In this document: positions 1-64,000 of the stretch, in pieces | Layout of the letters: each line of letters starts with the position of its first letter | How positions within the stretch are numbered: the stretch's first letter is position 1 | Assembly (NCBI GenBank): GCA_035485055.1 | Contig: DATHOJ010000083.1 | Span: 55,966 to 119,965, forward strand | Origin: Bryobacteraceae bacterium | GTDB lineage: Bacteria > Acidobacteriota > Terriglobia > Bryobacterales > Bryobacteraceae | DNA: 64,000 nt | Direction: 5' to 3' | Made by a program: the position numbers and the translations under genes | Notes under the pieces: model-generated | Told to the model about the DNA's origin: nothing | The model's database searches: none | Seen by the model: the letters and a program-made list of their open reading frames with translations, nothing else

Positions 1-1
1 C

Positions 2-919
2 ATGGTGCGAATCGTGGCGCCGACCGACTCAACGGTGTTGATTAACGGTGAAACAGGAACCGGCAAGGAGCTGATTGCGGAAGCCATTCACAAGTGGAGC
101 GGCCGATCGGATGGTCCATTTGTGAAGGTGAATTGTGCCGCCATACCAGCGGGTTTGTTCGAAAGCGAACTGTTCGGTCACGAGCGTGGCGCCTACACCG
201 GAGCGGTCACGCGCGGTATCGGACGGTTCGAGCGGGCTAACCGTGGCACGTTGCTTTTGGATGAGGTCGGCGACGTTCCGCTCGAGTTGCAGCCCAAGCT
301 TCTTCGCGTCATGCAGGACAGACAGTTCGAGCGCCTGGGCGGTGGTGCAACGAGTCGAACCGATGTGCGAGTGATCTGTGCCACTCATCGGAATCTCGTG
401 GAGATGGTCGCAAACCGTGAATTCCGCGCTGACCTCTTTTATCGGCTCAGCGTATTCCCCATTGAATTACTACCTCTTCGTGAGCGCCGTGAAGACATCC
501 GTTTGTTGGTCCACCATTTTGCGATGGATTGCGCTGCTCGCATGAACAAAAGAATCACGTCCATATCAGAAGAATTCATGACCGCTCTTGTAGGTCATTC
601 ATGGCTGGGCAACGTGCGGGAATTGCAAAACTTCATCGAGCGCTCGGTGATTCTTTCGACGGACGACGTACTGAATGGTTCGCGGCCCGAAATCACTGGC
701 ACATTGCAGTTATCCGCGCCAGTGACGCTGGAAGAGGCGGAGCGCTCGCACATCCTTCATACTCTCCAGCAGACCAAAGGTAGGGTCGGCGGTCGGGATG
801 GCGCCGCGGCGCGGCTGGGCCTGCCACGGACGACGTTGATCTATAAGATGCAGCGGCTGGGTATTAATCGCGGGCGAGGAATTGGTGCGTTTGCGAAAAT
901 CGGCCGCAGCTCAGATTGA
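2..919 (+). CDS. sigma-54-dependent transcriptional activator (AAA+ core plus Fis-type HTH); 5' end lies outside the window
   Basis: Walker [24 protein letters not shown] loop, Walker [30 protein letters not shown]-terminal [29 protein letters not shown] is open to base 2. Confidence 0.9.
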
Positions 920-959
920 GGGGAGCATAGAGGCGGAAGTGCGTGAAAAGGAGAATTCG

Positions 960-1240
960 ATGCAACAAGGAACTGGTTCACAGAACAAGCGGGTGGTTAT
1001 CTTGGGTGGTTCCTCAGGCATCGGTTTGGCCGTCGTCGAGCAGGAGGCATCACAGGGCGCAAGGACATTATCGCCTCAAGCAACGTGGTACGACTTCAGA
1101 AGGCGGTTGCGCCGTTTGGCGGAAACGCGACAAGACAACCGTTGAGCTCTCGGACAAACAGGCCGTCGAAACTCACTTTACCAAGCTTGGTGCTTTCGAT
1201 CACTTGATATACACCGCAGGAGGTAGCCTCCATTTTGCAG
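960..1240 (+). pseudogene. short-chain dehydrogenase/reductase (SDR) N-terminal remnant; frameshifted and 3'-truncated
   Basis: ATG at 960 follows AAGGAG. KRVVILGGSSGIGLAV (Rossmann motif) is in one frame, DIIASSNVVRLQKAVAPFGG in a second, and VELSDKQAVETHFTKLGAFDHLIYTAGGS in a third. No YxxxK catalytic half follows. Confidence 0.7.
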
Positions 1241-1278
1241 GACCTTGCCACTGGGTTCGAATCTGGTCTCCCGCTCCA
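1241..1278 (+). other. tRNA-Gly(GCC)-like 3' fragment (non-functional); possible relic attachment site
   Basis: GACCTTGCCA ... GGGTTCGAATC ... TCTCCCGCTCCA matches, in order, the anticodon loop, T-loop and acceptor 3' strand plus CCA of bacterial tRNA-Gly(GCC) as I remember it. The stems do not pair and about 10 nt are missing. It starts where SDR homology stops. Confidence 0.45.
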
Positions 1279-1431
1279 TCTTTTCAATCCTTACAGAGAA
1301 CTGTCGATTCGAGCGGCCGGCGGATCTATGCAACCGTCGCGGAAGCATCCGCTGGGGTTCAAAGCAGTGCCTCGGTTTAGAGATAAGCATCAAACGAATA
1401 GAGAAACGCATCAATCAGGAGTGAGGTAGCG

Positions 1432-2253
1432 ATGAGGGTTGAAGTCAAGGCAATCGAGTCTGGCACGGAGGCACGCTTGTCGGTGCTACATCAGCCGGCT
1501 CTTATGATGGCGTTGCGGACTGGTTCGATTGAACTCGGCTTGCGCCGTTCTGAGATGATGAGATCTACTTTTGGCGCGGGCGAAATGTGCCTGGTCCCTC
1601 GTCATGTCGAGACATGGCTTCGAACCGATGACTTGCATTATTTGTATTTGTCCGTTGACGTCTCGGACGCCGCCCTCGCGGCAGCCTCTGATGGAACAAC
1701 GGGCGACGTGGAATTGCGCAGAGTGGGAAGCCTGGTTGATGCACGAGTCGGCGCGCTGGCCGCGGCCGTGAATGCGGAGAGAGTTGCCGGCTTTCCGAGT
1801 GGTCGGCTGTTTCTGGATTCCGTTGAGCAGGCGCTTGCCGTCGCGCTGGTCAACGGTTATGCCGTGCGGCGCCGGTCTGTGCAGACCCACCGAGGCGGGC
1901 TAGGTTCCGCTCGCTTGCGCAGGATCAAAGAGCTTGTAGACGCCAAGATCGAAGACGAGTTGACCCTTTGCGAGATGGCGCAAGCGGTCGAGTTGAGCCC
2001 AGCGCACTTCTCGCGGATGTTTCGCAAGTCAACCGGCGAGACCCCGCACCGATTTCTCCTGCGTCAGAGGCTAGAGCGTGCAAAGATGATGTTGCGCTCC
2101 GCCGATGGGCGAGTAATGGATGTAGCCGTGGCCTGTGGCTTTAGGAGCCAACAGCATTTTGCGCAGGCCTTCCGTCAGGTGTGCGGAGCTAGCCCGACCG
2201 AGTATCGCCAGGAATTTCTGGACCACGAAACGACGTACTCTCGGGAGCGCTAA
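1432..2253 (+). CDS. AraC family transcriptional regulator
   Basis: C-terminal double HTH: LTLCEMAQAVELSPAHFSRMFRKSTGETPHRFLLRQRLERAKMML...VACGFRSQQHFAQAFRQVCGASPTEYRQ. AGGAG lies upstream of the ATG. Confidence 0.85.
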   Translation: MRVEVKAIESGTEARLSVLHQPALMMALRTGSIELGLRRSEMMRSTFGAGEMCLVPRHVETWLRTDDLHYLYLSVDVSDAALAAASDGTTGDVELRRVGSLVDARVGALAAAVNAERVAGFPSGRLFLDSVEQALAVALVNGYAVRRRSVQTHRGGLGSARLRRIKELVDAKIEDELTLCEMAQAVELSPAHFSRMFRKSTGETPHRFLLRQRLERAKMMLRSADGRVMDVAVACGFRSQQHFAQAFRQVCGASPTEYRQEFLDHETTYSRER

Positions 2254-2516
2254 AATTCGTAGTCGCCCTGCATCAGCCCGGCATTTGTAACTCCATAAAT
2301 GGTCATTTTTCGGCGGCAATCCTAACGGACTCGCACGCATCTCAATCGGACTCTCGTCGTTGTCCCCTTCAATAATCGGAAAAAATTCAGCAGGATTTCT
2401 ACCAGAGGAGCAGATACTCTAACAAGGCATTATCCAACATGCCGTTTACTGGAGTTGTGAGATCACCAGGGCGGAACAAGCCATGGCATGCCTCACATCA
2501 GAAAGGGGTAATAGAG

Positions 2517-4190
2517 ATGGGTTTGAATCAAGAAAAACAATCAACAGTAGATTTCGTGGAGCGTGTTCGTGGGAACCAGCGGAAGCTCAGGGACGGTCTA
2601 AGGTCGCAGTACGACTTCATCGTCTGTGGATCAGGTTCATCTGGATCAGTAGTTGCGCGCCGCCTGGCCGAAAATCCCGACGTCAGCGTGCTCTTGCTCG
2701 AAGCAGGCGGCAGCGACGAGGTGCCAAGCGTGATGGAAGCGGCTCGCTGGCATGAAAACCTCGGGAGCGAGCGCGATTGGAAGTTTGTGGATCAACCCAA
2801 TCCACACCTCAAAGGACGTTCCATACCGCTGGAGATGGGCAAGGTGCTCGGAGGGGGATCGAGCATCAATGTGATGGGTTGGGCACGCGGACACAAAAAC
2901 GATTGGGATTTCTTCGCATCCGAGTCCGGCGAGACGGCATGGAACTATGAGTCCGTACTCAACATTTACCGTCGGATAGAAGACTGGCAGGGAGCACCAG
3001 ACCCCACGCGTCGCGGAACCGGTGGGCCGGTTTTCGTGCAGTCCGCGCCTGACCCGAATCCAATCGCTCCGGCTATGGTGGAAGGTGCGCGTTCCATTGG
3101 AATGCCAACTTTCGATAGCAATAATGGACGAATGATGGAAGGCACAGGCGGGGCCTCGATTATCGATGTGCGGGTACGCAATGGAAAGCGCCTATCCGTC
3201 TTTCGAACTTATGTCTTCCCCTACATGAACCAGCCCAACCTAACTGTGCTCACCCACGCATTGGTTACCAAGATTACCTTGGAGGGAAAGCGAGCCACTG
3301 GTGTGGAGATCGCTTTAGACGAAAAAATCCAACGCATCAGGGCCAAGTGCGAGGTTGTCCTGTCGTTGGGCGCCATGCACACGCCAAAAGTGCTGATGCT
3401 TTCTGGCATTGGCGATCAGACGGAGCTACAACGTCTGGGCATACCGGCCGTGCAGCACCTTCCAGGTGTAGGACAGAATTTGCAGGATCATTTTGGTATC
3501 GGCTGCGTCTGGGAATATCAGCAGCCCCTCGCTCCTCGCAACAATGGAGCTGAGGCAACGTTCTTCTGGAAGAGCAATCCTGGTCTTGACACTCCGGATT
3601 TGCAGACCTGCCAGATAGAAGTACCGGTCTGCAGTCCCGAGACAGGCGCTAGCTTTAATCCACCACCAACCTCTTGGACCATGTATGGAGGTGTCGTGCG
3701 GCCGAAGAGTCGCGGTCAGATTCGCTTGACGGGACCCCACCCTGACGACCCTATACAGATCGAGTCCAATACGCTGTCCCACCCGGACGACCTGAAGGCC
3801 GCGGTAGCGTGCGTGGAGCTTTGTCGCGAGATTGGCAATTCAGCTGCGCTTCGGCCCTTCACAAAATGCGAGGTCATGCCGGGCTACCTGAGAGGACCTG
3901 CGCTGGAAGACTTCATTCGCGATGCAGCCAACACTTACCACCATCAGACGTGTACCGCGAAAATGGGGCGCGATTCGATGTCAGTGGTAGACGGTCAACT
4001 GAAGGTCTATGGGATCGAAAACCTTCGCATTGCAGACGGATCGATCATGCCGCGCGTGCCCACCGGCAACGCCATGGCTACCTGCATCATCATCGGCGAG
4101 CGTGCCGCGGAAGCGTTGCTGGACGAGCACAGGTTGAAGACGTCGGCGGTGTCATGTTCTCCTCTCACTGGAGCAGCGGCTGATCTCTGA
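2517..4190 (+). CDS. GMC family oxidoreductase (choline dehydrogenase-like flavoprotein)
   Basis: N-terminal FAD fold YDFIVCGSGSSGSVVARRLAENPDVSVLLLEAGG, GKVLGGGSSINVM, C-terminal HQTCTAKMG...VDGQLKVYGIENLRIADGSIMP. Start moved to the internal ATG at 2517, which follows an AAGGGG-like RBS. Confidence 0.9.
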   Translation: MGLNQEKQSTVDFVERVRGNQRKLRDGLRSQYDFIVCGSGSSGSVVARRLAENPDVSVLLLEAGGSDEVPSVMEAARWHENLGSERDWKFVDQPNPHLKGRSIPLEMGKVLGGGSSINVMGWARGHKNDWDFFASESGETAWNYESVLNIYRRIEDWQGAPDPTRRGTGGPVFVQSAPDPNPIAPAMVEGARSIGMPTFDSNNGRMMEGTGGASIIDVRVRNGKRLSVFRTYVFPYMNQPNLTVLTHALVTKITLEGKRATGVEIALDEKIQRIRAKCEVVLSLGAMHTPKVLMLSGIGDQTELQRLGIPAVQHLPGVGQNLQDHFGIGCVWEYQQPLAPRNNGAEATFFWKSNPGLDTPDLQTCQIEVPVCSPETGASFNPPPTSWTMYGGVVRPKSRGQIRLTGPHPDDPIQIESNTLSHPDDLKAAVACVELCREIGNSAALRPFTKCEVMPGYLRGPALEDFIRDAANTYHHQTCTAKMGRDSMSVVDGQLKVYGIENLRIADGSIMPRVPTGNAMATCIIIGERAAEALLDEHRLKTSAVSCSPLTGAAADL

Positions 4191-4665
4191 AGAAATCCCG
4201 AATCCATGATGGAAATCGCTACGCGGAATAGACGTGGTGCGATCGCAAATGCAACTCCCCTTGCCCCATCCCAATCGCGAGTAAGCCCTAAAAACGGCTC
4301 GTCTACGGTCCTCGACGCGTCGCAGATTGAACTCACGCCGCTCGCTAGCGGACTCGGTGGCAGTTTCGATTTCGGTGAAGATTATTCCGTACCAGTGGGA
4401 GACACTGTAACGTACGACATCGATTACTTTCTCCTGTTCGATCCGGCCCCGGTTTTGCTCGGCGGAGGTTTGGCTTTGGATCCCTGGGGAATGGATGGTC
4501 AGGAATCCGGCGGTGGTCGGTGAGCCGAATCTTGTCGAATCCGCGCTCCATATACGACGCAGCTCCCGAGATACGGCGATGTGGGACACAATCGCCCACA
4601 TCCGGATTGAATTGCGGCCGACATCCAGATGGCGATTCGCTGATCCAGACTAAACTTAATCTTGC

Positions 4666-5685
4666 ATGAAAAAAATCGGTTTTCTATCCTTCGGCCATTG
4701 GTCACCTTCACTTCACTCGGAAACGCGAACTGCGTCGGACGCGCTGCTGCAGTCGATTGACCTTGCCGTCGACGCCGAACGACTGGGCGTTGACGGAGCG
4801 TATTTTCGTGTTCATCACTTCGCGCGGCAATTGGCTTCCCCATTTCCATTGCTCGCCGCGATCGGCGCTAAGACGCGCCGTATTGAAATCGGCACAGCAG
4901 TGATTGACATGCGATATGAGAACCTGCATTACATGTCCGAGGATGCCGGCGCCGCGGATCTCATCGCCGGCGGGCGCCTGCAATTGGGAATCAGTCGCGG
5001 GTCTCCCGAACAGGTCATTGACGGGTGGCAATACTTTGGCCACCACCCGCGTGATGGTGAGGATGATGCAGCCATGGCTCGGAGACACACCGACGAGTTT
5101 CTCGAATTGCTGAACGGCAAGGGTTTTGCTCAGCCGAATCCTCGACCTATGTTTCCCAATCCACCAGGATTATTGCGTCTTGAACCGCATTCTGAAGGAT
5201 TGCGCAGCCGTGTCTGGTGGGGAGCGGCTACGAATGCGACGGCCGTTTGGGCCGCCAAGCTCGGAATGAACCTGCAGTCCTCAACGCTTAAATTCGACGA
5301 GACCGGCGAACCCTTTCACATCCAACAGGCCGCGCAGATTCGCGCGTTTCGCGACGCCTGGAAAGAGGCCGGTCATACCCGCACTCCGCGAGTCTCCGTC
5401 AGCCGCAGTATCTTTCCCTTGATGGACGATCGTGATCGCTCGTTTTTCGGGCGAGGACAGCAGGAAGACGACCAGATTGGCATCATCGACAACGTACGGG
5501 CGATTTTCGGCCGTGGCTACGCGGCAGAGCCGGATGTTTTGATCGAACAGCTGAGGAAAGACGAGGCGATTGCCGCGGCAGACACGCTGCTGCTGACCGT
5601 GCCGAACCAACTAGGGGTTGCTTACAATGTTCATGTTTTGGAAGCAATTCTGACCAGGATCGCTCCGGCTTTGAGTTGGCGCTAA
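4666..5685 (+). CDS. LLM-class (luciferase-like) flavin-dependent oxidoreductase
   Basis: MKKIGFLSFGHW..., AVDAERLGVDGAYFRVHHF, IEIGTAVIDMRYENLHYMSEDAGAADLIAGGRLQLGISRGSPE. Confidence 0.85.
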   Translation: MKKIGFLSFGHWSPSLHSETRTASDALLQSIDLAVDAERLGVDGAYFRVHHFARQLASPFPLLAAIGAKTRRIEIGTAVIDMRYENLHYMSEDAGAADLIAGGRLQLGISRGSPEQVIDGWQYFGHHPRDGEDDAAMARRHTDEFLELLNGKGFAQPNPRPMFPNPPGLLRLEPHSEGLRSRVWWGAATNATAVWAAKLGMNLQSSTLKFDETGEPFHIQQAAQIRAFRDAWKEAGHTRTPRVSVSRSIFPLMDDRDRSFFGRGQQEDDQIGIIDNVRAIFGRGYAAEPDVLIEQLRKDEAIAAADTLLLTVPNQLGVAYNVHVLEAILTRIAPALSWR

Positions 5686-5725
5686 ACAGGCCACAGAAAG
5701 AGCCATCGATCTTCCTCAAATGGAG

Positions 5726-6406
5726 TCAAGCGACGATTACTCTGAGACCCTGTTGCGAGAAAATCTTTCGACGACCTCCTACAACCGGACCTCTGGCTCG
5801 CGTGGCCTCCCCCGAGCTTTGTACGAGTACCGCGTGATCCGCCCAAAGCCACGCGAGTGAGCGGTCACAAACCGACTTTTGGTTACCTATCGGATCTCGG
5901 TGAGTGCCTTGGCGGTCATGCACTCGCCGCGATTCGGCGCGAATTCTGATGGCCGAGAGGCCGCCGTCGACGGACAGCTCCACCCCGTTCACGAAGCTCG
6001 AATCGTCTGAAGCAAGAAACACCGCGACCACCGCAATTTCCTCAGGGCGACCCATCTTTCCCCGCGGGATCCCGGATTCGAACATCCGCTTCGCCTCCTC
6101 GGTGAGAACTTGGTCCTGCATCGGTGTGGCAATCGGCGCCGGGCTCAGCAGGTTCACCCGGATATTCCTGCCCTTCAGTTCGTTGAGCCATGTGCGTGCG
6201 AAGGAGCGCAATGCTGCCTTGCTCGCCGCATACACGCCAAAACCAGGAAAACCCTTAACCGAAGCAACTGAGCCGGTCATGAAGATCGATCCGCCATCGA
6301 TGAACAGCTTTCGGCCTGGACAGGCTCGAGGCCACAGCCCCGTGGGGCGTAATACAGGAGAAGCAGACCGAAGAAAAAGCCACGCCTTCCGACAAAAAGA
6401 TGTCAC
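5726..6406 (-). pseudogene. SDR family oxidoreductase, C-terminal half only (5'-truncated, abnormal 3' extension)
   Basis: DGGSIFMTGSVASVKGFPGFGVYAASKAALRSFARTWLNELKGRNIRVNLLSPAPIATPM...MGRPEEIAVVAVFLASDDSSFVNGVELSVDGG. No TGxxxGIG Rossmann part is found upstream. The ORF runs about 70 codons past the usual end and its 5' end collides with the divergent AraC gene. Confidence 0.6.
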
Positions 6407-7319
6407 CCACAGATTTGGCGCACTTCGTCATGCTTTCGCGCGGCAACTGCAGGCTGAGTGTGGAAGGGCTGAGCCGATTCCCCTCACCGGTGGTAACTGC
6501 ATTTTGCTGGCCCGGGGGACTTCGATTGTTTTGCGCGACAGCCCGCGAACACGTCCCAGGTGGAGTTTCAGCGAGATCGCGGCCAAGGCCAACAGCAATG
6601 TCGCTCATTATGGAGGTGGTGGCGCACCGACGACAATCGTCTGCGGGTCCTTGAGTTTCGATCGCGCCGGCCTCAAGCCGGTCACTCAGCTATTGCCGAG
6701 CTTCATTCTGATTAAGGCCGAGGAGGCCCGTGCGCGTGCTCTTCACAACACAATGCAAGCGCTGGCATCAGAGATGGCAGAACAGGCGCCGGAGTCTGCA
6801 GTAGTCGCGAATCGGCTAGCTGAGGTTCTGTTTATCCAAGTACTCCGGGCGCATATCGCGTCGGGACCGGAACGCAAGAAAGGATGGCTTCGAGCGATTT
6901 TTGATCCTCAAATAGGCACTGCCCTGAGTGCCATTCACGACAGAGTGAATACACCCTGGACGGTCGAATCCCTGGCCGGAGCGGCGGCCATGTCTCGCTC
7001 CGCATTCGCAGCACGTTTTAAAGAGTTACTCGGACAAACACCACTGGAATATGTAACCGAATGGCGGATGCAGAAGGCGATGCAGTTACTACAAGAGCGT
7101 GACAAAAAGCTAATAGACATCGCTCGGTCGGTTGGTTACGAGTCCGACGCAGCGTTCAGTAAGGCGTTCAAGCGAGTTGTCGGGGCTAACCCTGGTGAAT
7201 ACCTCAAACGTGGTTTTGAAGGCCACAGTAGTGCCGGAATGGCGGAAGAACTGAGTCGCAGTCTCGCGCCAGGATCGCTACGCGGTTCCAGGAACTTTTG
7301 CCTAGCCAGACTGCGATAG
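6279..7319 (+). CDS. AraC family transcriptional regulator with N-terminal cupin (AraC_N/cupin_6 type)
   Basis: ECGRAEPIPLTGGNCILLARGTSIVLRDSP, HYGGGGAPTTIVCGSL, then HTH region WTVESLAGAAAMSRSAFAARFKELLGQTPLEYVTEWRMQKAMQLL...VGYESDAAFSKAFKRVVGANPGEY. Start at 6279 is chosen by length match to the family. The last ~35 codons read into the xth remnant. Confidence 0.75.
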   Translation: MKIDPPSMNSFRPGQARGHSPVGRNTGEADRRKSHAFRQKDVTHRFGALRHAFARQLQAECGRAEPIPLTGGNCILLARGTSIVLRDSPRTRPRWSFSEIAAKANSNVAHYGGGGAPTTIVCGSLSFDRAGLKPVTQLLPSFILIKAEEARARALHNTMQALASEMAEQAPESAVVANRLAEVLFIQVLRAHIASGPERKKGWLRAIFDPQIGTALSAIHDRVNTPWTVESLAGAAAMSRSAFAARFKELLGQTPLEYVTEWRMQKAMQLLQERDKKLIDIARSVGYESDAAFSKAFKRVVGANPGEYLKRGFEGHSSAGMAEELSRSLAPGSLRGSRNFCLARLR

Positions 7320-7462
7320 CAAAGGTCATGAAGGGCACCCGCCGGGAATGCTTGCTGCTCTGCCTTGAGCTCCTGGAGGCAGACGACGTCGGGCTGCGCC
7401 TTGGCGAGCCACGCCACGAGGTTGTGTAGGCGCTTATTGATGTTGAAGGTGGCGATCTTCAA
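7295..7462 (-). pseudogene. xth: exodeoxyribonuclease III N-terminal fragment
   Basis: MKIATFNINKRLHNLVAWLAKAQPDVVCLQELKAEQQAFPAGALHDLCY..QK matches the first ~55 residues of ExoIII/XthA. Nothing further follows, and it overlaps the AraC 3' end. Confidence 0.7.
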
Positions 7463-7907
7463 TCAGCCCAGCCTCATAATGACCATTCTGTCCTGATCCG
7501 AGTGTCTCACCGCAAGTACCGCGTCGCAGGACCGTTTTCTGGAGGCACGTTTTCACGTGGTTCGGTGGAAGAGACTGTTGGCGACGGCAAATCGCCGCAA
7601 CCATGCCCAAATGTCGATATTGTCGCGTCAGGAGGCCCACCCTAGGTTGTGCAGATCGGAGCACGAGAAGCGTACGGCGTTTACCAGGGTCGATTCACGA
7701 AGCTTCCCCCAACCGGACTTCTGGCCAGCACCGTCCGATCCGAGTTTTCTACGCGTGGTGCGTATTTCGCCCGCAACCAAAACATCGGTAACCTCGCGAC
7801 TGCCGGTGAGTGACGCACCGTCGAGGCATGCTGGCATGTCCTTTTGTCCGACTGAGAGTCAGAATCGGCGCCGATGGAATAAAATTATAGCGTTCGCCAC
7901 AAGAAAC

Positions 7908-8897
7908 ATGAGTTGCTCCCAAAAATCTATCCCTGGAACCGAAGTGAAGATTTTTGACCCACGCGATTGCTCCACAGGGTCGCCGGAGGCGGAACTGCTT
8001 GATTCAACTGTCGTCCAAAGAAACCGGCAGTGGTGGATGTACCTCGCTGGCCAACCAAGAGGATTTGGGGCCACCGATATCTTCAGCGCTTCGCTCGCCG
8101 CGGAGGCACCGCTATCAGTGACTGGGTGGAAGCCGACTCGCGATGCTACGGGTGAGTTAGTGCCAGTGGCAGGGCAGCAGCGGAGCAGGATATGGGATGG
8201 AAACGGGGGACGGCATTGTCCGTCTTACGTGAAGGGATGGGACCCGTGCAGACGGGCGTGGGTCGAACGGATTTACAATGCCGGTGCAGCCGACAACCTT
8301 TGGGGCCCCTACACAATCGGATTCCTGGAGTGGAATGGTAAGGCCTGGATGGATCAATCTGAGGCCGCCTTTATCGCAAACGAGGACTGGGAACGCGGAA
8401 GCGTCTACGAGCCAAACCTGATCTATCACGACGGTAAATGGAAAATGTGGTACGTGGCTGGATCGAACCACGAAGATTACCTGATCCACGGTTGTGCAGA
8501 GAGCGGCGATGGCGCTACCGGCTGGAGCAAACATGCTGTTTTTGCTGGGCCGGAAATGAAAATGTTCGATTTCTGCGTACGCCAAAGGGGAACGCGATTC
8601 GATGCTATCTTCGCGCGCGTTTGGGTAGGACACGGTGCGCCTTCGCCTGAGACGGGTTTGTGGTGGTGCAGTGCCGAGCACCCCGCAAGGATTTTGTCAG
8701 AATAGAGTTCCCCGACTCAGATCATGACGGCCGAGGATCGAGGGTGGCACTCGGGGACGTGGAGGCCTTCTTTTCAGATTGACGAGAAGATTCCGAACCG
8801 CGCGATTGTGTTTTTCGACGGGTCATATTCCACCGGCGAAGCGAGCCCATTCCCATTCGTCTTCACGCTGGGATGCTTCACTTTGGACCTGGCGTAA
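7908..8897 (+). pseudogene. hypothetical beta-propeller-like (glycoside-hydrolase-like) protein interrupted by an in-frame TAG at 8703-8705
   Basis: WWMYLAGQ, YEPNLIYHDGKWKMWYVAGS, WSKHAVFAGPE. After the TAG the same frame continues for 63 more codons (MTAEDRGWHSGTWRPSFQIDEKIPNRAIVFFDGSYSTGEASPFPFVFTLGCFTLDLA) to TAA at 8895. Function is uncertain. Confidence 0.55.
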
Positions 8898-9079
8898 TGA
8901 ACTACTTCGGTCAGCAACTTTTAGCAACTTCTCCAAGCGTGTGGTCGACCAATCGGAGGACGGCGAGCTTTCTTTGATGGGCGGGCTGCTTAAAGCTCAG
9001 AGAACGTTTCGGATTCAAGCCAACGGTTGTACTAACGTCTCGCTAGTGGGCAGTGCGTTTTGTCTCCGGGTCCTTAGAT

Positions 9080-9553
9080 TTATTTTGTCCGGTCCTGCGG
9101 GAGCTTTCCCCTGAAAAACTCTTCTAGATGCGGATCATCGAATACTACGACGGTCCCGTCGCATGTCAGCGCGAAGTAATGGGCTCCCGGATTAACGAGG
9201 TATGCCTTTCCACAAACCAGGGCGGGCGGCGTCAGCTTGTTGATCCAGTCTTTGGGCGCCACCCCGTAGGTGACGACGCCGCTTATATTGTCAGCGGTAA
9301 TCGGATTTTTCGGCTCTGCGTCCCATACGAGCTCGTTGTCGTGCATGTTGTCCCAGCGATAAACGGCAATCGAACTGGGAGATACGCCGCCGGCCTGTGG
9401 GCATGCGTCTCCGTTCGACAGGCAAAGCTCGACGGTACCGGCCTTTTTGCTGGCCGCCAGATGCAAGGAGGAATTCTGGCAACTCGCCAAAGAGAGGGCC
9501 AGGCAGCACGTCAGCAATGATGAAAAGGCGATGGAAGTGCTTTTGGCCTGCAT
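9080..9553 (-). CDS. hypothetical lipoprotein
   Basis: AGGAGG lies 6 nt upstream of the ATG. Signal peptide with lipobox: FSSLLTCCLALSLASC. Confidence 0.6.
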   Translation of the reverse strand: MQAKSTSIAFSSLLTCCLALSLASCQNSSLHLAASKKAGTVELCLSNGDACPQAGGVSPSSIAVYRWDNMHDNELVWDAEPKNPITADNISGVVTYGVAPKDWINKLTPPALVCGKAYLVNPGAHYFALTCDGTVVVFDDPHLEEFFRGKLPQDRTK

Positions 9554-9699
9554 AGGGTCCTCCTGTCCCTTGCGAGAACGCTGACATGAATACTGCGGGC
9601 CGAATCTCCTGAATATCTCGAGGTGAAATCGGCACCCGCAGGTGACCTCGTACGGCAGTGAAAGGCTCTCGGATCATTTTAACACCGTGCGCGGTGCGG

Positions 9700-10668
9700 T
9701 TACCACTTCGACTCGGCACGACCGCGGGTTGTCTGTATCGTCGGCAGCTCGGCATTGGCCAGAAACGGTAGCACTCTATCGGAAGTGCCGGACGGGGAAA
9801 ACCGGGCGGATGCGACCCAGCGGCGTGCTCCGGGCACTTTCGATAGAGCCGTTTGAAGTGAGCCGTTGGCGGTTGCGGCGGACGCGGCACTTATGGGATT
9901 TGATGTTGTCGGGAACTTCGCGCCTGTCGATTTCTGATTTCCGCCATGCGATCCCACACAGGATACCGACTCCAGAAACATCTGATGGGCTCGAACGAGG
10001 TCCGTTTCAGCCTGGGTCCGCTCTCGATCGTGGGAATCGGCGAGGTTCAGGCACACGTTTCCTGAGTGTTCGGATAGGCGCGGGTTGTCGGCCGTGAGCT
10101 TCCTACGACGTATCAAACTGAACACCTTTTCCTTGCAGAATGGCGTCAAGTTGTGCTGCTGAGAGGTGTTCGACGAACTCCATCGGAGTTCTGCAATGTG
10201 GGCATCGCCTGGATCACCATACGTTGGCTGTAAATGTCATTCCACCTTCAACGAGCCACTTCGGAACGACGCAGGCCCGTGGAGTAGAGCGTCATCAGCA
10301 TCGCGCGATGCGCCAGATTGCTGGCGGCGTCCAATCAGCTTCGCCACTTCGTCCTGAATGAGCACGACGGGCAATCGCCGCGGCACTTTCGGGTACGGAA
10401 AATCCTGCCACAGGTACGGCCGCTTCAGCGTCTGCGCGAAGAAGAACTGCACGGCGGCCATGCGCTGCTTGACTGTTGTCGGAGCAAGCCTCCGGTCACG
10501 GAGCAGATCGAGTTGAAACTCGCGGATGTGCTCGGGGCCAAGCTGATCGGGCGGCCGGCGGAAATACTCGGCGAACTGCCGTAGAGCCAATGTATAGGCT
10601 GCTGCGGTAGTCTGGGCATAATTACGACGCTGGAGTTCCTCCAGCATCATTTTGCGTAAACGGGTCAC
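9700..10668 (-). pseudogene. tyrosine recombinase (phage-integrase family), degraded
   Basis: The SAM-like N-domain is intact: MTRLRKMMLEELQRRNYAQTTAAAYTLALRQFAEYFRRPPDQLGPEHIREFQLDLL...RLPVVLIQDEVAKLI. The catalytic domain can only be followed by changing frame (AASNLAHRAMLMTLYSTGLRRSEVAR, IYSQRMVI, FLANAELPTIQ in place of HLLExGxDxRxIQ). The R-H-R-Y residues cannot be recovered. Confidence 0.75.
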
Positions 10669-10972
10669 AGGGAACCTCCTTGCGACCCGACACTATCCTG
10701 GCTATGCGCGCTTCCGCCGAACCGTCCTCACGCGTACCGTCCGCCGCGCCAGCGGCTTAGTTCAAACGGCGTTGTGGGAGCTTACTCCCGTGATGTCGCC
10801 GCCACGTCAACGAATTTACATGGCCGCGCTTGGAGGCTAGACTTTCCGAATCGCTAGATGTTCGAAAACCGCTTTTCCACGGCGGGCCACTACTTTTCCG
10901 CTTGCTTTTTCTATCGACGCGAGTGATGAATTGTCATGCGCGAAGCAAGCGCAGAAAAAGATAGTCAAACAC

Positions 10973-11210
10973 ATGACGACCGCAGCAGAAACCAACACTG
11001 CCGACAAACCCGCCGCCGTTGCGGCACAGGGCGCGCACGTCGCGCCGGAGAAGGCTCCCGGCACGAAAGCCGCCACCCGGAAGAAGAGCCCGCCAAGGCC
11101 AAGAAAACTGCCAGCGGGGCCAAGCCGGGAGCCAAAGCCAAGGCCGCGCACAAAAGGCTGACAAGGGCCGTCCGGAAGGCCACCCCAGAGTGAGCGACTT
11201 TGGATTCTAG
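10973..11210 (+). other. Lys/Ala/Pro-rich basic coding remnant spread over three frames
   Basis: MTTAAETNTADKPAAVAAQGAHVAPEKAPGTKAATRKK is in one frame, PAKAKKTASGAKPGAKAKAAHK in a second, and KADKGRPEGHPRV in a third. Mirror ORFs on both strands are typical of low-complexity GC-rich DNA. Confidence 0.25.
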
Positions 11211-11988
11211 CTCACTTCACCGAAAGAAGACACCCTGTGTTAAAAGCATGGCGGCGTGAGCGTCTGAGACTGCAAGTGAAAGCTCGAATATCCGTTCGGT
11301 TGCCTGTTAACTAGCAAGTGGCGGGGATTTTTGGGTCGCCAAGCGAACCTTGAATTTTGCAACCTTGGCTTGCTCATCGTCCCGTCAGGGCGCCTCTTGC
11401 ACTGCACTGTTTGGAACCAATAGTCGTGCAATCAGCGGCGCGGCTGCGAGCTAGCCACGGATGGGATAGGGTTCGCTGATTCGTTTGGGGACCCAGTAAA
11501 CCGGGGCCACCCTGACGTAAACGCGATTTTGCGAAACTGGACGCCACGCAAATGATGCCGGCGCGAGCATTGGCTTTCTCCAGGCTCCCTATCGTTGGTT
11601 CCTGGAACGCGTGTTTCGGCGTCGCCTCCACGTACAGTATCTTCGTTTTTGAGCATTCCGCCGGGATTTCAGCAAAGGGGCGACCACCGATAACAAGGAC
11701 TGATGCGCAAAACGCCCCTCTCAAACGAACCAGCGCGCCGATCCACCAGACCGTATTCAAACGGTTATAGAACCCAGGAATTTCGAAGCCCACCTGGACT
11801 TCGAGTTGAACATGAAAATCGACTCCGAGACCACCCTCTACCGCGCTCCATGGGGCCGGGTCTGCGGCTCCGGGCTAAGCCGGGCAAGGGCCGTCAGGAA
11901 AGGAGCCATTGAAGTGGCGTCCAGGCCGCGCCCTGGGGATGACTGTTCTCCGCAACGCTCGTCCGAGCGTGTCCGATGGTTTGATAGA

Positions 11989-13632
11989 ATGTCCCGCATG
12001 CGAGCCGTACTTGCGATAATATGCATGGCTTCGCCCATTTGGGGCCAAAAGCCGTTTATCTTTTACCGTGGAGTGGCTAACGCGGCGAGCGGCATGGCTC
12101 CCGGCCTCCCTGGCGGCGCCGTTGCCCAGGGTTCGACCATCTCGATTTACGGAGCCAATCTCGGCCCGACCGCAAGCCCAGCGCTGGCCTTTCCCTTGTC
12201 GTCGACACTGGGCGGCGTCTCAATCACGTTGAAACAGGGCACAACCAGCGTCAGCGCGTACCCTGTGTTCGTAAGCGCGGCGCAGGTGAACGCGATTGTG
12301 CCGTCGAATACCCCACTGGGCCAAGTTTCTCTTCAGTTGGCCTACAACAATTCGCTAAGCAACCCTGCGCCGGTGATGATTGTGAAGTCGAACGTCGGCA
12401 TCTTCACCGTGACCGGAGGCGCGGGGCCAGGAATATTCCAGAACTACGTCTCAGCAACCTCAGCACCGACCAATTCACTAACAGTTGCTGCGGCGCCGAA
12501 CCAATCCGTAACGGTGTGGGGCACAGGTCTTGGACCCGTCAGTTTCCCCGACAACGTCGCCCCTACTGTGACTTCGCTGCCGATCCAGACTCAGGTATTC
12601 GTTGGCGGCATTTCTGCGACCATCGCCTACAGTGGCCGGAGTCCCTGCTGCGCCGGGATCGATGAGATTGTTTTCCAAGTCCCATCGAACGCGCCTCTGG
12701 GTTGTTGGGTTCCCGTCTATGTAAAGACCGGAGGCGCCGCCGTCAGCAACACGGTGACAATGGCCATCTCCTCGAACGCCAGTTCCTGTTCGGAGCCCTC
12801 CAACGTGCTTCCGGGCGCATTGATCCAGGGCAACAACACGGCGCGAATTCTTGCGGCGCGCATAGCGCTACATCATGACGTTGGGGTCGCGAATACCAAC
12901 GACACAACCACGGATGTTTTGGGTGCCTATGTCGCTCAGGAGAATGGTGATCAGTTCAATTTCGATCCCAGCGTCTCCCTGCCACCAGGGGGAACCTGTA
13001 CTTCTTACACGTACTTTGGCGATGCGACGCAAAACGCCGGATTGCCCCCTGCGTTTCCAGCCCCAGTTCCGACGGGACGCGCCTTGAACGCGGGCACTAT
13101 CTCGCTGGGATCGGCAAAGGCGTCCGGTTTCTCAACGCTTGTCGGCGGCGCGATTCCCACAATAACCGGCGCGCAGAACTCGCTGGTGCTGAACCCCGGA
13201 AGCGTGAGTGTTTCGGCATCCGGAGGAGCCGACGTAAGTTCGTTCCAAGCAACCGCCACCATTCCGCAGCCGCTTGTATGGACCAACCGCGATCAGCTTC
13301 AAACGGTTACCCGCAGCCAGGGCTTCACCGTGAATTGGAGCGGTGTGGCATCCGGAAACACTGTCTTCATTTCCGGATTCGGTGTCGATCTTCCGACCAA
13401 TGCGTCCGCCGCGTTTATTTGTACTGCACCTGCCGGCTCTTCGAGCTTCACTGTTCCCGCCGACGTCCTTGCGAACATCCCCGCAGCGCGTGCGCGGCTG
13501 ACTCAATCGCGGGGCACGATCTACGTGGGCCAATGGCCGATTGCCAGTCCGCCCTCGTTCTCAGCGACGGGATTGAACTCGGGTTTCTTCGTACCTCTCG
13601 AACTCACGGGAAGGACGGTGGCGTTCCAATGA
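11989..13632 (+). CDS. secreted repeat protein with TIGR03437-like (Solibacter-type, IPT/TIG-like) domains
   Basis: Signal peptide MSRMRAVLAIICMASPIWGQ. VANAASGMAPGLPGGAVAQGSTISIYGANLGP...AQVNAIVPSNTPLG...VWGTGLGPV...YSGRSPCCAGIDEIVFQVPSNAPLG. Start trimmed from the track ORF at 11806. Confidence 0.8.
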   Translation: MSRMRAVLAIICMASPIWGQKPFIFYRGVANAASGMAPGLPGGAVAQGSTISIYGANLGPTASPALAFPLSSTLGGVSITLKQGTTSVSAYPVFVSAAQVNAIVPSNTPLGQVSLQLAYNNSLSNPAPVMIVKSNVGIFTVTGGAGPGIFQNYVSATSAPTNSLTVAAAPNQSVTVWGTGLGPVSFPDNVAPTVTSLPIQTQVFVGGISATIAYSGRSPCCAGIDEIVFQVPSNAPLGCWVPVYVKTGGAAVSNTVTMAISSNASSCSEPSNVLPGALIQGNNTARILAARIALHHDVGVANTNDTTTDVLGAYVAQENGDQFNFDPSVSLPPGGTCTSYTYFGDATQNAGLPPAFPAPVPTGRALNAGTISLGSAKASGFSTLVGGAIPTITGAQNSLVLNPGSVSVSASGGADVSSFQATATIPQPLVWTNRDQLQTVTRSQGFTVNWSGVASGNTVFISGFGVDLPTNASAAFICTAPAGSSSFTVPADVLANIPAARARLTQSRGTIYVGQWPIASPPSFSATGLNSGFFVPLELTGRTVAFQ

Positions 13633-14852
13633 GAAGTATCTTCTTTGCCGTGGTCACCGCCTCCGCTGCGACCTGCTTCGCCGGACAAAGTTACATCACC
13701 GTTTGGTGCAATAACCAAACTGGGCAAGTACAGGTCTATCAGACCAGCGAGTTGAGTGTGCTCGGAATCGGTCTCGGCGTGACAAATGACGACTATACGC
13801 CCCGCGGCAGCCCACTCAACGGCAAGACATGTAAGTACGTTGAAGGCACGGGTGTCCAACTCGGACATCCGTATACGTTCAGTGATGCCACCCAAATCGG
13901 AGTCGTCCCTGGCCCCCCTTCTTCTTCCGGCCAAGTCAGACCCGCCCAGATGTCTTCGACCGAGCCGTCAACGTCTCTCGTGAACACCTTCCCCTGGATG
14001 GTTCCGCTGCCGTTTCCTCCACCCGTTGTAGTTCCCGCGGCTACAACGAGCGCCGCATGCGATGGAAGCATTCATGCGTTTCTAGTCGAGAACAGCACCG
14101 ATACGGTCTCCGACATTAGCCTCTGCCCGTTATCGAACGTCAAAACGATTCCGGTTTGCTCTAGCCCACTCGAACAGGCTCTGACGCCAGACGGCTCGAT
14201 GCTGCTCGTGACTTGTTACAACAACGCCATCGATTGGATCAGCACCGCTACGGATCAAGTCGTCTATACCCTTTCGGTTCCGAACGCCTATCCTGCTGGC
14301 ATTGCCATGTCACCTGACGGAACACGCGCCTACGTGACCAACTATTACGACCAAAATCCCTCGCCGTCTCTGTTGGTCATCGATGTCGTCAAGCGCGTCG
14401 TGCTGAATACGATCCCGCTCACGACTTCATTTCCCGGCGTCGTTGCGATTACCCCGGATGGTTCACAAGCCTGGATCGATTACTACAACTCCGATAACGT
14501 GGACATTGTTGATTTGCTCAGCGGCACCGTTAGCGGGGGGATCCGATTCTCAAACGTCACACAGAACGGCATTGCCTTCAATCCCACCGGCACGAAGGCC
14601 TTCATCGCAACTGGCAATCAGGTTGCAATTGTGAATACGCAAACCCTCCAGATCATTACGACTATCAATGTCGGAAATTCGCCTCTCGACGTAGTCATGA
14701 ATCCAGATGGAAGCGACGTGCTGGTCGGCAGCTATATTTCGGGTTCCATCGCTCGCATCGATGCAATTCAAAATACATTGGTTCAGACCTACACGCCTAA
14801 CGGCGGAGGTGAAGGACTGATCTATTGGTTGGGCAATTTTCCATTTCAGTAG
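13629..14852 (+). CDS. YVTN-family beta-propeller repeat protein, secreted
   Basis: The ATG overlaps the upstream stop (ATGA at 13629-13632). Signal peptide MRSIFFAVVTASAATCFA. Repeats: MSPDGTRAYVTNYYD, ITPDGSQAWIDYYNSDNVDIVD, FNPTGTKAFIATGNQVAIVN, MNPDGSDVLVGSY. Confidence 0.8.
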   Translation: MRSIFFAVVTASAATCFAGQSYITVWCNNQTGQVQVYQTSELSVLGIGLGVTNDDYTPRGSPLNGKTCKYVEGTGVQLGHPYTFSDATQIGVVPGPPSSSGQVRPAQMSSTEPSTSLVNTFPWMVPLPFPPPVVVPAATTSAACDGSIHAFLVENSTDTVSDISLCPLSNVKTIPVCSSPLEQALTPDGSMLLVTCYNNAIDWISTATDQVVYTLSVPNAYPAGIAMSPDGTRAYVTNYYDQNPSPSLLVIDVVKRVVLNTIPLTTSFPGVVAITPDGSQAWIDYYNSDNVDIVDLLSGTVSGGIRFSNVTQNGIAFNPTGTKAFIATGNQVAIVNTQTLQIITTINVGNSPLDVVMNPDGSDVLVGSYISGSIARIDAIQNTLVQTYTPNGGGEGLIYWLGNFPFQ

Positions 14853-14870
14853 ACGCCGCACGCGAGTCCA

Positions 14871-15253
14871 AACTACGATCAGCGCGTTGGGGAAGTGTTT
14901 GTCCAGCAAAGTGCGATAGTTCGTCGCCAGGTCGACGCACACCACGCGCACGCGGTGATTTTCAGATCGAAGAAGGTTGTCGTATAGCCGTGGCGCCGCG
15001 AAAAGGAATGTTCATCGATGCCCAACATCGCCGCGCACAGAGCGAGGCCAGTCGTTGGAGCACGTGCTGGAACCAACGCTCCACCGTCGCGCTCCCGATC
15101 CCTTCGCTCTGGCCGAGGCGCCGCCGGCTGATCCGGTCCGGGGGTCGTAAAAAGATCATGCGCCATCTTGCGGCCACAGCGCGCGCAGCCATCGGCAATA
15201 ACCGCGCATTTCCTTAGTAATAGGCCTCGAGGATTCTTACTCCGTGCTTGCAA
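14871..15253 (-). mobile_element. ISL3-family transposase remnant (frameshifted, internally deleted, both ends missing)
   Basis: ISRRRLGQSEGIGSATVERWF, LGIDEHSFSRRHGYTTTFFDLK and VRVVCVDLATNYRTLLDKHFPNALIVV lie in three different frames. Homology stops at 14871, just before the expected DRFHV motif and 19 nt after the YVTN gene stop. Confidence 0.7.
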
Positions 15254-15544
15254 TCCGGTTCACTACGTCTTGATTTGCATCGCTCATCACCGCGAACAAG
15301 GATCGACCATTCGGATGCCGTTACGGTAGTTACCGCTTCCACACCTTCTTCCTTTTTTCTTCCTTCCGATGACTAGCTGAACTTAAAATAGCCACAGCTA
15401 CGGATGCTGCTCTTGTAAACTTGTCGGAAACAACTCACGCTTTGCTTGTAGTCCGCGTGGACCGGATTCAAAGCTCGGCTATAGGCTGCCTGCCCCGGCC
15501 TATAGCCCTCTGTTTCTGCCCAATTGGCAGTTTTCCTCAATCAT

Positions 15545-15567
15545 TCTCTGCAAAACGTGCTTGCAGA
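15545..15567 (-). terminator. hairpin downstream of the amidohydrolase gene (no U-tract)
   Basis: CTCTGCAA-7 nt-TTGCAGAG, 8-bp perfect stem, 22 nt past the stop codon. A second hairpin with a 10-bp stem lies at 15477-15507 (GGCTATAGGC/GCCTATAGCC). Confidence 0.3.
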
Positions 15568-15588
15568 GAGGCCACGAATACCTCAGCG

Positions 15589-16689
15589 TCAATGATGCGA
15601 AGCTAATTCTGGCTTTCGTTCATTCTGACTGAGACCGAGCAGGTGCTCTGCGTTGAGGTGCGCGATCTTCGCCTTGTCATTCAAGTTGATCGGCATCTGA
15701 TCAAAGAATTGGCGAGCGGCTTTCATGTCCCCGTATGGATAGTCCGTGGTGAATACGACGCGGTCAATGCCGACCGTGTTCGCCATGCCCAGATAGGCCT
15801 GGTACGCCAAACTCCAGCCGCTGTCCATCGCGCCAGGTTCTTGGCCCACGTACTCACCAGCGAGGATTCCACCATAGAAGTTCTCCCGAATGTATTCCTT
15901 GATGGTCCGCTTCAGCCCACCGTTCTTGCCTAACGGAAAAGAGTAGTCCATTCGCCACGCCGACCAACTCAATATTTCGAAATTGTGGCCCACGATAATC
16001 TGCAGGGCAGGAAACCGGTCGAACACGCCGCCGAGGATTAAGCGGAGGCAGTGTACCCCGGTGTCGATGTGCCAGCCGACTCCTGCAATTGACAGAAACG
16101 CAGATATTTCGGGAGAGAAGCCGCTGTAGTAGGCATCGACCACCGGCTTGGGCGGAATCTGGGGGTGTAGGTAGATGGGCACGCCGAGTGCCTCGGCGCA
16201 TTCAAACACTGGCCAGAAGAATTTGTCGTCAAAGTAACGCCCGTTGATGTTGCTGTTTATCAATGCGCCAACGAAGCGCAGGTCGCGAACGGCGCGCTCG
16301 AGTTCGTGGACTGCAGCCACGGGGTCGAGCATCGGTAGTGTGGCAAATCCGAGAAGCCGGTCTGGGTAATTAGAGACCGTAGCCGCCAGGGCGTCGTTCG
16401 CCTGTCTAGTTAGCTCCTTCGCAAGCGACGGTTCGAGGCCCTCTGCGTTCGGCGTAGGGTACGAGAGGATCGATACATCGATACCGGCGTCGTCCATAGC
16501 AGCGATCCGCCCCTCACCTAGATCATAGATGCCCGCTGGAAACCCGGTTTTTGAATCCTTGAACTTTCCCGTTTTTTTTAGTACATCGTACGCCAGCGCG
16601 ACCCTATCGTTCGCCTTATGAGCGGCTTCGTATATAACCGGAAGCCCGTAGTGTTCCTCTAACGCGATAATCTTCTTTGGATCCTTCAT
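15589..16689 (-). CDS. amidohydrolase family protein (amidohydrolase_2 / ACMSD-like metal-dependent hydrolase or decarboxylase)
   Basis: MKDPKKIIALEEHYGLP..., DDAGIDVSILSY, LGVPIYLHPQ, WHIDTGVH, FTTDYPYGDM. GGAGAA RBS before the ATG at 16689. The upstream 77 codons of the track ORF are leader sequence. Confidence 0.85.
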   Translation of the reverse strand: MKDPKKIIALEEHYGLPVIYEAAHKANDRVALAYDVLKKTGKFKDSKTGFPAGIYDLGEGRIAAMDDAGIDVSILSYPTPNAEGLEPSLAKELTRQANDALAATVSNYPDRLLGFATLPMLDPVAAVHELERAVRDLRFVGALINSNINGRYFDDKFFWPVFECAEALGVPIYLHPQIPPKPVVDAYYSGFSPEISAFLSIAGVGWHIDTGVHCLRLILGGVFDRFPALQIIVGHNFEILSWSAWRMDYSFPLGKNGGLKRTIKEYIRENFYGGILAGEYVGQEPGAMDSGWSLAYQAYLGMANTVGIDRVVFTTDYPYGDMKAARQFFDQMPINLNDKAKIAHLNAEHLLGLSQNERKPELASHH

Positions 16690-16759
16690 CACTTGATTCT
16701 CCTCAGTAAGGTCAGGATGTCTGAACGTTCCACCGTATCCAAGAACGTCCGCGCTCGTT

Positions 16760-17075
16760 AGCGACGCACGCCGAGTGCCAGGAGGCAGTCCCACAGTATC
16801 GCCTGAATTCAAAGGAGTTGTGAAATAGCGACCCGTGCCGGCATTCGTTGCGTGACGAATCTCTGACGTCAAGACGGAAAGCAGATTGACGCGGACCGCA
16901 GCCGCAATTCCGTAACGCATTCAACGGAGACTGTGAGACAAACCGGGAAGGCTCTGGCTCTGAAGGCCTCAGGCTGATCCAAGCGGCGACAGCGCTTTCC
17001 GTACTGTGTGCGATCAAGCAGGGAATCTGCGCGCTCCATTCGCGCAGAATGCGGACGGCCTCATCTTTCGCTCAC
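16760..17075 (-). repeat. copy A of a ~320-bp inverted homologous leader/promoter segment (partner at 19351-19667)
   Basis: Shared ordered blocks when read on the minus strand: GTGAGCGAAA, GCCGTCCG..TTCTGCGCGA, CTGTCGCCGCTTGG, GGTTTGTCTCAC, ACGGAATTGC, TTGACGTCAGAG, CACGCAACGAAT, TTGAATTCAGGCGAT, GGCACTCG. Confidence 0.75.
16765..16780 (-). promoter_or_regulatory. candidate sigma-54 (-24/-12) promoter for the amidohydrolase gene
   Basis: The minus strand reads TGGCACTCGGCGTGCG, i.e. GG-N10-GC with TGGCAC at -24. It lies about 75 nt upstream of the ATG at 16689. Confidence 0.45.
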
Positions 17076-17504
17076 GGCACTCTTCGAAGCGGTAGGACGG
17101 TTCGGACTAGGAGCAACGCTTCGGTTTTATGCTGCCCAGTGGGGGACATGCTCGCATGACCTCCGAGGGATGGCGTCCCAGTGCTCATTGGTACCCTTCT
17201 TAGTGGTCTGGTTCAACCGAGAGTACTGAGAGCAACTGGTCGCCGTCAACCGCTATAATTCCCAGCGGGAGCGGCAGAGTGTGCCATAGCCATGGATCAA
17301 TTCGCCAGATAAATCGTTAATGTGGCTCTCAAACAAAATGGAGCTTGCGAATTAATACTGTCACGGATGACGATATCGCGGCAAACGCTTCAAAAGCTAA
17401 ATCGGGATTATGAGTTTGTAAGGAATTTTTGGGGACTACGGGGAGAGAGTGTCGCTACGGCCTAACTGATGACTCTGGCGGCACGAAATCGGATACGGGA
17501 ATGC

Positions 17505-17695
17505 TTACTCCGCGGCTTTGAGTCGGTCGAGGATGCCAAGCTTTTTCATTTTATAAAGCAGAGTGGTGCGCGCGAGTCCTAGTCTGACTGCTGCACCTTC
17601 CGGTCCGCCGACCGTCCAACCCGACGCTTCCAATGTCTGCAAGATTAAACCCCGGTCGATTTCCTTCAGTGTCGTTGACTTCGATATCACAGCTA
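17505..17695 (-). pseudogene. C-terminal HTH_8 (Fis-type) tail of a sigma-54 activator, orphan fragment
   Basis: TTLKEIDRGLILQTLEASGWTVGGPEGAAVRLGLARTTLLYKMKKLGI followed by a stop. No AAA+ domain lies upstream on this strand. Confidence 0.65.
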
Positions 17696-18331
17696 CCGTT
17701 TCCAGATGATCCGACGGCCTCAGGCCGACCTGATCTTCGGCTGTCTTAACGAGTGGGAGGCGCAGCAGCACATCGACGAATTCTCTCCGGGCACACAGGA
17801 CATTCCAGACCGGCTGGTGATTCCCGAAAGGTTGTATGGTCGCGACCGCGAAATTGAGGTATTGCTTGCAGCTTTCGACCGCGTCGTGGCAGGTGGGCGG
17901 CCGGAGTTGGTGCTCGTTTCCGGAAACTCCGGAATCGGCAAGTCGTCGATCGTAAACGAACTCCACAAACCGCTTGTTCGTAACTCGCGGTCTGTTTCGC
18001 AGCAGATAAGTCCGACCAATATGAGAGACGTCCCCTATGCGACCTTGGCACAGGCCTTTCAGAGCCTCCTGCATCGGATTCTGACCAAGAGCGAGTCAGA
18101 ACTGAGCAAATGGCGCGACGCGCTTCGCGAAGCCTTAGGTCCGCACGGGCAGATCATTGTGGATCTGGTTCCCAAGCTGAAGTTCATCGTTGGAGAACAG
18201 CCCCTTGTTCCTGAAATTTCGCCACATGACGCGCAAGTTCGCTTTCAACAAGTCTGATTCGATTTATTGGCGTATTCGTGCGCCAAGAACATCCCCTCGC
18301 CTTATTCGTCGACGATTTGCAATGGCTCGCG
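17694..18331 (+). pseudogene. AAA_16 ATPase segment of a kinase-ATPase (STAND-like) regulator; fragment with a frameshift near 18250
   Basis: FQMIRRPQADLIFGCLNEWEAQQHIDEF...PERLYGRDREIEVLLAAFDRVVAGGRPELVLVSGNSGIGKSSIVNELHK...DVPYATLAQAFQSLLHRIL...WRDALREALGPHGQIIVDLVPKLKFIVGEQP...RFQQV, then in another frame LIRFIGVFVRQEHPLALFVDDLQWL. Confidence 0.8.
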
Positions 18332-19121
18332 CTCGAGGCCTACTGCTGTTTGGTACGGCTCCTCAGCGGTCTTGGCGAGGAGCTTGATGATGATGGCCGA
18401 AAGCATCCCCGGAATGCCCTTCGCCTGCCCGTCCGGCGGCGCGGGCTGCCGAGCGATATGGTAGTGCACGCAGTCCATCGGATCAGAAGCGATGAAGGGG
18501 AGACTCCCAGTCAGCATCTCGTACATCGTGACGCCCAAAGCATAGAGGTCGCTACGCAAATCGATGGAACGATTCATCCGTCCGGTCTGTTCCGGCGCCA
18601 TGTAGGGAAGGTTCCAGCGATGAACTCGGGTGGCCCGGGGGCTGTCGTTCGCGCGAAGACGCGAGGCGATTCCGAAACCCGTGAGCCAGGCATGGCCGGT
18701 CGCGGTGTCGACAAGGACATTCGAGGGTTTCAAATCTTTGTGGATCACCGAACGATTGTGTAACTGGTCAAGTGCGGTTGAAAGGCCAATGGCGAGACGC
18801 AAACATTGCTCTATTTCCATCGGGCCTCGAATGAGACGATGGAGAAACTCACCACCCGGATCCTCGAGCACTAGGACTTTCTGTCCGTTGCACTGCGAAA
18901 GAGCAAGGGGTCGAACTGCCCATGTTGGATCGAAATCGTGGCGGAGCGGATATTCGTGCTCCATCTTCTTGAGGCTTTCCAGTCGGAGGCGTGTCGAGGT
19001 AAGGGTCAGCAGAAGAACAGAAGGCGCTTCCGCTGTCTTTGTACGTGCTCGGTTCCTCATCCTCACGGAGGCATTCCCGCATATATTCTGACATTTCCAC
19101 AATGGGTGGCCTCTCCACCAT
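18332..19121 (-). pseudogene. Ser/Thr protein-kinase-like domain of the same regulator family; fragment with a frameshift near 19030
   Basis: YMRECLREDEEPS (one frame), then MEHEYPLRHDFDPTWAVRPLAL...VLVLEDPGGEFL...VIHKDLKPSNVLVD...WLTGFGIASRL...YMAPEQTGRMNRSIDLRSDLYALGVTMYEMLTGSLPF...LLAKTAEEPYQTAVGLE. Confidence 0.8.
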
Positions 19122-19350
19122 CGGGACACTTCATTGACTTTCGTATGGGCGCCTACGCGAATCGACTTCAACAGACGCCGCATTGATGCACGCATACGGA
19201 CACTATCACCGGTTATAAATAAACCAGCGACATGATGTCATCCGGTAATGCGTGCGCAGTCTTCCGTTGGGGCAGCGTAAGCCGAAAAGTGCCCTGGTTC
19301 GGAGCGCCCGGCCTTGAGCTCAACCCGACGCTCACCGCCGGAAGAGCGCG

Positions 19351-19667
19351 GTGAGCGAAATGAGAGCCGTCCGTTTTCTGCGCGAGTGCTGCGCGCGGTT
19401 TCTCGATCTCATCGCCTTCAACGGGGAGAGAACTGTCGCCGCTTGGTTTAGCATCGGCCGGGTACTTTTAGAGAAGTCTTCCTGGTTTGTCTCACCTCAG
19501 TTCAATTCGTGACGGAATTGCTCTTGCGCGTCGCGTCAGTACAGATCTTGGGCCTTTGACGTCAGAGGCTTGACACGCAACGAATACTGGCGAGATTCAC
19601 CATTTCAAAACCCTTTTGAATTCAGGCGATCCTACGACGCTGCTTCCCGGCACTCGAAATGCATCGA
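19351..19667 (+). repeat. copy B of the ~320-bp inverted homologous leader/promoter segment (partner at 16760-17075)
   Basis: The same ordered blocks as copy A, read on the plus strand. By eye roughly two-thirds of positions are identical. Confidence 0.75.
19648..19663 (+). promoter_or_regulatory. candidate sigma-54 (-24/-12) promoter upstream of the mdlC-like gene
   Basis: CGGCACTCGAAATGCA, i.e. GG-N10-GC, at the position homologous to the copy A element. It is about 300 nt upstream of the ATG at 19961. Confidence 0.4.
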
Positions 19668-19903
19668 TTGGTGGCGGTTGGGAGGACTTCCAACCGGCGC
19701 TGGGACGCCTTCCGGAAGCGACTGCTGCATCTGGCGAGGTGGGCATTTTGATGGTTTGGAGAGGTGAGCTGTGAGCTATCGAGCAACCCAGACAAGAACA
19801 CGAAGAAGCTCTATAAGGAAGTTCAGAAGATGTTCAAGAACTTTCCGCCGAGGGCATCGTAATACTGCTGCGTACTTTCACTCAAGCTTCGTGTCACGGC
19901 TGA

Positions 19904-22301
<2,398 letters not shown>

Positions 22302-22597
22302 GTCGTCCAAATCGGCGTGAGTTAGGCCGTGGAGTTTGCGGGCTATCCGCTGCACTTGGGGCCTTCTTGCCAGCCTTTGCACCTCCCTGGCCTTGGCGCC
22401 CTAGACTCAGGTAGCACGACAGAAGCTTTTCGACCTAACGTTGACGCACTCCGATCTCCCCCGGGACACAGACGAACCGCATGGCATAATTAGCACCGAA
22501 AAGGAACGCCTTCTCTAACCGAGACACCCTCGCCGCAACAATGGAGGCCCTTCAAGGTCAGAATGACAGCCGGGAGAAAACGCCGGGTCCCACAGAT

Positions 22598-23851
22598 TTA
22601 CACAGGAGTAATAACCATCTCCTGCTTGGGGATACTATCGAGCATCGACATTCCCACTCCCAGATGCTGATCCATCAACAGGTGCGGCGTATGCGCCATC
22701 CACTCCGCTAACGAGATGTCCTGGTATTCCCCGGTCCTGAACATCTCAAGAAAGACCAGGTCAGTATCGCCCGTATTCTCGATGTAATGGGGGTTGGAAA
22801 TCGGGATGTAGCCGACATCTCCCTCTTCAAAATCCATCGTTCGGGCAGTCGACCCAGCGGCGAAAACGGTCATGCGTCCCTTACCCGTAATGTAGTACTG
22901 CCATTCATCCGCATTGGGATGCCAGTGTAGTTCGCGCAGCCCACCGGGTTTCAGCGTGACGATCGCCGCCGAAATCGGGGTCACTGGAAAGATCTTGGAA
23001 TCGATGATCTTCACCTCGCCGCCGCGCGTGACTTTTGTCGGCTTCATGGTGCTCGTTCTGAAGTCAAAACGCTTGGGCACGCTCCCGGTGCCCTGGGCCC
23101 CCTGCGCCTGTTCCGCTTTCAAATCCCCCGGCAGGCCCGTTTGAAAGATAAACAGCTCCTTCTTGGGAACCTTGTCAAAGGTCGATGGAGGTACATTGAG
23201 GTTTTTCGCAAGAACCTCCTTCGGTGTATGGGCGAGCCAGTCCGTAATCAGGAACGTATGAAACTCGTCAAAGTTCCCGTCGTCGAAAACCAGGAGGAAC
23301 TTACAACCATCCGGACCCAGACCCTGAATCGAATGAGGCACACCCGGGGGGAACAACCACAAGTCGTCCTTACCAACATCGCTGACAAAGCTTCTGCCTT
23401 CCTGATCCACTGCGGTAATGCGGGCATTGCCGTAGAGCATGATGGCCCACTCGGCCTCTACGTGCCAGTGGAGTTCACGGACGCCGCCCGCCGTGAGTCG
23501 CATTTCCACGCCCGCGATGGTTGTCGAAACCGGCAAATCGCGCACCGTGACTTGGCGCGTCCACCCACCGGTTTCCAGACGCTTGCGCGATAGAGAAAAG
23601 GAATACTTAAACGGCTTTACATTGCCGTTGTCGGTGGGCGGACACCATTCCGAATCCGGATTCTCCGCCGCCAGCGGACCGTTCACCTGACCCGGATTGG
23701 TCTCATTCGGCGCAGTATGTTTTGTAGACTGCTGCGCCTCCGCCATTCTCTCGCCGACCAGCGTCAGCGTAGTGGCTGCGACGGCCGCCGAGCCTAGACC
23801 AAATATGTCTCGTCTACTCATCTTCGTTTCGTCATTCTCAATATCAGCCAT
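22598..23851 (-). CDS. bicupin, oxalate decarboxylase/oxidase family, with a Tat-type signal peptide
   Basis: The RBS GGGAGAGGAG selects the ATG at 23851. Twin-arginine motif MSRRDIFGLGSAAVAAT. Two cupin motifs: GGVRELHWHVEAEWAIMLYGNARIT...PGVPHSIQG and GGLRELHWHPNADEWQYYITGKGRMTVF...GYIPISNPHYIEN. Confidence 0.85.
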   Translation of the reverse strand: MADIENDETKMSRRDIFGLGSAAVAATTLTLVGERMAEAQQSTKHTAPNETNPGQVNGPLAAENPDSEWCPPTDNGNVKPFKYSFSLSRKRLETGGWTRQVTVRDLPVSTTIAGVEMRLTAGGVRELHWHVEAEWAIMLYGNARITAVDQEGRSFVSDVGKDDLWLFPPGVPHSIQGLGPDGCKFLLVFDDGNFDEFHTFLITDWLAHTPKEVLAKNLNVPPSTFDKVPKKELFIFQTGLPGDLKAEQAQGAQGTGSVPKRFDFRTSTMKPTKVTRGGEVKIIDSKIFPVTPISAAIVTLKPGGLRELHWHPNADEWQYYITGKGRMTVFAAGSTARTMDFEEGDVGYIPISNPHYIENTGDTDLVFLEMFRTGEYQDISLAEWMAHTPHLLMDQHLGVGMSMLDSIPKQEMVITPV

Positions 23852-23873
23852 AAGTTCTCCTCTCCCTTGATCT

Positions 23874-25295
23874 TCAAAAAACATAAGTTACGTATGAAAA
23901 CGGGTAGTTGTAGTCTTTGCCGTGCGTTGCTTGATTCAAATACTCGCCCGTAAACAAGTGACAGAAGCCAAAGCCATAGTTTACGTGCCGATTTTGCTTA
24001 TACTCCGCGATCAAGTCGAGTTCCGCTCCGAGATGGCCGCTGCCTGCTCCGGGGTGCGCCGCTATGGCGATCGCACCACTGGAGCCATAGACTGCGTCAT
24101 TTTTCGTCGCCAGCCAGAAATCGTCGACTAGCTCCGTCAGCGTCCACTTGCTTCCAACTCTTTCGTCAACACCCACGCGGATGTCCTTGATGTTCCTCCA
24201 GCCGAATTGATCGGCGAAGTCCATCTTGTCGTGAGCGGAAGGATAGATCTGGTCATGCGTGCCCCAGGTGTTACCGTTTGGGTTCTTATCACCGGACGCG
24301 TAGTTGTACTCCGCAAAGACCCTCGGACGGATTCTTGTGTCCCGAAGCGTATAGCCAGCGTTCCAGTGCCCGGCCCAGGCGTCGATGGTATCGAGTCCCA
24401 GCGACCCGGTTTGCTTGTTCATTTCGACGTCGTAGTCGAATTTACCTAATACCGTGCCGGCCACTCGAGCTCCTCCCGTCACCTCGCTCAGATTTCCGCG
24501 GCCCTCGGTTTCGGGCAGGGAAGTCAGGCTGGGAGCAACTCGCCATAACAGATACGGCTCGATCGTTGTGTGCGGGAGAAGATGCGTGAAGCTGCTGTAG
24601 ATTCCATAGATATTGTTGCCTTCAATGTGGTGGTCAATCTGACCGTCGATGGCGTTAATCACCGACGCGGCGAAGATGCTGACCTGAACGCCCGGGTGAT
24701 GCAGATCGACTCGGACCGTATCGAACGTCCGTCCCATGTTCAACCAGTCGGAAGGTCCGATCACGCGCTCGTCGCCAAAGCTGAACATCTGGCGTCCTGC
24801 CACTAAGTCGATCCACCCTTCCGTCGAACTGCCAAGCCGAACGTAAGCCTCGCGAATATCCCAAATGTTCTGATAGGGAGGCGCAGTGCCTACGTGGTGA
24901 TTGAAAAAGACTCGCGAATCTTGCGTCACCCCAACGATTTCCAGCCAACTGGCCGGTTGAATGTACACGCCGAGGCGGAGCTGAGTCAGATCGTAAGCGT
25001 CGTTTACAGGAGCGAAATTGAGCCCATCCTGGCTCTCCGCGCGGTCGCGAAACTGTCCACCAAACTGAATCCAGTCGGGGAGCAACTGGTCCAATCTGGT
25101 AATCGGGAATAGCCAGCTACCCTCTTGATTGGGCTCGGATACCCGAAGATCCGTGGCCGCGTGGGATGCACCGGGACTGTCGGGCGGAAACGGCTCCGTG
25201 ACAGCATGCGTGAGTGGCTGAGCCAAGGCGCTGGCGGGAACCACGGCGCATAAGATAACGATGCTTAGGTATGGTTTGTCCTTCGGGCTGCCCAT
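23874..25295 (-). CDS. outer-membrane beta-barrel, alginate-export (AlgE-like) family porin
   Basis: Signal peptide ...ILCAVVPASALA. QFGGQFRDRAE, LTQLRLGVYIQP, VAGRQMFSFGDERVIGPSDWLNMGRTFDTVRV, alternating-residue strands, C-terminal ...YVTYVF. Confidence 0.7.
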   Translation of the reverse strand: MGSPKDKPYLSIVILCAVVPASALAQPLTHAVTEPFPPDSPGASHAATDLRVSEPNQEGSWLFPITRLDQLLPDWIQFGGQFRDRAESQDGLNFAPVNDAYDLTQLRLGVYIQPASWLEIVGVTQDSRVFFNHHVGTAPPYQNIWDIREAYVRLGSSTEGWIDLVAGRQMFSFGDERVIGPSDWLNMGRTFDTVRVDLHHPGVQVSIFAASVINAIDGQIDHHIEGNNIYGIYSSFTHLLPHTTIEPYLLWRVAPSLTSLPETEGRGNLSEVTGGARVAGTVLGKFDYDVEMNKQTGSLGLDTIDAWAGHWNAGYTLRDTRIRPRVFAEYNYASGDKNPNGNTWGTHDQIYPSAHDKMDFADQFGWRNIKDIRVGVDERVGSKWTLTELVDDFWLATKNDAVYGSSGAIAIAAHPGAGSGHLGAELDLIAEYKQNRHVNYGFGFCHLFTGEYLNQATHGKDYNYPFSYVTYVF

Positions 25296-25762
25296 TGTCG
25301 GAGGTCTCCTTCTATCGGCAGAAGATATGCTGCGAGAATTCTTGTCGCAGCAATATTCACAACGACGCTCTAGTGCAATTCGAGAGCCATTATGGGGGGT
25401 TTTATTTCAACGGGGTTTTCTGAGAGTTCTAAGCCCTCACTTCGCAACCAGACACGAGGTGTCGATCTTTCGACACGCCGCCATCGTCTTAATTCGATAA
25501 GCCGACAAGCAGGCTGGTTGAGACCCGCGGTCAACTGACATCCCATCGACCCGCCGCTCTCGAACTGTGAACGCACTGCGGTAAACCGGCGTCTTGCCGG
25601 GCTAACGACGGGATCCTCGTTCGGATTGAACGTTTCCCGTGATTCGAGAAAAGTGTATAAAGTGAGCGACGCCCAGACGAAGAAGCCAGGCGATTTGGAA
25701 AGGGCTTCCTATCCAAGTTGGAGGGACGGCCATGAAGGCTCCCTAGGTATGAAGCCTTCCTT

Positions 25763-25972
25763 TTACTCAGTCCGCAGAGCTTCCACCGGATCGGTACGCA
25801 TCGCGCGCCGGCAAGGTAAGTAGCAGGCTACGGCCGCGGTCATCAGCAGGAGCATTATCACCGCGACATACGTCAGGGTATCGAACGGTTTGACGCCGAA
25901 CAGCAGCGTAGCGACGTAGCGCGATAACCGCCATGCTCCGATCGCACCCAGTACGATCCCCTTTTTTAGGAC
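25763..25972 (-). pseudogene. orphan C-terminal tail (~65 aa) of an ADOP/FtsX-type permease
   Basis: GIVLGAIGAWRLSRYVATLLFGVKPFDTLTYVAVIMLLLMTAAVACYLPCRRAMRTDPVEALRTE and a stop. There is an in-frame stop 5 codons upstream of this stretch. Confidence 0.7.
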
Positions 25973-26355
25973 ACATTACGGGAAAAGGTTGGCCGGCCTC
26001 CTCTCGGGATCAGCCCACGCACTCTCATCTAGATCTGCACCTAATTGTGCCGGGGTGCGCATTCGTATCGCTGGGCCAAAGGTGGCGGGTTTGAGAAGGC
26101 CCCTCTGAACTATGCGAGTGGGGGGGCCACCAGCCTGTTCATCGCGCCGGGCGCAATCAGCAGGATCGCCTGACCGCGGTCGTGGTGGGCGGGGGGCGCG
26201 TGACGGCATCCGGTTCGAGCGGAAACAGACGCCTTGAGCTCCCCTGGGAGCCAAACTCGGCCTTCATCAAGGCGTTCGGGCTCAGCCTAAAACAGTTCGT
26301 CGGAGCGTCGGAGAAGACGATCGGTATGAGTCCGAATCGCCGAATATGCCGGCCG

Positions 26356-28776
26356 TCATCCATGACGAAGCGCTACGACTGGATCGACACGCATGGCACG
26401 GAACGCCGGAATTAGGCAGCCCAAAACTGCCGCGCCTGTGAGCACGAGGGAAACGAATACCAGCGTGGCGGGATCTCCTGGCGAGACCTGCACCAGCAGG
26501 GAACCGAGCGCTCGCGTAAGCCCGATTGCCGCACCCAATCCGATCCCAAGTCCAATAGCCACTTGCGCCATTCCCTGCGAGAAGATGAGCTGGAGGATCG
26601 TCGGGCCGGATGCGCCTAACGCCATGCGTAAGCCGATTTCCTGCGTTCGCTCGCTGACCGAGTGAGCGATTACCGCATACAGACCTACCGAAGCGAGCAT
26701 CAGAGCAATCAGCGCGAAAATCCCAAATAAGCTCCCAAAGACCTTCTGCGCCCAGTTGTTGATATCAAGGCGTTCCTCCAACGACCGCAGGTTGTAGAGC
26801 GGCATGTCCTGGTCCAGCGCCGCTACTTCCTTGCGGAACGCGGTTCCCAGGTTGTTAGGAGGAACCAGAGTTCGCGCCATAAGTGACATATCCCGCATCG
26901 GCTTCTGGCGGTATGGAACATAAATCAATGGATCGTGATCGCGCATGTTCGCATTTTCCAAATTTTGAATTATATTTGGCACTACCCCGACTACCGTTAG
27001 CCAGGACTGAGCCACATTCTTTTCGAAGAGCCGTAAACGCTTCCCAAGGGGATCTTCACCCGGCCAGAATTTCTCGGCAAAGCGTTGGTTCACGATCGTA
27101 ACCAGGGGACCCGAGGCACCGTCGGTCGCACTGAAAGATCGGCCGCGCAGCGGCTTCAAATCCATCGCACGGAAATAATCCGGGCTGATCACCAGCAAGT
27201 TCAACCTGGGGCGTTGCTTCTCATCGACCGGTGGCCTGCCTTCGAGTTCGTAGGGAAAATCGATCGCTCCGCCAGTCGGCATGGTGATGGAAATTGAGGA
27301 AACTTGAACACCGGGTAGGGTATCGAGCCGGGCCTTCAACCGATCGTGAAAAGAGATCTGATCCTCATCGCGCGGATACTTGGCTTCTGGAAGGAAGACA
27401 CGCATTACGAGAACGTTCTTTTGGTTGACACCGGTTTCGAGCCGATAAATATTCAGGAAGCTGCGGATCATCAGGCCGGCGCCCGCTAAAAGTACAACTG
27501 CGAGCGACATCTCCGCCACGACAAGGGCTCCCGAGAGATATTTGCCGCGCTTCCCTCCGCTCGATCCGCGGCTTCCATCCTTCAGCGACGAGTTTACATC
27601 GAGCCTCGAAAGCCGGAGGGCGGGAACCAGCCCAAACAAAACGCCGCTTCCGATCGAGACCGCAGCGAGGTAGGCAAATCCGCGGTAATCCATCGTAAAG
27701 CTCATCCATGCCGGAATTTGATCTCTCACCGTGCGGTCGAACGCGCGAATCCCCCAGACCGAGATTAACGAGCCGAAGGCGCCGCCCGCCACCGACAGCA
27801 TGACGCTTTCAATCAGTAGTTGCCCGATAATGCGCCAGCGTCCGGCACCCAACGCGATTCGAATGGAAATCTCCCGCGATCGTTCGACTGCACGTGCCAG
27901 GAGTAAGTTTGCAACATTGGCGCAGGCAATTAGTAAGACGAAAAGAACCGCGCCCATCAGCGCGGCGAGAAGGAGGTTGATCTCGGGACCGTTGAACTCC
28001 TCGCTAAAGGTGTGCGTTATGGCGCTGATGCCTTTGTTCGTCTCCGGATAGGCAACTTCGAGATTGTGCCCCACGAAGAGCATTTCCGCCTTCGCCTGCT
28101 TCTCCGTAGCGCCAGCAGTTATGTGTCCAAAGGCGCCGAAATTGCGTGCTGCACGCTTCTCGGCATCAGCGCCAGGATGCAGCGCGGTCCATATCTCAGT
28201 GTCGATCGGAAAGCGCAGGCCATTCTGCATGACGCCGACGATGGTGGTGGGTACCGAGTTAATTCGGATGATCCGGCCGAGGATAGCTGGATCCTTGCCG
28301 TACCGGTCCTCCCACATCCGGTAGCCGAGAATGGCGACAGGATTCGAGCCGGACGCCTCGTCTTCTGGAGTAAAATCGCGACCGATCACCGGCTTCTGGC
28401 CAATCATGGAAAACGTATTGGCGGTAACTTGAGAAATGTTGTTTCTCGCCGGCACGCCGCTTTTGTCGGTTACGTTGCCTTGGTCAAAACTGTAAGCTCC
28501 CAGGCCGTCAAAAGACTTCACCTGGGACCGCCAGTCTCGAAAATCCGGCCATGAAACTCCGGAGTTACGGTCTCCGCGGTCGACGTTCCTCGTCGTTAGA
28601 TAGAGGATGCGATCGTCGACGAAAGGCATGTTCTTAAACAGAACACCGTTTGTAATCGCAAATACGGTCGCGTTCGCACCTATACCCAAAGCCAGAGCGG
28701 CCACCGCGGTCAACGTGAAGACCGGATCTTTTGCCGGCTTTCTAAGTCCGAATCGAAGATCCTCGAATAAGACCAT
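26356..28776 (-). CDS. ADOP-family duplicated ABC permease (MacB-like, two FtsX domains)
   Basis: MVLFEDLRFGLRKPAKDPVFTLTAVAALALGIGANATVFAI..., two copies of the FtsX four-helix module, and the family end ...IPAFRAMRVDPVVALRHG. Confidence 0.9.
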   Translation of the reverse strand: MVLFEDLRFGLRKPAKDPVFTLTAVAALALGIGANATVFAITNGVLFKNMPFVDDRILYLTTRNVDRGDRNSGVSWPDFRDWRSQVKSFDGLGAYSFDQGNVTDKSGVPARNNISQVTANTFSMIGQKPVIGRDFTPEDEASGSNPVAILGYRMWEDRYGKDPAILGRIIRINSVPTTIVGVMQNGLRFPIDTEIWTALHPGADAEKRAARNFGAFGHITAGATEKQAKAEMLFVGHNLEVAYPETNKGISAITHTFSEEFNGPEINLLLAALMGAVLFVLLIACANVANLLLARAVERSREISIRIALGAGRWRIIGQLLIESVMLSVAGGAFGSLISVWGIRAFDRTVRDQIPAWMSFTMDYRGFAYLAAVSIGSGVLFGLVPALRLSRLDVNSSLKDGSRGSSGGKRGKYLSGALVVAEMSLAVVLLAGAGLMIRSFLNIYRLETGVNQKNVLVMRVFLPEAKYPRDEDQISFHDRLKARLDTLPGVQVSSISITMPTGGAIDFPYELEGRPPVDEKQRPRLNLLVISPDYFRAMDLKPLRGRSFSATDGASGPLVTIVNQRFAEKFWPGEDPLGKRLRLFEKNVAQSWLTVVGVVPNIIQNLENANMRDHDPLIYVPYRQKPMRDMSLMARTLVPPNNLGTAFRKEVAALDQDMPLYNLRSLEERLDINNWAQKVFGSLFGIFALIALMLASVGLYAVIAHSVSERTQEIGLRMALGASGPTILQLIFSQGMAQVAIGLGIGLGAAIGLTRALGSLLVQVSPGDPATLVFVSLVLTGAAVLGCLIPAFRAMRVDPVVALRHG

Positions 28777-28926
28777 GTGGCCTTAGACGTTAGATCTCAG
28801 GATAAAGTTCATTTCCTTTTTATTGCCAGAGCGGGTGGCTACAGCGCTCACCGGCTAAATAAGCACGGCATCCGCAGGCTAAGAGTTGGACGAAGTATAC
28901 AAACCTGGTATGTTAGCCTCACATTC

Positions 28927-29367
28927 ATGGCAACTGACCACCTCCTCGCTCTGCTCATAAAGGAACGAGACAAGCTAACGGCAGCAATCGAGGCCCTTCA
29001 AGGTCCGACGACGACAGAAAAAACGCCGGGTCCTGGTCGAAAGGCGGTACTGCCGTCTGTCGAACAGAACTCGAAACCGGAGGGCAACGTAGCTCTTAGG
29101 CCGGCGGCGAAACGAAAGATGAGTGCGGCCGGCAGACGGGCGATCATCGCGGGGACAAACAAACGCTGGGCCGCGATCAACGTGGCGAAGGCTGCTCTCG
29201 GGGCACGGGATCCCGTTACCGCGGCGCCCAAAGCCGCGCCAGCGAAGGTTCCGGTGGCACTCAGGAAAGGCGGCCTTACGACGGCAGGACGAAAGGCGCT
29301 ATCCATCGCAATGAAGAAAGGGTGGGCCGCGAAAAAGAAGGCGGCGGCAAAGGGGAAAGCGTCTTAA
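28927..29367 (+). CDS. hypothetical basic protein with two (S/T)AAGR(K/R)A...K(K/R)(G/R)WAA repeats
   Basis: MATDHLLALLIKERDKLTAAIEALQGP..., KMSAAGRRAIIAGTNKRWAAI and LTTAGRKALSIAMKKGWAAKKKAAAKGK. There is no clear RBS. Confidence 0.5.
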   Translation: MATDHLLALLIKERDKLTAAIEALQGPTTTEKTPGPGRKAVLPSVEQNSKPEGNVALRPAAKRKMSAAGRRAIIAGTNKRWAAINVAKAALGARDPVTAAPKAAPAKVPVALRKGGLTTAGRKALSIAMKKGWAAKKKAAAKGKAS

Positions 29368-29868
29368 CAGGACCGCTATCAGGCCCCGGCAAGCGCCGTC
29401 AGCCAGCGGCACCCCGCTACGCCCCAATCCTCGAAGCCCTTCGCCGGCGGCTCGATGAGGCTTCTGATGAAACGTTCCTCGGGCGTCAATGCACCATAGA
29501 GTATGCGGTGCCCAATGGAGATCTCTGAAGATCCGAGACTTAGTTCCCTGGCCAGTTCTACGGACCGGTGTCTGAAACTGCGCGCACCGGAACACCGGAC
29601 GCCGTGGAGCCGCGACACCGGTGCGGGGGGCCTAAAGTCTCAGTTGCTGACGTCAGCTTCCCCGTTATTTCTCGCTGCGCAAATGCAAATTTGTTCGACC
29701 GATTACGCATTAGATTTTAGAGGGATTTTCGACTCCTAATATCATGCAGGTAATAGCACATGTGCGTCGAGGGAGGGGGGCTGGCCTGTGGGTGCGGGGG
29801 CTGGATGCGACCAAATTGACCCTTTCTGCATAGCAGGCGGCGCAGCAAAAGAGTCCGGAGCGGTTCAT

Positions 29869-30159
29869 ATGGATGAGTTAGAACACAATGCGGTCCTGAT
29901 GCAGTTCAATCGGCTAATTGAAGAGCTGATAAGGGGGAGTCTGAATCGCAGCAGCTTCCAACCATGGGAGGTTGAAATACTCGTGGATATGGTTCGCTGC
30001 AAGTTGCCGAGGGCATCGCGCCGAGTCACTACACTGCGCGAGTACCAAAACGCAGTTCAGCAACGGATGCGGGAAGGGGCGCAAGTCCCGCCCAAGTTCT
30101 CTGAATATTTGCAGTTGAAAGGAAAGAGTTCGAACCTTGCCCGGCGAGCCCAAACTTAG
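29869..30159 (+). CDS. hypothetical protein (96 aa)
   Basis: ATG about 9 nt after GGAG. The sequence is amphipathic and helical-looking: MDELEHNAVLMQFNRLIEELIRGSLNRSSFQPWEVEILVDMVRCKL... No family recognised. Confidence 0.35.
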   Translation: MDELEHNAVLMQFNRLIEELIRGSLNRSSFQPWEVEILVDMVRCKLPRASRRVTTLREYQNAVQQRMREGAQVPPKFSEYLQLKGKSSNLARRAQT

Positions 30160-30363
30160 TGTCAGGTTTCTCAGGCTCTCAGTCGTGGGCTGCAGGCCGG
30201 TTCCGGCCGCCGCTAACTTTACCGCGCAGAGCTGATCACTAATCGCCTCTTCAGAAATCGCGTCTTTGCTCCTCGGACTGATGGCTATAGCGTCCAGCAA
30301 CGCACGCAGGAAATCGGTATTCGCCTGGCGCTGGGCGCGACAAGCGGCCAGGTAAGAGGAATA

Positions 30364-30587
30364 GTGATGAGCCAGGGCCTGCAACTCGCATTAGCAGGCG
30401 CGTTCGTCGGGTTGGGCTCGGCCTTCGCGCTGACGCGGTTTCTCGAAAGCTTCCTGTTCCGCGTGAAGGGTCACGATCCTGTGGTGTTCGCCCTGGTGCC
30501 GGTGGCGCTGAGTCTGATCGCATTTCTGGCAGTCTGGTTCCCGGCGCGGCGCGCATCGAACCGGTGGAGGCACTACGTTACCAGTGA
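30364..30587 (+). pseudogene. orphan C-terminal tail of an ADOP/FtsX-type permease with a terminal frameshift
   Basis: MSQGLQLALAGAFVGLGSAFALTRFLESFLFRVKGHDPVVFALVPVALSLIAFLAVWFPARRAS. A 1-nt shift restores the canonical end PVEALRYQ and a stop at 30585-30587. Confidence 0.7.
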
Positions 30588-30810
30588 TCGCGCACGGTGC
30601 CAAGATTGAGTACCGGGCGGCCCCCACTCATCGACATCGGGCCAAGCACCGCATGGGGTGGCGAAACGTCGCCAGAACTCTGCATGGCCGTGATCATTGA
30701 CGCCGTTTGGAAATCCCTCCCGAAGGCTGCCACCGACGCTGGCGCAACACAACCCTTTAGCTGACAAGCGTTTTAGAAAAGGCTCAGACAGAGAGGAAAA
30801 GGCGGCAGAA

Positions 30811-31449
30811 TCACTTCGCGTCGTCCGGCGGCTCAAGTGTGAACTTGGCGGCAACTCTGACCAACGTGGCGAAGGAGTCCGCTTCCATCTTTCGCATAAT
30901 GTGTGCGCGATGGACTTGAACAGTGTACTCTGTGATCCCTAACTCAAATGCAGCTTGCTTGTTTTGCAAACCGCGAACCAAGAGCGCCAGCACCTGCCGC
31001 TCTCGGGGCGTCAAACCCTTATATCTAGCGGCGAAGCTCTCGTATTCGATTGCCTCCTGTCGATTCTCGCGGTATCGCTGGAATGCCCTTTCCACCGAGT
31101 TAAGCAGGGCAGTATCGTCGACTGGCTTGGTCAGGAAATCGATCGCTCCTTCCCTCATTGCACGTACCGCCATCGGAATGTCGCCCAGACCGGTGATGAA
31201 GATGATCGGTAACGGCCACCTCTCGATGTTGAGTGTCGCCTGCAGTTCGAGGCCGGATATACCCGGCATTCGAATGTCTGCAATCAGGCACGAGGCTTCT
31301 CGTCCGGCCCTCGAATCCAGGAATTCCTCTGCCGTGCGGAAGCACAGTGCGGGTATCTTCTCCGACTCGACCAAGTCCAGGAGCGCATCGCGTATCGATT
31401 CGTCGTCGTCGAGAATTGCCACAAGACTTGAGTTCTGTTCTATGGGCAC
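30811..31449 (-). CDS. response regulator, FixJ/LuxR-type (REC plus HTH LuxR)
   Basis: VAILDDDESIRDAL..., ADIRMPGISGLEL, PIIFITGLGDIPMAVRAMREGAIDFLTKP, LTPRERQVLALLVRGLQNKQAAFELGITEYTVQVHRAHIMRKM. Confidence 0.9.
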   Translation of the reverse strand: MPIEQNSSLVAILDDDESIRDALLDLVESEKIPALCFRTAEEFLDSRAGREASCLIADIRMPGISGLELQATLNIERWPLPIIFITGLGDIPMAVRAMREGAIDFLTKPVDDTALLNSVERAFQRYRENRQEAIEYESFAARYKGLTPRERQVLALLVRGLQNKQAAFELGITEYTVQVHRAHIMRKMEADSFATLVRVAAKFTLEPPDDAK

Positions 31450-31570
31450 TCAAGAAGCGTAACGTCATCCGCACGGCAACACAATCGAGCCCGCGTCGAA
31501 CAAACTACGCCCTTGGTGTTATGCGGCTACTACCCTGTGGTTTGAACAAGAGTCCCACCGGAATTAATGA

Positions 31571-32194
31571 CTATCTGGGCGGGAGGCTGAATTTGTCGGC
31601 CATGCGGACTAATTCAATCAACGAGCCAGCTCGCATCTTCGTCATGACGTGACCCCGGTGGATCTTTACGGTTGCTTCGCTGGCGCCGATCTTCGCCGCG
31701 ATGTGCTTATTAAGCATGCCTGAAATCACAAGGGTCATCACCTCGCGTTCACGCGCGGTTAGTGTATCGTAACGTTCACGCAACTCGTTGATTTCAGTCA
31801 ATTGCTCGCGTGCTGCCCGGTCACGTTGAAGCGCCTGCTGAATCGCGTCCAAAAGATCCTGATCCCGAAAAGGTTTGGTCAAAAACTCGACAGCACCCGA
31901 TTTCAGGGCTCTGACCGACATCGGAATGTCTCCATGCGCCGTGATAAAGATAATAGGGATACGCAGACCCATTTCCGCCAACTTTCGCTGGAAATCGAGC
32001 CCACTCATCTGAGGTAGCCTGATGTCAAGAACCAGGCAACTCGGGTCGGAGGTGCGTGGCTTTTTGAGAAACTCCTCACCAGTTGAAAACGTCTCGGCAC
32101 GAAGTCCAACTGACTCGACGAGATCCTGAATCGCCTGACGCATGCCCCGGTCATCATCGATGACGAACACAATAGATGCAGCAGCGCTTTTCAT
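31571..32194 (-). CDS. response regulator, FixJ/LuxR-type (REC plus HTH LuxR)
   Basis: [14 protein letters not shown]..., [89 protein letters not shown] overlap with the upstream kinase gene. Confidence 0.9.
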
Positions 32195-35100
32195 GCATGT
32201 GCCTCAGCTCCACAGGGGAGAGTGAAATGAAAAGTCGCGCCGGGCCCTTGATTCGCGGTGAACCACACTTTTCCGCCATATGACTCGACAATCGAACGCG
32301 TAATGGTTAGTCCCATTCCCGTGCCGTGTGGTTTCGTCGTATGAAAAGGATCAAAAATCAGTTCCGCACTTTCCCCCGGTAATCCTACACCAGTGTCGCC
32401 GATGGAGACTGCCAGTTGACCTTCGGAATTGACCTCTGACCTGACCGTCAACGCCCCGCCGCAGTCTCTCATGGCTTCAATCCCGTTTAGCATCAAGTTC
32501 ATGAGGACCTGTTGCAACTGCACTCGGTCCGCCAGAATGTTGGGAATATCCGATTCCAGTTCGGTGTGGATTGTTACACCATGGCGAGCGGCCTCCGTCT
32601 GTAGTAGGACCCGCATTTCTTCGATGGTTCCCTTAACGTCAACCACTTGGCGCTCACCCGGAGTTCCTGTTTTGTAGAAGGCTCGCAGACTGTTGATAAT
32701 ATCAGCCGCCCGGTTTCCCTCCCGATCAATCCTGGCGGCCGCTGCGCGTGCTCTTTCCAGATCCGGTGGATCATGAGCGAGCCATCGCAAACAAGCATTG
32801 GCACTTGTAATCGAGGCGGCAATCGGCTGTTTGATCTCATGCGCCAGCGCGGCGGCCAGTTCTCCCATCATGTTGACCCGGTTGATGTGCGCGAGATCAG
32901 CCTCTAACCGGCGCAACCGTTCGCGCTCCTCCTCCCCGCGCTTTCGATCCGTTATGTCCGCTGTGATGCCGATGTAATAGCCAATTTCTTCAGACGGATT
33001 GCGATGTCCTATCGCGCGCAGAAATCGAATCGTGCCATCGGAACGACAAATCCGATACTCTCGAAGGTCGAAATCCGCACCTGTTCTGATTGCGTCTTCG
33101 ATGGCAGCTGTCACACCCGGCCTGTCTTCCGGATGAATCGTGTCGTAAAAACGCTCCAGTGGAATTGGGCCTTCTCGAGGATCGAAACCATGCAGGCGAA
33201 AAGTCTCATCCGAAATGTGATGTATCTGCCCTGTCCTGTAATTGGTTGCCCAACTGCCGATGTGAGCCAAGCCCTGCGCTTCTGCAAAGTAAGCTTGCTC
33301 TCGTCGCAACTCCTGCGTCAATAGCTCATGCGCTGTGACGTCTATTGTGGTGCCATGGAATCCCTGAAAAACTCCATCTTCGAACACAGGGACACCGACG
33401 CAACGAACGTACCGCAACTCTCCGTCGGGCCGAATAATTCGATGGGTCGCATCGCAGCTACAGCGCTGCTCATGCATCCTCTTCATCGTTTCCGCCATTG
33501 ACGCTCGGTCCTGTGGATGGATCTCGGCCAGAAACTGCTGAAGGTTCGGAGTCCCGCTTTTCGGGTCAAGCCCAAAGATCTTGTAGACCTCGTCAGACCA
33601 ATAGATATCTAAATCGTCCGACCAACGGATACCTAGATCTCTTGACGCCCAGCTCCCCATATGAGCAAGACGCTCGCCTTCACTTAGGTAGAACTGGCTC
33701 CTCCTTAGGGCTTGTTCTGCGAGTTTGCGCTCAGTGATGTCCTGACATGTACCGAACAGTTCGTACGCGGTTCCCGAGGCATCTCTTTTCACAGTTCCCA
33801 GGACTTGAACAAATCGCACTTCGCCGTCCGGACGAATGATGCGATGTTCCGCCTTCAAGCGGGTTCCATTACGAATGGTTTCCTCCACTACTCGGGCGGC
33901 ATATTCCCGATCCTCTGGGTGAATCTTTTCGAAAACGACCGTCATGTCAATGGGGCCTTTTGCCGGCGGTAGCCCCCAGATACGACAAAGTTCGGCGGAC
34001 CAAGTGACGTGATTCTCGACAGGGTTAAATTCGTAATGTCCTATGTGAGCCACTCGTTGAGCTTCTTCGAGCCTGGCGTTGCTTTGGTGTAACGCGCTTG
34101 ATAGGGTCTGGCGTTCTTCCTCGACGTGTTTCCGGTCGGTGATGTCCTGGGTTGTACCGAACATTTGGGTTCGCCCCTCTGAAGTTTTCTTCAAGTCACC
34201 CAAGCTATGTACGACGCGCATTTCCCCGTCGGGACGAATTAGCCGATGTTCCGAGTCAGCGCGCGTCCCAGTACGAATAGCCTCTTCTGCTGTCCGAAAT
34301 ACGCTCTCTCGATCACTAGGGTGGATCATTTCACTTACTTTCCCTATGTCAAAGGAGCCAGCCCGTGGCGCCAGACCAAAAATGCGATAGGTTTCTTCGG
34401 ACCAGATGACCTGATTCGTCTCCAGGTCCCATACCCAGTAGCCAAGATGAGCAACGCGTTGTGCTTCTTCGAGCCACGCTTTGCTTTCTTGCAAGTCCTG
34501 AGACAAGGCATGGCGAGCTTCCTCTGCCCGCTTCAATTCCGTAATGTCTTGAACGGTACCGAACAGTTTGCGGGCTCTTAGGGATTCTCCATCGTCTGGA
34601 TCGCCCGGCAGGGCGCTCCAAAGCTTAGAGGTGATGGCGTGTACCGTGCGCACTTCTCCGTTTGGAGTGACGATCCGAAACTCCGCAATGGGGTGCACGC
34701 CGGCATCAATCTCCACGTCCACTCCGCTGTAGAGAGCCTCTCGGTCCTCCGGGTGGACCATTCCGCGGACCGTCGCGAAGTCCATTGGCCGTTCTTCCGG
34801 TTTGAGCCCAAAGATACGATAGGTCTCGGCCGACCAAACCACCACATTTGTCTCAAGGTCCCACTCCCAGTACCCCACATGTGCGACGCGCTGTGCTTCT
34901 TCAAGCCTAGCCTTGTTCTCTTGTAGCTCGCGAGACAACAACAGGCTCGTAAGCAGCGTTGCGATTCGCTGCCCGATCGCTTTGAATAATCTTTGTTCCT
35001 GCTGGGTCCAGTTCCGCGCACAAGTGCATTGCTCCAGACCCAACATGTACGGCTTGTCCATCTTCGGATGGATAGCCACACAGATTTGGGACCGGACGCC

Positions 35101-35484
35101 GGGACGGGCTGATATCGCTTCGCTATTTTCCGTCCCGAAACAAACGGGACCTTCTGAAGCGCTAACGAGGCGATGCATATCAGCCATAGCCGCGTCTACC
35201 GTCACATCAAGGCTGACCGGCACAGAATGGGCAAGCGTCGGGCGTGCGCAGTCCGCCACCGTTCGCCATGTCTTGCTCTCCGGATCACAGGGATAGGTTA
35301 TCCACGCTCGATCGCAGTCGAAAATGGACAACATGGCATCGAGTACGTGGGCCGTCTGTTGGAGATCGTCGGTGTCCTGAATAGCTTGGTTGACCCGGTC
35401 CATACCCTCGAGAAACCAGAGCCGATCCTGCGACAATTCGTCGGTTTCCCCGCCTTCCGCCATACCTCTGTTTTTCGGTTCCAT
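32191..35484 (-). CDS. multi-PAS sensor histidine kinase (GAF-like N-domain, five PAS modules, HisKA, HATPase_c)
   Basis: Five repeats of LEEAQRVAH(V/L/I)[20 protein letters not shown]...IHPEDR...[12 protein letters not shown]...G..QDITERK. H-box [17 protein letters not shown] boxes [29 protein letters not shown]. The start codon is uncertain (35484 or 35556). Confidence 0.9.
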
Positions 35485-35654
35485 GAACGCCCTATTCGAC
35501 GACAGACATCTCACACATTCTAGGCGGAAGGGTCGCCCGCATGGGAGCCTTCGCAACTCGACTGCGCTGCTCGCAGGGGCTTTCCATCCGCCACTCCTCC
35601 CGAAGACGCAAGCGGCAACATGTCTGCCACCCCGTCATTACGTTTGGAATTCCC

Positions 35655-36689
35655 TCATAGATCGGAGTTCCCTTCCATATCTTGCACGGTCTTCCGCTGA
35701 ACGATCCCGAGTTTTTGCATGCGTGACGCCAAAGTAGTTCGCGGCAACCCGAGGCGCGACGCTGCGCCGTTCGGGCCCGATACGACGCCGTTGGTTTCCT
35801 TGAGGACGTGAAGAATGTGGCTCCGCTCCGTTTCCGCCAGCATTCGTCTCATCGCGCCGGTTGGAGGTGATGCAGCCCTCAGCTCCTCGGTCGAAATCTC
35901 CACCGTAGTACCGGATGAGCGGATAACCGCGCGCTCGATGACATTTTGTAGTTCCCGAACATTGCCGGGCCACGTGTGGCGCCGGAGACATTTGAGTGCC
36001 TCGTCCGCAATCTGACTCACGTCCTTATTCATTTGCGATGAGAGTATGCGGATAAAGTGCTTGGTAATGAGCGGGATGTCATCCAGTCGGTCCCTCAGGG
36101 GTGGGATCAGGATGGGAAACACGTTCAACCGGTAGAAAAGATCCGCCCGGAATCGCCGCTGCGAGACCATTTGCTCCAAGTCAGAATTCGTGGCAGCGAT
36201 CACGCGCACATCGACGCGGATCGTGCATCCGCCGCCAACACGCTCGCACTCCCGTTCCTGCAGCACCCGCAGGAGCTTCGGCTGCAACTCTAGCGGCAAT
36301 TCTCCGATTTCATCAAGAAAAAGCGTCCCGCCATGCGCTTGCTGAAAACGGCCGTCGGTCCGCGACAATGCCCCCGTGAATGCCCCGCGCTCATGGCCAA
36401 ACAACTCATTTTCGATCAGCCCGGCAGGCATTGCGGCGCAGTTCACCTTCACATAACGGCCGTGTTTGCGGGGACTTTCGTCGTGAACGGCCCTCGCGAC
36501 CAGTTCCTTGCCGGTGCCGGTTTCTCCTAAAATCAGAACCACTGAATTGGTCGGGGCGACCACCTCCAGCGCGCGCCAAACAGACCGGAGGCCCGGATTG
36601 GAGCGGATGAGAGCAGAGGTAGACAACTCTGGTACAGGCCCCATTGAGCTTGTTGCGATGAGGTCCTTCAAATCATCGTGCATAATCAT
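35655..36689 (-). CDS. sigma-54 enhancer-binding protein lacking any N-terminal sensory/receiver domain (PspF/HrpR-like architecture)
   Basis: About 30 residues, then [69 protein letters not shown]-terminal [23 protein letters not shown]. Confidence 0.9.
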   Translation of the reverse strand: MIMHDDLKDLIATSSMGPVPELSTSALIRSNPGLRSVWRALEVVAPTNSVVLILGETGTGKELVARAVHDESPRKHGRYVKVNCAAMPAGLIENELFGHERGAFTGALSRTDGRFQQAHGGTLFLDEIGELPLELQPKLLRVLQERECERVGGGCTIRVDVRVIAATNSDLEQMVSQRRFRADLFYRLNVFPILIPPLRDRLDDIPLITKHFIRILSSQMNKDVSQIADEALKCLRRHTWPGNVRELQNVIERAVIRSSGTTVEISTEELRAASPPTGAMRRMLAETERSHILHVLKETNGVVSGPNGAASRLGLPRTTLASRMQKLGIVQRKTVQDMEGNSDL

Positions 36690-37107
36690 TTTTTTCGGCT
36701 CTCATGCAGTCACGTGTCATGCTAAACGGGCGCGGAAGCCCCAAGTCGCTTTTGCTGTCGGGCGCCTCACCCTCCACTGCAGGCGGCCGACTTGAGCTTC
36801 AACAGCGTCACGTCTGCCATCATTTCCTCATCGGATATCTCCTTCTGTTGTCGCGAACCGGTACAGACGGTCCCGGCGCGGTCCATGGTCCGCTCGCTTT
36901 CCACGTCAGCGCCAGCAGTGACTAGAAACAAGCTCATGCTAACGCAGGATGGGGTCGAAACGATATTACATATTGTGGGTAGTTCCGCCCGTTTAGCGGT
37001 TTTGCCACCTTACGCACGCACTTTGTCTCTTTTCGTATTTTTTCGAACGACGACTCAAAATATGTAATGGACGAACCGTCCGTCGCTGCCATCAAGGAGA
37101 AGAATGC

Positions 37108-37215
37108 ATGAACATAATCACGAAGCACTATATCGACGGAGCGTTCGTCGAATCCCACGGCATCAAAATTATTGGAGGTCACGAGACGCGCCTATGCTTG
37201 CAAAGGCTCGGCTAG
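37108..37215 (+). pseudogene. aldehyde dehydrogenase start stub (about 20 homologous codons)
   Basis: AAGGAGAA RBS, then MNIITKHYIDGAFVESHG, a typical ALDH N-terminus. Unrelated sequence follows, with a stop at 37213. Confidence 0.35.
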
Positions 37216-37344
37216 AAAACTGAACGGATAACCCAAGTAAACAGGCTCTTTCATCCCTTATGCACTGTGGCGCCGGTCCTGCTCCGGCGTAAGAGTGGAA
37301 CTGCCGTCAACGCGCTTTGACGGCCTACGCAAACGAGACGGATG

Positions 37345-38928
37345 TCAGGCTTCAAGAGCTGAGCGCATTTCTGGCCATTCGATAACCGCGGCGAGCGGCT
37401 GCGGAGTTGTTGGAATCACCCCATCGAGCGCCTTGCGCAACTTGAGGAAGCAGGATCGCGTGAAGTCATAGGTACCTGCCGAAGGAAGTTCCTGCGCCAG
37501 GGTACTGCCGCGCTGCCATGCGCCGAATGCCTCTTTCTGCTCTCCCTTCAGCCATAAAAGAGCGGTCTTCGCCCGCCAATAATTGGCGTCAGTGTCGATC
37601 CTGTCTAACGTTTCGATCCGTTGCCACCACAGATCGGCCGCGGCGAGGTCCCGTTTAAAAAACGCATTTACGAACGCGAATTCGGCACAAATATCCTGCG
37701 GTTTTTCGAACTTACATTCTGCGAAAAGCGCCTCCGCCTCACCCATGTACGCGAGCGCCTCGGGGATCCGGTTCTTATCGATATAGTGTTTGCATGCCAC
37801 CAGCCGGAGCAGCAATCCGCGCTCGCCGTGTCGAACAAAATCGATGGCTTGGTTGATAACGTTCATGTCGAAGTCGCGCGGCCTTATTGGCGCTACTGCG
37901 CTGGTAGTCACCATCGCGAAGGCAAGATGGACTCGCGCCCATGGTCCATTCGTGAGGATCTGATAGATCTGCGCGCCATCCGAGTACTGGCTTTGCGGCT
38001 GGAGTGGAATCATATTGACAACGAAGCCGGCGATGGAGAGCGTCGCCAGCGTGCTGAGTAGGCTCCAATATGGCTGCCAGAAATGGCCGGCCGCGGTGAG
38101 GGTTATCATCGCGAAGATCGAGCCTGCTACTAGAGACGCAGCAGGACCGCCCATAAGCAACAAAGCTTGGCGCCTGCGCATATTGTGCAGGTCGGGGGCA
38201 ACCATCGCCACGCCCCCTCCATAGAACTTTCGCAATTGAAACTCGAATTTCCACTTCCCGTTGCGGACAGCCCATCGAAATGGCCCGACCTGCAACACGC
38301 GCAGTATTTTGCCGCAGGCCCATCCCGCGGCGACATGTCCCAGTTCGTGAAACAGCGTGGTGAGCAATACGGCGACGTTGAGCTGCGCCAGATAAGAAAT
38401 TAGCCGTGGACGGGCAAGCCCATGGGCCACCCCCCACTGGTTCCATAGCTGGAAGGCCAGCCAGATTATGCCCATCGAGATGGCTTGAGCGAAGTAATCG
38501 TGAAACTTACTGGTGCCGTCGCCGGCCATCCGCACTTTCTTCGGTGCGCTCGCGTCGTCTACTCCGATCGCCGAATCGCCGGCCAAATAGGCCACCAACC
38601 CGGCCAAGCCGAGGAACCCTCCCGTAAAGACGGTAAAAGGATATTGGCCCGGGTGCAGAAGCAAGTACAGACTGGAAGGCACCAGTGCTGCCGTGCTGGC
38701 GATAATCGCCCAGGTCCGCGCGGACCGCTTGCCCTTCTTCAGCATCCACCAGGCGATTCCTGCGGACACGTCCAGCGCGAGGGCGCCCATGATCGTGGCG
38801 ATCAGGTGCACGCGGTTGAATTCGGTCCGCCCCTGCGATATCAGGAATAAGACACCGATAATGCTAGCTAGAAGACCCAGGGCTTTGAGACCCAGCCAGA
38901 AACGAATAAGTTTACGAAACAATAGCAT
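37345..38928 (-). CDS. M50 (site-2-protease-like) membrane metalloprotease with a C-terminal soluble helical (TPR-like) region
   Basis: Multiple TM helices. HExxH motif as LFHELGHVAAG. Second M50 motif as VVNMIPLQPQSQYSDGAQIY (NxxPxxxxDG). The helical tail is about 200 aa. Confidence 0.75.
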   Translation of the reverse strand: MLLFRKLIRFWLGLKALGLLASIIGVLFLISQGRTEFNRVHLIATIMGALALDVSAGIAWWMLKKGKRSARTWAIIASTAALVPSSLYLLLHPGQYPFTVFTGGFLGLAGLVAYLAGDSAIGVDDASAPKKVRMAGDGTSKFHDYFAQAISMGIIWLAFQLWNQWGVAHGLARPRLISYLAQLNVAVLLTTLFHELGHVAAGWACGKILRVLQVGPFRWAVRNGKWKFEFQLRKFYGGGVAMVAPDLHNMRRRQALLLMGGPAASLVAGSIFAMITLTAAGHFWQPYWSLLSTLATLSIAGFVVNMIPLQPQSQYSDGAQIYQILTNGPWARVHLAFAMVTTSAVAPIRPRDFDMNVINQAIDFVRHGERGLLLRLVACKHYIDKNRIPEALAYMGEAEALFAECKFEKPQDICAEFAFVNAFFKRDLAAADLWWQRIETLDRIDTDANYWRAKTALLWLKGEQKEAFGAWQRGSTLAQELPSAGTYDFTRSCFLKLRKALDGVIPTTPQPLAAVIEWPEMRSALEA

Positions 38929-39185
38929 CTATTTCCACGATCGTTGATCGTGCGATCCGTCGAGTAGCGGGTTTTTACCAAGTTTGGAATCGGAACGCCC
39001 TTACGACGCCGCCTTCCCACGCTGAGTTTACGAATCTGCCTCTTACTCTTGCCGCATTCCCGTGCCGGCGCGGATGGGAGTGGCTCTACGGTAACAACAC
39101 CGCTCGCCGTGCCCAGTATGCCGCCGAGGTGTTCTAGCCGCCGGGGAAACCACGAACAACCACAAGCTGAAGCAAGCCAGTCATC

Positions 39186-39950
39186 TTATCGGACTCCGCC
39201 CTCCGTTCGCGGCCGGCGGGCCAGCCGGGTTACGAATCGGATCTGGTCGCCTCGGTAATAGAGTTTTTCGTAATCGACCGGCTGATACCCCGCCGTATAC
39301 GAAGTGCGCTCAATCAGGAATATCGGGCTGCCGGCGGCAATACCGAGCGCCCGCGCTACTGTCGTATCAGCAGATACCGCTTCCAGGCGGTACACCGCTT
39401 CCACCAAAGGCGTGTCGTACTTCTGCTCGAGCAATGAGAAGATCGGTTCCGTTTCCAGATCGTTCTCCAGGATTCTCTCGCCGATCTCCCGTGGTAAATA
39501 GGTTTCATCAAAGGACAGCGGAGAATTGTCCGCCGATCGGACGCGTTGAATGCGGACCACTGGAGTTCCCGCGATGATCCCGAGTTGACGGGCTACAGAG
39601 TCACTCGCTGGCACTATCTGTTTATCTAGCAGGCGGGCGGACGCCTGGCGGCCGAGAGACTGCATGTCTTCCACGAATCCGCTTAATTCGGTCAGCTCCT
39701 GCGTAATCTTGGGTTCTAAGACGAAAGTGCCCTTGCCACGCCGGATCTCGATCAGTCCGCGCCGTATAAGGTTCTGAATTGTCTGCCGAACGGTGGTGCG
39801 GCTGACCGCATATCGTTTGACGAGGTCCTCCTCGTTCGGCAGGCGACTCGCCGGAGGAAGAGCGCCGGCCGCGATTTCAGCGGCAAGCAGCGATTCGAGC
39901 TGAGCATAAAGCGGCACTGGGCTCTGAGGATCAATCGTCAATATTGACAT
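39186..39950 (-). CDS. GntR family transcriptional regulator, HutC subfamily (wHTH plus UTRA)
   Basis: PLYAQLESLLAAEIAAGALPPASRLPNEEDLVKRYAVSRTTVRQTIQNLIRRGLIEIRRGKGTFV, followed by a UTRA-like C-domain. Confidence 0.9.
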   Translation of the reverse strand: MSILTIDPQSPVPLYAQLESLLAAEIAAGALPPASRLPNEEDLVKRYAVSRTTVRQTIQNLIRRGLIEIRRGKGTFVLEPKITQELTELSGFVEDMQSLGRQASARLLDKQIVPASDSVARQLGIIAGTPVVRIQRVRSADNSPLSFDETYLPREIGERILENDLETEPIFSLLEQKYDTPLVEAVYRLEAVSADTTVARALGIAAGSPIFLIERTSYTAGYQPVDYEKLYYRGDQIRFVTRLARRPRTEGGVR

Positions 39951-39978
39951 AGTGACATAGTGATGTCATGATGTCAAT
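39943..39978. promoter_or_regulatory. candidate GntR operator: nested TGACAT/ATGTCA inverted repeats
   Basis: ATTGACATAGTGACATAGTGATGTCATGATGTCAAT. The outer 8-bp arms ATTGACAT/ATGTCAAT are perfect. The left arm contains the GntR start codon, and the site lies in the 65-bp gap to the divergent DoxX gene. Confidence 0.45.
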
Positions 39979-40015
39979 AGAGTTCGGCGATCGATTCTTA
40001 CCTTGAAGTGACACC

Positions 40016-40540
40016 ATGAAGACATTGATCGATTTCGTTCTTAGATTATCGACCCGGTTGCCAATGGTTCGCTGGTCCCCTATTCCACTGCGGCTGATCA
40101 TTGGATTTGGGTTTATGCAACATGGGTTTGCCAAGCTGTCCAGAGGGCCCGGCATGTTTGCCGCGGTTCTCCAGGGGATGGGCGTCCCCGCCCCGCACCT
40201 GATGGCGTGGTTGACGATCCTTACCGAAGTGCTCGGCGGCTTGGCCGTACTGCTAGGCGCATTTGTGACGATTGTCAGCGTGCCACTGACGGCTGTCTTA
40301 TTGGTGGCCATGTTCAAAGTGCACTTGCGGTATGGATTCAGCTCCATCAAGCTCCTCGCCGTGACCGCGACCGGCGCGAAGTTCGGACCGGTGGGTTATG
40401 AGATAATCCTGCTCTATATCGCTTGCCTGGCAGCCCTAGTCATCGGTGGTTCCGGCCCATTCGCGATCGATGGACTTCTCTGCAAGCGCTTCGAAGCACG
40501 AACAAGCACCGGCGGGATCCATGCAGCTACCGTGCGGTGA
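40016..40540 (+). CDS. DoxX family membrane protein
   Basis: LRLIIGFGFMQHGFAKL..., MAWLTILTEVLGGLAVLLGAFVTIVSVPLTAVLLVAMFKVH, four TM helices. Confidence 0.85.
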   Translation: MKTLIDFVLRLSTRLPMVRWSPIPLRLIIGFGFMQHGFAKLSRGPGMFAAVLQGMGVPAPHLMAWLTILTEVLGGLAVLLGAFVTIVSVPLTAVLLVAMFKVHLRYGFSSIKLLAVTATGAKFGPVGYEIILLYIACLAALVIGGSGPFAIDGLLCKRFEARTSTGGIHAATVR

Positions 40541-40754
40541 CGACGTTACTACCCGGGAAGCGTTGGAATCCTTAGGGTTGGAGTCAACTCCGTCGTGTAC
40601 GTAAATTCTGACGTTCCCGGGTATTGGCAGGCGCTCCGGACCACGATAACCTGCCTGAAGTGAGCGGAATAGATCAATTCAAGCCTTCTTGGCTGCGCAA
40701 GTCATCTATAATACGGAAATACAATTGCATTCGAATCCGCCAGCCTCCTTTCGA

Positions 40755-43700
40755 ATGCGGACTGCGAGCCTGTCCGAAATGAAAGCGTTCGGTCCGTTCC
40801 GGCTTGACATTGTGAATCATTGTCTGTGGCGAGGTAAGGAGCGTGTGGCCCTTGTTCCGAAGGCGTTTGACGTGCTCCGTTATCTGGTTGAACACGCGGA
40901 CCGCCTTGTATCACAAGATGAGCTTCTGGAGGCGTTGTGGGCGGAGACGCATGTCAATCGGGAAGGCATCCGAAAATACGTCCTCGAAATCCGCAGGGTG
41001 CTGGGAGATCGGTCCGACGAACCGGCATTCATCGAAACGTTCCCGAAGCGAGGCTACCGGTTCGTAGCTCCCGTATCAGTCGAGCCCGCCGCGACGTTAA
41101 CGGTCTCCGTCAACGAACCCGCCCACAGGATGGTGGGACGACATACAGGTCTCGCCCGGCTTGAAGATTGTTTGCAACTGACATTGGGCAGCCAGCGACA
41201 GGTAGCCTTCGTAACAGGTGAAGCGGGAATCGGCAAGACCACGCTTGTGGACGCGTTCCAGAAGCGAAGTGGTCGCGACTCGAATCTGCGAATCGCACGT
41301 GGACAATGCATTGAGGATTTCGGCGGGATCGAAGCTTATTATCCAATTCTGGAGGCGATCGGCTCACTGATCCGGCGCGATGAGGACGGTTCTTTGATCC
41401 AGGCGTTCAGCCAGCGAGCGCCCACTTGGCTGATTCAATTTTCCGGACTCGTAAGGCCCGAGCAGCGGGAAACCCTGCAACGGGAGATTCTAGGGAGCAC
41501 TCGAGAACGCATGATGCGCGAGCTCTGCGAGACTCTCGAAAGCATTTCGCTGCAACGGCCGTTGCTTTTGATTTTGGAAGATCTCCACTGGGTCGATCCT
41601 TCAACCGTGGACCTGATCTCGGCGTTCGCCCGCCGCAGAGAACCGGCGAAGGTGCTCCTGCTCGGCACGTACCGCCCCGTCGATGTCCTGCTTTCCCAAA
41701 ATCCGTTGAAGACGCTGAAACAGGATTTGCTGGTCCGCGGACTGTGCCACGAAGTTGTTTTGGAACACCTTGAGGAGTCGGATGTCGCGGACTATCTCAC
41801 GAAGAACTTTTCCGTGGAGTGTCTTCCCGCCGGTCTTGCGAGCCTGATTCACCACAACTCAGGAGGAAACCCGCTTTTCATGGTCGCTATCGTGCAGGAC
41901 ATGGCCAAGAAAGGTTTGATCGCAGCGGAGCACGGCAGGTTGATTCTGGCCGCGCCCCTCGGAGAAGTCTATCCGGGTATCCCCGAGACGCTGCAACAGA
42001 TGCTCGAGATCCAATTGGAGAACCTTCCTTCGGAAGATTTGCGCATCCTGCAGACTGGCTGCGTCGCCGGCGAACGTTTTTCAGTTTGGGCCGTTGCGGC
42101 GATGCTGGATGTGTCCCCCGCTGCGATCGAGGAAGCGTGCGACAAGCTCGCCAATCGTCAGCAATTCATCCGATCAGTCGGGATTCAAAAAGCCGCCGAC
42201 GGATCCCTTTCCGCTTATTACGAATTTGGACATTCCCTCTACCGGCAAGCTCTTTATCGTAGCCTCTCTGGTCTTCATCGGGCTACGCTGCACCGGACTT
42301 TGGGAGAGCAGCTGCTGCCAATCTGCAGCGCTGGAAAACCTGAACTGGCCTCAGAACTTGCGCTGCATTTCAAGGAAGGACGTGACTACGAGCGCGCCGC
42401 GCGTTGCCTTATGCTTGCGGCGGAAAACGCGGCAAACCGGTTCTCCCACCGGGACTGCATTCGAATCCTCCGGCGCGCTCTTGAACTGGTTTCCGGCTCT
42501 CAGCCCGAGTTGGAAGTCGAAATCTTTCAGCGCGTCGGGGATATGCACTACGTCCTTGGGGAGATGTCCGACTCGGCTGCGTCCTATCAATCTGCGGTGG
42601 ATCTGGCGAATGAAGCAGGCCTCAAGGCCGCCCATGCCCGTGCCCTGATCCATCTTGGTTTTCCTGCCTGGTATTTGGACGCCGCGCGCGGCAGTGAGGT
42701 CGGCCGAAAGGCGATCGAGGTGAGTGAAAGCCTTGACGATCCGCTCCTCGCGGCACAGATGCGTTTAGCCGTAGCTGGGTTCCGCTTTGTATACGACGCG
42801 GGGCGCGAAGAAGACGCAGAGGCCTGTTCTGCCGCCCTCCAGATCATTCGCCGTTTGGGCGGTTCGAGCACGGTTCACGATGGCTACATCTACGTGCTGG
42901 CGCTGCAGGGCGGCTACTTGGAAGCTCAAAGCCAGGCCGACGCCTTGATCAAAGAGACCTCCAATCGTCTGGGGCGGGTTCCGAAGTTTTTGGTCCTCGT
43001 CGCCCGCGGCCGGTTCGGGGAACTGCTCCGCATGGTTCGAACGGGAAGGGAGTTGGAAAATAAGAATGGGCAAGATCCGTGGATTTCTATCTTCGGAGAG
43101 TTGTGGTTACGCACGCTTTGCTACGACTTCGAAGGAGTGAGCCGCCTCAGCAAGGCCGCCATGGCAAGCGAAGCTGGCCAGCATGCCTCCTGGATCAGGA
43201 CCGTTTCCAGAATCACCTCCGGCCAAGCGGAGCTCTATCAGGGCAATCTCGATAGAGCCCTGCAATGTTTTTCCCAAGTGCATGATCCTCAGATTACGCC
43301 TAAGTTTATTCTGCACTGGCGCTGGCGATTGCAGGCTCAGCTCGGAATGACGGAAGTGCTGCTGCAGGCAGGCGACGTCGCTGGTGCTCGCCGCGAAGTG
43401 GATGAGTTATTGTCGTCCGCTTTTTCTGCCGTTGACCCTAACATGCACGCGCTCGCCTGGGAAATGAGTTCTCGGGTAGCCAGGGCGGAGAAGGATTTAA
43501 CTGGCGCCGACAGATGCATCGATCATGCCGTCGCCATACTCGACAGGTTCGGCATCCCTGTGGCGGCATGGCAGGTCCACAGCAGTGCCTGGAGTTTGTA
43601 CGAAGAACGGGATCGTGAAAAGGCCTGCAGACATCGTGCGCGCGCGAAAGAGCTGATCATGGAAATCGCAGGTTCATTTGAACGCGATGAGCCGCTCAGG

Positions 43701-43781
43701 GAATCACTGCTGACAGCTCCTCCGGTTCGGCGTGTTTTGGCCGAATCCTGGGAAGGCTCGGCATACGGGTCCCAGCACTGA
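40755..43781 (+). CDS. STAND-like transcriptional regulator: OmpR/PhoB-type winged helix, AAA_16 ATPase and TPR/helical repeats
   Basis: FGPFRLDIVNHCLWRGKERVALVPKAFDVLRYLVEHADRLVSQDELLEALW...ETFPKRGYRFVAPV. Walker A VTGEAGIGKTTLV. Walker B LLLILEDLHWVD. About 600 aa of helical repeats follow. Start is uncertain (40755 or 40776). Confidence 0.85.
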   Translation: MRTASLSEMKAFGPFRLDIVNHCLWRGKERVALVPKAFDVLRYLVEHADRLVSQDELLEALWAETHVNREGIRKYVLEIRRVLGDRSDEPAFIETFPKRGYRFVAPVSVEPAATLTVSVNEPAHRMVGRHTGLARLEDCLQLTLGSQRQVAFVTGEAGIGKTTLVDAFQKRSGRDSNLRIARGQCIEDFGGIEAYYPILEAIGSLIRRDEDGSLIQAFSQRAPTWLIQFSGLVRPEQRETLQREILGSTRERMMRELCETLESISLQRPLLLILEDLHWVDPSTVDLISAFARRREPAKVLLLGTYRPVDVLLSQNPLKTLKQDLLVRGLCHEVVLEHLEESDVADYLTKNFSVECLPAGLASLIHHNSGGNPLFMVAIVQDMAKKGLIAAEHGRLILAAPLGEVYPGIPETLQQMLEIQLENLPSEDLRILQTGCVAGERFSVWAVAAMLDVSPAAIEEACDKLANRQQFIRSVGIQKAADGSLSAYYEFGHSLYRQALYRSLSGLHRATLHRTLGEQLLPICSAGKPELASELALHFKEGRDYERAARCLMLAAENAANRFSHRDCIRILRRALELVSGSQPELEVEIFQRVGDMHYVLGEMSDSAASYQSAVDLANEAGLKAAHARALIHLGFPAWYLDAARGSEVGRKAIEVSESLDDPLLAAQMRLAVAGFRFVYDAGREEDAEACSAALQIIRRLGGSSTVHDGYIYVLALQGGYLEAQSQADALIKETSNRLGRVPKFLVLVARGRFGELLRMVRTGRELENKNGQDPWISIFGELWLRTLCYDFEGVSRLSKAAMASEAGQHASWIRTVSRITSGQAELYQGNLDRALQCFSQVHDPQITPKFILHWRWRLQAQLGMTEVLLQAGDVAGARREVDELLSSAFSAVDPNMHALAWEMSSRVARAEKDLTGADRCIDHAVAILDRFGIPVAAWQVHSSAWSLYEERDREKACRHRARAKELIMEIAGSFERDEPLRESLLTAPPVRRVLAESWEGSAYGSQH

Positions 43782-44472
43782 TCGTGTCGTGGGCCGCGGC
43801 GTGTTTCGGCAAATAGAGGGCAAAGCAGGCACCCTGGCCGCCCGCTTCCACCCACATTTGTCCGCCGTGATCGAGCACGGCCTGCCGCGAGAAAGCAAGT
43901 CCCAGGCCGAGGCCGCCCGACTTCCCGGCCGTCGCGAAGGGCTGGAAGAGCCGGTCGCGAATCCCAGGATCGATTCCTGGTCCGGTATCCCGAACCTTGA
44001 TCAAAACGGAGCTGTGTTGGGGAATTGCCGAGACTCGAATCTTTCCTCCGCTTGGCATGACGTCAAGCGCATTTACGAACAAGTTGACGAGAACTCGTTG
44101 GATGCGCTGGCGATCCAGAGCAATAACGAGGTTTTCGGAGACATTCTCAATTAGTTGCACCGACTGAGCCTCCGCGACAAGAGCTACTCTGTCCATCGCG
44201 GCGATAACCAACTCCCGCACATCGCATGACTCCAGGTCCCGGTTTGTCCCGCTGTGGCGGATTAAGACCTCGTCGAGCAGTTCCTTCATGCGGATCGAGG
44301 CGCCATACAGATTGCGTGCAATTCGGTGGACTTGTCGTTCAGACATTCTTGAGCTGAGTAGCACTTCCGCGCTCGCGTGGATCGTCGATAAAGGGTTGCG
44401 GAGGTCATGGACGATTGATGTAATTTCAGGTATGGCATCCGCCGGTTCGACGACAGTTGTTCGTCCGGTCAT
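43696..44472 (-). CDS. soluble core histidine kinase (HisKA plus HATPase_c only)
   Basis: H-box ITSIVHDLRNPLSTI. NLFVNALDVM, VRDTGPGIDP, GGLGLGLAFSR. No TM or sensor domain is present. The 3' tail overlaps the convergent regulator gene by 86 bp. Confidence 0.85.
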   Translation of the reverse strand: MTGRTTVVEPADAIPEITSIVHDLRNPLSTIHASAEVLLSSRMSERQVHRIARNLYGASIRMKELLDEVLIRHSGTNRDLESCDVRELVIAAMDRVALVAEAQSVQLIENVSENLVIALDRQRIQRVLVNLFVNALDVMPSGGKIRVSAIPQHSSVLIKVRDTGPGIDPGIRDRLFQPFATAGKSGGLGLGLAFSRQAVLDHGGQMWVEAGGQGACFALYLPKHAAAHDTISAGTRMPSLPRIRPKHAEPEELSAVIP

Positions 44473-44654
44473 TCGTTCCCTTCTTTGTTTTGAGGCTGTT
44501 GCATTGTCTCAGTGAAGCGTTCCCGGAGAAATTCAATCAATTCGTGGTCAGAAAGGAATTTGGCCTGCTTCCCGGTGTCTACTTCTTCCACGACGCCCTC
44601 CAGTTGGCTGTCCGGCGCGATCTTCCGAAGCTGCACTACAAATCCTCCTCGCAT
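44469..44654 (-). CDS. small hypothetical protein (61 aa) translationally coupled to the core kinase
   Basis: GAGG lies 5 nt upstream of the ATG at 44654. MRGGFVVQLRKIAPDSQLEGVVEEVDTGKQAKFLSDHELIEFLRERF... The stop overlaps the kinase ATG (ATGA). Confidence 0.5.
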   Translation of the reverse strand: MRGGFVVQLRKIAPDSQLEGVVEEVDTGKQAKFLSDHELIEFLRERFTETMQQPQNKEGNE

Positions 44655-44992
44655 GACAACCTCAGAATACGGGTTCCAGGGCCTCACGGGCGTGGAGATT
44701 TCGTAGAGTTAATGTAGCGAGCCGTGGCTTCGGGTTCGCATATCGCATTCTGGCCTCTCGAGCAGATGCGGAGGACGCCGTCCAGGGCTGCTTCCTCAAA
44801 GCGGCGTGAGGCGGATCGCACCCTAAGGACCCTACACTGCGTCAATCGCTTTCCGGGGGGAGCACCATCGTTGCCAACCGGATTGTTCGCATAAGCCGGG
44901 ATGCGACGGTCAGGCCCGGTTATACGAGTCTTGAATTGCGGAGTGAACCTCTTGGGGTCGAAAATGAAAAGGGGGTTAATCCCAAACGCGAA

Positions 44993-47557
44993 ATGAGCTC
45001 AGAGATCTCTATTGGGACGCCACACAAAGGGCAACGCTATCAGGCCTTGCTACGAATTAGCGAAGCACTTTCCGGATGCAGCGAGCCTGAGGAGCTGACG
45101 AGAATCCTCTCGGAACAACTGGGCGAGTTCCTCGACTTCTTCCAGTTCTACATCATTGTTTATAAGGAAAATTCCAGCGAAGTCGAATGGGCGGTGGTGG
45201 GGTCCGAGAAGAGCTTGATCAGTGCGTACGCCGATGTGCCGGTACATGAGCGGCCGTCCTGGCGTGCTTACGCTACCCAGGAACCCTTTCACATCGCAGA
45301 TTGGGACGCAGACGAAAGAGTGCCGGCCCGGCTTAAGCAAGGCATTACGGGGCAAGGTCTTGAAATTGGGCCGCTGGTTTTTGTGCCCCTCACAACACCG
45401 CATCGACGCCTGGGTGCCCTGGGAATGTCCGGACCCCCTGGAGCCGCCTACAGTAGCGAAGACATTGGCTTCCTACGCCTGATCGGGCGAGTGGTTGCGT
45501 TCGCGATAGACGATAATTTCAATCTTAGGCAGGCCGAGGCCGCCCAACTAGAATTACAACGCCAGAACTGGCGGCTGCAAAACAGCGAACGAGAGCTCCG
45601 GGACGTCATTGAAACCATTCCGGTCATGGCCTGGTCGGCAGCAGCAGACGGCGCGGCTGAATTCTTCAACAGGCGGTGGTTGGACTACGCTGGCCTTTCC
45701 GCGGATCAGGTGCGTGGTTGGGGCTGGATCAGCGCTGTCCATCCGGATGATCTGAACAGGCTCGCGGACTACTGGCGCGGAAGGCTGGCTTCCGGGCAGT
45801 CAGGTGAGATCGAAGCGCGACTGCGCCGTTTCGACGGGGTGTACCGCTGGTTTCTATTTCGTGCGACTCCGTCACTGGACCACGGAAGGGTCGTGAGATG
45901 GTACGGAACGAATACCGACATCGAAGCGCGCAAGACTGCGGAGCAAGCGATTATTACTCAGAATAGCAGGCTCCAGCTTCTTCTAAAGCTAACGAAGGAG
46001 ATCACTTCAAACCTGGAGCGTCGCGAATTGCTGCGGGCAATCTCAGCGAGTATTCGTGAAGTCATGGATTGGGACGCGGTCCATATTTCGCTCGCCGACC
46101 CGGCTACGGGTAAATTCCGCCTGTATGCCTTGGATTTTCCAGAGGGCAAGGGCTTTGTCAAGGAGGAAATGCTCATCGAGTCGGTCGGCGCCTGTAAGCG
46201 AGCTCTGGAGACGCTGCAACCGACAACCAGGAATACTGCCAATCCCCAGGAATTCCCACCCGATCTATACAAGTTGATGGTGGCGGAGGGGCTTAAGACG
46301 CAATGTGTGATACCGCTTGTCAGCCGCGGCCAAGTTGTCGGAGCTCTGACCATTAACCGCAGCACCGATGAAGCCTTCCTGCCGGATGAGATCGATTTTC
46401 TCAAAGAAGCATCCGGTCAAATAGCCATCGCTATCGAAAATTGCGTGGCCTTCAGCGAGATTTCCGAGCTGAAAGAGAAGCTTGCGCAAGAGAAGCTATA
46501 TCTCGAAGAAGAAATCCGGGGCGACCTGAATTTCGAGGAGATTGTGGGGAATAGTCCGGCGCTCAAGCAAGTACTCCAGCTCGTCGAAACCGTCGCGTCC
46601 AGCGATTCAACCGTTCTACTACTCGGCGAAACGGGAACCGGCAAGGAGTTGATCGCCCGTGCGATTCACGACCGTAGCCGTCGAAAAAACCGCACCTTCG
46701 TAAAGGTGAACTGTGCGGCAATACCGACTGGCCTCCTCGAGAGCGAATTATTTGGTCACGAAAAGGGCGCTTTCACCGGGGCTATTTCCCGGAAGATTGG
46801 CCGGCTCGAATTAGCCGATCAAGGCACGCTGTTTCTAGACGAAGTTGGTGACATCCCGATTGAAATTCAACCGAAACTGTTGCGGGCACTTCAAGAGCAG
46901 GAGTTCGAACGGCTGGGAAGCACGCAAACGCGTAAGGTGAATGTTCGCCTCGTAGCCGCCACCAACCGCGATCTCGAAGATATGATCGCGGCGCGTGAAT
47001 TTCGGAGCGATCTGTATTACCGGCTGAACGTGTTTCCGATTCGAATACCACCGTTGCGGGAGCGCAAGCAAGATATTCCGCTGCTGGTGAGTTATTTCGT
47101 TCAGAAGTTTGCGAAACAAATGCAGAAGGAGATAAAGGGCATTCCCGGGGCTGTCATGAAAGCGCTAACCGCCTGGGAATGGCCCGGAAACGTTCGCGAA
47201 CTGGCAAATTTCGTCGAACGGGCTGTGATCCTTACTCGGGGCCAGTCGCTGGCGGCTCCCCTAGCCGAACTGCGAAAAGCGACGGTCGACGAATCCAAGG
47301 GCACCGTAAAAAATGCCGCGACAAATAACGATAATATTGCCCGTATCGTGAGGGAGACGATCAACGCACTACATGGAAATAGCAGTACCGCAGGCGATCG
47401 TGTCCGAAAACAACGCGACGAGATCGTGCGCGCGATCACCGAGACAAAGGGGCGAGTGGGAGGTGCGGAAGGCGCCGCCGCGCGCATGCGGATGAACCGG
47501 ACAACTCTCCTGGCCCGCATGAAGAAACTTGGCATCAATCCCCGCGATTATTCCTGA
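44993..47557 (+). CDS. sigma-54-dependent activator with GAF-PAS-GAF sensory region
   Basis: [11 protein letters not shown] (GAF), [27 protein letters not shown]...VHPDD...[10 protein letters not shown] (PAS), second GAF ...[10 protein letters not shown], then [80 protein letters not shown]. Confidence 0.9.
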
Positions 47558-47707
47558 CACTCGACTCGACCGAGTACTGTCAAAGCCCCTTTGACACTCC
47601 CTCCCCTCCCAGAGTAATTCCCACTTTTCGCATTGAAAACAGGGCGGTTCCAGCCGCAGATCCATGGTACGTGGGTTGCGCTTTCCCAAGTCAAGGATAC
47701 GTGTGGC

Positions 47708-48001
47708 ATGTTGAAGATCACGGTTATTGAGGACCAACGCCAGCGACGAGTAATCGTTGAAGGCAAGCTCATCGCGCCTTGGGCCGCTGAACTCACGAGT
47801 GCTTACCAAATTGCCGGAACAGATCTTCAAAATCGCGAACTGATTATCGATCTGAGGAGCGTAACGGCCATCAGTACGGAGGGCGAAACGGTACTGCTGC
47901 AGTTGATACGCGGCAAAGCGAAATTCCTCTGCGGTGTGTATATGAAGGAAGTCGTGGCCCATCTCGCCCGAAAGACCGGTGAAAACCGTGGTGACCGCTA
48001 A
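47708..48001 (+). CDS. small STAS-like protein (97 aa)
   Basis: MLKITVIEDQRQRRVIVEGKLIAPWAAELTSAY...RELIIDLRSVTAISTEGETVLLQLIRGKAKF has the pattern of an anti-sigma-antagonist/STAS fold. This assignment is tentative. Confidence 0.45.
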   Translation: MLKITVIEDQRQRRVIVEGKLIAPWAAELTSAYQIAGTDLQNRELIIDLRSVTAISTEGETVLLQLIRGKAKFLCGVYMKEVVAHLARKTGENRGDR

Positions 48002-48462
48002 ATGTCACGGTGCGTTGACAGTTTGACACTGCGCAATCATCCGGGATCCGCCGCCAGCGTAAAGGTCAAGAATGTCAAGCGTTTATCGCAATGGCAGAGT
48101 TTGGTCCGCGCTTTGCCTCCTTACTTACTGCGCGGCTTTCCCGCATAGCCAGGGATCTGACGGTACACATAGAAAGGACGCAACATGGACTGACCGATTC
48201 ATCAGCTTGCGAAAAAGCGACTCCTCTTTTTCTTCGGGTACGGGAGAAGTGCGGAAGGTAGATCCGGACGCAAAGGAGGCGCTGGAGGCTGGCATTTGAA
48301 TCGTGAACCATTGCACCCAACCTGGCACCAAGGCCTGGTTGGCTTCTGCTCATCTGCGATCACGTTGAGAAGCGGTTCAAATTTGAAGCCTCTTCTACAC
48401 GCAGGACCTTCTAAAAGCCCGAAAGCCGGTCTACAGGGAAAATAAGAGCAAATCGAAAACGC

Positions 48463-49236
48463 ATGCGATCGAATCTGTCTCCTACGATTCCAACCCCACG
48501 CAGAATACCCTCCAAGACAGACCCTCCCGAGTTCGTTTTGGAGGCGATCCGTGAAGGCGCGGAATTCACCCTTTACCGCGCTCGTCAGCACGGTAACCTA
48601 TCGCCTGTCCTGATAATGGTTCCCACCGCAGAACCACCGTTGCCGCAGAGCCTGCGATGCCTTGAGCACGAATGCTCGCTCGCAGGCGAACTTGAGCCCG
48701 CGTGGACGGCGAAGCCCATGACGTTAACGTGTTACGAAGGACGGACAAACCTTGTTCTCGCCGACCCTGGCGGCGAGCCCCTGGACCTCATGCTTGAGCA
48801 GGACAAAGAGCAGCCACTCGATCCAGCTCGTTTTCTACGCAGCGCAATTAGCCTGGTGAACGCGCCAGGGCACGTGCATCAGCGTGGTCTGATCCATAAA
48901 GACATCGAGCCCGAGAACGTGTTCGTCGACGGCGCCGGCCACTTATGGCTTACCGGCTTTAGCATCGCATCCTGGCTGCCACGCGAGCGCCAGACACCCG
49001 CGCCGCCCGAAATCAGTGCCGGCGCCCTTGCCTACATGTCCCCTGAACAGACAGGGCGCATGAATCGATCGATCGATTCCCGCAGCGATCTCTATTCTCT
49101 AGGCGTCACTTTATACGAAATGCTTACGGGCGTGCTGCCGTTCGCCGCCGCGGACCCCCTTGGAGTGGGCCGTTCACGACGGGCCGGCGGAAACTGCGTC
49201 TTTGATCAGCAGAAGCGCAGGAACAAAATGGTCTGA
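48463..49236 (+). pseudogene. kinase-like domain of a kinase-AAA16 regulator, truncated after subdomain IX
   Basis: FVLEAIREGAEFTLYRARQ..., LEHECSLAGELEPAWTAKPMTL, LVLADPGGEPLD, LIHKDIEPENVFVD, WLTGFSIAS, YMSPEQTGRMNRSIDSRSDLYSLGVTLYEMLTGVLPFAAADPL. The frame is then lost, and the crotonase gene starts 28 nt later. Confidence 0.75.
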
Positions 49237-49263
49237 GAGATTAAATACACAAAGGAGAAAATC

Positions 49264-50070
49264 ATGCAAACACTTCGAGACAACTATTTGGCTGCCTACC
49301 GCAACCTGAAGCTCACCCGAGACGCCGAAGGCGTGTTGGTGGTCGAATTCCATAGCAACGGAGGACCGCTTACATTCACGGCAGAGGCCCATACCGAGGT
49401 TGTCGACGCCTTCTACAGGATTTCACAAGATCGAGCGAATAAGATCGTAATCCTCACGGGCGCGGGAGGGGACTTCATGATTGGTGTCGACTGGTCGTCT
49501 TTCAAAAACGTATCGGATCCCGGCGTCTGGAGCCAGACCCATGACGAAGGCGTTCAGGTTCTGGAAAACCTAGCCAACATTCGCGTGCCGGTCATCGCAG
49601 CCATCGAGGGACGCGCGCATATCCATTCCGAGTACGCGCTAATGGCCAATGTCATTGTGGCCGCCGAGGGTGCGACCTTCCAGGACGTGGGCCACTTCGC
49701 CGCCGGGGTTGTGCCTGGTGATGGCATTTTTACCGCGTGGAGCTATCGCGCCGGTGCGGGGCGGGCGGAAGCTTTCCTGCTCAACCCACGGCCAGTTCCG
49801 GCGCGTACCGCTTATGAATGGGGGGTAGTTGCCGAGGTCGTTCCGAACGGTCAGGCCCTTAGCCGGGCGCGTGAGTTGGCGGCGCTCTACCTGAAGGCTC
49901 CGGAGGTGACGCGCCGCGACACGCGTGTGCATTTCATTCAACCCCTGAAAGAGCGCCTTGTGCGGGAAGTTGGTTATGGACTTTCGCTGGAAGGAGCCTC
50001 GGCCGCCGACCTCGTGAAATCAATGCAGGCGAAGAGTGACCCGGTTGCCCCTCAAAGGAAGTCTACATAG
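49264..50070 (+). CDS. enoyl-CoA hydratase/isomerase (crotonase) family protein
   Basis: AAGGAG RBS. LKLTRDAEGVLVVEFHSNGGPLTFTAEAHTEVVDAFYRISQDRANKIVILTGAGGDFM...VPVIAAIEGRA. Confidence 0.85.
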   Translation: MQTLRDNYLAAYRNLKLTRDAEGVLVVEFHSNGGPLTFTAEAHTEVVDAFYRISQDRANKIVILTGAGGDFMIGVDWSSFKNVSDPGVWSQTHDEGVQVLENLANIRVPVIAAIEGRAHIHSEYALMANVIVAAEGATFQDVGHFAAGVVPGDGIFTAWSYRAGAGRAEAFLLNPRPVPARTAYEWGVVAEVVPNGQALSRARELAALYLKAPEVTRRDTRVHFIQPLKERLVREVGYGLSLEGASAADLVKSMQAKSDPVAPQRKST

Positions 50071-50089
50071 AAAGCCCGAAGAATGCTTT

Positions 50090-50155
50090 ATGAACCAATC
50101 GATCGTCATCATCGGCGCATCGAGGGGAACCAGGGCTGTTGGCTATCGCCCCTGA
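50090..50155 (+). pseudogene. SDR start stub (21 codons)
   Basis: MNQSIVIIGASRGTRAVGYRP and a stop. IIGASRG(I)G is the Rossmann glycine motif. Confidence 0.3.
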
Positions 50156-50266
50156 AGCCAGCATCGGCGTTATGTTGAAATTCACCAGAGTCACAATACG
50201 GCTTCCTTCATTTATTTCGATGAGCTCCTGGATTCATCGCAGCGACGCGGTATAGTGATTGGAACC

Positions 50267-50554
50267 TTCAGGCCAGGTCGACGCGAAGATGGAAGGCTAT
50301 GCGGGGCCGGAATGCATGCGTTTGACTATTTCGATTGCTATAAAACAACCAGATTTCCATTAGATTGCCTTCGGGCAAAGATTCAAGCAGGCTCGTGAAC
50401 GGCGTGATGCCTATTCCGTCTGCGATACGGCGCAGTGAGTTCAAATCAAATCGCCCTCTGTAAGCTGACGGAAGATGTAGCTAGACATCTTTCCCACGAA
50501 TGTCCTGCCGTCAGGCCCTCGTTCTTCCCGGCGAACAGCGATGCTGTACTGCTT
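50267..50554 (-). pseudogene. ferredoxin-NAD(P) reductase-like (FNR family) remnant
   Basis: KQYSIAVRREERGPDGRTFVGKMSSYIFRQLTEGDLI (RxYS-type FAD motif), then a stop and shift, then RRIADGIGITPFTSLLESL...MEIWLFYSNRN (GGxGxxP NAD(P) motif). Confidence 0.45.
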
Positions 50555-50965
50555 CCTTTTGCTTACACGTGCTGCACCGGTTAGTGAGTATGACTGGACG
50601 ACATCTCCGCCGATTGGGGCCTTAGTCTCGAAGCTCGCACTCGTCTTGAGGCTCGAACGTCACCCCCGAACACCGTCCGCCTCCGTCGTGATTTCACTTA
50701 CCCCGAATTGCCGGTAGCCCTTCCATGGACGCTTTTGATACGATCTCATCCCCCACAATTGTTAATTTAATTCAACTTTCTGGTACTTTGGTCCACAAAC
50801 CTTCGTACGGGTGCCATTGAAGTCCTATGCCTATATCTATTTTTATCAAGTACTTCGCCGGCTCAGCGGAGTGCTTGGGTGGTGGAACGCTGCTTGCTAA
50901 GCACTGCCCCCCGCGACGAGTTACTAAGGGTTGTTGTTATCAGCTAGAGGAGAGGAGAGTTGCTC

Positions 50966-53149
50966 GTGAAAACTACACCAATGTCCGGGTATATGAGAGT
51001 CTCGTTTGGTCTGCTGAGCGTCGCGCTCGCGGTCCACGCTCAACCAACTGGCCGTCCCACTCGCGTGATCCGCGAGGCGATCAATGAAGCCCGCGTTGTA
51101 GCGTTGAAGGGCAATACCCGGCCGGAAGCTACGGCCCAGAATGATCGCGGTATCGCTTCCGATTCGTTCCCGCTTCATCATATGCTCCTCCAGTTGAAGC
51201 GATCTCCTGAGCGTGAGGCGGCTTTGAAGCAATACATTGATGATTTGCACAATGCGAAATCTCCGAATTATCACAAATGGCTGACCGCGGAGCAATTCGC
51301 CGAGCACTATGGCGTTGCCCAGGAAGATGTTGCGGCCGTTAGTAGCTGGCTGACCTCGAACGGGTTCACGGTACATGGCGCTCCGGCGAGCGGACTGACG
51401 ATTGACTTCAGCGGTACCGCAGGACAGGTGCGCAACGCCTACCACACTGAGATTCACAATCTGGAAGTAGGCGGCAAGCAACACTTCGCCAATATGACCG
51501 ATCCTCAGATTCCGGCGGCACTAGAACCGGCCGTTGCGGGCATCGTCTCGCTGCACAACTTCCATCCGAAGCCTCAACTGGTGCCCAAAGGGAATTACAC
51601 AACTTCGAGCGGCAGTCATGCGCTAGTTGCGGGGGACATTGCCACCATTTACAATCTGAACCCGCTATTCGCAGCCGGCCTCACGGGGAAGGGCCAGTCG
51701 ATTATGGTAGTGGAAGATACCTACCTTTATTCGACCGGTGATTGGACCGTATTTCGAAAGACCTTCGGCTTGGCAAGACCGTATCCTTCGGGAACTCTCA
51801 GCCAGGTGAGCCCGTCGGGCGCGATCACCTGTACGAATCCGGGATTCCAGGGCTCTTCTACCGATCCCGGTTACGGCGACGATGGGGAAGCCATCATCGA
51901 CGTGGAATGGGCCACGGCAGCGGCGCCGAATGCCGCCATCATCCTGGCGGCGTGCACCGACACATCGACGGTATTCGGAGGTTTGATCGCACTCTTAAAC
52001 ACACTGAACGGCCCTGCGGCAAGCCTGCCTTCCGTGGTCAGCATCAGCTACGGAGAAGCAGAGGCAGCGAATGGAGCTGTCGCGAATTTATCTTATAACA
52101 ACGCTTACCAACAGGCGGTCGCGGAGGGCGTGTCGATTTTCGTGTCTTCCGGCGACGAAGGCGCGGCGAGCGCGGATAACGGGAATCCGTCGACACACGG
52201 CATTGGCATCAGCGGATTCACCTCCACGCCCTACAACGTATCCGTGGGCGGCACGGATTTCGGGTACACCGCGGACAGCGTCGCGCCCTCGACGTACTGG
52301 AGTTCGACCAACACTCCGACTTACAATTCGGCGTTGTCATACATCCAGGAGATTCCGTGGAACGACTCCTGCGCCGGCAGCCTGGTAGCGGCCTTTTTGG
52401 GAACCACTCCGTTGGGCCTCTGCAATAATTCGGCGGTTACCAGTAGCAGCGGATCGCTGCATTTTCTGCTGAACGCGATTGGCGGCAGCGGCGGCCCTAG
52501 CGGATGCGCGACAGGCACTCCGTCGAGTAATAGGGTGGTGAGTGGGACTTGTGCGGGCTACGCCAAGCCGTCATTTCAGAACGGGCTCTTTGGGAATCCC
52601 AGCGATGGCGTGCGCGACATTCCCGACGTATCGCTGTTCGCGTCGAACGGATTCTGGGACGCATACTATGTGACATGCTGGTCTAATCCCGACACGGTGG
52701 TCGGCGGTGGATTTACTTGCACCGGTGCTCCCAGTACCTGGGCGGGTTTCGGCGGAACTTCGGTTTCGTCGCCCATTATGGCGGCGATCCAAGCCTTGGT
52801 CAACGAAAAGACTGGCAGCCGGTGGGGCAACCCGAATACGGTTTACTATACATTGGCGAACACGGAATTCGGTGCCGGCGGTGCTGGCGCAGCCTCCTGT
52901 AATTCCAACACCGTAAACAAAACTTCCACTCCGTGCATTTTCTACGACATCACGCAAGGTGACAACGATGTGGTGTGCAAAGCGAGCGGTTCTACGTTGC
53001 GCAATTGCTATCGCCCGTCCGGCACGTATGGAGTCCTCTCCACTTCAAATTCGGCTGACCAACCGGCGTATCCGGCAGCCGTGGGCTGGGATTTCGCGAC
53101 CGGAATCGGATCGGTGAACGCGTACAATCTCGTGATGAACTGGCCATAG
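50966..53149 (+). CDS. S53 (sedolisin/kumamolisin-type) serine peptidase with pro-enzyme activation domain
   Basis: GGAGAGGAGAG RBS before the GTG at 50966, with a signal peptide. Prodomain LQLKRSPEREAALKQYIDDLHNAKSPNYHKWLTAEQFAEHYGVAQEDVAAVSSWLTSNGFTV...FSGTAGQVRNAYHTEIHNLEVGGKQHFAN. Catalytic serine context FGGTSVSSPIMAAIQALV. Confidence 0.85.
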   Translation: MKTTPMSGYMRVSFGLLSVALAVHAQPTGRPTRVIREAINEARVVALKGNTRPEATAQNDRGIASDSFPLHHMLLQLKRSPEREAALKQYIDDLHNAKSPNYHKWLTAEQFAEHYGVAQEDVAAVSSWLTSNGFTVHGAPASGLTIDFSGTAGQVRNAYHTEIHNLEVGGKQHFANMTDPQIPAALEPAVAGIVSLHNFHPKPQLVPKGNYTTSSGSHALVAGDIATIYNLNPLFAAGLTGKGQSIMVVEDTYLYSTGDWTVFRKTFGLARPYPSGTLSQVSPSGAITCTNPGFQGSSTDPGYGDDGEAIIDVEWATAAAPNAAIILAACTDTSTVFGGLIALLNTLNGPAASLPSVVSISYGEAEAANGAVANLSYNNAYQQAVAEGVSIFVSSGDEGAASADNGNPSTHGIGISGFTSTPYNVSVGGTDFGYTADSVAPSTYWSSTNTPTYNSALSYIQEIPWNDSCAGSLVAAFLGTTPLGLCNNSAVTSSSGSLHFLLNAIGGSGGPSGCATGTPSSNRVVSGTCAGYAKPSFQNGLFGNPSDGVRDIPDVSLFASNGFWDAYYVTCWSNPDTVVGGGFTCTGAPSTWAGFGGTSVSSPIMAAIQALVNEKTGSRWGNPNTVYYTLANTEFGAGGAGAASCNSNTVNKTSTPCIFYDITQGDNDVVCKASGSTLRNCYRPSGTYGVLSTSNSADQPAYPAAVGWDFATGIGSVNAYNLVMNWP

Positions 53150-53197
53150 AGTCATCATGAAACCAATTATATTTCGCAACCCTAATGGAGGAATAAA

Positions 53198-53842
53198 ATG
53201 AAGATTACGTGTGGACTTCTTTGCGCTGTGTTCTGTCTTTTCCTGGGCGCACCCTTAAGCAAGGCGGATGTCTGCGGTTCGGTCGTGGGCAATCTCGTGG
53301 CGAATTGCGGCTTCGAGTCGGGTGACTTTGCGGGTTGGACCCTCGCGGGAAACGACGTGCCCGGGGAACAGGGAAACCTTTATGGCGTCGAGGGAGTCGA
53401 CCCCTTCGACGGCATCGCCCCACACAGCGGGTCGTTTCAGGCGTACTTCGCCGATCTCGATGCCAACGCCACTACGCTATCGCAATCGATCGCCACGACT
53501 TCGGGCACCTCGTACACGGTGACGTTCTATTTGGCGCAGGATACTGCGACGATACCCCCGTATTCCAACGAATTCTCCGCTTCCTTCGGAGGAACGTCGC
53601 TGGTGAGCATGACGGGGGCGCCCGTCGAGGGGTACACGAAGTATTCGTACACCGCCATGGCAACTTCGTCCTCGACTTTACTGAGCCTGACGCTGGGAAA
53701 CGATTTAGGCGAGTACCTGCTGGACGACGTGAGCGTTACAGCCGCGTCCAGGACCAGCACGCCTGAACCTGCGGCGTTGGGATTGCTGCTGATCCCCGTC
53801 ATCCTGGTCCTCGTGAAGCTCAAGAGAGCGACGGCAAGCTAA
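53198..53842 (+). CDS. PEP-CTERM sorting-domain protein with a CBM-like/jelly-roll N-domain
   Basis: GGAGG RBS with a signal peptide. NCGFESGDFAGWTLAGN. C-terminal TPEPAALGLLLIPVILVLVKLKRATAS, i.e. PEP motif, TM helix and basic tail. Confidence 0.85.
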   Translation: MKITCGLLCAVFCLFLGAPLSKADVCGSVVGNLVANCGFESGDFAGWTLAGNDVPGEQGNLYGVEGVDPFDGIAPHSGSFQAYFADLDANATTLSQSIATTSGTSYTVTFYLAQDTATIPPYSNEFSASFGGTSLVSMTGAPVEGYTKYSYTAMATSSSTLLSLTLGNDLGEYLLDDVSVTAASRTSTPEPAALGLLLIPVILVLVKLKRATAS

Positions 53843-54084
53843 AGGGATTTGATTCGGGAACGATGTCCCGTTGGTTCGGGCGGCGCGGTTAACCGGTCGC
53901 GCGCTCGCGCCCATGTTTCTCTACTTTGGGACACAATGAAATTTTTGAGGAAGCGAACCATTGGTTTCATTTGCGACCTCCCGAAAAGCCAAGAGATTTT
54001 GGCTTTGGCGGAGTGGCATGCGGCGTGCCGTGCAAGTGGGGATATCCGATGACTCGCGAATGTGCAATCTCTATATCCCCCGGG

Positions 54085-56322
54085 ATGCGTAAACTTGGCG
54101 CCTCAGCAATGCTGGTGGTCTTCGGAATTTTCGTTGGATGCGCCATTTCTCCGCAATCTAAGGAAACCAAGTTCCTGCGCAGAGGGGAGGCACTTCGCGA
54201 AAAGAAAGATTACGCTCGAGCTCTTCTGGAATTCAAGAATGCGGCGGAAGCCATGCCGCGCGATGCCGAACCGCAATACCAGATGGGAATTACATATCTG
54301 GCATCCGGAAGCCTTGGAAGCGGAATCGCCTCCCTCCGCAAGGCGACGGAGTTAAATCCCCGCCACGAACAGGCTCAGTTGAAGTTGGCCGAGGTGTTGA
54401 CCGCGAGCAGCAACAAAGAGCTGGTGCAGCAGGCCGCGAGCCGCCTGGAGGCTGTGCTTTCGGCATCGCCGGGCAATTCCGAAGCGAATGACGCACTGGC
54501 ATTGGCGGAATGGAAACTTGGTAAAACCGAGGAAGCAATCGGCAGGTTGGAGGATACTCTACAAAAGTTCCCGTCCCGGCTGCAAACGTCTGTGGAACTG
54601 GCGCAACTGCAACTGAGACAGAAGGATTTGGCGTCCGCGGAAAGAGTTTTGAAACAGGCTGTGGCGAGCGCGCCGCAAGCTTCGGACGCAGAGTTGGCGC
54701 TCGGGCAACTGTACATGCTCGCCAATGAACCGAAGAAGGCGGAAACGGAGTTGGGAAAGGCCATCCAGCTCGATCCGAAGAACGGTGCGGCGCTGATGGG
54801 GCTCGCCGCGATCCAGGCAACCGGTAACCGTAAGGAGGAAGCGGAGCAAACGTACCGCAAGCTGTCGTCGCTTCCCGACCCTCAATTCAAGCCCCTGCAC
54901 GCGTTGTTTCTGTTTAAGATTGGAAAACGGGATGACGCATTGGTTGAGTTTGAAAAACTTGCCCGTCAAGATCCAAACGATCGCGCCGCCCGAAGCCGTC
55001 TCGTCGCAGCCTATTTAGCATTGGGCAAGGACAAGGCTGCGCAGAACCTATTGAATTCGGCCCTGAAAGAGAATCCGAAGGACACGAATGCGCTATTTGA
55101 GAGAGCCGACCTAGCGTTTCGCGCTGGGAACGTCGCCGAGGCCACGACGGACCTTTATGCGGTTCTGCACTACAATCCGGACTTCGCCGAGGCGCACCTC
55201 ATGATGGCGGCGATATTCAAATTGCAAGGGAAGAAACAGAGTGAACAGCAGGAATTGGGTGAAGCACTTCGGATAAATCCCGCGCTGCTACCGGCACGTC
55301 TTCAGTTAGCCCACAGCTTAACCGGCGCGAAGCAGCCTAAAGCCGCTCTGGAGCTTCTGAACCGTACCCCCGAAGGTCAAAAGCGTAAGGTGGGCGTCAT
55401 GGCAGAGCGCAATTGGGCGCTGTTGGCAACCGGCGAAACCAAAGAGTTGCGAGCGAGTCTGGACGAGGTTTTGCCTATCCGGCACTTTTCAGAGTTTCTC
55501 CTTCAGGACGCACTTCTCCGAATGCAGCAGCGCGACTACGGCGGTGCCCGAACGGCCCTAGAAGAAGTAATCGCAGAAAACCCGGAGGACGTGCGCGCGG
55601 TGCGTTTGCTCGCGGACGCGTATCTTTCGGAAAAACAGCCGGCGAAGGCGGAGGAACGCCTTAAAGCGATTGTCGGCGCGCATCCCCAATCAGCGCCATT
55701 GGAGAATCTATTGGGGCAATGGTACCTGAGCGCTAGAAATCCGGCGGCGGCGCGAAAGGCCTTCGAAGCGGCGTGTGCGGCCGATCCCCATTTCGTGACC
55801 GCGCAGCTAGCCATGGCGAACATCGATTACCGGGAGAGACGCTTCGATGCTGCTCGCCAGCGGCTGCTCGGGCTATTGACCGCCGATCCGAAAGACCCCT
55901 CCTTATTGGTAATGCTGGGCACGGTGGCCGGAGGAATGGGCGATCAGGAGGAAGCCGTCCGCCGCTATCGCGCCGCGGTTGCCGTCGATGGCGCGAACGT
56001 TGCCGCCTTGAACGACTTGGCCTACACACTTGCCACTTCGGATCCGGATGCGGCTTTGAAATACGCCCAGACGGCGGCGGAACTCGCTCCCGACGATCCT
56101 TCGGTGAATGATACCCTCGGCTCTATCTACTACCAAAAAGCGATCTATCCCAAGGCGATTCGCTATTTGGAGACCGCGGTAGCGAAGGATCCGACCCCGC
56201 GGCGCGAATATCATCTCGGCATGTCCTATTTAAGGTCAGGCCAGAACGATCAGGGCGCAAAAATATTAGAATTGGCGCTTCAGCAGGACCCGAAATTGCC
56301 AACTACGGAGAAGGGCTGGTAG
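54085..56322 (+). CDS. TPR-repeat lipoprotein, PrsT-like (PEP-CTERM system-associated type)
   Basis: MRKLGASAMLVVFGIFVGC (lipobox-like), then RRGEALREKKDYARALLEFKNAAEAMPRDAEPQYQMGITYL and about 18 further TPR units to the C-terminus. Confidence 0.8.
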   Translation: MRKLGASAMLVVFGIFVGCAISPQSKETKFLRRGEALREKKDYARALLEFKNAAEAMPRDAEPQYQMGITYLASGSLGSGIASLRKATELNPRHEQAQLKLAEVLTASSNKELVQQAASRLEAVLSASPGNSEANDALALAEWKLGKTEEAIGRLEDTLQKFPSRLQTSVELAQLQLRQKDLASAERVLKQAVASAPQASDAELALGQLYMLANEPKKAETELGKAIQLDPKNGAALMGLAAIQATGNRKEEAEQTYRKLSSLPDPQFKPLHALFLFKIGKRDDALVEFEKLARQDPNDRAARSRLVAAYLALGKDKAAQNLLNSALKENPKDTNALFERADLAFRAGNVAEATTDLYAVLHYNPDFAEAHLMMAAIFKLQGKKQSEQQELGEALRINPALLPARLQLAHSLTGAKQPKAALELLNRTPEGQKRKVGVMAERNWALLATGETKELRASLDEVLPIRHFSEFLLQDALLRMQQRDYGGARTALEEVIAENPEDVRAVRLLADAYLSEKQPAKAEERLKAIVGAHPQSAPLENLLGQWYLSARNPAAARKAFEAACAADPHFVTAQLAMANIDYRERRFDAARQRLLGLLTADPKDPSLLVMLGTVAGGMGDQEEAVRRYRAAVAVDGANVAALNDLAYTLATSDPDAALKYAQTAAELAPDDPSVNDTLGSIYYQKAIYPKAIRYLETAVAKDPTPRREYHLGMSYLRSGQNDQGAKILELALQQDPKLPTTEKGW

Positions 56323-56789
56323 CTCCGCTCAATGGCCCATCTTACAGGCTGAGCAGCGAGCAGCCCTGGTGGGAAGGCTGAAATGTTCCAGAGAAAATAC
56401 ACCGCCTCAGTCTCTCTTCGCCTCGTCTCGCGGGAAGGTTATCCGTTCGCTATCAGCGGGCGGCTTGCAGGGGCGCACCCTGAGGCTGCGTCTACGCCAA
56501 GCCTCCCTTCGGCGGACCTCAGCGCGTAGTGAAGTATCCGGCCCGATAGAATCCTCTTCACCATCGATAGCGTTTCCCATTGTACTGAAGAAAACATGAT
56601 GCACCATTTGTTGAACAACGAACAGGGCCATTCGAGTTTAAGACCTCGAAGAGGCAAGCTACCTTCGTTCAACCCAGTTGGCGGACAGCGACACCAGCTT
56701 CCCGTTTGCCCAATCTTGGATTGTAGGGCGGGAGCACTGGTGTCGCAGGGGTAGTCTGTTATTCGAGTCCGTGTTGGCCGAGTCTGACG

Positions 56790-57206
56790 TTACTTCGAGT
56801 ACAATGCAGCCGCCAGAATGACTGCTCTCGGCGATGCCGCTTGCGCAATCAACTCCTTTTCAACCTTCGACGGGCGCAATCGCCAGCCTTGGCTGTCGTT
56901 GGATACCTGAGAAAGGAAGTAGCGGTTTCCGTACCGGTTGAAGGTGATCACGGGGACACCGGCCTTGTTGCTCTCCCCAGGCAGGACCATGGTCATCACG
57001 CCCGTGCCGTGCTTCATGTTCTGGATGAGGAGGACGCCCTGATTCAAACGCTGGACGCTATAGTCCCCCGCGCTGAAAGTCTTGGCGCCGACGGTGAAGT
57101 CGAACGGAATTGTGGCGGTAATTTTGTCTTGCGCGAGCAGAGCCACGGGGCTCAGGATGGCGCTGATGCTGAGAGTGAGTAGTGTGCGAACGATCGAGGT
57201 TTTCAT
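56790..57206 (-). CDS. secreted hypothetical protein (138 aa)
   Basis: AAGGAG lies 5 nt upstream of the ATG. Signal peptide LLTLSISAILSPVALLAQ. IPFDFTVGAKTFSAGDYSV...FNRYGNRYFLSQV. Confidence 0.55.
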   Translation of the reverse strand: MKTSIVRTLLTLSISAILSPVALLAQDKITATIPFDFTVGAKTFSAGDYSVQRLNQGVLLIQNMKHGTGVMTMVLPGESNKAGVPVITFNRYGNRYFLSQVSNDSQGWRLRPSKVEKELIAQAASPRAVILAAALYSK

Positions 57207-58194
57207 TGGGTCTCCTTTTTTTCATGTGTTACCGTGTGTTCACGGGTTGACATGAAGGTAAGCGCGATTCCTGGAAAAGTCCGCCAATTTGAAAAAATAC
57301 GGAACGAACCCAAGAGGGCAGGTCGGGAACCTGCCCCACTGGTCACACTACGGCTGTACGAAATATCGTGAGCGGCCGACCGAGGCCGGCCGCTAGTGGA
57401 TTGGAAGGTCTCTCACATGGGTCCTGGCCACAACGGTGAACCGTATATTCCATGCTTCGATGCACAATCCTCTGAAAACCAGAGTCGAAACCCCGTTATA
57501 GGATCGATCCTAAAGTCTCCCGTCGAAGCCATACATATAGTTGGCCGCGCTAGCCGTTTCACGGGCTCCGGGAGCTCAGCACCACCGTAATACGACATTT
57601 GCCGGCCGGCAAAAAACTGTCAAAGAAGCTCCGGTGGGGAACTCCTTCTGGATTGAGGGTACGCGAGGGGAAAGACGAGCGCGGTTTACTGAAAGTCGCA
57701 AGGCTGGCAAAGGAAAGGGGATAAAAGTTCACATTTTCCGGGAAACGATCCGGCATTGCGGGAAAAAGGCAACTAAAAATGGCTGAGGGAGGGCCAAATT
57801 GGCCGATGCTTACGTTTTGCTCCGTTCGATGCCAGCGGCGTGTTCGCGGTTCGCGCAGGTATTTTCTGCCCAGCGACAATCTCTCTATTTGTTCGCCTTT
57901 TTCAGAATTGTTATTTTAATCGACTTTGATAAGTTTTGGATTTAAGATCACGACGGAGGTAATTACAGAGTATGGATTTTCTTTTGACGATTATTTTGCT
58001 CGTCGTTAGCCACCATGTGCGCAACGCGGGGCCGAGCCGCCCGGCTCCCAAGCCGATGGACTGCGTTCTGTTCCAAGTCATTCCCTGCCCAGACTGATCG
58101 GCCTGCGCCGTTCACTAAGGCTCCAAGGTATAGCGGCGAATCCGGCGGATGAAAATTGCACGCGCAGAAACGTGTGTATGGATCTGGCAAACGC

Positions 58195-58231
58195 GAGGAC
58201 AGACGCTCTTGAGGTAGAGCCGTCTGTCCTC
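58195..58231 (-). terminator. strong hairpin ending the sigma/kinase/small-ORF operon
   Basis: GAGGACAGACG-15 nt-CGTCTGTCCTC, an 11-bp perfect stem, 34 nt beyond the stop at 58265. Only a short TTT follows on the minus strand. Confidence 0.4.
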
Positions 58232-58264
58232 CACCCTTTCGCTGAGGGGCTGTTGTTGAGTTCC

Positions 58265-58501
58265 TTACTTCTTTACCACTTTATCCCTAGGAGGGATCGG
58301 CCTTTTGAGCGTCCAACAATCCGACCTCCCCTCGACGTCCCCCTGAATGCTCGGGCAGGGAATGGTTTGGAAGATCTCGGTATTAAGCGGCGTTTCAGAG
58401 TGTGCCGATTTCTCAAGCATGATTGTGTCGCCCTTTTGAAACTCCATGACCTCCTCGACGTGTAAGCGTCCGTCTTTCAAACTGCATTTGATTACCGCCA
58501 T
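58265..58501 (-). CDS. small hypothetical protein (78 aa) overlapping the kinase 3' end
   Basis: AAGGAG lies 7 nt upstream of the ATG at 58501, embedded in the kinase codons. There is a 10-nt overlap with the kinase stop. MAVIKCSLKDGRLHVEEVMEFQKGDTIMLEK... No family recognised. Confidence 0.5.
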   Translation of the reverse strand: MAVIKCSLKDGRLHVEEVMEFQKGDTIMLEKSAHSETPLNTEIFQTIPCPSIQGDVEGRSDCWTLKRPIPPRDKVVKK

Positions 58502-61134
58502 TGCTTGTCTCCTTTTTCATTGCGAACGTGGTTGGAATCTACTAACTTCATATAGCGAGGTTCGTGCCGTAACCCCGCCAATTCCGGGTACCGCTCTGCC
58601 TGAACCATGATCGAGCGAAACAGGGTCGAAGAGGATCCCTCCAAAAGATCCAAGCTCCGTCCCCTGAGCCCAATGACTTCATAGGTCAAGAGCGCCACCA
58701 GCGACAATTCATCGTCATCTCGCGGAGTTTGCAACGCTTGCGCGATCTCGGATATCGCTTGTTGCGAGTCGCCCAGCCGGGCCTCGAAATAGGCCAGCCT
58801 GGCACGTTCCAGGAAGGTGCGAGGATCACCAGCCAGGTAATTCCTTGTAAACGCCCGTCCGCGGAAGAACGCAGTTTTCGCATCGCTAGGACGATGGTCG
58901 CGTTCATAAGCCAGGCCTAAGTCCAACCACAGCCCGCCGTTTTCGGGCCCGATAGAGTTGGCACGCTCTAAACAGGCGATCGCTTCCCGGCTCTTTCCGG
59001 CGTCGAGGAGAACGGAGCCCAATGTAAGCTCCGTGTCAAAGTTATCTTCCAGACTTATCGCTTTCCGGAGCTCCTGCTCGGCCTCCTCGTATCGCCCCAA
59101 CTTCCCGAGGCCAGCTCCAAGAGCGCGATGGGGAGCCGACGACTGCGGCGCCAGTTCTACCATCTTCCGATAGGGCGGAAGCGCGTGTTCGAGGTCACCT
59201 CGCACAAAATAAAAATTACCGAGGGTTTTCTGATTTGCTAAGCTCCCGGGTTCAATGTCAACCGCCTTTTGCGCTACCGCCAAGGCTTCATTCAGATGCC
59301 CGTTTCTCTCATAAACTCCGGTGAGACGCCGGTAGGCTTCGCTGTTTTTGGGTTGAAGCGCGATGGCTCGCTGGTAGTCGACCTTGGCCTGTTCGTTCAA
59401 GCCCGAAACGAAGTTTATCCATCCTGAAATTAGGTGAACTTCGGCAAGGTCCGGATTACGGATTTGGGCTTCTCTCAGCGACTCTCGCGCCTGTTCCCGC
59501 AAAGCCTTGTCGCCCGTGCCTCGAGAGCGGGCCCATTGCGCTTCAGCCAAGCCCGCGTAGGTGAGAGGCGAATCGGGATCGGCGGCAACGGCGTGCTCCA
59601 TCAACGTGACGGCCTCATCGAGGCGGATATTATCGCGGACATAGGACAGGCCGGTCAGATAATCCTGGCGAGCGGCCGCGTTTACGGTTGCGTTCATGAG
59701 CAGGGGAGGCAACTCAAGCGTGCCGGTCACAAAACCGGCCAGTGCGATGGGGGCGTAACGTAACTCCGCCGGTCGGTAGCGTACCTTCCAGTCCCTTTTG
59801 TCTACGCCGGAAAGTGTGTCCGTCAGGTGAACATTGAGGATGACATTTTCGTTATCCTGGTCCACTGTCCCGCGCAAAACGTGTGTGGCGCCGAGCAATG
59901 ACCGGGCATCCTGAATCGTGTTCACTTTCTTTCTCAGAGTGTCGCGCAAGGGAATGAACTTGAGCGCCGTAGCGGAATTTCCTTTGAGTCGAGCCAGTTG
60001 CTCAGCCGTATTGCGAGACAAATCCGCCGGCCCAAACGGCAGAACTGCCAGACGTACGGTTTGCGGGGCAACGGTGGCGCCTTCATAAGTCAACGCGACT
60101 GAGCCAATCGTGAGGACGGCGGCCCCGGCCGCAACGAACCACCAGCGCCGGGAGCGGGGAGCGAGGGCTTTGGCTACTTCATCCGCGTTCGGGAATCTGC
60201 GTGCGGGGTCGGGATCGAGGCACCTCCCGACGATGCGATCCCATGTTCGTTCGATGGGCGGAGGATGCCGGGTAAGGCGATCCTCCCACGGTATTTCGGG
60301 CCCGAACGGCCGGCGCCCGGCTGCGACCTCGTATAAAATCACTCCCAAGGCATAGACGTCGGAGGCGGCAGACGGTTTTTTGTTGGTCCACAATTCCGGC
60401 GCCATGTAATCCGGCGTTCCACCCGCCTGACTGGCATCCGCCGCTCCGAACGGAATGTCCTCGGCCGGGCCCAGCGTCGTGTTCGCCAGCCCGAAGTCGG
60501 TGATCACCGCACGCACGCCTCCGCCGGGGTCCTTGGCGAGAATTACATTGTTGCTCTTGAGATCGCCATGCACCACGCGGTTGCGATGGGCTTCGGCCAA
60601 ACCGGCGCAGATCTGCTCCGCGATGGCGCGTGCGTCGGTTTCATGCAATCGCCCGCGGCTGAGGCGCGCGGCCAGTGTCTCACCTTCCAGAAACTCCATG
60701 GTGAGAAAATCGACTTCCCCATTCGCGGTCGAAGCGGTGTGGATCTCGAAGATTTTGCACACGTTCGGATGGCTGATTTCGCTCGCATGGCGCACTTCGG
60801 GCGGCAGACGCTTTCGAAATCCGCTTTTGGCGCATTTGAGGGCAATGCGGCGATCCAGCTTTTCGTCGAAGGCCTCATAGACGATGCCCATTCCACCGCG
60901 AGCTACCTCGCGCTCAATCCGGAACCGGCCTTCGAGGAGCTGACTTGGCGCGAACGGATTCTCATCTTCGGCTGCTTGAAACAGGGGGTCGAGCAGGAAG
61001 CCGCGCATACGGGCTTCGGATTGGACGTAATCCCACGCCTGGGTGAACAACTCCGCATTACCGGAACACGCACTTTCGAGGTAGGATTCGCGCTGATTCT
61101 CGGGCTGAGCCAAGGCCCCCTCGACGAGGCTCAT
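58492..61134 (-). CDS. Ser/Thr protein kinase with TM segment and extracytoplasmic region ending in TPR repeats
   Basis: LEGRFRIEREVARGGMGIVYEAFD...IALKC, HRNRVVHGDLKSNNVIL, ITDFGLA, GTPDYMAPE, DVYALGVILYEV. TM RRWWFVAAGAAVLTIGSVAL. TPR units in the C-terminal ~400 aa. The ATG at 61134 follows AGGAGG; an alternative is at 61170. Confidence 0.9.
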   Translation of the reverse strand: MSLVEGALAQPENQRESYLESACSGNAELFTQAWDYVQSEARMRGFLLDPLFQAAEDENPFAPSQLLEGRFRIEREVARGGMGIVYEAFDEKLDRRIALKCAKSGFRKRLPPEVRHASEISHPNVCKIFEIHTASTANGEVDFLTMEFLEGETLAARLSRGRLHETDARAIAEQICAGLAEAHRNRVVHGDLKSNNVILAKDPGGGVRAVITDFGLANTTLGPAEDIPFGAADASQAGGTPDYMAPELWTNKKPSAASDVYALGVILYEVAAGRRPFGPEIPWEDRLTRHPPPIERTWDRIVGRCLDPDPARRFPNADEVAKALAPRSRRWWFVAAGAAVLTIGSVALTYEGATVAPQTVRLAVLPFGPADLSRNTAEQLARLKGNSATALKFIPLRDTLRKKVNTIQDARSLLGATHVLRGTVDQDNENVILNVHLTDTLSGVDKRDWKVRYRPAELRYAPIALAGFVTGTLELPPLLMNATVNAAARQDYLTGLSYVRDNIRLDEAVTLMEHAVAADPDSPLTYAGLAEAQWARSRGTGDKALREQARESLREAQIRNPDLAEVHLISGWINFVSGLNEQAKVDYQRAIALQPKNSEAYRRLTGVYERNGHLNEALAVAQKAVDIEPGSLANQKTLGNFYFVRGDLEHALPPYRKMVELAPQSSAPHRALGAGLGKLGRYEEAEQELRKAISLEDNFDTELTLGSVLLDAGKSREAIACLERANSIGPENGGLWLDLGLAYERDHRPSDAKTAFFRGRAFTRNYLAGDPRTFLERARLAYFEARLGDSQQAISEIAQALQTPRDDDELSLVALLTYEVIGLRGRSLDLLEGSSSTLFRSIMVQAERYPELAGLRHEPRYMKLVDSNHVRNEKGDKQWR

Positions 61135-61141
61135 TACCAGC

Positions 61142-61714
61142 TCATCCTCCTGCTGCGGTTTGCTGTCCATGATCTTCACCCATCTGTTCAAACAGCCACT
61201 TGCGCGCATCGAGCCACATTCGTTGCATCGTGCGAAGCTTTACGCCAAGGACCTCTGATGCTTCCTCGTCTGTAAGACCGAGAAAATATTTCAATTCCAC
61301 CAGGCTGCACCACTCCGGTTTTGTTTCCGCGAGCTTATCAAGGAGCCGGCCGACGGTAATCGCCAGATCGACCTTGGCGCTATCCGCGGGAAGAAAATCC
61401 CTCATCCCATCGAGGGCGACGATCTCCGCGCCGGGCTGTCCGCGGGCATAGTCGATCAGGTATCGGCGCATGGCTCTACCAGCAATAGCGAAAAAATGTG
61501 CGCGGTTCCGCCAATCCCGATCTTTGGCGCCAACCAGCCGGAAGTAGATCTGGTCAACCAGTTCGGTGGCCTGCATCGTATGGCCCTTACGCTCACCCTT
61601 CATGAGGTAGTGGGCCAGACGGCGGAGGTTGGGAGTTACTCGGGTGAAGAGCTCGTTTTCGGCCTCGCGGCTCCCGTCACGCCATTCCTGCAGGAGCTGA
61701 GTGATGTCGCCCAT
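61142..61714 (-). CDS. ECF-type sigma-70 factor, TIGR02999-like
   Basis: ITQLLQEWRDGSREAENELFTRV...LRRLAHYLMKGERKGHTMQATELVDQIYFRLVG...DWRNRAHFFAIAGRAMRRYLIDYAR...LVELKYFLGLTDEEASEVLGVKLRTMQRMWLDARKWL. Confidence 0.9.
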   Translation of the reverse strand: MGDITQLLQEWRDGSREAENELFTRVTPNLRRLAHYLMKGERKGHTMQATELVDQIYFRLVGAKDRDWRNRAHFFAIAGRAMRRYLIDYARGQPGAEIVALDGMRDFLPADSAKVDLAITVGRLLDKLAETKPEWCSLVELKYFLGLTDEEASEVLGVKLRTMQRMWLDARKWLFEQMGEDHGQQTAAGG

Positions 61715-62039
61715 ATATGCCGTATGGAGTAGGAGAAGGACGGCTAATTATACACTGATTGTCAAGCGGCTGGACGAATGGATGTCACCGCGGTGTGCAA
61801 CACGCGAAAGAGATCGCCGGCGACGTCCCACTAGCTGCCGCCAGCACGCGTGGTCCACACGATTCGGCCCGTGCGAGCCTGGATCTTTCAACCACCGCAT
61901 CCATCTTGCAGGGTAGAGACCACGCGCGCTGAGGAGTCCGATCACCGCGGAGCCGAGCAGTATTCGAGGGCCAAAAAACACGTGTCCTCTGATGCCAGCG
62001 CCGAACGGTGCGTACCACCCGACCGATGATCATGCTGAG

Positions 62040-62366
62040 CTATATTCGCGAGATCGAGATCCGCTTACGTCCATAAGCAATAGCGTCTATGGACCAGGAT
62101 CCGGGTCCAAGAAGCATCAAGCTCAAGCCCATAGCCGCGCACAACAGGGATGGCCAAGCTTCTTCCGGTCTTGAGAATGCCATCCAGAGTTCGATTCCAA
62201 CTGCCGTCGCGCCGGCGATCGGTGTCCACAAACCGATCAGCAAGAAGGCTGCCGAGCCACCTGCCACCGCCCCCAACACACCGGAGCTTCCGTCGCCCGG
62301 ATCACGTACAAAGAATCCATGAATGAGAAATGCGGAAATCGCCAGCCTCAGGATTGTTAGTCCCAA
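62040..62366 (-). CDS. small membrane protein (DoxX-like helices); TTG start uncertain
   Basis: Three predicted TM helices: LAISAFLIHGFFV, SAAFLLIGLWTPIAGATAV, LLCAAMGLSLMLLGPGSWSID. Confidence 0.4.
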   Translation of the reverse strand: MGLTILRLAISAFLIHGFFVRDPGDGSSGVLGAVAGGSAAFLLIGLWTPIAGATAVGIELWMAFSRPEEAWPSLLCAAMGLSLMLLGPGSWSIDAIAYGRKRISISRI

Positions 62367-62491
62367 CCCAGGCCAACCCCTTGCAAACGTAGAGAATAGG
62401 CGGTGCAGTGTGTCCCCGCTTCGAGACTACGCGAATCAGCTCCGGTGAGGAAACCTCAATCGAGTCGCCGCCTTCACCCTTTCGAGTGAAA

Positions 62492-63157
62492 TTACAGACT
62501 GATGATTCCGCGCTTGAGTCCGATCATTGCGGCGTGAGTTCGGTCGTTGGCATGTAACTTTGAGAGGATGCTCTTCACCCGGCTCTTTACGGCTTCCTCT
62601 GTAACTTGAAGGCGGGCTCCAATCTCCTTGTTCGCGAGCCCCCCGGCAATCAGTCGAAGCACTTCAATTTCGTTGGGCGTCAAAGTATCTTCTCCCTGGT
62701 GCTCTGCGAGTTCCGCTGCGACGGAAGGCGACATCATCTTGCGTCCCGCATGCACCGCCCGGATCGTCTCCAGCAATTCCTTATGAACAGCGTTCTTCAG
62801 CAGATATCCGCGAGCCCCCGCCTGGAGCGCCCGGACCACCTCCGCATCACCGGAATACGTAGTCAGAACTACGATTCGAGCGTCCGGCACTTTCTTCCGA
62901 ATGGTCACAATCGCTTCGGTGCCCCCCATATCCGCCATTCGAAGATCCATTAGCGTAACATCCGGCAAATACTTAAGGAACTGCTCAACACTCTCACGTC
63001 CATCCGCCGCTTCGGCGACAACTTCCATGTCGGGCTGACCGGCAATCAGAAACGCGAGGCCGTCCCGGATGAGCGCATGATCGTCAACAACCAAGACACG
63101 AATCGATCGCCGCTTCGGTGCGGAGCCGGCAGGACTCTGGTTTGCTTCGAAACCCAT
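62492..63157 (-). CDS. response regulator, NarL/LuxR-type
   Basis: IRVLVVDDHALIRDGL..., LMDLRMADMGG, ARIVVLTTYSGDAEVVRALQAGARGYLLK, LTPNEIEVLRLIAGGLANKEIGARLQVTEEAVKSRVKSILSKL. Confidence 0.9.
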   Translation of the reverse strand: MGFEANQSPAGSAPKRRSIRVLVVDDHALIRDGLAFLIAGQPDMEVVAEAADGRESVEQFLKYLPDVTLMDLRMADMGGTEAIVTIRKKVPDARIVVLTTYSGDAEVVRALQAGARGYLLKNAVHKELLETIRAVHAGRKMMSPSVAAELAEHQGEDTLTPNEIEVLRLIAGGLANKEIGARLQVTEEAVKSRVKSILSKLHANDRTHAAMIGLKRGIISL

Positions 63158-63231
63158 GGCTCTCTGGTCACATTCTTACACGTAACACGGCGGGTGGAAA
63201 CGCGAAGCGCAATTCGACTGCTTCGTGAGCT

Positions 63232-64000
63232 TCATTCCAGGTCGGAATCACTTGGCGATTTGAAGGCGATCGTACCAGGAACGGTTACTTCCACTTCAGT
63301 GCCCTGATGGATTCGGCTCCAGAATTCGAATTTTCCACCGATATTTCTCGCGCGCTCCCGCATACCCGGCAACCCGTAATGTCCAGGGCGGCGCCCCTCG
63401 GTGAGGATCTTTGAATCGAGCCCAACTCCGTCGTCGCGTACCCGGAGCAGTAGTATTCGCGGGCCATAATCAATATCCAATTCGACGATTTTGGCTCGCG
63501 CATGACGAAACGCATTCAGCAGCGCCTCTCGTGCGATGCTCAGCAGATTAGACTGGACCGTTGGATGCACTTTGCGCGGTGTGCCTTCAACAGTAATACG
63601 AACCTGAGTTGGGGATCCGTCAAGGGTCGTGCTGGCGTGATCGGCCTCGAGCTCCCGGGTCATTGCGGTAAGAACCTCTACCAGGCTCGTACCGCTAGAC
63701 CGCCTGTTTCGGAGCTCCTGAACGGCGTCACGGCCTTCAGTAATGGCTTTGGCAGCACGATCGATGGCAGTCTCCAGTGCGCTAACCGCTTCCTCGGGCT
63801 TCTCCGGAAGCATATTGCGAACAGCCTGAAATCGGAAAATCAGTCCCTGAAAACTTTGCAGCAGTGTGTCATGTAACTCTCGCGCAATGCGAGTGCGTTC
63901 GGCAAGCCGTTCTTCGTACCGTACTTGAAGTTGGCGCCCTAAGCTTTGCAGTCTAAGTTTATAGGCGCCGCTCAAGAGCAGCAATATCAAAACGCCGGCC
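63232..64000 (-). CDS. sensor histidine kinase, HisKA_3 (NarX/DesK-like) type; 5' end lies outside the window
   Basis: ERTRIARELHDTLLQSFQGL (H-box), LLSIAREALLNAFRHA, VRDDGVGLD, HYGLPGMRERA. The frame stays open through a TM-like stretch to base 64000. Confidence 0.85.
   Translation of the reverse strand, partial: AGVLILLLLSGAYKLRLQSLGRQLQVRYEERLAERTRIARELHDTLLQSFQGLIFRFQAVRNMLPEKPEEAVSALETAIDRAAKAITEGRDAVQELRNRRSSGTSLVEVLTAMTRELEADHASTTLDGSPTQVRITVEGTPRKVHPTVQSNLLSIAREALLNAFRHARAKIVELDIDYGPRILLLRVRDDGVGLDSKILTEGRRPGHYGLPGMRERARNIGGKFEFWSRIHQGTEVEVTVPGTIAFKSPSDSDLE

What the first reader, a model, noticed from the sequence alone, without database searches (positions are those of the whole stretch)
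16760..19667. Inverted ~320-bp homologous segments bracket the broken regulator and face outward to two catabolic genes
16760-17075 (read on the minus strand) and 19351-19667 (plus strand) share at least nine ordered conserved blocks, including GTGAGCGAAA, CTGTCGCCGCTTGG, GGTTTGTCTCAC, ACGGAATTGC, TTGACGTCAGAG, CACGCAACGAAT and TTGAATTCAGGCGAT. Copy A leads into the amidohydrolase_2 gene, whose ATG is at 16689. Copy B leads into the mdlC-like gene, whose ATG is at 19961. The homology is non-coding and much longer than a single operator. Long inverted repeats around a 2.3-kb segment are also a substrate for inversion by homologous recombination.
Basis: seen in the sequence. Interest (0 to 1): 0.65.

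Follow-up and report, generated by a model that had tools for sequence, protein, structure and literature searches.

The report
Paired sigma-54 promoter-enhancer modules
The two inverted ~320-bp segments are diverged copies of a conserved sigma-54 promoter with its upstream activator sites, a module that soil Acidobacteriota reuse in front of many different catabolic and transport genes; this is an ordinary kind of regulatory DNA, not an RNA element or an inversion switch.

Summary
Window 16760-17085 (minus) and 19341-19667 (plus) align at 72% identity over about 340 columns, with a score of 193 against 18±2.4 for shuffles. They are non-coding and are the only two copies in the window.

Each copy ends in a sigma-54 -24/-12 promoter: TGGCAC-N5-GTGC at 16780-16766 and CGGCAC-N5-ATGC at 19648-19662. 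Homology stops a few bases past the -12 element, so nearly all of it lies upstream of the predicted transcript.

A pattern scan plus an HMM search found 55 copies (50 distinct sequences) in soil metagenome contigs and Acidobacteriota/Terriglobales MAGs. They share three features:
- an inverted repeat, CGTCAAT-N12-TTGACGTCA;
- a fixed 84±1 nt distance from that repeat to -24;
- GG-N10-GC in register in 47 of 50.

The module precedes unrelated genes (Amidohydro_2, ECH operons, porin/MFS). It usually sits next to sigma-54 activator genes. It recurs as divergent pairs.

Rfam finds nothing, RNAalifold predicts no pairs, and there is no codon periodicity and no terminal repeats.

The "broken regulator" is debris of a sensor kinase/activator system, not one gene.

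Inversion between the repeats is unsupported: the longest exact run is 16 bp, and three assemblies share one orientation.

Copy B and its TPP gene look decayed. An intact candidate activator lies at 44936-47557.

The parts
16744..17085 (-). Copy A of the promoter-enhancer module. The core is 16744-16925 and the lineage-specific upstream half is 16926-17085.
   Evidence: nhmmer with the 182-nt family core gives E=1.9e-49. Alignment to copy B.
19341..19684 (+). Copy B of the module. The upstream half is 19341-19499 and the core is 19500-19684. It looks like a decaying copy.
   Evidence: nhmmer gives E=6.3e-44. It is the only one of the 47 copies with an in-register -24/-12 to have CGGCAC at -24, and the only one of the 44 with a measured half-site spacer to have 15 nt.
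16766..16780 (-). Sigma-54 -24/-12 promoter of copy A, TGGCACtcggcGTGC. The predicted start is near 16754, giving a 65-nt leader to the ATG at 16689.
   Evidence: GG-N10-GC is in register in 47 of 50 family copies. The start site is inferred.
19648..19662 (+). Sigma-54 -24/-12 promoter of copy B, CGGCACtcgaaATGC. The predicted start is near 19674, giving a ~287-nt leader to the ATG at 19961.
   Evidence: The start site is inferred.
16864..16892 (-). Putative activator-binding site (UAS) of copy A: GCGTCAAT-N12-TTGACGTCA, about -110 to -138.
   Evidence: 4 matches in the window against 0.18 expected. The right half-site is recognisable in all 50 copies. The distance to -24 is 84±1 nt in 46 of 47. 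Binding is inferred.
19533..19564 (+). Putative UAS of copy B: GCGTCAGT-N15-TTGACGTCA, with a 3-nt longer spacer.
16804..16860 (-). Conserved stretch between the UAS and the promoter in copy A: ATTCG-N8-CGAAT (16843-16860), an A/T-rich stretch CATTTCACAAC..TTT, and the palindrome TGAATTCA (16804-16811). It is a likely second protein site or bending region.
   Evidence: The function is inferred.
19569..19624 (+). The same conserved stretch in copy B (CACGCAACGAAT and TGAATTCA at 19617-19624).
17027..17047 (-). Far-upstream palindrome CTGCGCG-N7-CGCGCAG (about -283). Its copy-B partner is at 19378-19398. It is conserved only in the long-form subfamily and its role is unknown.
15589..16689 (-). 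Intact Amidohydro_2 gene driven by copy A.
   Evidence: Pfam E=5.9e-34. Homologues are up to 93% identical. Contigs at 100% identity occur in a soil metatranscriptome.
19961..21006 (+). TPP-enzyme (mdlC-like) pseudogene behind copy B. It is frameshifted and cut short by the next gene.
   Evidence: Split ORFs of 89, 107 and 137 aa. The same split is called in two other assemblies. tblastn hits fall in two frames.
17505..17711 (-). C-terminal HTH_8 remnant of a sigma-54 activator gene.
   Evidence: Pfam HTH_8. It is 70-73% identical to the C-termini of intact short activators in L014, L035, L037 and L045.
17724..18328 (+). AAA_16 fragment (linker through Walker B) on the opposite strand. It probably comes from a second, paralogous sensor-kinase gene.
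   Evidence: Identities of this piece and of the kinase piece to 118 homologues are anticorrelated, r=-0.43.
18326..19130 (-). Kinase-like N-terminal fragment of the sensor kinase, with a frameshift near its 5' end. It is divergent from copy B.
   Evidence: It is 80% identical to the intact 1894+-aa ORF in L048, which is likewise divergent from a module copy.
44936..47557 (+). Intact GAF-PAS-GAF-Sigma54_activat-HTH activator. It is a candidate trans-activator of the modules.
   Evidence: Pfam. It is 82% identical over its full length to the L027 activator, which lies next to a module copy. The HTH is nearly identical. The regulatory link is inferred.

Best explanation
The two segments are paralogous copies of a DNA-level cis-regulatory module. 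The module is a sigma-54 (-24/-12) promoter together with about 150 bp (about 300 bp in the long form) of upstream activator and architectural sites. A bacterial enhancer-binding protein with a Fis-type HTH is proposed to bind the inverted repeat CGTCAAT-N12-TTGACGTCA, centred near -125. The conserved A/T-rich stretch with the TGAATTCA palindrome between -100 and -45 would let the DNA loop. ATP hydrolysis by the activator would then open the sigma-54 holoenzyme complex at TGGCAC-N5-(A/T/G)TGC. In this genome, copy A drives the intact Amidohydro_2 gene and copy B drove a TPP-enzyme operon. The sensor-kinase and activator genes that lay between the copies have been reduced to fragments by deletions and rearrangement. 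Copy B and its TPP gene are decaying. Copy A may still be served by the intact activator at 44936-47557. What is shown: the homology, the promoter and inverted-repeat motifs with their fixed spacing, the family, and its association with activator genes. What is inferred: binding, looping, the start sites, and which activator acts.
For: (1) Both copies end in GG-N10-GC promoters, and A-B homology stops within a few bases of -12. (2) A pattern scan found 37 metagenome loci, and a second pattern found 3 true copies in Acidobacteriota/Terriglobales MAGs. (3) nhmmer found further diverged copies that neither pattern could have selected. They retain the inverted repeat, TGGCAC-N5-TTGCT and the spacing, while the intervening sequence drifts. 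(4) GG-N10-GC is in register in 47 of 50 copies. The UAS-to-(-24) distance is 84±1 nt in 46 of 47, and the half-site spacer is 12-13 nt in 42 of 44. (5) Neighbouring genes encode Sigma54_activat+HTH_8 proteins carrying the GAFTGA motif, a stand-alone receiver, and giant Pkinase-AAA_16-GAF-PAS-HisKA kinases. The window's HTH_8 remnant is about 70% identical to those activators. (6) Core identity to copy A is 0.72-0.81 for 25 of the 27 other copies compared, whether the downstream gene is an amidohydrolase homologue or unrelated; the two most diverged copies are at 0.63-0.64. (7) Divergent back-to-back pairs recur in L020, L021, L023, L029, L044 and L045. (8) Amidohydro_2 orthologues in contigs without the module (L002, L006) also carry -24/-12 promoters. 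(9) There is no Rfam hit, no consensus RNA structure and no coding signal. (10) An experimental precedent exists: three sigma-54 promoters of one catabolic cluster share UASs at -136 to -120 and need IHF (PMC10084136).
Against: There is no experimental evidence for any step: no mapped 5' end, no binding data, and rpoN itself is not visible in the window. The metatranscriptome contigs cover only part of the amidohydrolase gene. The high conservation of the pattern-selected copies is partly ascertainment. The upstream half (16926-17085 and 19341-19499) has no assigned function. Copy B has an atypical C at -26 and a 15-nt spacer, so it may be inactive. Three different activator architectures neighbour the module, so the cognate activator is not identified.
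Confidence: 0.85

Rival explanations
1. The inverted repeats are the arms of an invertible segment. Homologous recombination between them would flip 17086-19340 and switch gene expression.
For: The geometry fits: inverted arms flank 2.3 kb. One 30-nt 'opposite strands' joint, 16846/19593, appears in unitigs of two soil runs.
Against: The arms are only 72% identical, and the longest exact run is 16 bp. From general knowledge, that is below the roughly 20-30 bp of perfect identity RecA-dependent recombination needs. Each arm is at least as close to copies in other genomes (0.75-0.78) as to its partner (0.72), so there is no sign of homogenisation. The window, ENA contig L001 (100% identical over 21 kb) and a JGI contig share one orientation. 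In run X1, 100%-identity unitigs cross both inner borders in the reference orientation. The single joint lies in the conserved core, where depth is 10-15 times higher because other genomes' copies pile up. Flipping the interior would not change what each outward-facing promoter drives.
Confidence: 0.03
2. The segments encode a structured RNA, either a long leader or riboswitch or a small RNA shared by the two genes.
For: The conservation is long and non-coding, and several palindromes could form hairpins.
Against: cmscan against Rfam 15 at E up to 10 finds nothing. RNAalifold on 33 non-redundant copies predicts 0 pairs. Where palindrome half-sites change in diverged copies, the change is not compensated. 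The conserved part lies upstream of the -12 element, and A-B homology ends near the predicted start. No RNA contigs lie on the modules (weak evidence).
Confidence: 0.03
3. The segments are copies of a non-autonomous mobile element (MITE-like or an IS remnant) that happens to carry a promoter.
For: The same ~180-330-bp sequence stands in front of unrelated genes in many contigs. An integrase-like fragment occurs a few kb away in the window and an IS66 fragment in the kinase-homologue contig L004, which holds no copy of the module.
Against: There are no terminal inverted repeats; the best terminal matches are 5-7 nt. Only two copies occur in 64 kb. Where a gene could be called downstream, it starts within roughly 15-310 nt (most within 80 nt) on the strand the promoter faces. 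Copies are diverged rather than near-identical.
Confidence: 0.05
4. The homology is a functionless scar of an old inverted segmental duplication, or a decayed coding sequence.
For: The neighbourhood is full of pseudogenes and rearranged fragments. Copy B looks degenerate.
Against: There is no period-3 signal in the A-B mismatches or across the family, and 31 of 50 copies are closed in all forward frames. No amidohydrolase remnant lies behind copy B. Family-wide retention of motifs and exact spacing in front of intact genes shows constraint.
Confidence: 0.04

Closest known systems
Sigma-54-dependent catabolic promoters with shared upstream activating sequences, for example the three RedR1/RedR2-controlled promoters of the resorcinol cluster of Aromatoleum anaerobium (PMC10084136). 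From general knowledge, Pu/Ps of XylR is another example.
   Same: There is a -24/-12 promoter. There is an activator site about 110-140 bp upstream. A conserved intervening region is where IHF acts in the known cases. Several promoters in one catabolic cluster share the same upstream sites. The activator genes are encoded alongside.
   Different: Nothing here has been tested experimentally. The conserved stretch is much longer (about 180 bp in all copies and about 320 bp in a subfamily) than the alignable UAS, IHF and -24/-12 islands described there. The host is Acidobacteriota. The neighbouring sensors are unusual (Pkinase-AAA_16-GAF-PAS histidine kinases with a stand-alone receiver and a receiver-less activator).
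Putative mobile promoters, or 'promoter reuse' (Matus-Garcia, Nijveen and van Passel 2012; PMC3575422).
   Same: Highly similar upstream sequence occurs in front of non-homologous genes, within and between genomes, without a known mobile element. The best 50-nt A-B window is 84% identical, which meets their criterion of at least 80% over at least 50 nt.
   Different: Their survey took positions -150 to -50 from the start codon in complete genomes and mostly found pairs at about 92% identity. Here the copies are older (72-80%). The promoter class and the likely activator family are identifiable. The family was found in metagenomes.
FhlA-type activators (GAF-Sigma54_activat-HTH_8) and their targets (from general knowledge).
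   Same: The activators next to the module have GAF/PAS sensor domains and the HTH signature GG..GAA..LG..RTTL..(K/R)MKKLGI.
   Different: The binding-site sequence was not compared with FhlA sites. The regulated genes are different (amidohydrolases, hydratases, porins). Orthology to FhlA was not tested.

Membership tests
Sigma-54 (-24/-12) promoter | GG and GC dinucleotides exactly 10 nt apart within TGGCAC-N5-TTGCW | tested here: met
   Copy A is TGGCACtcggcGTGC and copy B is CGGCACtcgaaATGC. 47 of 50 family copies have GG-N10-GC in register. The commonest forms are TGGCAC (29) and ATGCT (31).
Sigma-54 (-24/-12) promoter | A cognate enhancer-binding protein (AAA+ with GAFTGA, plus a DNA-binding domain) is encoded in the genome | tested here: met
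   Window ORFs 2-919, 35655-36689 and 44936-47557 have Sigma54_activat+HTH_8, and there is the remnant at 17505-17711. Activators with GAFTGA lie next to the module in L013, L014 and L027, and GAF-PAS N-terminal ORFs of the L027-type activator family lie next to it in L011 and L032.
Sigma-54 (-24/-12) promoter | An upstream activating sequence about 80-150 bp upstream, typically an inverted repeat | tested here: met
   CGTCAAT-N12-TTGACGTCA sits 84±1 nt upstream of -24 in 46 of 47 copies. It is enriched in the window, with 4 matches against 0.18 expected. Binding itself was not tested.
Sigma-54 (-24/-12) promoter | rpoN is present, and transcription depends on sigma-54 and starts about 12 nt after the GC | not testable with these tools
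   rpoN is not in the 64-kb window. RNA contigs cover only 15660-16227. No 5'-end data exist.
Putative mobile promoters / promoter reuse | At least 80% identity over at least 50 nt upstream of genes that are not homologous | tested here: met
   The best 50-nt A-B window is 84% identical. The downstream genes are Amidohydro_2 and a TPP enzyme. Across contigs the core is 72-81% identical over 182 nt before unrelated genes.
Invertible DNA switch | Both orientations of the segment exist in the population | tested here: not met
   Three assemblies show one orientation, and 100%-identity unitigs match the reference orientation. Only short unitigs were available, so the power of this test is limited.
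Invertible DNA switch | Near-identical inverted repeats, or a site-specific recombinase with its sites | tested here: not met
   The arms are 72% identical with a longest exact run of 16 bp. No recombinase gene lies within or beside the segment.
Riboswitch or structured RNA leader | A conserved secondary structure with covariation, located inside the transcript | tested here: not met
   Rfam gives no hit at E up to 10. RNAalifold gives 0 pairs on 33 sequences. The conserved part is upstream of -12.
MITE or IS-derived repeat | Terminal inverted repeats, target-site duplications, and dispersed high copy number | tested here: not met
   The best terminal inverted match is 5-7 nt. There are two copies in 64 kb. 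Target-site duplications were not examined. Whole-genome copy number could not be tested.

The most novel reading that the evidence does not exclude
The module may be a portable sigma-54 enhancer-promoter cassette specific to Terriglobales/Acidobacteriota. On this reading it has been copied as a unit of about 180-330 bp in front of unrelated operons, often as back-to-back pairs. Its near full-length conservation and rigid 84-nt phasing would then reflect a multi-protein nucleoprotein complex rather than a single activator site. That would make it a tractable natural example of regulon growth by promoter propagation in a phylum whose transcriptional regulation is, to my knowledge, little studied.
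Probability: 0.25. Interest if true: 0.6.

Novelty: new member of a known kind. Interest (0 to 1): 0.4.

Why it matters
The finding assigns a concrete, testable regulatory logic to a set of catabolic and transport operons in soil Acidobacteriota, bacteria that are abundant but hard to cultivate. The logic is sigma-54 plus a defined upstream inverted repeat at fixed phasing. The work also supplies a 182-nt profile that can be used to chart this regulon in genomes and metagenomes. It is a clear natural case of the same promoter-enhancer module being reused before unrelated genes. For this window specifically, it shows that the locus is a decaying regulatory island, with kinase and activator debris and a TPP pseudogene. 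It is not a recombination switch or an RNA element.

Tried and rejected
- **Rfam.** A scan of 15500-21000 at E up to 10 found nothing.
- **Coding remnant.** Stops occur in all frames, and there is no period-3 signal in the A-B mismatches or in family column entropy. ORFs that read through the module and fuse to the amidohydrolase in L020, L021 and L048 are taken as chance open frames.
- **Amidohydrolase remnant behind copy B.** None was found, so this possible trace of a duplicated operon is absent.
- **Orthologous upstream regions of close Amidohydro_2 homologues (L002/L003, L006, L007, L008-L010).** None carries the module. L002 and L006 have other -24/-12 promoters.
- **Kinase homologue contigs L004 and L005.** These are paralogues with histidine-kinase outputs and carry no module.
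- **Genome scan hits L051 and L052.** These are chance matches to the pattern and are not recovered by the profile.
- **Extension of A-B homology beyond 17085/19341.** It is visible through L036, L040 and L048, but the direct alignment scores 20 against 15±2.3, and 25 of 500 shuffles reach that score.
- **Inversion test with public reads.** Only short Logan unitigs were available. One ambiguous 30-nt joint lies inside the conserved core.
- **Start-site test with metatranscriptomes.** Contigs cover only part of the amidohydrolase gene.
- **Sigma-70 promoter and terminator scan.** Counts were no higher than in shuffles.
- **Terminal inverted repeats.** None were found.
- **Synonymous-site comparison with the core.** My first attempt failed because the downstream amidohydrolases belong to different paralogue classes. 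It was replaced by protein identities.
Full report
**Observation**

The claimed inverted homology is real. The repeat finder returns a collinear series of inverted arms between 16762-17085 and 19341-19666. A local alignment of the reverse complement of 16760-17085 with 19341-19667 scores 193, against 18.3±2.4 (max 28) for shuffles. blastn gives E=7e-39. The global alignment has 72% identity over 341 columns. Its longest exact run is 16 bp, and it has seven exact runs of 10 bp or more (p=0.02 for clustering). Both segments have stops in every frame and no period-3 bias in their mismatches. blastn and nhmmer find no third copy in the 64-kb window.

The window sequence is 100% identical over 21 kb to an independent ENA soil contig. 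A JGI contig carries the same gene calls. The broken genes around the repeats are therefore real and not sequencing errors.

**Anatomy of the two copies**

Each copy ends, on its outward side, in a sigma-54-type promoter.
- Copy A has TGGCACtcggcGTGC at 16780-16766 on the minus strand. The predicted start is near 16754, 65 nt before the Amidohydro_2 ATG at 16689.
- Copy B has CGGCACtcgaaATGC at 19648-19662. The predicted start is near 19674, about 287 nt before the TPP-enzyme ATG at 19961.

A-B homology fades within a few bases after the -12 element. Almost all of the repeat therefore lies upstream of the transcript it would drive.

Upstream, both copies carry the following features:
- the inverted repeat GCGTCA(A/G)T-N12/15-TTGACGTCA (A: 16892-16864; B: 19533-19564);
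- the block CACGCAACGAAT;
- an A/T-rich stretch;
- the palindrome TGAATTCA (A: 16811-16804; B: 19617-19624);
- much further up, the palindrome CTGCGCG-N7-CGCGC(A/G)G (A: 17047-17027; B: 19378-19398).

**Relatives elsewhere**

A scan of metagenome contigs used a pattern made from three blocks shared by A and B. It returned 37 loci in 29 sequence clusters, none identical to the window. A differently composed pattern on species-representative genomes returned five loci. Three are true copies: an Acidobacteriota MAG, a Terriglobales MAG, and one MAG labelled Verrucomicrobiia. Two are chance matches.

A 182-nt profile built from the shared core then found additional, more diverged copies in the same loci. 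Neither pattern could have selected these. The diverged copies show what is actually constrained. They keep the inverted repeat with its TGACGTCA half, TGGCAC-N5-TTGCT, a short TA(A/G)AGAG motif just after -12, and the spacing. The sequence between these islands drifts.

Over 50 distinct copies:
- 47 have GG-N10-GC in register;
- the distance from TTGACGTCA to -24 is 84±1 nt in 46 of 47;
- the half-site spacer is 12-13 nt in 42 of 44.

Copy B is the only copy with C instead of T before the GG, and the only one with a 15-nt spacer.

The upstream half of the window repeats (GTGAGCGAAA, CTGTCGCCGCTTGG, GGTTTGTCTCAC) is shared only by a subfamily: L013, L022, L024, L033, L036, L038, L040 and L048.

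In soil DNA runs, unitig depth over the two cores is 10-15 times that of the flanks. This fits many related copies in the community.

**Gene context**

The module points at different genes in different contigs:
- Amidohydro_2 paralogues of at least two classes;
- an ECH_1, isochorismatase, Amidohydro_3, MIP operon;
- an OprB porin followed by an MFS transporter;
- other genes.

Core identity to copy A is 0.72-0.81 for 25 of the 27 other copies compared, whether or not the downstream protein is related to the window's amidohydrolase; the two most diverged copies are at 0.63-0.64.

Next to the module lie sigma-54 activator genes of three kinds:
- a short Sigma54_activat+HTH_8 protein, preceded by a stand-alone receiver and a giant Pkinase-AAA_16-TPR-GAF-PAS-HisKA-HATPase kinase (L014, L035, L037, L045);
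- a GAF-PAS-GAF-Sigma54_activat-HTH protein divergent from the module (L027, and by their GAF-PAS N-terminal ORFs, L011, L019 and L032);
- a 362-aa activator just upstream on the same strand (L013, L039).

The three activators read in full (L013, L014, L027) carry GAFTGA.

Divergent back-to-back pairs of the module, 400-650 bp apart, recur in L020, L021, L023, L029, L044 and L045. Same-strand repeats occur in L015, L024, L034 and L037. A pair of outward-facing copies is thus a common layout for this family. The window differs only in having regulator debris between them.

**The "broken regulator"**

The interval 17505-19195 is not one gene.
- 17505-17711 (minus) is the HTH_8 C-terminus of a short activator. 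It is 70-73% identical to those of L014, L035, L037 and L045.
- 18326-19130 (minus) is the kinase-like N-terminus of the sensor kinase, with a frameshift near its start. It is 80% identical to an intact ORF of more than 1894 aa in the Acidobacteriota MAG locus L048, which is likewise divergent from a module copy.
- 17724-18328 lies on the plus strand and encodes the linker and AAA_16 Walker A to Walker B region.

Across 118 homologues, identity to the kinase piece and identity to the AAA_16 piece are anticorrelated (r=-0.43). The nearest relatives of one piece are not those of the other. The plus-strand piece therefore probably comes from a second, paralogous kinase gene rather than from a simple in-place inversion.

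The TPP gene behind copy B is frameshifted and truncated by the next gene. The Amidohydro_2 gene is intact. Contigs at 100% identity to it occur in a soil metatranscriptome.

An intact GAF-PAS-GAF-Sigma54 activator at 44936-47557 is 82% identical over its full length to the L027 activator next to a module. Its HTH is almost identical. It is a candidate for keeping copy A in use.

**Mechanism**

I conclude that the two segments are paralogous copies of a sigma-54 promoter with its enhancer region. The proposed sequence of events is as follows. An activator dimer or hexamer binds the inverted repeat near -125. The conserved intervening DNA, possibly with an IHF-like protein or a second bound factor at ATTCG-N8-CGAAT and TGAATTCA, brings it to the closed complex at -24/-12. 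ATP hydrolysis then opens the promoter.

The motifs, their fixed phasing, their family-wide retention and their association with activator genes are shown. Binding, looping, start sites and the identity of the activator are inferred from established knowledge of sigma-54 systems. The RedR1/RedR2 system is a tested precedent: three catabolic sigma-54 promoters share UASs at -136 to -120 and require IHF (PMC10084136). Copy B's two unique deviations, together with its dead downstream gene, suggest relaxed constraint.

**Rivals**

- Structured RNA. This is rejected. Rfam finds nothing at E up to 10. RNAalifold predicts no pair in 33 non-redundant copies. Half-site changes are uncompensated. The conserved part lies upstream of the start.
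- Inversion by homologous recombination. This is unsupported. The arms are 72% identical with at most 16 bp of exact identity. Each arm is at least as similar to copies in other genomes (0.75-0.78) as to its partner (0.72). Three assemblies and the 100%-identity unitigs show only the reference orientation. A single 30-nt strand-switch joint falls in the piled-up conserved core and is uninformative. Flipping the interior would also not alter what the outward-facing promoters drive.
- MITE-like element. This is unlikely. There are no terminal repeats and only two copies in 64 kb. Where a gene could be called downstream, it starts within about 15-310 nt (most within 80 nt) on the strand the promoter faces.
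- Coding scar. This is rejected by the lack of codon periodicity and by closed frames.

**Comparison with what is known, and novelty**

The closest known things are sigma-54 catabolic promoters sharing UASs within a cluster and the "putative mobile promoter / promoter reuse" phenomenon (PMC3575422). The best 50-nt A-B window, at 84% identity, meets the criterion used in that survey.

One full-text search for Acidobacteria together with sigma-54, enhancer-binding protein and UAS terms returned no description of this module. That is weak evidence of absence.

I rate it a new member of a known kind. It is a well-defined, apparently undescribed sigma-54 promoter-enhancer family in soil Acidobacteriota. 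It is notable for its length, its rigid phasing and its reuse before unrelated genes, but it is mechanistically ordinary.

The more novel reading is that the module is a portable cassette whose full-length conservation reflects a larger nucleoprotein complex. This is not excluded, and I give it about 0.25.

Noticed in passing
window 17505-19195: The 'broken regulator' is a composite. It holds an activator C-terminus (minus strand), an AAA_16 piece on the plus strand, and a kinase-like piece (minus strand). Identities of the last two to 118 homologues are anticorrelated (r=-0.43), so they probably derive from two paralogous sensor-kinase genes. The ~15-nt stretch encoding GLE(R)DL occurs at both junctions (about 17714-17731 plus strand and 18328-18345 minus strand).
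   Followed up: partly
window 25375-25473 (minus strand): There is another sigma-54-like promoter, TGGCTCtcgaaTTGC (25389-25375). A different palindrome, GTGTCGAaagaTCGACAC, lies about 70 nt upstream, ahead of the Alginate_exp to bicupin operon (25295 down to 22598). It is probably a separate activator/promoter pair.
   Followed up: no
window 47665-48120: A sigma-54-like site, TGGTACgtgggTTGC (47665-47679), precedes a small ORF. At about 48014-48117, TTGACAGTTTGACAC is followed by TGGTCCgcgctTTGC. The same upstream motif type stands before the 93%-identical Amidohydro_2 gene in contig L006. The closest amidohydrolase relative thus uses a different sigma-54 promoter type, one that is also present in this window.
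   Followed up: partly
window 48463-50070: The ECH_1 gene at 49264-50070 is 76-81% identical to the ECH genes that follow the module in other contigs. Here it is preceded by a kinase-like fragment (48463-49236) and has no detectable module copy. This is more evidence of rearrangement in the region.
   Followed up: partly
L002 10635-12123; L035 and L045 (my orientation): A stand-alone Response_reg ORF lies immediately upstream of a receiver-less Sigma54_activat+HTH_8 ORF in several unrelated contigs. In L002 the two ORFs overlap in different frames. This could be a genuine split NtrC-like arrangement or a recurrent frameshift.
   Followed up: no
L020 838-2250, L021 4479-5891 (my orientation) and L048 759-2222 (stored coordinates): Open frames run through the whole module and fuse in-frame to the amidohydrolase, giving 470-487 aa. 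Several database homologues of 400-464 aa (for example P0019, P0035, P0050) may be such over-extended gene calls.
   Followed up: partly
window 16735-16881 and 19528-19674 (soil DNA runs X1-X4): Unitig depth at 90% or higher likeness is 10-15 times that of the flanks over the two module cores. It is similarly high over the kinase motif region 18499-18645 and over part of the amidohydrolase gene. These stretches are therefore shared by many genomes in the same soils.
   Followed up: no
window 15660-16227 (metatranscriptome run X19): RNA-derived contigs 100% identical to the Amidohydro_2 gene are present, so the gene appears to be expressed in situ. Nothing at 97% or higher lies on the modules, the regulator debris or the TPP pseudogene.
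   Followed up: partly
L041 10507-10687 and L046 2912-3093: Two copies keep the UAS and the TGAATTCA part but have lost the -24/-12 promoter, which is replaced by unrelated sequence. They still lie upstream of an OprB porin gene. The enhancer half may have been joined to another promoter.
   Followed up: no

Follow-up and report, generated by a model that had tools for sequence, protein, structure and literature searches.

How does a regulator come to lie in pieces on alternating strands, and is anything left of its function? This question is raised by a 1.6-kb locus of an uncultured soil Acidobacterium, located in a stretch of 64,000 nucleotides that we analysed as a whole and refer to as the window. 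The first-pass annotation had read the locus as three abutting pieces on alternating strands, and the Pfam scan bears this out: Pkinase is found on the minus strand (19195-18302, E 6.9e-24), AAA_16 on the plus strand (17706-18257, E 3.4e-23), and the Fis-type HTH_8 on the minus strand again (17720-17505, E 1.2e-8). The DDLQWL end of AAA_16 is read in another plus-strand frame (18278-18400), where it stays below the cut-off when taken alone (E 0.0094; 16.9 versus 32.6 bits); the segment EHPLALFVDDLQWL of this end is encoded at 18278-18331 in that separate frame. The composition profile of the window is unremarkable, and an Rfam scan of the window returned no matches. The limits of the three pieces, named K, M and H, were refined by DNA alignment to related loci (L140, L091, L109 and L164), and are listed here together with both junctions and the neighbouring features:

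15589..16689, minus strand: intact Amidohydro_2 gene of 366 aa (PF04909, Pfam), downstream of P_L
16755..17170, minus strand: P_L, promoter module upstream of the amidohydrolase gene, left arm of an inverted repeat, with the sigma-54-type site TGGCACTCGGCGTGCG at 16765-16780(-)
17505..17733, minus strand: H, linker and Fis-type HTH_8 from the 3' end of a sigma-54 activator gene (Pfam and L164 DNA)
17731..17733: left junction, where the start of M meets the truncated tail of the activator, the two sharing no more than 3 nt (plus-strand TGA)
17731..18329, plus strand: M, linker and first three-quarters of AAA_16, with the P-loop through to DDLQWL, inverted (Pfam and homologue colinearity)
18327..18329: right junction, where K ends against the far end (DDLQWL) of M in its inverted position, the two sharing 3 nt (minus-strand CGA)
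18327..19121, minus strand: K, Ser/Thr-kinase-like N-terminal domain of a large sensor, pseudogene (Pfam and DNA alignment)
19260..19680, plus strand: P_R, paralogous promoter module between K and the TPP pseudogene, right arm of the inverted repeat, with the site CGGCACTCGAAATGCA at 19648-19663(+)
19961..20913, plus strand: TPP-enzyme pseudogene driven by P_R, with TPP_enzyme_N and TPP_enzyme_M (Pfam) on separate ORFs

When the translation of K from the minus strand is joined to that of M from the plus strand, 100% of its length aligns with colinear proteins, at identities of up to 75%. The same colinear order is found in 78 of the 80 listed genome loci, where the match runs from query residue 35 or earlier through residue 381 or later; in the two exceptions, L078 and L079, it reaches residues 296 and 336 only. 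Most of these homologues are single ORFs of about 1,830-2,100 aa. Colinearity with homologues had been proposed earlier as a check on the strand assignment, and its outcome is that K and M lie on a single strand in the homologues and are discordant in the window. Since they are colinear elsewhere, the strand discordance is specific to this locus.

K corresponds to roughly the first 265 codons of the sensor and M to the next 200, about 465 codons together. K begins with the start codon at 19121, ends in the linker G-L-E-R-D, and is 84.1% identical in nucleotides to L140 and 83.0% to L091. M is 599 nt long and in intact homologues follows K directly; its DNA matches in L091, L109, L140, L003 and L006 all span 17731-18329. 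The last codons of K are GGC CTC GAG CGC GA (G-L-E-R-D) and the first ones of M are (T)GAT CTT CGG (D-L-R), so that the cut between them falls inside a single Asp codon, with at most three ambiguous bases and nothing lost. Identity from K to M changes little across the break (87 to 84% for L140, 85 to 85% for L091, and 90 to 86% for L109). Because the break lies within one Asp codon and similarity is unbroken across the cut, K and M once belonged to a single gene. In the window, they meet at the right junction in another way: in alignments with L140, L091 and L109, the homology of K reaches 18327 and that of M 18329, and a locus from another sample (L169) has the same right junction. The earlier proposal that the AAA_16 segment was inverted in place and that a large deletion accompanied this is supported, with M flipped beside K and the K|M break in one codon.

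The third piece, H, retains about the last 75 codons of an activator gene in a single open frame, with the stop codon at 17505-17507; the sigma-54 AAA+ domain is missing. The proteins closest to H are P0122-P0129 (P0122 with 83% aa identity), and the activator tail of L164 matches it from 17733 downwards (85% nt, 83% aa). At the left junction, M homology begins at 17731 and the homology of H with L164 extends up to 17733. Both junctions had been placed by the first-pass annotation in the codons of a conserved GL(E/Q)ADL linker, which is correct for the K|M break but not for the left junction, where the H gene has its own V-G-L-R-P. The motif GGCCTCAG at 17716, previously taken for a second copy of the kinase linker, consists of these V-G-L-R-P codons instead. 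Read on the minus strand, GGCCTCAGGCC at 17716-17726 is the activator's own V-G-L-R-P, kept in P0122 ('LRVGLRPSDRLETVTV') and in the DNA of L164; P0122, which is among the best relatives of the HTH tail, reads '...LRVGLRPSDRLETVTVTSKSTTLKEVDRAL...'. The apparent QADL is a reading across the left joint. A perfect 12-nt palindrome (GGCCTCGAGGCC) present at both junctions, as a mediator of template switching, was considered and rejected: homologues and K alike continue with the kinase codon CGC (Arg), and the left-side element belongs to the V-G-L-R-P codons of the activator.

All three pieces had been ascribed to one large kinase-AAA16-sigma54 regulator, a claim that the relatives of H do not sustain. 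Its identity to the HTH tails of kinase-type sigma-54 proteins is only 38-55%, as against about 70-85% to stand-alone activators (71-83% aa; 85% nt for L164), and those nearest to it are activators of the stand-alone type, either whole or as contig-end fragments. P0122 belongs to a 494+109-aa activator in L164, and a 388-aa activator in L165 is 71% identical. In L164, the promoter module of the window recurs downstream of the activator that carries the H tail, and elsewhere this locus is 87% identical to the window across the end of the 873-aa activator and the region downstream. Two output variants exist in the sensor family, a histidine kinase (L003, L009, L091) and a sigma-54 AAA+ domain with HTH_8 (L005, L006, L049). 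The closest complete K-M genes (L091 with 83% nt and L003 with 78% nt) have HisKA/HATPase_c ends and are followed by separate activator genes; in L091, the order is histidine-kinase sensor, response regulator, 375-aa activator and amidohydrolase, which is the order and orientation of K, H and the amidohydrolase in the window. From these comparisons, K-M and H are probably remnants of two adjacent minus-strand regulatory genes, H coming most likely from a separate sigma-54 activator gene downstream.

The alternative is one Pkinase-AAA_16-GAF-PAS-Sigma54_activat-HTH_8 gene in which M was inverted in place and about 4.3 kb were deleted internally, H being its own C-terminus. Such an architecture exists in L001, L005, L006 and L049, the deletion needed is the smallest, and sigma-54 promoter modules flank the locus on both sides. 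In its distal two-thirds, M is also closest to members with sigma-54 output (75-79% for L006, up to 80% for L001) rather than to those with histidine-kinase output (61-74% for L091 and L003), and the absence of an adjoining kinase-type sensor beside the L164 activator counts against the adjacency of two ancestral genes. Nevertheless, with the low identity of the kinase-type sigma-54 tails to H, the much closer stand-alone activators (the one in L164 with the same promoter module downstream), and the histidine-kinase outputs and separate downstream activators of the closest complete K relatives, we regard a one-gene origin as unlikely, although it keeps some weight. Recombination between paralogues, which the first-pass annotation had also offered, would mean that K, M and H come from different copies, joined by recombination or by deletions between opposed neighbours, and that M was never in the K gene. 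Many paralogous copies and remnants do occur in the window and related contigs, a second truncated kinase (48463-49236) among them; the amidohydrolase region has a mosaic make-up, and the similarity profile of M shifts along its length. This origin is nonetheless very improbable: the end of K and the start of M share one codon with nothing lost, L140, L091 and L109 keep their rank and degree of similarity from one side of the break to the other, and homologous recombination between inverted paralogues yields colinear chimeras, not strand-discordant joints.

A programmed invertible segment that flips M as a phase switch would be in keeping with two observations, namely that M flipped back would set its DDLQWL end in frame with the HTH tail (by codon reading, not as the result of a tool) and that a tyrosine-recombinase fragment lies 7 kb away (10237-10668). 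However, M has 3-nt overlaps only, and no inverted repeats, at its flanks; the frameshifts of K and M preclude a product in either orientation; and every contig that spans a junction, including the diverged haplotype, shows one orientation. The recombinase fragment is a truncated N-terminal SAM-like piece of 143 aa, and it is the sole signal of an invertase or recombinase in the neighbourhood examined, where no intact one was found. A switch is therefore extremely unlikely. The chance of an assembly or amplification artefact is close to nil, even though the source is a metagenome contig. The ENA MEGAHIT contig is 100% identical to the window across 21.1 kb, the JGI and ENA MEGAHIT assemblies agree in sequence, and the neighbouring amidohydrolase is identical between the ENA contig and a JGI metagenome contig of 248.6 kb (sample 3300050821). 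A third-party MAG at NCBI, labelled 'Bryobacteraceae bacterium', holds the two fragments side by side as HTB13119.1 and HTB13120.1. In JGI sample 3300081827, a 1,404-nt contig of a distinct haplotype (99.2% identity; 10 mismatches, one added base) spans the right junction with an identical joint and the same K lesions. The structure is present in four further assemblies, one of which is this haplotype; L166 stops 24 nt short of the left junction. Moreover, the junctions have no long repeats that could mislead a de Bruijn graph.

Returning to the origin from two genes, the starting point would have been a large cytoplasmic Pkinase-AAA_16-TPR-GAF-PAS sensor, divergent from the P_R sigma-54 module, with a sigma-54 enhancer-binding activator downstream, of which H remains just upstream of P_L and the amidohydrolase. 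Three breaks, after K, after M and inside the linker of the activator, would have been followed by the rejoining of K to the flipped M and of M to H. At least about 5.6 kb of DNA would have been lost if there were two genes, or about 4.3 kb if H is the sensor's own tail. Each new joint has microhomology of at most 3 nt, and no inverted repeat of 10 nt or more that pairs both junction regions was found. Joints of this kind fit end-joining after a stretch of DNA was shattered, or replication with a double template switch, either of which may have produced the locus. Complex inversion-deletion rearrangements with microhomology junctions are known products of these processes, and the locus resembles them in its three breakpoints, two novel joints with overlaps of up to 3 nt, a retained segment that is inverted and adjacent DNA that is lost; it differs in that the mechanism is read from the end product alone, with no intermediate or ancestral allele recovered. 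Since both pieces keep the K|M break to the base and the two new joints are clean, one event with three breaks needs fewer assumptions than two steps, an inversion and then a deletion whose end fell exactly on a joint already there.

A search with K alone for an un-rearranged orthologue or a near-identical intact allele found none, the next kinase match being 82% identical, so the ancestral state is drawn from paralogous or more distant loci. None of the 80 loci returned from species-representative genomes is syntenic, and queries with the TPP gene, the second amidohydrolase and the left amidohydrolase gave no matches in those genomes. The amidohydrolase was also used to look for an orthologue among metagenome contigs (80 loci), and these candidates were set aside: the closest loci (94% aa) have a different upstream gene, an 869-aa GAF-PAS-GAF activator, and their homology ends 13 nt upstream of the start codon, for which reasons they do not show the ancestral state.

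The lesions of each piece, relative to L140 and L091, are the following:

K, minus strand: one deletion of 11 nt (at about 19052) and three of 1 nt each (18607-18657)
M, plus strand: -2 at 17742, +1 at 17982, +1 at 17995, -2 at 18019 and -1 at 18254
H, minus strand: none, one open frame

Each piece had been said to carry its own frameshift, which is the case for K and M, with nine indels together and a translation of K that contains stops, but not for H, where none was found. The long-branch dN/dS values of K (0.18-0.28), M (0.17-0.18) and H (0.28) are not clearly higher than those of the intact amidohydrolase (0.12-0.25), with the row EBP873 versus L109 left out because of a wrong frame. This similarity indicates that most of the divergence from the available relatives predates inactivation, and the evidence for relaxed selection consists only of the indels and the strain-level substitutions. 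The 99.2% haplotype has seven substitutions in the K ORF, in six codons, with six residue changes and no synonymous change. The rearranged structure predates the split of the strains and evolves unconstrained. K, M and H are all dead; their drift has been neutral, and no regulator action is left.

P_L and P_R are the arms of an inverted repeat of about 415 nt, with some 71-77% complementarity, and P_R joins directly onto the sequence upstream of K, an arrangement shared with L140 and L003. At 16 other loci, 17 copies of the promoter module precede amidohydrolase and TPP-enzyme genes, with a conserved TGGCAC-N5-(A/G)TGC element and the boxes TTGACGTCA and TTGAATTCAGGCGAT; in an alignment of 19 copies, GG and TGC are conserved in 90% or more. 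Matches to the sigma-54 consensus are not enriched across the window (34 versus 29 expected), and the two sigma-54-type sites owe their credibility solely to conservation within the module. The earlier view of a local regulator destroyed between two sigma-54-type promoter modules, with sites at 16765-16780(-) and 19648-19663(+), is supported. The TPP pseudogene driven by P_R contains stops and frame changes and lacks about its last third; its homologues (550-603 aa) align just to about residue 353-380, in two frames. On the other side, the amidohydrolase gene is 93.5% identical in nucleotides to L084, with a dN/dS of 0.12, and its exact protein is found on two contigs. We infer that this gene must depend on a paralogous activator elsewhere in the genome. 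Elsewhere in the window, an intact sigma-54 activator of 873 aa (GAF-PAS-GAF) is followed by the second truncated kinase piece (48463-49236).

One open frame crosses the left junction. On the minus strand, an ORF of 189 aa (18074-17505) places about 118 antisense-AAA_16 residues in frame with the undamaged HTH_8. If transcribed, this chimera could bind the activator sites of both flanking promoter modules and act as an anti-activator, for which we see a slim chance; if true, it would be an example of a new small regulator arising from a rearrangement.

Two known kinds of regulators can be compared with the locus. The 'dual protein kinases', such as the cyanobacterial HstK, combine an N-terminal STK with GAF and a C-terminal His-kinase (PMC2176072). 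K and M resemble such dual Ser/Thr-/histidine-kinase sensors (cbSTKIII, HstK/Alr2258) in that they match the N-terminal Pkinase and AAA_16 of relatives, which in L003, L009 and L091 (1,830-2,110 aa) continue with GAF, PAS and HisKA/HATPase_c and also carry AAA_16 (STAND-like). Unlike them, the locus holds the first 465 or so codons only, on two strands and frameshifted, with no GAF, PAS or output domain. Compared with the Pkinase-AAA_16-GAF-PAS architecture, the N-terminal kinase-like domain is present, though broken by four deletions, whereas AAA_16 is not on the same strand in a single frame but on the opposite one, cut at DDLQWL and frameshifted. In tblastn searches of 17.4-19.3 kb with seven full-length homologues, no TPR/GAF/PAS middle and no HisKA+HATPase_c or Sigma54_activat output was found; Sigma54_activat is absent from the locus, the sole signal being a weak P-loop-level match of the AAA_16 piece (0.007, below the cut-off). 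H, in turn, is like the sigma-54 enhancer-binding proteins (NtrC/FhlA; Sigma54_activat, AAA_lid_14 and HTH_8) in being a typical HTH_8 tail with its linker and in adjoining a conserved sigma-54 promoter module. In contrast to those proteins, it has neither the AAA+ nor the sensory domains and so cannot activate transcription. The locus fails as a functional member of either family, and as an inversion switch. Its 1.6 kb are non-functional remnants, the result of ordinary gene decay, and form no element that works or could be switched.

These results imply no new mechanism or system, and their main practical value is a database correction: the entries HTB13119.1 ('AAA family ATPase') and HTB13120.1 ('protein kinase'), as well as the JGI calls, are pseudogene pieces and need to be flagged as such. 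In this uncultured Acidobacterium, the locus is also a clean natural case of an inversion-deletion with three breaks and microhomology of 3 nt at the joints. Taken with the second truncated kinase, the decayed TPP gene and the mosaic amidohydrolase locus, it shows a fast turnover, by gain, shuffling and loss, of multi-copy, sigma-54-controlled catabolic clusters and their sensors.

The remnant composed of the K (Ser/Thr-kinase-like), M (inverted AAA_16) and H (Fis-type HTH_8 tail of a sigma-54 activator gene) pieces is flanked by the paralogous promoter modules P_L and P_R, which form an inverted repeat:

16755-17170 and 19260-19680, arms of the promoter-module inverted repeat (core 16762-16872 / 19556-19666)

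The arms, of about 415 nt, show approximately 71-77% complementarity, and both are copies of a module that 16 other metagenome loci also contain, in 17 copies. The module conserves a predicted sigma-54 element, TGGCAC-N5-(A/G)TGC, with the palindrome TTGACGTCA located about 85 nt upstream of it, and also carries a TTGAATTCAGGCGAT box; the genes downstream of it are of both amidohydrolase and TPP-enzyme types.

Within the remnant, the public annotation takes the fragments 17706-18257 (+) and 18302-19195 (-) for genuine proteins, which are entered at NCBI as HTB13119.1 (“AAA family ATPase”) and HTB13120.1 (“protein kinase”) of a “Bryobacteraceae bacterium” MAG, and are named “predicted ATPase” and “serine/threonine protein kinase” by JGI. 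One further reading frame, missing from both the JGI and the ENA gene calls at the locus, combines the antisense reading of M and the intact HTH_8 tail in a single frame:

17505-18074, minus strand, chimeric ORF of 189 aa (antisense of the inverted AAA_16 piece plus HTH_8)

The Mg-binding motif of protein kinases is normally D-F-G. In 21 of the 21 aligned members of the family, including the one in the window (at about 18680-18690), it is replaced by G-F-G, while HKDLKPSN is retained in the same alignment; the “kinase” domain of the sensor family to which K belongs may be a pseudokinase.

Decayed or truncated genes, one of them next to an intact activator gene, are also found at other positions of the window and in another genome (L103):

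19961-20913, plus strand, TPP-dependent enzyme pseudogene downstream of P_R
48463-49236, plus strand, second, truncated kinase-family copy, independent of K
44936-47557, plus strand, intact GAF-PAS-GAF sigma-54 activator of 873 aa
10237-10668, minus strand, tyrosine-recombinase ORF of 143 aa (Phage_int_SAM_4, 1.7e-20)
L103 478-632, minus strand, decayed HTH_8 tail fragment abutting the promoter module at L103 653-870

The TPP-enzyme pseudogene is interrupted by in-frame stops, changes frame at least three times, and lacks approximately its last third, where the next amidohydrolase gene (20985-22301) starts. The second kinase copy, flanked by the 873-aa activator and an enoyl-CoA hydratase gene, retains only approximately its first 230-255 codons; at the equivalent position, locus L109 carries a K-M gene that extends to the contig end. 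The sole domain of the recombinase ORF is the N-terminal SAM-like one, no catalytic domain was detected in the adjoining ORFs, and the fragment is probably a mobile-element remnant. In L103, the HTH_8 debris directly abuts a promoter module and amidohydrolase gene, in the opposite orientation to that in the window; activator-tail debris beside this module may be recurrent.

By sequence identity, the locus of the intact amidohydrolase gene downstream of P_L (15589-16689, minus strand) is a mosaic. In the comparison of 15589-16703 with L084-L087, its coding region is 93.5% identical to one locus group, but the homology ends 13 nt upstream of the ATG. Its promoter region (16690-16946 compared with L140) instead shows about 80% identity to another group, in which the coding regions, too, reach only about 80%. 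This pattern suggests exchange between paralogous clusters.
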